Shown: piece after piece, positions 1 to 34,444 of the stretch
How positions within the stretch are numbered: the first letter of the stretch is position 1
Layout: every line of letters starts with the position of its first letter
Assembly: GCA_048882485.1 (NCBI GenBank)
Contig: JBHLRP010000024.1
Coordinates: forward strand, 13,929-48,372
DNA length: 34,444 nucleotides
DNA from: Candidatus Thorarchaeota archaeon
GTDB taxonomy: Archaea; Asgardarchaeota; Thorarchaeia; Thorarchaeales; Thorarchaeaceae
Direction: 5' to 3'
Program-made: the position numbers and the translations under genes
Notes under the pieces: generated by a model
Seen by the model: the letters and a program-made list of their open reading frames with translations, nothing else
What the model was told of the DNA's origin: nothing
Database searches by the model: none

Positions 1-69
1 ACTGTTAACGCTACTATGAAGCGGATTCGGATTGATGAGTCTACAGTCAGATGAGGCACTTCTCATCAT

Positions 70-321
70 TCAAAATGCCCGAATCTGACCCGATTCGATA
101 ACGTCTATGGGAACCCCTTCAATCTCCCTTGGGATGAGCTCATGTGCTTTTAGATCTTCAATTGGTTTCTTCCGTACTACATAGCAGATAATGCAAAGCT
201 CGTCAGTCTTCTCTCCATCAACGTATCTGTAGCCGATCGCTAAGGCCACTACGCCAGACTTCTCCATCAGCTCTGCTTCATATGCTGCCTTGACCCGCTT
301 CACTTCTTCCATTGTTACCAT
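70..321 (-). CDS. Stand-alone paralog of the N-terminal domain of the adjacent NAL1-like protease (83 aa)
   Basis: Aligns without gaps to residues 1-83 of ORF 331..1356 (32/83 identical by hand count; AYEA, VV...IGY, DLK, IPREIE, DV.E.G..RA). Starts 9 nt after the protease stop, with a GAGGT RBS overlapping that stop. Confidence 0.85.
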   Translation of the reverse strand: MVTMEEVKRVKAAYEAELMEKSGVVALAIGYRYVDGEKTDELCIICYVVRKKPIEDLKAHELIPREIEGVPIDVIESGQIRAF

Positions 322-330
322 TGAGCAACC

Positions 331-1356
331 TCACTCTGTGACCAATTCAGCATCCAGCTGATCCAGATAGGTCTGTATTGGATTTGCAATGGTGATGTTC
401 TGCACATCACTGCCTGCGAAGAGCTTTCCCACAGCAAACCAATCTTCATCGAGGATTAGACTTCCAGAATCACCACCTGTACTGAAGCCCTCTTTGCTTA
501 TGATTATCTGGTCACTGAAATACGCAAATTTCCCACCATAACCAACGGGACCTACCGTAGCATCTATACCGGTCACCACTCCGTCAACCGTATGGCATGA
601 TGTCCGCCCCGACTTCTGAACAGACATGTCTAGCTGGGCCTCCTTGACACCCTTTGGGACGCCAATGCCCACGATGTTTGGTGAAACATCGTTCTCAGCC
701 ACTTCAATCAGGGCTCCATCTACTTGATTGTATGCAGGTTGTGCGACAATTGGACTCAGCCTAGTCATTCTTCCGAACGCTCTCGCAGGAACATTATAGA
801 TTCCACTCCAGAATCTGGCGGCTGGGCAATCACTCTGGTCTGGGGTGAAGCTAATTGGAACGAATCTCAAGAGATGCCCTATTGTGTCGTCTTGCACTGT
901 GCCTCCATCATATGGAGCGGGCTGGAGATAGGGGTCTCCAATCTGTGCATCATTCGAGTTTGCTCCAACGTGGTTGTTGGTGCCTATGCAAATCTTCCCG
1001 GTACTCTTGTCCCTAAGTAGCTCCCCGTTCGTGCCAGCAGTCACCAAATAGTGTCCTCCTGACGTTCCCATTGGACAGGGTCTATGTCGGGCCTTCTTGT
1101 CTACCTGCAATGCCCTGAGTTTCCCGACCTCAAGCACATCAGTCATTTCATTTTCAATCTCACGGGGTATGATGTCCCGCGTCTTCAAGTCCTGCTCTTT
1201 GATTTTCTTCTCCACCAACAATACAATGCTCAACTTGCGTGTATTGTCACCTGCTGTGAATTTGTATCCAATCATCACTCCAACGACATTGGCTATCCTC
1301 AACAGTCGCGCTTCATACGCCTTCCTTATTTCGTGTATTCTCATCTTGCTCAACAA
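331..1356 (-). CDS. NAL1-like trypsin-fold (S1/PA clan) serine protease with N-terminal accessory domain
   Basis: Catalytic triad motifs TNNHV (His), VDGAL (Asp) and GGDSGS (Ser); family motifs TAGT.G, QP..DGG and VQKSGRTS. TTG start; no signal peptide evident. Confidence 0.85.
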   Translation of the reverse strand: MLSKMRIHEIRKAYEARLLRIANVVGVMIGYKFTAGDNTRKLSIVLLVEKKIKEQDLKTRDIIPREIENEMTDVLEVGKLRALQVDKKARHRPCPMGTSGGHYLVTAGTNGELLRDKSTGKICIGTNNHVGANSNDAQIGDPYLQPAPYDGGTVQDDTIGHLLRFVPISFTPDQSDCPAARFWSGIYNVPARAFGRMTRLSPIVAQPAYNQVDGALIEVAENDVSPNIVGIGVPKGVKEAQLDMSVQKSGRTSCHTVDGVVTGIDATVGPVGYGGKFAYFSDQIIISKEGFSTGGDSGSLILDEDWFAVGKLFAGSDVQNITIANPIQTYLDQLDAELVTE

Positions 1357-1667
1357 CCTATGCGGAATCTCATCTCACATTCCTAACAGTCATCAAGTCT
1401 GATGTTTAAGGTCCCATTGTGAGAATAGAGCAACTTCTACTTGAGTCTTTTCAAGAATGGCTCTGTGGAACAGACTCGCTCATGGATTATTGATCCAATC
1501 AAAATGATTTCTCAAGTGGTCTGAGATCTCATGAAAAGACAAGTGCCACGGCACAATGGCATTGCGACACTCTTCTTTTCAGAGGTCTAGACCTGTTCCT
1601 CAAGCTATTTCCCAATCGCTCGAGAAACATTATTTCCGATTGCTCGGAGTGGGAGATAGAAAATACT

Positions 1668-1973
1668 TCATGTATGGGACATGTGTTTCATTTCTTCAGA
1701 ACTTCTTTTTGCAGAAGAGGCTGCCCTTTCGCCCTTCGATTCCATCTCATATGTGATCCAGCTATCAATCGAAGACTCATGACCTCTTGATTTGAGCTGA
1801 GAGTGCACAAAATCCCGAATTGCCACGGTTTCCAAAATCTTGTCTGAACGATCGGACAACGAACGTGCGATACTCCGCGCATCTTCATAGGGAGCGCCGG
1901 ATTTCACAATGCTGACAACCACCTTCTCTGGCATGAATGCCTCAAGTGTGTCATCACGTTTTCTTACCTGCAT
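1668..1973 (-). CDS. Stand-alone ATP-cone domain protein (~101 aa)
   Basis: MQVRKRDDTLEAFMPEKVVVSIVKSG matches the ATP-cone consensus V.KRDG..E.F...KI..SI..AG. AAGGAG RBS precedes ATG 1973, so the start was moved from 2012. Confidence 0.8.
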   Translation of the reverse strand: MQVRKRDDTLEAFMPEKVVVSIVKSGAPYEDARSIARSLSDRSDKILETVAIRDFVHSQLKSRGHESSIDSWITYEMESKGERAASSAKRSSEEMKHMSHT

Positions 1974-2204
1974 TAGATACTCCTTCCTTACTGGAATGCA
2001 CTCGCATTCCATATAATATTCATTTGATTAGTTTAATAAAATCTATGGTGCGCGCAAAATGAGAGCCAGTTCGATAATCTCCCGGCCCCGCATAAGCTGT
2101 TGGCGCCGTCTTCAATCTCAACGTCGCAGAATAGTTTCGATTTGTGTCGATTTCATCATGATGCTTATTAGATAGCTATGTGGTCCGGGGATTGAGGGTA
2201 GAAT

Positions 2205-4163
2205 TTGAGAGGCAGGTTAATTCCAATCATCATGCTAATTGTATGCTTGTCACTTCCCACTGTACTCCCACCAAGTTCTCCAGTGAATAAACCAATAGAG
2301 GTAGAGGCTGCGCACACGATTGCAGAGGCTGATGTGGATCCGATGTTTCCTGATGTTGACCTGTATCAGGCGCCCCAGTATGGAATAGCTGGTGAATCTG
2401 GTGAGTTCTCATACTTCCATTCGGCATTCTATGATGATGACCAGGGTGTTTCCATGATGATGTGGAACCACACCGCTAACACTACCCTTACCTCGGATGA
2501 CGGCGTCTATTTCGAGAAGATGTTCGATTGGCCTCACGATGAGTATCCCCGGAGCATGCATCTTTCCTTTGAGTTTGCCTTTGAGTTCATTGGCGATTTT
2601 ATCTATTCATCAACCATGAGGAGATACGGAACCTTGAGGTTCTACCTCATAACTCCTGCAGGAGAAGCTCACATCATTGGATATTATTGGCCCCCCTCTG
2701 GATATTATTATCAAACGTATACGATTGATTGCCAGCCAAATATCGGCACGATTTGGTATGAGGTTCTGAATGACGATTCTCCCGACCGCAACACTACCTT
2801 TACTCTACGAGCAGGTCTGTTTCCTGGGACTGATTTCTTCCAGGGTACTGCTGGTTCTGAAGCTTGGAGAATATACTCCGGGTCAATGACGCTCTTCATG
2901 AAGAGTCTTGATTTGCTATTGACAAAAGGCACTCCTGAGGATTCAGAAGAAGTCGCGAGTCCTATATGGGAGGGGCATTGGGTTACTTCTCCTCAGAACA
3001 AGGAGGACTATCCACCGATTCTCACCCATGGCATCAGCGACTGGTCCAAAGGACTTGCGGTTCTTGATGATGGATCACTTGTATCGCTAATCCACTCACA
3101 TTATGATGATGAGGAGTACGGGTTTGAAGACATGGTGCTTCTTCACTGGGATACATTTGCAAACCTGTTATGGTACAGAAGAGTTGACAATTGTGAGCCA
3201 GAAGCTATCACGAGCGATGGGGAATATATCTATGTGACAGGGAGTAAGGATAACGCTGCATTCCTGTCGAAGTGGTCTGCAAATGGCGATGTCATCTGGG
3301 GAGAGATCTGGGATACAGACCTAGCGAACCGTGGTACATGCCTGGCTGTTGACACTGAGGGGTCTATCTATATTCACCTGAGAAAACGAAACGCGACTTC
3401 AGGGTATTACATTGACAATCATTTAGTCAAGGTGGATGCGAATGGCGATACGGTCTGGTACAAATTCCTGAATCAGACCTCGTATGCTGGCATTTATACT
3501 GGAAATAGCACATCATTCTTCACCTTTGAGAGTGTTAGTCGCACTCTCAAGGAGTGGGATGATCAGGGCAACCATCTGTCAACTATAGAGAAAGTGGACT
3601 TTGCCAGAGTCGATTTAGAGAGCCTCATAGTGCTTAGAAGACTAGGATTCAGCGACGTCAACTACCCAAACCAACATTGGACCAAAATCAACCTGAATCG
3701 GATAGAATTCGATGGAACTACAGTCTGGTCCAAGAACATCTCAATTGAGTATTTTCCGGACTACAAAGAGAATATCGTTATCAGAGAAGTGGAAATTGCT
3801 CCAGACGGATCCATACTTATCCTGCTTTTCCTTGACCGTTATGCAGAGGAGTACAGACTTTACCACTTCTTGGCTAATGGTACATTTGACTGGTACAGAG
3901 TTGTTGGATGGCAGCCACTCCGAGGTGTTTGGGACTCTTATCAGATGGAGGCTGGAAGCAATGGCCTTGTGTATCTCTATGCTTTAGAGTTTGAAACTTA
4001 TGGCAACTACTTGGGGGATTTGGTGACGAGAATCGAGGCGTACAACTATACCAATTATACACCTCCATTGATTCTGCCCCAGCATCAACCCTACATCCTT
4101 ATTGGAGCTGGAGTAATAGGATTACTAACGTTCGTGCTTGTCATCCGACGGAAACGAAATTGA
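2205..4163 (+). CDS. Secreted, C-terminally membrane-anchored protein with beta-propeller-like repeats
   Basis: N-terminal hydrophobic signal; repeats such as IYVTG...LSKWSANGDVIW and LAVDTEGSIYI...LVKVDANGDTVW; many N-x-S/T sequons; C-terminal TM followed by RRKRN. Confidence 0.7.
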   Translation: MRGRLIPIIMLIVCLSLPTVLPPSSPVNKPIEVEAAHTIAEADVDPMFPDVDLYQAPQYGIAGESGEFSYFHSAFYDDDQGVSMMMWNHTANTTLTSDDGVYFEKMFDWPHDEYPRSMHLSFEFAFEFIGDFIYSSTMRRYGTLRFYLITPAGEAHIIGYYWPPSGYYYQTYTIDCQPNIGTIWYEVLNDDSPDRNTTFTLRAGLFPGTDFFQGTAGSEAWRIYSGSMTLFMKSLDLLLTKGTPEDSEEVASPIWEGHWVTSPQNKEDYPPILTHGISDWSKGLAVLDDGSLVSLIHSHYDDEEYGFEDMVLLHWDTFANLLWYRRVDNCEPEAITSDGEYIYVTGSKDNAAFLSKWSANGDVIWGEIWDTDLANRGTCLAVDTEGSIYIHLRKRNATSGYYIDNHLVKVDANGDTVWYKFLNQTSYAGIYTGNSTSFFTFESVSRTLKEWDDQGNHLSTIEKVDFARVDLESLIVLRRLGFSDVNYPNQHWTKINLNRIEFDGTTVWSKNISIEYFPDYKENIVIREVEIAPDGSILILLFLDRYAEEYRLYHFLANGTFDWYRVVGWQPLRGVWDSYQMEAGSNGLVYLYALEFETYGNYLGDLVTRIEAYNYTNYTPPLILPQHQPYILIGAGVIGLLTFVLVIRRKRN

Positions 4164-4211
4164 TACAAAGGAGATTAGGTATAATCCTTGTAATAGGAGG
4201 AGAGTCATAGG

Positions 4212-4910
4212 ATGCAGGAAATCTCAGATGAGGAATTCAAGAGACGGTATTTCGAGATCATGGCGAAGCCACTCCCTGAAGACCCTGAACAGTTAGAGTT
4301 CCTGTATAATCGAATAGTGAATCTCATTGAGTTCACAGTTGATCGTGCAGAATACTATGAGAACATAAGGCAAGACAATGCCTCGACTTCCAACGCTCTT
4401 GTGGGTCTGGCAATCGCTGGGCTTGGACTCATCTACACCATCGTTACAGAAACCAATTGGATGTATCATATTGCTACCTATCTGTTCGTTCCTCCGCTGG
4501 TGGTCCTCCTCATTGGTGGAACCATCAGTGTGTTCAAACACCAATTGGACTCGCGGTTTGATTATCCCCATCAGAAGTACGACTGGATCGAGGAACGGTG
4601 GTACTTCAAGAAGAACATCCCCGCCTTTGAGAGGTTGCTTGAGGAGAATGAGTCTGATACTATAAAGACGCAGGATGCATTCCTCAGCGATCTTGAGCGG
4701 GAGTTTGACAGAAACTCAGATATCAGCATGGAAAAAGCGATTCCATTGGATAAGGCGAACCTGGTTATTCTCTACATTGTTACTGCATACAAGAAGAAGT
4801 TTGCAAAATTCATATCAAAGATTCATACTTGGAGCTTTATTCTGGCAGGATTGGTGATGGCTATCTTTGCAGTCTATTATTCTCTATTTGTGATTCCGCT
4901 TGTTCCTTGA
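4212..4910 (+). CDS. 3-TM membrane protein, possibly Pycsar-effector (PycTM)-like
   Basis: Strong GGAGGAG RBS. Layout: helix, two TMs, soluble loop containing WYFKKNI, a helix ending in AYKKK, then a third TM. CDS is solid; family assignment is tentative. Confidence 0.55.
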   Translation: MQEISDEEFKRRYFEIMAKPLPEDPEQLEFLYNRIVNLIEFTVDRAEYYENIRQDNASTSNALVGLAIAGLGLIYTIVTETNWMYHIATYLFVPPLVVLLIGGTISVFKHQLDSRFDYPHQKYDWIEERWYFKKNIPAFERLLEENESDTIKTQDAFLSDLEREFDRNSDISMEKAIPLDKANLVILYIVTAYKKKFAKFISKIHTWSFILAGLVMAIFAVYYSLFVIPLVP

Positions 4911-5021
4911 ACGCTAATTCAGTCCACATAAACCAGAATTTGGTAAGAAAATGAATTGATTCATATTCAACCGATTCCAGAATAACCTTTCATCCCAGTT
5001 TGAAGACCTTGAGGTATTATT

Positions 5022-5372
5022 ATGGAAGAGAAAGAGATTGACGACCTAATAGAGAAGCACATGAAAGCTGCAAATGCACTTGACCTGGATTCCTTTATGG
5101 AAACTTGGGCGGATGATGCTGAATTCATCTATTTGCTATCGAACAGGATAATCAAGGGAAAGGACAGTCTTCGACCATTTTTCCATGAAACAATGTTTGC
5201 TCCAGTGACCAAACTGAAGACCGAGATCACCCAACGTGTCCGATTCAAGCAGTTTCGGACATATGTTGAAAGGGTGGTGGAGTGTTCAAACCCTGATTTT
5301 GTGGGTCTAGAGTTTCACTGGACCTTGGAATTTGAAGATGGCAAGATAAAACGACTATGGGCACTTCAATAA
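5022..5372 (+). CDS. SnoaL-like / NTF2-family protein
   Basis: A.N..DLD.FM..WADDAEF...GKD.LR.FF...FEDGKI..W pattern; GAGGT RBS. Confidence 0.85.
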   Translation: MEEKEIDDLIEKHMKAANALDLDSFMETWADDAEFIYLLSNRIIKGKDSLRPFFHETMFAPVTKLKTEITQRVRFKQFRTYVERVVECSNPDFVGLEFHWTLEFEDGKIKRLWALQ

Positions 5373-5428
5373 TAAGCAATGCTATTTCCAGACCTTGGAA
5401 CATTAGAAAAGAAGCCGGGTGGAGTAAG

Positions 5429-6238
5429 ATGGCTGAAAAGCAAGAATCAGAGATTGTGTTTCTGGGAACTGCGGCCGCAATAACTCTTCCAGCATTCTTC
5501 TGTACATGCTCCACCTGTGAAGAAGCACGGAAGAACCCCAGCCTGCGGCGGACTCGTTCCTCCCTAGCGCTCCTTGGCGAAGAGACCACGATAATAGATG
5601 TAGGTCCGGACATTGAGCATCAACTTGAGAGAGAAGGAATCAGAAGAGTAGACAACATCTTAATCACACACTGGCACTACGACCACATCGCAGGTCTTGT
5701 AGGATTCTTCGAGCCAGTAAGCATATCCAAATGGGGTCGAATCAATCTCTACGGCACTGAGGATGTCACTGGTCGCTTTGAACGGGACTTCGCATGGAGG
5801 AAGGACTGGTTTGAGTTACATACAATCAGTCCAGGCGATAGAATTCAACTCAAGGATGCTATCTGGGAGGTTGTAAAGACCACGCACACTGAGCACAGCG
5901 TGGGTTACATCGTGGAAGGTGAAACAAAGTTTGCCTATCTTGTGGATGGTGTCGTCCCACCTCCTGAAACAATCAGTAGATTGGATGGCTTGGATCTCCT
6001 CATTTTGGAGGCAACGATGGACTCTTTGGATGTTGAGTGGCATAACTTCAGACTTGATGATGCCGTTCAGTTCTGGAAGGAAACAGGCATTCCAAAATGC
6101 ATCCTCACCCATCTCTCATGTCATAGCTGGAAGGACGGACAACTGTTGGCTGGTATGACTCCCTCAGAAAGAAAGGACTATGAGAGCAAGCAGGATGGCT
6201 TGGTTTTTGCTTATGATGGAATGCGCATTTCACTTTGA
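5429..6238 (+). CDS. MBL-fold metallo-hydrolase, PhnP/YycJ-like phosphodiesterase
   Basis: FLGT, CTCSTC (CxCxxC), RTRSS, IDVGPD, THWHYDHIAG, LTHLS. Start moved to ATG 5429 (GGAGT RBS). Confidence 0.88.
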   Translation: MAEKQESEIVFLGTAAAITLPAFFCTCSTCEEARKNPSLRRTRSSLALLGEETTIIDVGPDIEHQLEREGIRRVDNILITHWHYDHIAGLVGFFEPVSISKWGRINLYGTEDVTGRFERDFAWRKDWFELHTISPGDRIQLKDAIWEVVKTTHTEHSVGYIVEGETKFAYLVDGVVPPPETISRLDGLDLLILEATMDSLDVEWHNFRLDDAVQFWKETGIPKCILTHLSCHSWKDGQLLAGMTPSERKDYESKQDGLVFAYDGMRISL

Positions 6239-6271
6239 ATATTCCAGTTTGGCTGTGAGAGACCAAGCGAT

Positions 6272-6856
6272 TCACAACACAGCATCACAGTTCTTACATT
6301 GAGACCGAATGGCTGAGTTATTGAAGCCACAGTATGGACATTCGACTATTTCGCCAATTCTCTCGAAGGCTCTGGCTGAATTGGGGTCAAGACCCTTGAG
6401 GTCCATGACCTCATCAGAAACAGGATCATAGATGCGAATCGCGTACACAGATTGGCCATTACTTTGATGGTCAACTCTTGACTCAATGAACTGGCCCAAT
6501 GGCCTTCCAGCAAAGTGGTCCAGGGGAATAGCTCTCTTGATCCTGCTGCCCATCACCTCCACTATTCTATCAGTTGTGAGGTAGTATCTTGTCCTTCTAA
6601 CATTGATCAGGGTAACAAGCAGCGCTATACATCCGGCAAGGGTCAGGACACCAAACATTAGACTAATTGGCAAGCCAAAGGCATCTAATGACGCAAACGT
6701 AAGCACCGGACCCCCCATGACCAATAAAGCGCCGAAGAAAATGACCCAGAAGCCAGTCCCCGCCCTTCGACTCCATACAATGCTCTCTCCGGGCAGCATT
6801 CCTTCATGTGGAGGGTCAAACCTTACGCCTTCGATTGAATCCTGGCTCTCACTCAT
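6272..6856 (-). CDS. 2-TM membrane protein with bacterial PH-like domain and C-terminal zinc ribbon (paralog A)
   Basis: GESIVW, two TMs, TRYYLTTDRI (bPH-type motif), CPYC...CKNC. Start is either 6877 or 6856. Confidence 0.75.
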   Translation of the reverse strand: MSESQDSIEGVRFDPPHEGMLPGESIVWSRRAGTGFWVIFFGALLVMGGPVLTFASLDAFGLPISLMFGVLTLAGCIALLVTLINVRRTRYYLTTDRIVEVMGSRIKRAIPLDHFAGRPLGQFIESRVDHQSNGQSVYAIRIYDPVSDEVMDLKGLDPNSARAFERIGEIVECPYCGFNNSAIRSQCKNCDAVL

Positions 6857-6966
6857 TTGGTCACCCTGTTTAACCATAGTTCAGATGCTATATGATATTT
6901 CTTCGTCTTGGCAGTGCATCTTGCTCAGACAAAGAACCCTCAAATTGCTGGGTTTCCATGTATTCT

Positions 6967-7533
6967 ATGGGGAAGCATATGCGATTTGATCCTCCTAGAC
7001 AGGGACTGCATGCAGGCGAGAGTATAGTCTGGACAAGGAGAGAAGGTACAAGCGGCAAGGTCATTGTATCGGGGTTCCTTCTATTCATGTTCGGGCCAGT
7101 TTCTCTTGCTGGAGTGTACAACCTGTATGGAATGGATATGGTGGGACCTACGGGCTTTCTGCTATTCATCATCTTCATCGTTGTAGCTGTAGCATATGTC
7201 CGAGAGAGGAACACAAGGTACTATCTGACTACTGACAGAATTATAGAGGCGCGAGGAGGGAACCTTGTCAAGGAGATGTCCTTGGAGAACTTTTCAGGGC
7301 AGCCTCTGAGCCAGTTTCTTGAAGCCAAGGTCACACACCAGGTCAACAACCGACCAATCTATACGATAAGAGTCTATGACCCTGTCACTGATGATGTGTT
7401 TGAACTACAGGGATTGGACAGATCATCTACAAGAGCTTTCGAGAGGATTGGGCAGACTACTGAATGTCCGTTCTGCAATTACGACAACATAGGAATTACT
7501 CCACAATGCAAGAATTGCGGAGCGACGCTGTAG
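6967..7533 (+). CDS. 2-TM membrane protein with bacterial PH-like domain and C-terminal zinc ribbon (paralog B)
   Basis: Same motifs as paralog A (RFDPP, GESIVW, TRYYLTTDRI, RAFERIG, CPFC...CKNC). Start uncertain (6958, 6967 or 6979). Confidence 0.75.
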   Translation: MGKHMRFDPPRQGLHAGESIVWTRREGTSGKVIVSGFLLFMFGPVSLAGVYNLYGMDMVGPTGFLLFIIFIVVAVAYVRERNTRYYLTTDRIIEARGGNLVKEMSLENFSGQPLSQFLEAKVTHQVNNRPIYTIRVYDPVTDDVFELQGLDRSSTRAFERIGQTTECPFCNYDNIGITPQCKNCGATL

Positions 7534-7692
7534 ATGATCAGTGTGTAGAGCCTCTTTGAAAGAACGTAGTAGACTCTGGATTATCACCTCTATTCATACA
7601 GAGATGCGTATGGATTGCGCTATGAGCTAAGCATTTAGAGGCAGATGCCTTTGACAAGGCAACTTCGCTGGTGTGTAAAAAGGGGATGAACC

Positions 7693-8493
7693 ATGAAAAT
7701 CGACACTCACCTCCATCTAGATGAGCCCTGGCTAGTTGATAAGGAACTTCGACAGAGAACCATTGAAGACATCACTGAAAACAAGATAGTGACCTGGGCG
7801 CAGTCCTGCAGTGTTCCTTCCTACGAGAAGATATTGGAATACTCCAGCCAGTCTGAATACATCTTCCCTGCCTTCGGCATCCTACCCTGGTATGCCAATG
7901 AGTACATGGACAGGCTTGAGGATGTAGCCAAAATGTGTCAGGAGGCATTGATGCTAGGCGAGATCGGACTAGATATGGCGAGTACAAGAAACGAGTCAAC
8001 AAGAAAAGAACAGGATGTGCTCTTTGCAATCTTCCTGGAAGCTGCTGAGAAGCACAACATGATAATGAACTGCCATTTCAGAGGAGGAATCGAGAGGGAC
8101 GGACTAGAGGTCTTGAAGAGCTATAGAGTGAAGAAGGCGATATTCCACCACTATTCAGGACCACCTGAGATGATCGATGAGATCACTGAGAATGGCTTCT
8201 ACATCTCCTACGGCTCACCGAGATACAGGAACCTCTCGAATGATATGAGAGAGTACCTTGAACCAAGAGTTCCAAAGGTCCATGATGATCTGCTAATCAT
8301 AGAGATAGATGTCTTAGGCAGAGGAAAGGGCTACAGACCACCTTCTGAGATATTTCCAGCAATCCTAGAGCCAATAGCTAAGATGAGAAATTCAACGCCA
8401 GAAGAAATCGAGGCGCTCAATCATAAGAATGTGTTAAGACTCATTGGAAAAGATCCAAGACTGAAGGACATGGTCAGTCTTCTCAAGCACTAG
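7693..8493 (+). CDS. tatD: TatD-family metal-dependent hydrolase/DNase
   Basis: IDTHLH, GEIGLD, HFR, FHHYSG, IEID (ETD-equivalent). Confidence 0.85.
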   Translation: MKIDTHLHLDEPWLVDKELRQRTIEDITENKIVTWAQSCSVPSYEKILEYSSQSEYIFPAFGILPWYANEYMDRLEDVAKMCQEALMLGEIGLDMASTRNESTRKEQDVLFAIFLEAAEKHNMIMNCHFRGGIERDGLEVLKSYRVKKAIFHHYSGPPEMIDEITENGFYISYGSPRYRNLSNDMREYLEPRVPKVHDDLLIIEIDVLGRGKGYRPPSEIFPAILEPIAKMRNSTPEEIEALNHKNVLRLIGKDPRLKDMVSLLKH

Positions 8494-8515
8494 GAATCAT
8501 CAGAGGCAATTGTTG

Positions 8516-9652
8516 TTATATAGAATCATTCAGGTACTCTCTAATCGCTTCAGCAACGACACAAGCTGTTTCAAAATCTGGTTTCATTAGGTTCTTGGTT
8601 AGGCCAAAACCTAATTTTCGTCCAGTGTCGGCAAATCCCAGTGATCCGCCCATTCCTGGGTGACCGAACTCTTCGCCCGAACCTCCCATAGCTCTGCTCC
8701 AATCATGATTTGCATCACCTCCTAGAAAATAGCCGAGAGATTTGGGCTCTGAAACTCCGTACACCTCGTCTGGGGCATAAGTTTGCAGAGCTCGCATCAC
8801 ATTGACTCGCTCTCTTGAGAGAATTCTTGTGCCATCCAGAACTCCAAAACCAGCGAGCATTGCATAAAGGCGAGCAATGGCACGAGCGTTCATAATGCCG
8901 CCAGCTCCAGGGATAGAAGCCCGGCGTACATCAGATCGGTTAAGGGTGTCAGCGGTGGTGATCTGCGGCGGCGCCACACGCAGAAGCAGGTCGCTTGGCT
9001 CTGGTGACATGTCAGATTGTCTTGGCTCCCGTCTGAGTGGCGCAACACGATCTTCGACAACATCAGGAATTCCAAGATAGAAATCCCTAATTCCAAGAGG
9101 CCAACAGAGCTCATCCTGAGCGAATTGAGCGATTGGTCGACCGTCAACTCGTCGGATGATTTCACCAACTAACCAGCCAAAGGTCCAGAAGTGATAGCCT
9201 GTCTTAGTCCCGGGTGTCCACAATGGCTCATGTTGAGATATAGCTGAGCACATCTTATCCCAATCAGTCATCGTCTCAGGTGTCACTCCGTCCGGCATAT
9301 GCGGAATCCCAGCAGAATGAGTGAGGACGTGACGAACTGTAATCTGGTCCTTCCCGTGGGCCGCAAACTCAGGCCAATAGGATGCCACCGGGGTGTCATA
9401 ATCCACTTGACCACGGTCAGCCAGAATGTGAAGACATGTTGCAGCAAACCCTTTGGTCGTCGACCATGACGTGAAAAGGGTATTACCATTGACCTGCTGC
9501 CTACTGGCCTCATCAGTAATCCCAGCCCATGCATCGACCACTAACTCGCCATCAACATAAGCCGCCACTTGCAGGCTTAGTTCCTCACCTGACTCCACCC
9601 TTTCATCTATGATTTCTTGCACACACGCATTCAACCCCTTCGTCATTGACAT
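8516..9652 (-). CDS. Serine hydrolase, beta-lactamase class C / EstA-like esterase family
   Basis: WSTTK (SxxK), YWPEF, LTHSAG, GYH..TFGWL.GE, FGHPGMGGS. AGGAG RBS precedes ATG 9652. Confidence 0.9.
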   Translation of the reverse strand: MSMTKGLNACVQEIIDERVESGEELSLQVAAYVDGELVVDAWAGITDEASRQQVNGNTLFTSWSTTKGFAATCLHILADRGQVDYDTPVASYWPEFAAHGKDQITVRHVLTHSAGIPHMPDGVTPETMTDWDKMCSAISQHEPLWTPGTKTGYHFWTFGWLVGEIIRRVDGRPIAQFAQDELCWPLGIRDFYLGIPDVVEDRVAPLRREPRQSDMSPEPSDLLLRVAPPQITTADTLNRSDVRRASIPGAGGIMNARAIARLYAMLAGFGVLDGTRILSRERVNVMRALQTYAPDEVYGVSEPKSLGYFLGGDANHDWSRAMGGSGEEFGHPGMGGSLGFADTGRKLGFGLTKNLMKPDFETACVVAEAIREYLNDSI

Positions 9653-9745
9653 CCTACTCCTAAAGCCCATTTTGCGCCATGAGCTATGCAAGAAATTCTG
9701 GAAGATGTGTGTATCTGAAACCCAGTCCCTCGGAAAAGCTAGCGG

Positions 9746-10051
9746 CTACTTTCTCCTCAGGTTCAGGAATTTCCCGTCCTTTACCTGTGCCAAGTATCTC
9801 CGCCCTTGCATCACCCACAGAATCTGATGACCTTCTTGTGCAAGCTTTGCCCATTTGGAGTCCTTGTGTGGGTTCTGTTCGATGTAGGTGTATCCTCCTC
9901 TCTCAACAAGCCGGACCTTACTCTTTGATGTCTGTTTTATTGGATAGACATTTCCATCAATCTCGACAGAGTCTGATCCATCGAAGATGGCTGCGAAGAC
10001 AGTATTAGCTACCCCTTCCAATTTGTCAATCCTTTCCTCTTCACTGGACAT
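9746..10051 (-). CDS. Hypothetical protein (~101 aa)
   Basis: Clean ORF with globular composition that fills the gap between co-oriented genes; ATG 10051 preferred over TTG 10105. Confidence 0.65.
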   Translation of the reverse strand: MSSEEERIDKLEGVANTVFAAIFDGSDSVEIDGNVYPIKQTSKSKVRLVERGGYTYIEQNPHKDSKWAKLAQEGHQILWVMQGRRYLAQVKDGKFLNLRRK

Positions 10052-10184
10052 CTTAGCTCGGGAGAAATAGCATCCATACTGCTTTAGTGTTTCTGAGAGT
10101 GCCAAAAATCTAGATAAAGCTCTGAAACTCAGTTGTTATCTGAGGTTCAACAGTCGGTAGGCTCGACATGGACTCTTAATCTTC

Positions 10185-10820
10185 TCATTCATCCTGATTG
10201 AACCGAGGGAGCAGTCGGCCAGTCCGTTTCATGTACTCGGCGTATTCATCCCCAAACTGCTCAATCATCATTTCCTCCTCACTAGGAATCCTTCGATAAT
10301 TCACCCATATCGAGAATGCAAAGAAGACAAACACAAGCAAATCAGAAGCAATGAGTATCAGGCCTGCAGTATAGACAAAAATCCCGAGATACATCGGATG
10401 TCTCACTCGACTATAGGGACCGCTGGTTATTAGCTTATGATCCTCGTGTAGCTCAAGGGCAATTGACCACTGTGTATCGAGATGCCGATGAACCCAGACC
10501 AAGTAGAAGAGAGGAGGAATTGCTATGGCAATACCCAGCCATTTAACAAGATCCCCCAGCGGCAGTCGTGTCCACACCCACCATGGTGGTGAAAATAGAT
10601 AGAGGATGAGTCCGGCTCCCCCAACTATAGTGATGATAGCTGTGAGAATCATGACACCCCTTCCCATCTCCTGTTCGGCCGTCTTCAGTTTCTCTGCAAC
10701 TCCTACTAGACTGTCATGCGTCTTGGTCTTTCGTCCATAGTATCCTCTAATGATTCCAAGCATAATCCAGAGCGAAACAAACGAGATGCGGAAGAAGATA
10801 TCAAGATCCATCATGAACAC
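10185..10820 (-). CDS. Isoprenylcysteine carboxyl methyltransferase (ICMT/Ste14/PEMT) family membrane methyltransferase
   Basis: HKLITSGPYSRVRHPMYLG and EEEMMIEQFGDEYAEYMKRTGRLLP; multiple TMs; AGGTG RBS. Confidence 0.9.
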   Translation of the reverse strand: MFMMDLDIFFRISFVSLWIMLGIIRGYYGRKTKTHDSLVGVAEKLKTAEQEMGRGVMILTAIITIVGGAGLILYLFSPPWWVWTRLPLGDLVKWLGIAIAIPPLFYLVWVHRHLDTQWSIALELHEDHKLITSGPYSRVRHPMYLGIFVYTAGLILIASDLLVFVFFAFSIWVNYRRIPSEEEMMIEQFGDEYAEYMKRTGRLLPRFNQDE

Positions 10821-10939
10821 CTACAGTATAGAATGTTAGATTAATCTAACTTTATAGTCCTTGTCTCTAATATCCTTCACTTTGTAAGCATCTGGAGATA
10901 GGAAAGGAATTTTACGGGGTTCGGCATTGGTATTTCGAG

Positions 10940-11593
10940 GTGTCGCGTGCTTTGGAGAATTTAGAGAGACTAAGGAATGCCATTGTTGAAGGAGATCCGG
11001 ACGTAGCTGAGGATCTAGCAAAAGGAGTGTTGGAATCAGGAGAAGACGTTCTGAACGCTATCAACGATGCTGTCGTTCCTGGAATTAATCAGGCAGGAGA
11101 ACTGTGGAAACAGAACAAGTATTTCATTTCTGATGTAGTGATGTGTGGAGAGGCCTTCAAATCTGCAATGAACATCCTAGAGAAGGACCAGGATATCCAG
11201 AATCGTGAAAAGATAGGCAAATACTTGATCTGCACTGTTGAAGGAGACATGCATGATCTTGGGAAGTCAATCGTGATGACGATGCTGAAGGGAGCAGGTT
11301 TTGAAGTCATCGACCTCGGCGTCAATGTCCCAATTGCCACATTCATTGAGAAGACGAGGGAACTGAAGCCAGACATTGTGGGCTTGGGAGCATACATGAG
11401 CACAACTGCGTCTACGTTGAAAGACTATGTCCAAGCATTAGAGGACAATGGATTGAGAGATAGCGTGAAGGTGATGATGGGAGGCGTCAGGACCAGCGAG
11501 GAGTATGTCAAGAAACAAGGAGCAGATGCGTGGGGCATAGATGGAATAGAAGCAGCAGAAAAGGCGCTGGAACTACTGGGGGTGCGGGAATGA
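10940..11593 (+). CDS. Corrinoid (B12-binding) methyltransferase cognate protein, MtaC/MtbC/MttC-like
   Basis: Four-helix cap plus EGDMHDLGK (DxHxxG), GFEVIDLG, VMMGG and GADAW motifs; GTG start. Confidence 0.92.
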   Translation: MSRALENLERLRNAIVEGDPDVAEDLAKGVLESGEDVLNAINDAVVPGINQAGELWKQNKYFISDVVMCGEAFKSAMNILEKDQDIQNREKIGKYLICTVEGDMHDLGKSIVMTMLKGAGFEVIDLGVNVPIATFIEKTRELKPDIVGLGAYMSTTASTLKDYVQALEDNGLRDSVKVMMGGVRTSEEYVKKQGADAWGIDGIEAAEKALELLGVRE

Positions 11594-12876
11594 GCTTCAT
11601 TAGACCATCGACTGGAGAGGCGATTAAAGGGCTACTCTATGCCAAGGGGTTACGTTTCATCAATCTGAATCCAGGAGCAAGGTCAGTGGCAGCTATGATG
11701 GGAAAGCCAGACTACGTGCCTGTGGCGACTGCACAGATTCATGTTCATGCAATGACCGTAGCCGAGGCAGATACTGAAAGATTTCATCGCAACGATGGGA
11801 CTTATTGCACAGATGTACAGGTCAACGTTCAGAAATGGTATGGATTCGAGACCCCAATGGGAATGGCTCCAGAGGCCTATAACTATGAGATTGAGGCGTT
11901 GGGTGGAAAACTGATTAGAAGTACAGACCATATGAACACAATAGATCAGAGCGACCCACTGATCAAAAATCCAGAGGACATGGATAAGGTCAAGCTGCCA
12001 ATTGAGAGAGACTGGGGCAGAGTGGAGTTTGTCATTGATAGTATCCGCAGGAATAAAGAAACTTCAGGATATTGCAGCGGGTTCTTCTGCGCGCCTTTCA
12101 GCTTCATCTGCGGGGTTCATTCATATCCCAGAGTCATTCTGAACATCAGAAAGAACCCGGAATTCATTCATGGACTTCTTCAATGGTCTATAGATGACGT
12201 TCTGATACCTTACCTTCAGTTGTTGAAGGAGGAAACGGGAGCCAAGAACTCGATTGGTGCTGATGCATGGGCTGTTATACCAAACATCAGCAAAGAGATT
12301 CTTGACGAGTTTGTCTTCCCATGGAATAAGTACCTGATGCAGCAGGCTAAGAAGAAGGGCTTGGATGCTATGGTTGCGATCTCTGCAGACTATTGTGAAG
12401 ACAATCCTGAGAGATTCGATTCTGATCTAATGAAGTGGTGCTGGTCCCGAATGGGACAAGAGATGATGGGAATGCCATTCCTAATGATGGGGATGGGCAA
12501 ACCAGAACACTGGCCTATGGAAGTGATGCAGGAGTTCGTTGAAGAGAACAAGGCGAAGGGCTCTTGGCCTCCGGTTGCTGCAACCTGCAGTGCCAGCTAC
12601 ATTAGGGATGCATCTCCGTATGAGATAGCTGACTTTGTCAAGAGGGTGATAGATGGGTTGGGCAGAGATGGGCATCTCATGTTCAATGCCATTCAAATCC
12701 CAGCGGACACTCCTCCGATAAACGTCCATTCCTATCTCGAGGCAGTCAGGCTCTATGGGAAATACCCAATAGCCGAGGATTTGAACGAGATTGAGTTCAG
12801 GCCTCCTGAGTTTGAACCTTATAAAGAGTGGTTTGCGCGAGAGGTCGCCGAGGGGAGAGCTACTCCCTACGAGTAG
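11590..12876 (+). CDS. Uroporphyrinogen decarboxylase-fold (MtaA/CmuA superfamily) corrinoid methyltransferase
   Basis: ATGA overlap with the corrinoid gene; YNYEIEALG, CAPFS, NPEFIH.LL, IP..TPP.NV motifs. Confidence 0.8.
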   Translation: MSFIRPSTGEAIKGLLYAKGLRFINLNPGARSVAAMMGKPDYVPVATAQIHVHAMTVAEADTERFHRNDGTYCTDVQVNVQKWYGFETPMGMAPEAYNYEIEALGGKLIRSTDHMNTIDQSDPLIKNPEDMDKVKLPIERDWGRVEFVIDSIRRNKETSGYCSGFFCAPFSFICGVHSYPRVILNIRKNPEFIHGLLQWSIDDVLIPYLQLLKEETGAKNSIGADAWAVIPNISKEILDEFVFPWNKYLMQQAKKKGLDAMVAISADYCEDNPERFDSDLMKWCWSRMGQEMMGMPFLMMGMGKPEHWPMEVMQEFVEENKAKGSWPPVAATCSASYIRDASPYEIADFVKRVIDGLGRDGHLMFNAIQIPADTPPINVHSYLEAVRLYGKYPIAEDLNEIEFRPPEFEPYKEWFAREVAEGRATPYE

Positions 12877-12883
12877 ATATGGC

Positions 12884-13561
12884 TCACATGATGGTTCCGC
12901 TACCAATGCCAGAGGCTTCGTCATCCAATTGACTGGCGATTTCGAGGATTTGTTGCCTTGAAGGATATTGGAGCACTCGAAGGGGAGGCATACTCTCAAT
13001 CAGAAGTGAGTATAGAATGCCTTCACCTGAAATGAATTCGTCCTGCGAGATGGGTACAGTAAAGCGCTCCTGTCTTCGCGCGATCTTTAAGCCCTCCATA
13101 TTGATCTTGTATTCCCATCTCCAAATCACACCCGGAACATCTAGCTTCTGTCTTTCTGCTGGCATTGAATGCAGGTATGCGATGAAAAACAATGTGTTTG
13201 ACCCCCAGTAAGCCACTAGGAAGACTCTCCCTGTTTTCACGACTACATACCTGCCCTTCAAGACCACTTCATCTGGAGAAATCTTCCTGATGATGTCAAG
13301 ACCGTGAAAGAATAGCTTGCTCCCGGCTCCATAGTAAAAGGTGATCACAAAGCCAGAGAGTACTCCAACTACGATGAAGCCAAAAATGCCAAGAGAGGCC
13401 CCCGCAGGAAGGAAGTTGTTAAAGAAGGCAAGAAACAGAAGGAGGAATATTGGAGAGATCAACAAAAGGAGCCCGATACGAACCCTCCTCTTAACCTTGG
13501 CACGCAGCTCCTCCTCTCCAGGAAAGGGCACCGATCCAGGAATCTCATCCACGATTCTCAC
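12884..13561 (-). CDS. Hypothetical membrane protein (2 N-terminal TMs plus soluble domain)
   Basis: Two hydrophobic segments; ORF fills the intergenic space; GTG start uncertain. Confidence 0.65.
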   Translation of the reverse strand: MRIVDEIPGSVPFPGEEELRAKVKRRVRIGLLLLISPIFLLLFLAFFNNFLPAGASLGIFGFIVVGVLSGFVITFYYGAGSKLFFHGLDIIRKISPDEVVLKGRYVVVKTGRVFLVAYWGSNTLFFIAYLHSMPAERQKLDVPGVIWRWEYKINMEGLKIARRQERFTVPISQDEFISGEGILYSLLIESMPPLRVLQYPSRQQILEIASQLDDEASGIGSGTIM

Positions 13562-13766
13562 TCATAATCAATTTCGTATTGAATCAGAAAAGCCTTTGCA
13601 GACAGCCCAGACATTCATGGTATGGCCACTCATGAGCCAGCGCAATACACAAGTATCACTCTCAAAGATGGAAAAATCCCGCCATAAGATGCTTGCCGCT
13701 GCCTGACAAAAAGGATTCGTCATGACTATTACCTTATATACAAGCATCAGGCAAGCCCAAAACGAG

Positions 13767-14159
13767 ATGAATGGCAAATTGAAGATCAAAAGCATGATGA
13801 TTGAAGATGTGGTGACCGTATCTGGAGATATAACCGCCAAGGAAGCGATTGATACGCTTCATCACAAACACATCGGATCCATCATCGTCATCAATGAAGA
13901 ACGCAACTGCGAGGGAATCTTTACGGAACGAGATGCAATCCGAGTCGTAGCTACCGATGTCCCCTTGAATACACCGCTCAAGGAGGTAATGACGATAAAT
14001 CCAAAGACGATTTCGCAAGAAGCAACCTTCGCAATGGCCAAGGATGTCATGCGCTCAAATAGAATCAGGCACTTGCCAGTTACTGACAGCGAAGGGCACC
14101 TTGTTGGGCTTCTCAGTTTCAGAGCGGTACTAGATGAAGTCCATAATATGCACACATAG
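13767..14159 (+). CDS. Stand-alone CBS-pair protein
   Basis: HIGSIIV...GIFTERD and VM...IRHLPV...LVGLLS tandem CBS motifs; start moved to ATG 13767. Confidence 0.9.
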   Translation: MNGKLKIKSMMIEDVVTVSGDITAKEAIDTLHHKHIGSIIVINEERNCEGIFTERDAIRVVATDVPLNTPLKEVMTINPKTISQEATFAMAKDVMRSNRIRHLPVTDSEGHLVGLLSFRAVLDEVHNMHT

Positions 14160-14201
14160 TGAGACTATGAGTCTTTGACATGACCTTGGGAGAATTTAGA
14201 G

Positions 14202-15086
14202 ATGAAGCGCTTCAAAAACAATCCAATCCTAGAACCATTGGCAGGCCATTACTGGGAGAATCGAACAGTGTTCAATGCCGCAGCAATATATGCGGGCGAC
14301 AAGGTCCATATCATCTATCGCGCTATGGGTGATGATAACATGTCGCGCCTTGGATATGCGAACTCAGAAGATGGCTATTCAATCGACGCCCGACAGCCAG
14401 AACCAGCATTCTCACCTGAGAAGCCCTGTGAAAATCTTGGCGTTGAAGATCCTCGAATCACGGCAATAAACAATGAATGTCTGATGACCTATACAGCCTA
14501 CAGAAATAATCCGATAAACGCATATCAGATTTCTCTAACATCTATATCCTTGGAGGATTTATTGGCAGGATGCTGGAACTGGGGAGAGAGATGGTTACCG
14601 TTCAATGGCATTCAGAACAAGAATGCAGTGATCGTCCCTCGGAAGATTGGCGGGCGATACGTGATGTATCACCGAATAGAGCCTCACTTATGTGTGGCGT
14701 ATTCAAACGACCTGAAGCAATGGTGCGATATGAGAGCATTGATGGGGCCTAGACCCGATAAATGGGACAGTCTGAAAGTTGGCTCCGCCTCGCCACCAAT
14801 TGAGATCAATGAGGGATGGCTCTTCCTCTATCACGGTGTGGATTACAACTATGTCTACCGTCTAGGTGTCCTCTTAATCGATAAGGACGACCCCGAGCAT
14901 ATCCTGTATCGCTCAGACGAACCAATACTAGAACCTAGAGAGGAGTATGAAAGATTTGGCAAAGTGCCCAATGTCGTGTTTAGCTGCGGGAGCGTCTTAA
15001 TGGATGACAAGCTTCTTGTCTATTATGGCGGTGCCGATACAGTAGTCTGTGGAGTCGAGTATGAACTGAGCGAACTCCTGCCCTAG
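14202..15086 (+). CDS. Glycoside hydrolase family 130 (beta-mannoside phosphorylase/mannosidase-like)
   Basis: NPIL, VFNAAA, YRA, GVEDPRIT, NKNA, YHR, YHGV, GKVPNVVFSCG, YYGGAD. Confidence 0.9.
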   Translation: MKRFKNNPILEPLAGHYWENRTVFNAAAIYAGDKVHIIYRAMGDDNMSRLGYANSEDGYSIDARQPEPAFSPEKPCENLGVEDPRITAINNECLMTYTAYRNNPINAYQISLTSISLEDLLAGCWNWGERWLPFNGIQNKNAVIVPRKIGGRYVMYHRIEPHLCVAYSNDLKQWCDMRALMGPRPDKWDSLKVGSASPPIEINEGWLFLYHGVDYNYVYRLGVLLIDKDDPEHILYRSDEPILEPREEYERFGKVPNVVFSCGSVLMDDKLLVYYGGADTVVCGVEYELSELLP

Positions 15087-15102
15087 TGTCAGTGAGAAAT
15101 TG

Positions 15103-16149
15103 TCATGGCCTCTTGGTCAATAATTCCATCTCAAGTCGGGCAAGTAGGTAGGAGAGACCTGCCTCAGCTCCTTGGTTCAAGTTCAAGCCGTCAGGTGTAA
15201 TTCCATCATAGCAGCCACCTGTGGTAGGATTGTATACCATCACCTTCATTGAGTTGTTACCCATGAACCAGTCAAAGGCGATATGAGCAATCTTGAGGTA
15301 TTTGTCCTCACCTGTTACCTGAAATGCGGCGGATGCCGCTTCTACCATGCATGATGCTTCAATCGGCTGCTGATCATATAGCGCCATCTGTCCACCCCTT
15401 TTGTACCAAGAGCTATTGCCCACAGGGTGGAACACTCCTTCGATTATAGTATTCTCAACAAGGAACTCGAAGCTCTTCTCAGCGACGCTAAGATAGTCCT
15501 GCTTTCCAGTTGTCTGATAGGCTTTGAAGAGCGCTTGAGGAAGCCTAGGATTGGCATATGTGAGATATGATTCGAACCAGTGCCAGGATGAGGTTGACTC
15601 ATTCCCAAATGCTTCAAGAAGTCGATCCGCAAGATGAACGACGTTGAGTGGAGGATTCTTATCCTTAGGGAATGCTCGAGCATAATTGCAAAGGGCTAGG
15701 ATGGCGAAGGCATGAGTCCGAAGTGAGTTGGACTGTAATGCCCAGTTAAGCCCCTTATCAAAAATCTCTTTTGCTGCCATCCTGAAGTCGGGAGAGACAT
15801 CTACTGTTTGGGAGTAGCCACAAGCCCACAGAACTCGACCTATTGCATCATCTGATCTCTCTTTGTCAAGGAAGTTGCGATTGTATTCCATAAAGGAGTG
15901 AACATGACCATCCTCCTCTTGCGCATGAAGGAGGAAACTAAGATAGGTCCTTGCTAGTTTCAGGGTTACTGTATCTTTATGCAATAAACTGTACTTGAGA
16001 ACTGCCACCAGAGCGCGAGCATTATCATCAGTGGCATACCCCTCCTTTCTATTTGCAATGGAGAATTTTGAATGCTGTAGTATCCCTGTGTCATCTGTTA
16101 AATCCTGCAGCCAAATGCAGTTGATTGAAGGGATCTTGATACAATCCAT
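15103..16149 (-). CDS. Six-hairpin (alpha/alpha)6 glycosidase-like protein associated with GT4
   Basis: LTDDTGILQHS, GYATDDNARAL, WFE.YLTY.N.RLPQAL, YDQQPIEA, GGCYDG, NLNQGAE; this is the domain usually found C-terminal to, or next to, this GT4 subfamily. Confidence 0.75.
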   Translation of the reverse strand: MDCIKIPSINCIWLQDLTDDTGILQHSKFSIANRKEGYATDDNARALVAVLKYSLLHKDTVTLKLARTYLSFLLHAQEEDGHVHSFMEYNRNFLDKERSDDAIGRVLWACGYSQTVDVSPDFRMAAKEIFDKGLNWALQSNSLRTHAFAILALCNYARAFPKDKNPPLNVVHLADRLLEAFGNESTSSWHWFESYLTYANPRLPQALFKAYQTTGKQDYLSVAEKSFEFLVENTIIEGVFHPVGNSSWYKRGGQMALYDQQPIEASCMVEAASAAFQVTGEDKYLKIAHIAFDWFMGNNSMKVMVYNPTTGGCYDGITPDGLNLNQGAEAGLSYLLARLEMELLTKRP

Positions 16150-16157
16150 CCTCCTGC

Positions 16158-17321
16158 CTACTGAGTCATCTCCTCGAACAAGGAAGCATATTGCTCAGCC
16201 ACTTTGGGCCAAGTCATGCTACAACCGTACTGATATGCCCGTTTTTCTATACGATTTCTCTCTTCAGGATTCTCTAGGAGCATTCTAATCCCATTGGTAA
16301 TTGACTGTGGGCTTTTGAATTTGCATAACACTCCGCGCCCCTCAGCCAAGACTTCTTGGGCGTAATAGAATGGAGTTGAAACAATAGCGCGTCCTGCACC
16401 CAAGGCATAGGTGACTGTTCCACTAGAGAGCTGTTCCTTGTGCAGATACGGACAGATATAGACGTCCGTGGCCTGTAGATATGCTATCAATTCATCCTTA
16501 GTCAAGAAGCGGTTGTGGAATCTTACGTTCTTTTCGAGATTCAGCTCCTTCACTAGTCTGATGAGACGGTTCCTATATCTTTCCCCTTCGTGCAATCTGA
16601 CCTGCGGATGGGTCTGTCCTATTATCAGATATAGTATGTCAGGCCGCTCGCTGACGATTTCTGGCAGTGCCTTTATAGCATTCTGGATTCCTTTGTCTCG
16701 ACTAATGAGGCCAAATGTGGACAAGACGGTGCTTCTATCCAAGCCTAAGGCCTTCTTTCCAACCTGACTCGGCACAAATGGCATTGTCGGAAATCCATGG
16801 CGAATGACTCTGACTTTTTCGGGGCTTATGCCATAGTTGTTTCGCAAGATGTCTGCAGCAGTCTTTGTCATGACTACAATGGCAGAGCTTCTCCGTCCGA
16901 TTTCCTTCACCACCTTATTATGCACGTCCCCATTTCCTATTGAACGAATTATCTTTGAGTCAGGAAATAGAGTAGTGTGCATAGTAGTGACACTAGGCCT
17001 CCTAAGCTTCCTTAGAAATGCCAAAAGATATTCTCCCCACACCCCACCAAAAAGGCCAAACTCATGTTGCACATTCACCAGGTCGTAATCCGAGCTATTG
17101 ACATAATCAGCCGCTAGCTCGAAAGATGCCCTGTCATTGCTCTCAATCTGCAATACTACCTCTTTGCCATAGCTATACGATGAGCCGGGATCATTCACAG
17201 CTATTACTCTTGCAGGTTCAGAAACGTGAAGAGCGTCGATACTCTTTATCAGGTCCTCTGTGAAGGTGGCTATTCCGCACTCTCTAGGCAAATAGCTGCT
17301 TACATAGACTATCTTTGGCAT
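16158..17321 (-). CDS. Glycosyltransferase family 4 (GT-B)
   Basis: PRECGIATF, QHEFGLFGG, TFGLI...KGI, GQTHP, SSGTVTYALGAG, STPF.YA.E. Confidence 0.92.
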   Translation of the reverse strand: MPKIVYVSSYLPRECGIATFTEDLIKSIDALHVSEPARVIAVNDPGSSYSYGKEVVLQIESNDRASFELAADYVNSSDYDLVNVQHEFGLFGGVWGEYLLAFLRKLRRPSVTTMHTTLFPDSKIIRSIGNGDVHNKVVKEIGRRSSAIVVMTKTAADILRNNYGISPEKVRVIRHGFPTMPFVPSQVGKKALGLDRSTVLSTFGLISRDKGIQNAIKALPEIVSERPDILYLIIGQTHPQVRLHEGERYRNRLIRLVKELNLEKNVRFHNRFLTKDELIAYLQATDVYICPYLHKEQLSSGTVTYALGAGRAIVSTPFYYAQEVLAEGRGVLCKFKSPQSITNGIRMLLENPEERNRIEKRAYQYGCSMTWPKVAEQYASLFEEMTQ

Positions 17322-17583
17322 GGGTCAATCACTTTCAGACGATAGAACGACCAGCAGATTGGGCAGACGTCCTTGGGTTCCGAGATAAATTTTGTGAAAT
17401 CCCTGTCCAATTTGACTAGAAAATTAACACCCTCCAGTTTCTCCAACACCAAGGTGTGAAGCTTCCTTGGTTGTGGTGCTTCGAACGAGAATACACTACT
17501 GTCTACTGCACTATAATAAAGCATACAATCAAATTGGCTCCCTCTATCTGGTGAGGGGAAAATATCTGCGAAGGGGATACATT

Positions 17584-18570
17584 ATGGAGAGAGATTTGAA
17601 AATATTGGCGTATTTCATCATCGTGATGGTAGTGATGTCTGTCGTACTGATCTCAATACATCCCTTATCACCACCAGAGGAGGAAGGCCCTTCACAATAT
17701 CCAGATTTCATCACTAAGAACGAGGACTATTTCATAACTCGAATTGGGACCGTCCCAGAGATTGACCGGGACACGTATCGGCTACAAGTGTCGGGACTTG
17801 TTGAGAATCCCACTAGCTTCACTCTGGATGAACTGCAGTTATTGAATATGACCGAGCTTCCCCTGACAGTCGAATGCATTGGCAATAGTGCATTTGGGAA
17901 ATTGATAGGTACTGCAATTTGGAAAGGATTCATGTTGATTGATTTACTGGAGTCATTGGGCCTCTCAGAGGATGCGACAGGAGTCAAGTATCGAGCTGCT
18001 GATGGATACTACGCATCCCATACTATTGACCAGATAAGAAACAATGGAGTGCTCGGAGCTCTATATATGAACGGAGTAGAGATTCCACCAGTGCAGGGAT
18101 TCCCTCTGCGAATTCTCAATCCAGGGTACTATGGCATTAAACAACCCGCTTGGGTCACCGAGATTGAAGTGATTGACAGGCCTCTGGAGGACTACTGGGA
18201 GGACCGCGGATGGGACACCTCACCACCCATAGAGATTGACTCACATATCTTCTTTCCACAAGGGGCTGTTTCGATCGGTGTGAATGAGGAACTACGGATC
18301 GGTGGTTGCGCATTTGGAGGCACTCGTGTAAAGCTAGTGGAGTATTCGATTAATGATGGCGCAACGTGGACCAATGCACCAATAGTTCAGCAGATGGATG
18401 CAGACAACGTATGGGTGTTCTGGGGCATAAACGTGACTTTCTCTGCTGTAGGCCAGATCACTCTGCATGTTAGAGCCACTGACATCAACGACAACCAACA
18501 GACTAGAACCGATGAGTCATACCTTGACGGAACCAGTAGTTGGCCTGAGCTTCTCATCAATGTGATATGA
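17584..18570 (+). CDS. Sulfite-oxidase-family molybdopterin oxidoreductase with N-terminal membrane anchor and C-terminal Ig-like dimerisation domain
   Basis: YRLQVSGLV, ECIGN (Mo-ligating Cys), ADGY, MNG.....QGFPLR, PGYYGIK, YWEDRGW, VRATD. Alternative GTG start at 17551. Confidence 0.88.
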   Translation: MERDLKILAYFIIVMVVMSVVLISIHPLSPPEEEGPSQYPDFITKNEDYFITRIGTVPEIDRDTYRLQVSGLVENPTSFTLDELQLLNMTELPLTVECIGNSAFGKLIGTAIWKGFMLIDLLESLGLSEDATGVKYRAADGYYASHTIDQIRNNGVLGALYMNGVEIPPVQGFPLRILNPGYYGIKQPAWVTEIEVIDRPLEDYWEDRGWDTSPPIEIDSHIFFPQGAVSIGVNEELRIGGCAFGGTRVKLVEYSINDGATWTNAPIVQQMDADNVWVFWGINVTFSAVGQITLHVRATDINDNQQTRTDESYLDGTSSWPELLINVI

Positions 18571-18742
18571 TTGGCAATTGGGAAACAGAGCTTCATACAA
18601 TCAATTAATCAGCGGCAATAGAACATATCCTTCAGGATGAGCCTGACTTGAAATGCCTTGATAAACCAGCGTGCTTTGAAATGGCAACGTTGATCTTGTC
18701 TGACAGAGCAGTGTGGGCAATATGCGGGTTCAAATCCCGGAA

Positions 18743-19924
18743 TCAGCCTGCAGAGTCTGGAGGGTCTCTTGGGTTACTTGTGTCCTCCTTGTTTTGACTA
18801 TCTGTGACAGTTCCATCTGAGGCGTCAGTTGATTGAGAGGGAGCTTCTTGGCCTTCCGCTGGAGGAACATCTTGCCCATTGAGCCGACGTACAATCTCGT
18901 GTATCCTATTTGTCGACATCGAGGTCTCTGGTCGCTCAGGAATCAGCCCTTGTGGCCTGAACAGGACTATTATTATCATGACTGCCCCTGCCAGAGTGTA
19001 TTCCAGCCAAATCGGTTCAAACGGTAGGAATTCCAAGAAGGGCTTGGACAAGATGATGCCAGTCCTAGCGACTATGAATACTCCGACGCCCAATAGGACA
19101 CCAAGATTGTTGCTAACTCCACCCAACATGAGATATGCCCAGGGATAGAATGTCCAGTTCAAACGTGAAAACGCGCTTGAGTTTGCTGAACCAACGAACA
19201 TCACGTAGATTGCTCCAGCTATTGAGGCGATCATGGAACCAACCACAAGGCTGGTGGTCCTGACTCGTACTGTGTCCTTGCCATACACGTTCGAAGTAAG
19301 CTCGTTGTCCCTCAGCATCTTCAGTGAACGACCAAAGGGAGACTTTGTCATTCTAATGACCAAGAATAACACGAAGATCAGGAGTAAGGCAGTCACAATA
19401 GTATATGCATAAACCCGCATCGGGCCCCAGACCCAGGCAAATGGATCAGGCACAGCGACAGGGTTTGTGCCACCTATGATAGGAGCAACGTTGATTCCGA
19501 TGAACATCAAGATGTCACCAAAGGCCAGAAGGGAGATCCCGAGATATGCCTCTCTCAGCCGGATGGCAGGGCGAGACGTCAACCAACCAATTATTGCGCC
19601 AGCTATTGCAGCTAGAATTAGTGATGAGAGCATGTAAAGGATAGCTATCAGAGGATTAGCTGCAAGGACCGAATTGATACTATTAACAATCCCGAAATTA
19701 TAGGCTGTATCTGCATACATCTCTGCATTAGGTACAGCCAACAGGTAGGCCATTATCCGTCCAGGTATGGCCCCTGCAGTGAATGCTCCCATAATCACTG
19801 CAATGACCCGTCCAAACTGGGGGATTCCAGTGAAGCCAACTTCTAGATTCAGGCTTAGAGTCACGATACCAAATATCGATATATCAATTACAAGATTGGC
19901 TATCGTTATTAGATTAATTGCCAT
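18743..19924 (-). CDS. livM: Branched-chain amino acid ABC transporter permease LivM
   Basis: SLNLEVGFTG..FG, RLREAYLGI, SPFGRSLK..RDNE, LLGG..N..G, RPQGL. Confidence 0.9.
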   Translation of the reverse strand: MAINLITIANLVIDISIFGIVTLSLNLEVGFTGIPQFGRVIAVIMGAFTAGAIPGRIMAYLLAVPNAEMYADTAYNFGIVNSINSVLAANPLIAILYMLSSLILAAIAGAIIGWLTSRPAIRLREAYLGISLLAFGDILMFIGINVAPIIGGTNPVAVPDPFAWVWGPMRVYAYTIVTALLLIFVLFLVIRMTKSPFGRSLKMLRDNELTSNVYGKDTVRVRTTSLVVGSMIASIAGAIYVMFVGSANSSAFSRLNWTFYPWAYLMLGGVSNNLGVLLGVGVFIVARTGIILSKPFLEFLPFEPIWLEYTLAGAVMIIIVLFRPQGLIPERPETSMSTNRIHEIVRRLNGQDVPPAEGQEAPSQSTDASDGTVTDSQNKEDTSNPRDPPDSAG

Positions 19925-19930
19925 TGACCA

Positions 19931-20914
19931 TCACCCCCTCCTGACGAGTTGGGCTATCCACCTTGACCCACGCTGGCCCAATCCTGTCCAAGTCTCCTTC
20001 ATTACTAATTTCTTCAGATGCTCTCTCGTTAGGCCTGCAAGCCCCTGTGGGAGAACTAATAGTACTATGGCCATTATCGCTAGGGGGATGATAGGTTTGT
20101 ATGGCAGAATACCAAATCCAACGATTAACGCAAGTAGCTGCAATCCTACATATTCGGCCAAGCCAACGATGTAGCCGCCAACAATTCCGCCATAGACACT
20201 ATAAAGTCCGCCAAGTATGCTTGCGGCAAACATAGGCACAATGATATTCCAACCCAGCACTGGACCTCCCGTCGCTACCATACCCACATACGCGCCTCCA
20301 AGTCCTGCTAGACCACTACCTAGGATCCACGCAGTGAGATAGACCTTTTCTGCATTTATACCAGTTACACCTGCCAGTGAGGTGTTCTCTACAGTTGCCC
20401 TTATTGCTAATCCGAATTTCGTTCTAGTCAGGTAGAGATGCAGCGTAGCAAGGATTGCGATTGCTGATATTAGAGAGAGAACGGTGATGGCTCTCATTCC
20501 GAGTATCTGGAAATCTGTTTCGGACATTGTAATTAACCGTGGGTATGCTCCCATTCCAGTGAGCACATCAGCGAATATCTGTACGAACGATAGCAATAGT
20601 AACTCATATCCAAGCGTCGACATCATGAGAACAGTTTCGTCAGCCCCCCTCCTCAATAGATACCTATTGCAGATTATGTACCATACTAGTCCCTGACCAG
20701 CTCCAAGTAGGAATGCTAGAGGAAAGAAGGTATACGGGGAGAGGCCTGACAGATAATATCCTGTGTAAATTACGAACAGACCCCATGTGCTCATACTTGC
20801 ATGCGCAAAGTTGAATGTCCTCGTTGTCATATAGATCAGAGTGATTCCACATGCTAGCAGCGCTAATCCGCTGCCATAAGCAATCCCATCAGCTACTAGT
20901 GGGGGTAGTATCAC
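19931..20914 (-). CDS. livH: Branched-chain amino acid ABC transporter permease LivH
   Basis: GITLIY....FNFAHA, TKFGLAIRA..EN..LA..GIN, FAASILGG, PQGL; GTG 20914 preferred on RBS grounds. Confidence 0.9.
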   Translation of the reverse strand: MILPPLVADGIAYGSGLALLACGITLIYMTTRTFNFAHASMSTWGLFVIYTGYYLSGLSPYTFFPLAFLLGAGQGLVWYIICNRYLLRRGADETVLMMSTLGYELLLLSFVQIFADVLTGMGAYPRLITMSETDFQILGMRAITVLSLISAIAILATLHLYLTRTKFGLAIRATVENTSLAGVTGINAEKVYLTAWILGSGLAGLGGAYVGMVATGGPVLGWNIIVPMFAASILGGLYSVYGGIVGGYIVGLAEYVGLQLLALIVGFGILPYKPIIPLAIMAIVLLVLPQGLAGLTREHLKKLVMKETWTGLGQRGSRWIAQLVRRG

Positions 20915-21110
20915 ATTTCTCTCTCCGTTTGAATTGCTATTCAATTCACTCGGTGTTCTGGATACTTAAGCATTCCTAGAAACGCGGATTTTCGCTGAGG
21001 GCAATCTATATAACATTCCAGAACAATGCACAGGTTTAGTCTAATTAACGACTCTACTGGATATACAGTAGTAAAAGAGATGTAACATACATTGGAGAGA
21101 GAAAAGAAAC

Positions 21111-22361
21111 ATGTCTTTAGATAACAAAGGCGTATTAGCTATTCTCATCATTGTAGTGCTAGCTGGTGGATTAGCTGGAGGATGGTTCATTGGACAAATG
21201 GGTGTCGGACCAGCTGGACCGACCGGTCTCCAGGGTGAACAGACAATAGTATTTCTGGCACCCCTGACCGGAGCACTAAGCACTTATGGAGAGAACAGTA
21301 AAGTGGCAGCTGAATACGCTGAAACGCAGGTAAATGCGTGGCTCACTGAGAGAGGTGAGGCATGGAGCCTCAACTTGGTTGTGGAGGATACTGCTACTGA
21401 CCCAACAACTGCTGATACCAAAATGAGAACATGGCACGGCCAAGGTGTAGAGATCTTTGTTGGACCCATGTCTAGTGGTGAGGTCACTAACCTCAAAACA
21501 TATGCAGACTCGAACGGACTTCTTTTAATCAGTCCATCCTCAACTGCAACATCGCTCTCAATTGCTGACGACTCAGTCTTCAGGTTCTGTCCTGATGACT
21601 ACATCCAAGGACCAGCTATCGCTGCAATGCTTCTTGATGCAGGCATCACTGATGTTATAGCAACTTGGAGAGGTGATGCATGGGGAGATGGACTCAAGGA
21701 TGCAACTGAAGATGCGTATGGTAGTACATTCACTGCAGAAGTGCGATACACATACACATTGACCGACTTCCCGACTGAAGCAGAATCATTAAGATCGGCG
21801 GTGCAGGCGGCACTCGATGGCGGAGCTGATCCAAGTGAGGTTGCTGTCTTAGCAATTGGATTTGAAGAGATCATTCCGTACATGGAAGATGCTGATGCAC
21901 ATGCGGTTCTCAAGACTGTTCAGTGGTTTGGCAGCGATGGTACCTGTCTACTCAGCAGTCTCACAAGTCACGCGATTGCAGGTCCATTCGCAGACACAGT
22001 CAACTTCACTAACACCATATTCACACCGGGTGCTTCAGCAAAGTACCTTGATGTGCGAAACCACATCAACACCACGCTCAATAGGATTCCAGACTCCTAC
22101 TGCTACAACACCTACGATATCGTCTGGACTGTTGCTATGGCACTAGATGCAGCAGACGAGTACAGTGCAGCAGCAGTGAAGGGTATCTTGCCTGGACTTG
22201 TTGACAACTACTACGGTGCAAGTGGCTTGTTCTCGCTGAATGCAAATGGCGACAGATCAGTTGCAGACTACGACCTCTGGGCGGTGGTAGCTGGTGCTCC
22301 AGCTGAATGGGCCAAGGTTGGCACTTATAGCGCCAACTTGGATGTCATCATCTGGGAGTAA
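21111..22361 (+). CDS. livK: Branched-chain amino acid ABC transporter substrate-binding protein with N-terminal TM anchor
   Basis: PLTGALSTYG, VEDT.TDP, VGPMSS, ISPSSTA, FRFCPDD..QG, YD.VW, G.F.LN.NGDR. Confidence 0.88.
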   Translation: MSLDNKGVLAILIIVVLAGGLAGGWFIGQMGVGPAGPTGLQGEQTIVFLAPLTGALSTYGENSKVAAEYAETQVNAWLTERGEAWSLNLVVEDTATDPTTADTKMRTWHGQGVEIFVGPMSSGEVTNLKTYADSNGLLLISPSSTATSLSIADDSVFRFCPDDYIQGPAIAAMLLDAGITDVIATWRGDAWGDGLKDATEDAYGSTFTAEVRYTYTLTDFPTEAESLRSAVQAALDGGADPSEVAVLAIGFEEIIPYMEDADAHAVLKTVQWFGSDGTCLLSSLTSHAIAGPFADTVNFTNTIFTPGASAKYLDVRNHINTTLNRIPDSYCYNTYDIVWTVAMALDAADEYSAAAVKGILPGLVDNYYGASGLFSLNANGDRSVADYDLWAVVAGAPAEWAKVGTYSANLDVIIWE

Positions 22362-22507
22362 TGTAAGAGGTTCGCAAAACTGGGAAAAAGGCGAGAAACA
22401 AGATATAATTTGTTTCTCCCTTTCACTCCCACACTTTTTATGCTTGAATTACCAATTCCCGAACTACAAAATGTAAAGAATATGGTTGAATTGCGGGTGA
22501 AATCGAT

Positions 22508-23263
22508 TTGGCGGACATAGTACTCCACGCGGAAAATATGGTGAAGGGCTTTGGTGCCCTAATGGCAGTGAATGACGTGACCATGTCGATGGAAAAGGGG
22601 AAACTCACTCTCCTCATGGGTCCGAATGGGTGTGGCAAGACCACCCTCTTGAATCTCTGCACTGGCGTTTTGAAAGCAGATGCCGGGACGGTGACTCTCA
22701 ACGGTGAGGAGATAACTGGATGGCGCCCCCATAGAATCTATGAAAGGGGCTTCGTGAGGACTTTCCAAATTCCATTACCATTTCATAGTATGACAGTTCT
22801 TGACAATGTACTTGCAGCTATGAAGAGCATTGGAGAGAACCCTTTATACGCGTGGAATCCGAAAGCTTGGGAAGCCGAGGAGGAAGAACACATCAAGCAA
22901 GCCTTGGGCATTTTGAAGAGAGTGGGATTGTATGAACACTGGGATAAGCTAGCCAACACGCTCGGCGGCGGCCACGCAAAACTGCTGGAACTTGCGAGAG
23001 GTCTAGCTTCAGGAGCAAACCTCATTGCGTTGGATGAGCCAATAGGAGGCTGCGATCCATCATTTGCAGATGAGATTTTCACTTACATTACTCAGGTTAA
23101 GGAGTCAATGGGAATAACATTCTTTGTGATTGAACACAGAATTGACATAGCAGCACCTTATGCAGATCATGCATACGTTATGGAGTCAGGCAAGCTGATT
23201 GCCGAGGGCACTTCCAAAGAAGTCACAACGGATCCAAGGGTCCAAGAGATATACATTGGATAA
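22508..23263 (+). CDS. livG: Branched-chain amino acid ABC transporter ATP-binding protein LivG
   Basis: FGALMAV, Walker A GPNGCGKTT, RTFQ, LDEP, IEH, DPRV.E.Y.G; TTG start. Confidence 0.92.
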   Translation: MADIVLHAENMVKGFGALMAVNDVTMSMEKGKLTLLMGPNGCGKTTLLNLCTGVLKADAGTVTLNGEEITGWRPHRIYERGFVRTFQIPLPFHSMTVLDNVLAAMKSIGENPLYAWNPKAWEAEEEEHIKQALGILKRVGLYEHWDKLANTLGGGHAKLLELARGLASGANLIALDEPIGGCDPSFADEIFTYITQVKESMGITFFVIEHRIDIAAPYADHAYVMESGKLIAEGTSKEVTTDPRVQEIYIG

Positions 23264-23278
23264 GGAGAAGGAAAGAAG

Positions 23279-23992
23279 ATGCTAAGCGTAAAGAACCTAA
23301 ATTCTGGCTACGATAAATTCTGTGTCTTATATGACGTCAACATCGAGGTTCCGGACAAACAGGTCAGTGTCGTTGTGGGACCGAATGGAGCTGGGAAGAC
23401 CACCCTCCTGAATAGCATATCTGGCTTGGCCACCGTCACTGGCGGTGAAATCATATACAGAGAAGAGAACATCACAGGCATACCTCCATATGTGGCCCCC
23501 AAGATTGGGATCTCGATGGTTCCACAGACTGGCAATGTGTTTGCGGGTCTGACTGTCATGGAGAACCTCATCATGGCAGGGTACACATTGGATAGTGAAG
23601 AGGTTGAAGAACAGGCAAAGGAGGTCCTTGAATTCTTCCCTGCATTGAAGGACTTCGTAGGCAGGAAGGCTGGCACCTTGAGTGGTGGTGAAAGACGCAT
23701 GCTCGCCATCGGCATGGGACTAGTCCGAAAGCCCAAGCTAATGCTCCTTGACGAGGTTTCTATGGATCTTGCACCCATCTTGGCCAAGAGAGTCATTGCC
23801 AAAGTGAAGGAACTGCGGGACGAGTTCGGACTGACGATTCTTCTTGTTGAGCAAATGGCAAAGGCTGCATTAGAGATAGGTGATAATGCGTATCTTCTAG
23901 TAAGTGGTGAAATGCGATACAGCGGCGATCCCAAAGAGCTTCTTAGCAATCCAGAACTGGGTGCACTATACCTAGGCATAAAGAATCAATGA
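23279..23992 (+). CDS. livF: Branched-chain amino acid ABC transporter ATP-binding protein LivF
   Basis: GPNGAGKTT, AGTLSGGER, LLDE, LAP, LVEQ, YLG. Confidence 0.92.
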   Translation: MLSVKNLNSGYDKFCVLYDVNIEVPDKQVSVVVGPNGAGKTTLLNSISGLATVTGGEIIYREENITGIPPYVAPKIGISMVPQTGNVFAGLTVMENLIMAGYTLDSEEVEEQAKEVLEFFPALKDFVGRKAGTLSGGERRMLAIGMGLVRKPKLMLLDEVSMDLAPILAKRVIAKVKELRDEFGLTILLVEQMAKAALEIGDNAYLLVSGEMRYSGDPKELLSNPELGALYLGIKNQ

Positions 23993-24044
23993 AATGGCAG
24001 AGATTTGCATCCTCATCCTGGTTTGCAGGTCTGGTGAGAGTTCT

Positions 24045-24509
24045 TCATTTCCGTATTCTGACCAATTTGCCCTTGTTTGATTCAAGTAGGACCTTTGTTG
24101 CTACTTTCAATAGAGATGTAGTTGAACCGCCGCTTGAATACACGACTTCCTTTTCCATAACTTTGGGATCCACCAAGAAGGTAGCCTTAAAGCCAAAAGA
24201 TGGTACCCCACCAACGGGATAGCCTGAGGAGTTGAGAATCTCATCTGGCGTAGCAGTCCGAGTGGACTCAACCCCCAACACTTTCGCAACTCTAGATGTA
24301 CTCACACGATGTGCTCCTTTCACGATTGCTACAATGAAATTACCTTCTGAGTCCATTAGGCAGATGTTCTTGATGATCTCATCAACATCTGCACCAACAG
24401 CGTCAGCGGCATCCTGCACTGTATGACAGGACGCACCTAGACGCAGCAACTCACCTTCGATGTCGTTCTCTTTCATATACTGTGTAAGTTTCTCCTCGTA
24501 CTCGCTCAT
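24045..24509 (-). CDS. YbaK/ProX-family aminoacyl-tRNA deacylase
   Basis: T..DAA.AVG....IIK, A...E.....GY.VGGVP.FG, GG motifs. Confidence 0.88.
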   Translation of the reverse strand: MSEYEEKLTQYMKENDIEGELLRLGASCHTVQDAADAVGADVDEIIKNICLMDSEGNFIVAIVKGAHRVSTSRVAKVLGVESTRTATPDEILNSSGYPVGGVPSFGFKATFLVDPKVMEKEVVYSSGGSTTSLLKVATKVLLESNKGKLVRIRK

Positions 24510-24586
24510 ATCTTCGAACAATCAGCCATTTGCTATTTAGCATTTTTCGAAAGGTTCAGACCTGAAACCCGATGGAAACAGGTATC

Positions 24587-25297
24587 CTAGAGTAGAGGAG
24601 GATACCCGGGAGCTGCAATAAGTACACCAGCAAGGATGAGGGCTGGAATCAGCACTGACAGTGCAATTTCAAGGACACGATTCTGAGTCTTCACAAACGG
24701 AACCATGAATCCGGTCTCTTCTCTATACTCCTCAAACACTGATGCAAATGTCTTGGCTAGATGGAGTTCCTCTACTTGAGCCAGAACGACATAGGCAAAC
24801 AATGTGCCAAACCAAATAGCAACAGTGAGTTCAGGAGCGATCCAGCTCATTCCAAAGGTGTTCTTTCCTATCCAATAGCTTCGGGTCGTCAGTGCGAGTG
24901 TGAACAAGACAACTCCTAGATATTGTGGATGGCGGACGTAACGATACAGGCCGCTCTTGATTAGACCGTCCTTCTTTGCCAATCTCATATGAATCACTGA
25001 ATGGAGAAGGACACCTATTCCCAATATTGCGATAATCTGTTCCCACGGAAAGCCGCCAAAAAAGATGAAGACAATGGCCTCAACGAACTGAGAAGGGCTT
25101 GATGTGAAGAGGAGAGCGATATAACCGACAAATGGTATCGTCATTAGGCCGCCCCATATTGTAAGCGGAGGGATGGATTGCACAAATGGCAGTATCGCTG
25201 CGATGATACATGATATTCTTGACTTTCTGCTAGTCTGAATGCTAATTTCCCCATCAGCTTCAGACTCTAATATTGTTTCACTAATTGGTTGATCCAC
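24587..25297 (-). CDS. ICMT/PEMT-family integral membrane methyltransferase
   Basis: LIKSGLYRYVRHPQYLG and EE..L...F...FEEYR..T..M.P; about 5-6 TMs; GTG start. Confidence 0.85.
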   Translation of the reverse strand: MDQPISETILESEADGEISIQTSRKSRISCIIAAILPFVQSIPPLTIWGGLMTIPFVGYIALLFTSSPSQFVEAIVFIFFGGFPWEQIIAILGIGVLLHSVIHMRLAKKDGLIKSGLYRYVRHPQYLGVVLFTLALTTRSYWIGKNTFGMSWIAPELTVAIWFGTLFAYVVLAQVEELHLAKTFASVFEEYREETGFMVPFVKTQNRVLEIALSVLIPALILAGVLIAAPGYPPLL

Positions 25298-25462
25298 GCG
25301 TATCCCATACCTGATGATTTCTCCTATCGAGTCAAGTCAGTGTACGCGAATATGATAATAATACCATGGAATAGGACGGTTTGTCCAGGGATTAGAACAG
25401 GACGATGGGCTAGAAATAGAAGATTGATAGAGTGATTCCATTCACTCCATCATATTTGATGA

Positions 25463-26017
25463 CTATACTTTCTGAGCGTTTGATAAGCCGGATATCTTCT
25501 CAGTGAACTCATCAACTAATTTCTTGGCCTCAGTGGCCAGATTCTCAGAGTAATCATCTTTGAGCCTCTTGAGTAATGCAAAGCCAGCTTTTCTCATCTT
25601 CTGCCAACTTGCAACGAGCTCTTGAGCCTCTTCAGGAACATCTCCTGACCAGTCAAACCATTGATACTGTGGCCCAAAGAAACGAGTACCCATGTATTGC
25701 TCTCTCTTCTGCTCATGCTCTTCAAGGAGCTTCTTCCCTTCATCCGTCAACAAATATCGCCTGACACCAGCTTCGGAGTCGGACGTTTCTCGAGTATAAC
25801 CCGAGTCCAGCAACCATGATAATAATGGATAGATAGATCCTGGACTTGGTCGCCAGTGCTTGTTGGTCTTCTCTTCAATCTCACTCATGAGTTCAGCACC
25901 GGACATGGGTTTCTCATTCAGCAGTCTTAGAACCTGATATCTGAGGAATCCCTTAGGAACTGATGAGGTTCTTCTTCTCCAGTGGCGGTGGTTTCTTGAT
26001 CTGTGCATGTGTTTCAT
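25463..26017 (-). CDS. PadR-family transcriptional regulator with C-terminal helical extension
   Basis: GFLRY.VL.LL...PM.G.ELM, WRPSPGSIYPLL, Y.LT..G; AGGAGGT RBS. Confidence 0.92.
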   Translation of the reverse strand: MKHMHRSRNHRHWRRRTSSVPKGFLRYQVLRLLNEKPMSGAELMSEIEEKTNKHWRPSPGSIYPLLSWLLDSGYTRETSDSEAGVRRYLLTDEGKKLLEEHEQKREQYMGTRFFGPQYQWFDWSGDVPEEAQELVASWQKMRKAGFALLKRLKDDYSENLATEAKKLVDEFTEKISGLSNAQKV

Positions 26018-26056
26018 TTACACCTCCTTGTCTCATTCCACTATAATTGTATCATT

Positions 26057-26087
26057 ATTGATATCAATATTGATATCAATATTGATA
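26057..26087. promoter_or_regulatory. Tandem array of the self-palindromic 12-mer ATTGATATCAAT (2 full copies plus 7 bp); putative PadR operator
   Basis: Read directly: 26057-26068, 26069-26080 and partial 26081-26087, lying 40-70 bp upstream of the padR start. Confidence 0.65.
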
Positions 26088-26159
26088 ATAAAGTTTTGCA
26101 AAAAGTCATTGGGCTGGAAATCGAATCGCCCGTCATGACTCAGAGAGGGAGATGCTGCG

Positions 26160-26444
26160 TTATAATGGGTCGCGTATCCCTTCTGTCAGCTGCTGCATCA
26201 CCAATCCAATTTGTGGCGCATTCAGAATTATAATCCCTTGAGGATGGCTCTGGGCAACAGTCACAAACGCATAAGTAAGGTTGCCCCATGCCTCAACATC
26301 CACCTTAACAATATAGACACTGGTAGTGCCCCCTAGCATTACCTTCGCATGTTCGCGTATCTTCTTTAGTTTGGGGGCTTTCCCCTTGAAGTACTTCTTG
26401 ATGTAGTCTTTGACCCTTCCTCTTTCCTTCTTCCTATCTTTCAT
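26160..26444 (-). CDS. Hypothetical basic protein (~94 aa)
   Basis: ORF between the giant surface gene and padR; AGGTG RBS before ATG 26444. Confidence 0.55.
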   Translation of the reverse strand: MKDRKKERGRVKDYIKKYFKGKAPKLKKIREHAKVMLGGTTSVYIVKVDVEAWGNLTYAFVTVAQSHPQGIIILNAPQIGLVMQQLTEGIRDPL

Positions 26445-26568
26445 CGATTCACCTACGTCATATGTCAAGCTGCTTGTCATTGAATATTTCGCAATTCCTA
26501 GATACCACTATGGAGCTACTCCTCGAATGGAGAAGGGGAGTCTTATGCTAGTTTCCGGGCAGAAGCAA

Positions 26569-34444: not shown

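Follow-up and report, generated by a model that had tools for sequence, protein, structure and literature searches.

A NAL1-like protease gene of Thorarchaeota is paired with a conserved gene for a stand-alone NAL1_N-type domain predicted to bind at the active site

Results

The window, that is the whole stretch of DNA analysed here, comprises 34,444 nt from Candidatus Thorarchaeota archaeon (GCA_048882485.1, contig JBHLRP010000024.1, 13,929-48,372 of the forward strand). Two neighbouring genes of the window encode a protease and a small protein, the latter being called S below (Table 1). A GAGGT Shine-Dalgarno-like motif was found 6 nt before the ATG of S by direct reading of the minus strand, and both this ribosome binding site and the 9-nt gap between the two genes, which had been given in the first-pass annotation, were confirmed. 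The protease gene was read from a TTG codon; translation may instead begin at residue 5, a conserved Met. The same order, protease and then S, was observed in relatives of the same genus, where the spacer measures about 3 to 9 nt. An ATP-cone gene located upstream (1668-2012) was considered as a further member of the module and rejected, since its homologue was located on another contig than the pair in two genomes of the same family. In three further genomes examined for it, the ATP-cone homologue was not found.

Table 1. Coordinates of the two genes and their parts within the window
Feature	Start	End	Strand	Description
Small gene S	70	321	minus	83 aa; stand-alone NAL1_N/ABD-type domain; stop codon 70-72; ATG 319-321
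Protease gene	331	1356	minus	341 aa; TTG start; upstream of S
Gene junction	322	333	minus	Protease stop TGA 331-333; spacer 322-330 (9 nt); GAGGT 328-332
Protease residues 1-83	1108	1356	minus	Own (cis) NAL1_N/ABD-type N-domain; ends GKLRAL
Protease residues 84-91	1084	1107	minus	QVDKKARH; linker from the N-domain tail to the catalytic domain
Protease residues 92-341	334	1083	minus	Chymotrypsin-fold catalytic domain

The ungapped relationship of S with the first 83 residues of the protease, as annotated earlier, was reproduced using BLASTP (residues 1-83 against 1-83, no gaps, E 3e-19), with 31/83 residues identical, a count that rises to 32/83 when the TTG start is translated as Met. S was also found to end where the N-domain of the protease ends (...GQIRAF and ...GKLRAL, respectively), after which the protease runs into its linker, so the boundary proposed before stood as well. 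In general, S proteins stop 0-3 residues past ...G-x-[IL]-R-A-[LF], the point at which the protease goes on to Q and its linker (family motif in alignment A3, RA[LF]-Q-x3-5-[DK][RK]-[WH]-R-P).

In Pfam, S matched NAL1_N (PF25608) with 32.5 bits (cut-off 27 bits), and the N-domain of the protease reached 22.9 bits against the same cut-off. NCBIfam contained no family for S and none for the protease. The predicted secondary structure of S consists of a helix (4-19) and three strands (24-34, 37-48 and 70-76). Its monomer model had a pLDDT of 89.8, the C-terminal tail (77-83, ESGQIRAF) was flexible in the model, and the block 81-83 had a mean pLDDT of only 55; the low confidence of this tail in the lone protein fits a tail that becomes ordered upon binding. 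The S model was superimposed on residues 90-175 of rice NARROW LEAF 1 (NAL1; PDB 7Y77, 8PME, 8PMG, 8PMM and 8HAS) with Z 7.4 and an rmsd of 1.6 Å over 80 residues, and the small-protein profile (alignment A1) matched NAL1 residues 113-169 with E 4e-6. The ten best fold matches of S among 48,161 chains also included 2pro_A, the alpha-lytic pro region (Z 4.4, rmsd 3.0 Å over 66 residues), and 4hlb_A (Z 3.6, rmsd 4.0 Å over 68 residues), both below Z 5, so that a common arrangement alone may account for them and they lend little weight to a relationship. The latter chain is DESPIG_01740 of Desulfovibrio piger (4HLB), a stand-alone "alpha-lytic protease prodomain-like protein" of 95 residues in the chain that was solved by structural genomics. 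A Pfam search with 40 S-type proteins, run to E 10, returned NAL1_N besides some scattered matches due to chance, and none of the 40 matched the alpha-lytic prodomain families.

The protease belongs to the NAL1-like group of serine proteases with a chymotrypsin fold and is presumably cytoplasmic. By inspection, an N-terminal hydrophobic signal sequence was present in neither S nor the protease, and both start with an amphipathic helix. The catalytic triad is His129 (970-972), Asp213 (718-720) and Ser297 (466-468); the codons were checked in the sequence, and no variation at the three residues was seen among 41 aligned sequences. In profile and fold comparisons, the nearest relatives of the protease were rice NAL1 and, after it, the alpha-lytic and streptogrisin proteases. 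The protease-family profile (alignment A3) matched NAL1 with E 1.8e-15, and the model at full length was superimposed on NAL1 residues 90-446 with Z 28.8 and an rmsd of 3.5 Å over 294 residues. The catalytic domain was superimposed on streptogrisin and alpha-lytic proteases with Z about 23 and an rmsd of 1.9 Å over 183 residues, and mature alpha-lytic protease aligned from model residue 92. This domain carries a long C-terminal beta-hairpin that includes residues 262-274. Residues 80-85 had a pLDDT below 50 in the monomer model. Against Nal1_C (PF25819) the protease scored 11.7 bits, below the cut-off of 26.1 bits, and its match to Trypsin_2 was weak and also below the cut-off.

A 1:1 complex of S and the protease was predicted with a score of 0.89, a value that may owe something to solved structures known to the predictor (the complex of alpha-lytic protease and pro region, or the NAL1 trimers, where the ABD touches the protease domain of a neighbour) and that was obtained with alignments of our own making; the best of three controls scored 0.00. 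This level was reached by 58/80 solved complexes and by 2/110 mismatched pairs. Three prediction runs shared at least 89% of the contacts, and the pLDDT of the partners was at least 88. On the protease, the predicted interface comprises residues 127, 129 (His), 134, 206, 213 (Asp), 242-243, 262-274, 283, 285, 292-297 (GDS, including Ser297), 312-318 (the substrate-binding strand) and 320-323; on S, it comprises residues 8, 11, 15-16, 19, 25-31, 38, 45, 47 and 76-83. In the predicted pose, the C-terminal tail of S is placed against the catalytic His, Asp and Ser, and the Gly-rich strand against the C-terminal hairpin of the protease. The interface positions of the protease were enriched in conservation (p = 0.0016), which is trivial because the interface includes the active site, and conservation at those of S did not significantly exceed that at its other positions (p = 0.10), a point against a cap. 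S proteins differ in their final residue (L, F, Q, H or N), and some carry 1-3 or more extra residues. With such variable ends, a fixed P1 register is not evident, which also counts against a cap.

In Thorarchaeota relatives, the orthologues of S were intact, 83 aa long and 61-98% identical, and S is under purifying selection (dN/dS 0.04-0.20 in unsaturated pairs). The earlier view that S is a selected partner and not a fresh duplication fragment was thereby borne out. A pseudogene or read-through remnant was considered and rejected, since orthologues had the same length and end residue in addition to these dN/dS values. One apparent truncation, in relative G011, was due to runs of N and not to a break of the gene.

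Linkage was investigated in 80 bacterial loci fetched with a narrow S alignment (A2); these were mostly from Chloroflexota, and the sample is biased that way. S adjoins the protease in 52 of them (37 with S first and 15 with the protease first) and is fused to it in 6, so that 58/80 are linked or fused. Adjacency is therefore conserved in both gene orders and is accompanied by natural fusions. The fusions are roughly 430 aa long and consist of the protease N-domain, the catalytic domain and an S-type domain, and most end within a few residues of a ...RA[LQ]-type tail. One representative fusion has the order S-type, protease-type and catalytic domain; the S-type tail is not free in one fusion type, an observation that counts against a cap. 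Fusion protein P0024 scored 19.2 bits against Nal1_C (cut-off 26.1). In 17-20 of the 80 loci, about a fifth, no protease was present within 4 kb of S, and this is likewise a point against capping. Among Asgard archaea, the pair was present in 27/400 genomes, patchily and in several families. The arrangement, of which no description in archaea was known to the first-pass annotation, is thus not peculiar to archaea, being common in Chloroflexota and patchy in Asgard archaea. The two-gene module was not described in the literature searched (NAL1 and its bacterial homologues, and NAL1 structure papers).

The origin of S was analysed with models built from bacterial sequences only. These placed the Thorarchaeota S in the S type by 10-20 bits and the N-domain of the protease in the protease type. 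The best tree joined S of Thorarchaeota with the protease N-domains from the same lineage (support 88); a single S clade was not rejected by the AU test (p = 0.33). For an ancient split of S and N-domain in the archaeal pair, the tree alone is not decisive, and the bacterial-only models favour the assignment to types. The claim that S is a copy of the protease's own N-domain keeps its ungapped homology, while a simple "own copy" does not fit the scores of the bacterial-only models, by which S belongs to the bacterial "small" type and the N-domain to the "protease" type.

The grouping with support 88, taken alone, could suggest a lineage-specific duplication, and about 17/80 bacterial S-type genes were without a NAL1-like protease within 4 kb. 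From these two facts it might be argued that S and the protease are functionally unconnected, S being a leftover of a partial duplication that happens to persist or a protein with another target. Such a reading is very improbable, as purifying selection acts on S, its length and tail are constant across bacteria and archaea, the 58 linked or fused loci and the complex score stand against it (0.89, with controls at zero), and the bacterial-only models place the Thorarchaeota protein with the S type.

Discussion

S and the protease form a conserved two-gene module. As the best explanation, which we judge to have an even chance of being correct, S is a long-lived stand-alone paralogue of the protease N-domain that acts in trans as a pro-domain-like cap or inhibitor, and possibly also as a folding or assembly factor. 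Going by the predicted complex, S would dock on the catalytic domain as the alpha-lytic pro region docks on its enzyme. Its Gly-rich edge strand (25-31) would extend the C-terminal beta-hairpin of the protease (262-274), and its tail (76-83, ...G-x-I-R-A-F) would occupy the substrate cleft, in contact with the catalytic triad. With the active site capped in this way, the protease would be held latent for as long as S is neither displaced nor degraded. S may also serve as a template for folding, or may compete with the N-domain of a neighbouring subunit in oligomer assembly.

The domain shared by S and the protease corresponds to aa 89-172 of NAL1, the "ATP-binding domain" (ABD), which builds the NAL1 trimer (PMC12012508). 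Like the archaeal protease, NAL1 carries its ABD-type domain ahead of a chymotrypsin-fold domain, in which the catalytic triad is His-Asp-Ser. Unlike the archaeal protease, it has an extra N-terminal region (aa 1-88), which makes the hexamer, and a C-terminal extension, and a separate small partner is not reported for it; in its tail (YYGAPAQ), the G-x-I-R-A-[LF] motif is no longer present. The ABD of NAL1 remains part of the protein, where it binds ATP and forms the active trimer or hexamer, and inhibition by it is not reported (PMC12012508), which counts against reading S as a pro-domain-like cap. S could instead be a structural subunit and not an inhibitor: it would replace, or add to, the neighbour ABD of a NAL1-type trimer and so build or tune a hetero-oligomeric cage required for activity, possibly stabilised by nucleotide. 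The homologous domain of NAL1 makes inter-subunit contacts between ABD and protease domain, and activity requires oligomerisation; the monomer model of the archaeal protease keeps the domain arrangement of the NAL1 monomer (Z 28.8, rmsd 3.5 Å over 294 residues), and a permanent subunit would agree with the occurrence of fusions in both orders. The ATP-Mg ligands of NAL1 are R120, R122, K123, K139, D166 and V167 (PMC12012508). Their equivalents, assigned by alignment only, are divided: K139, D166 and V167 align with K51, D73 and V74, residues that show no or almost no variation in S and the N-domains alike, and R120 corresponds to the conserved R/K32, whereas two of the four phosphate-binding basic residues, R122 and K123, are not basic here (S has V34/D35 at these positions, and the protease has T34/A35). 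Moreover, the predicted interface covers all three catalytic residues and strand 312-318, which is unexpected for a purely structural role. We therefore consider the structural subunit somewhat unlikely.

The alpha-lytic pro region acts in trans as both foldase and inhibitor. In PMC2829044, the C-terminal hairpin of alpha-lytic protease and the pro region are described as forming a five-stranded sheet, with the pro-protease junction across the active site, and the predicted pose of S mirrors this complex (2PRO, 4PRO; Sauter et al. 1998, as reported there). Differences are also clear: alpha-lytic and streptogrisin proteases (S1E) are secreted pre-pro-enzymes from which the pro region is cleaved off, whereas the archaeal pair has no signal peptide, its cis N-domain may stay attached, and its pro-like protein is encoded by a separate gene. 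It is conceivable that S works mainly as a trans-acting foldase for a kinetically trapped catalytic domain and is then released or degraded. The catalytic domain is nearest, after NAL1, to the kinetically stable alpha-lytic and streptogrisin proteases and has the same C-terminal hairpin, and the predicted contacts of S with hairpin and active site are those that PMC2829044 gives as critical for foldase activity of the pro region. A second foldase seems redundant, however, since the protease N-domain already has the same conserved strand and tail; S is not connected with the alpha-lytic prodomain family at the level of sequence, and extreme kinetic stability would be less obviously needed in the cytoplasm. 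A mainly folding role is accordingly quite unlikely, and capping is the reading that we prefer.

Free propeptide homologues that inhibit a protease in trans exist in MEROPS families I9 (yeast proteinase B inhibitor 2 and Pleurotus POIA1, acting on subtilases) and I29 (CTLA-2, acting on papain-like proteases). The concept is the same as that proposed for S, but these inhibitors have other folds and target other protease clans, and none of them is known to share an operon with a protease that keeps a copy of its own. We know of no stand-alone propeptide-type partner for chymotrypsin-fold (S1) proteases, and S would be the first known to us for this clan.

Taken together, the first-pass interpretation of S as a conserved, selected and linked partner with predicted binding to the protease was upheld, and its domain identity, the "own copy" and the range of the arrangement were corrected. 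In particular, the proposed propeptide mimicry agrees with a predicted binding that is propeptide-like and directed to the active site (0.89), whereas the domain itself is the trimer-building ABD of NAL1 and not an established propeptide.

Conclusions

Chymotrypsin-fold proteases in the cytoplasm put the cell that makes them at risk, and few means by which prokaryotes restrain them are known to us beyond the HtrA and Lon/Clp systems. A dedicated partner gene copying the N-domain of the protease, and conserved in both Chloroflexota and Asgard archaea, would be a simple means of control with a wide distribution, for which this window provides an archaeal case together with a specific predicted binding mode. 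S and the protease are also small and tractable proteins for studying how docking controls activity. For rice NAL1, a gene of crop yield, we know of no ancestry of the "ATP-binding domain", and the prokaryotic pair suggests that the ABD began as a pro-domain-like module docking on the protease domain.

As a more speculative and unlikely extension, the ABD of NAL1 and the free S would both be descendants of an alpha-lytic-type pro region, and the prokaryotic S would be a nucleotide-responsive plug. The plug would fill the active site of a cytoplasmic S1 protease as well as the docking site of the neighbouring subunit, and its release would switch the enzyme from a capped monomer to an active oligomer. 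If true, an overlooked and widespread protease/antiprotease switch would be present in bacteria, in Asgard archaea and, in fused form, in plants.

The gene pair and its surroundings

Open reading frames were read in the window and the protease (P0002) and the small protein (S) were compared using BLASTP. S aligned without gaps to residues 1-83 of the protease, the N-domain, with 31/83 residues identical (32/83 when the TTG start is read as Met) and an E value of 3e-19, and its C-terminus ...GQIRAF falls at the same place as ...GKLRAL in the protease, after which a linker follows. In reporting this gapless match, the common end point, the 9-nt gap and the GAGGT motif, the first-pass annotation was right on every point. 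Residue 5 of the protease is a Met kept among relatives and may be the true start.

The genes around the pair are included in the table. An LD-carboxypeptidase gene with Peptidase_S66 N- and C-terminal domains is convergent to S and ends 15 bp from its stop; Peptidase_S66 is a murein-peptide peptidase family, and its presence in an Asgard archaeon is mildly unexpected. The stand-alone ATP-cone gene (PF03477, 32.1 bits), about 310 bp upstream of the protease, adjoins the pair in same-genus genomes and is probably outside the protease/S module, since its homologue is on another contig in two same-family genomes. The 652-aa protein matched no Pfam family at an E value of 0.01 or better; it has hydrophobic segments at both termini and a high content of Trp, Tyr and Asp.

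Features of the gene pair and related loci (window positions unless a fetched locus, L, or the window's own genome, G000, is named)
Feature	Position	Strand	Remark
Protease ORF (P0002)	331-1356	-	341 aa; TTG start
S ORF	70-321	-	83 aa; downstream of the protease ORF
Gene junction	331-333 (protease stop TGA)	-	nine bases, then ATG of S
GAGGT	328-332		six bases ahead of the S ATG
LD-carboxypeptidase	1-54 (end at 52-54)	+	325 aa; runs on upstream in L004/L005 (L005:505-1479)
ATP-cone protein	1668-2012	-	114 aa
652-aa protein	2205-4163	+	
Protease insert	about 727-846		P0002 residues 171-210
Third NAL1_N-like stretch	G000:C34:26179-26385	+	E 3e-10, weak
Frame carrying the third stretch	L021:1411-3174		about 600 aa
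Fusion	L040:1073-2359		protease N-domain, catalytic domain, S-type domain
Fusion	L041:2957-4255		same order
Fusion	L070:2004-3299		same order
Fusion	L077:2960-4249		same order
Fusion	L090:2960-4249		same order
Fusion	L079:2537-4252		same order
Fusion protein P0024			same order

Family and fold of the two proteins

S scored 32.5 bits against Pfam NAL1_N (PF25608), above the curated cut-off of 27 bits, and the protease N-domain scored 22.9 bits. The catalytic part gave only sub-threshold matches to Trypsin_2 and Nal1_C, and NCBIfam held no named family for either protein. With a profile of the protease-family alignment (A3, 41 proteases), rice NARROW LEAF 1 (NAL1) was matched at an E value of 1.8e-15, followed by streptogrisins and alpha-lytic protease at 1e-7 to 1e-2; His129, Asp213 and Ser297 were invariant across the 41 sequences. 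Modelled with AlphaFold (pLDDT 85.7, pTM 0.83), the protease matched NAL1 residues 90-446 over its whole length, 1-341 (Z 28.8, rmsd 3.5 A over 294 residues), and from residue 92 matched complete alpha-lytic/streptogrisin proteases (rmsd 1.9 A over 183 residues, Z about 23). The first barrel of the catalytic domain contains an insert (residues 171-210) with a conserved Cys177 and a helix predicted at 178-193. The insert is modelled with low confidence (pLDDT 58-67), is without counterpart in alpha-lytic protease and may correspond to the extra element behind the NAL1 hexamer contacts.

The S model (pLDDT 89.8) matched NAL1 residues 90-175 (Z 7.4, rmsd 1.6 A over 80 residues). Among the ten best of 48,161 chains in a fold search with S were 2pro_A, the alpha-lytic pro region (Z 4.4), and 4hlb_A, a protein termed 'prodomain-like' (Z 3.6). 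These Z scores are too low to prove common ancestry with S, and none of 40 S proteins matched a Pfam alpha-lytic prodomain family at E values up to 10.

The so-called ATP-binding domain (ABD) of NAL1 binds ATP-Mg without hydrolysis, and the NAL1 trimer is held by ABD contacts with the protease domain of the neighbouring subunit (PMC12012508). In the alignment, K51, D73 and V74 are the counterparts of NAL1 K139, D166 and V167 and vary little or not at all across S proteins and protease N-domains; R120 corresponds to a conserved R/K32. R122 and K123 are not kept in the window's pair. S and the protease N-domain may therefore bind a nucleotide.

Maintenance and origin of the small gene

The S gene is real and maintained. 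The protein database held 18 close relatives of 83-87 aa with 61-92% identity, two of them labelled Thorarchaeota; the protease-then-small order recurs with intact frames in same-genus genomes, and pairwise Nei-Gojobori dN/dS among nine orthologues was 0.04-0.20 wherever dS was unsaturated. These results bear out the earlier view that S is not a fresh duplication fragment.

S had also been called a copy of the protease's own N-terminal domain; the gapless homology to residues 1-83 stands, but S probably belongs to the old S type. When 60 S domains and 58 protease N-domains were placed in one tree, 3 label changes sufficed, where shuffled labels needed about 40 on average, so the two are distinct, old types in bacteria. 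Under models built from bacteria only, Thorarchaeota S proteins scored 10-20 bits higher on the S model than on the protease model, and in 8/9 cases the protease N-domains favoured the protease model, by 3-8 bits. A rival history, lineage-specific duplication or homogenisation in Thorarchaeota, may apply. The best tree placed all 18 Thorarchaeota-family rows, S and protease, in one group (support 88, not decisive). The AU test did not reject the tree with all S together (p = 0.33).

Distribution, gene order and fusions

The domain was found in 27/400 Asgard genomes from several families, usually as a frame of about 80-90 aa beside one of about 340-550 aa, in reversed order at least once. A full HMMER scan of 1.84 billion cluster representatives with S gave 1,927 matches at an E value of 0.001 or better; by domain scan, the best 150 comprised 87 with the N-domain only (41 of at most 100 aa), 48 with N-domain plus catalytic domain, and a remainder with two N-domains or fused. 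Using a sub-alignment of bacterial S proteins, a query that biases the sample, 80 loci were fetched; Chloroflexota supplied nearly all of them, and Syntrophales, Thermodesulfobacteriota and one alphaproteobacterial MAG supplied the few others. S preceded the protease in 37 loci and followed it in 15, with both genes on one strand and in most cases no more than about 100 bp apart, and fusions occurred in 6/80. The first-pass annotation had suggested a search for such adjacency across archaea and bacteria; it was found in Asgard genomes and in 52/80 bacterial loci. An S-type gene without a NAL1-like protease within 4 kb was present in 17-20/80 loci, notably in Thermoflexus MAGs (L033, L035, L037, L049, L054, L057, L064 and L080), where either the gene for the protease partner lies elsewhere or S acts in a different role.

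In free S proteins the C-terminus lies 0-3 residues past a conserved ...D-V-x-E-x-G-x-[IL]-R-A-[LF]; proteases have this motif too, continuing with Q-x3-5-[DK][RK]-[WH]-R-P-x-P-G-G. The fusions are about 430 aa (one is 572 aa) and most end within a few residues of a ...RA[LQ]-type tail, while one representative, P0026 (416 aa), has the opposite order of S-type, protease-type and catalytic domain. A third NAL1_N-like stretch in the window's genome was detected with a profile of the broad small-protein alignment (A1), near the N-terminus of a frame whose 588 scanned residues matched no Pfam family and which may be a larger protease or another protein using the same N-domain.

Predicted complex

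A 1:1 complex of the whole protease with S was predicted, each chain having its own alignment. The score of 0.89, against 0.00 for the best of three controls, supports binding, a verdict that is a prediction and not proof of binding; this mark was reached by 58/80 solved complexes and 2/110 mismatched pairs, rates that hold only roughly because own alignments were supplied, and the predictor may be repeating a solved complex that it had learnt. At least 89% of contacts were common to the three runs, with partner pLDDT at least 88. The confident protease-side interface comprised residues 127, 129 (catalytic His), 134, 206, 213 (catalytic Asp), 242-243, 262-274, 283, 285, 292-297 (G-G-D-S, with the catalytic Ser), 312-318 and 320-323, with zero residues from the protease's own N-domain. 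The S side comprised 8, 11, 15-16, 19, 25-31, 38, 45, 47 and 76-83; from these positions, two elements of S would therefore make the contact, the Gly-rich strand V-V-A-L-A-I-G (25-31), pairing with the long C-terminal hairpin of the protease, and the tail E-S-G-Q-I-R-A-F, lying along the substrate cleft against the triad. Modelled alone, S had low confidence in its last residues, and the equivalent junction in the protease monomer (residues 80-85) had pLDDT below 50.

The predicted arrangement matches the one reported for alpha-lytic protease, whose active site is crossed by the pro-protease junction. Its C-terminal hairpin, a feature described as found only in kinetically stable bacterial proteases, joins the pro region in a five-stranded sheet, and foldase activity depends on that interface (PMC2829044).

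Proposed role of the small protein

The literature search found structural work on NAL1 and no account of a free N-domain protein accompanying a NAL1-like protease in prokaryotes, in agreement with the first-pass annotation, which knew of none in archaea. The principle has precedents in the free-standing propeptide-like inhibitors known for subtilases and papain-like proteases and is therefore not new. For chymotrypsin-fold proteases it appears to be undescribed, as does such an operon partner for a protease that has retained its own copy.

Capping of the active site by S is weakened by the variable last residue of S (L, F, Q, H or N), by one fusion type in which the S-type tail is not free, by interface positions not significantly more conserved than the rest of S (p = 0.10), and by the one fifth of bacterial S genes unlinked to a protease. 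In the main rival reading, which we consider less likely, S does not inhibit but serves as a subunit of a NAL1-like oligomer, where it takes up the ABD docking site or adds to it. To the role as a pro-domain-like partner of this signal-less protease we give about an even chance: from the predicted complex, S would bind the catalytic domain like a pro-domain and cover the active site, and the protease would stay latent while capped. S may additionally help the protease to fold, or compete with the N-domain of the neighbouring subunit during assembly.
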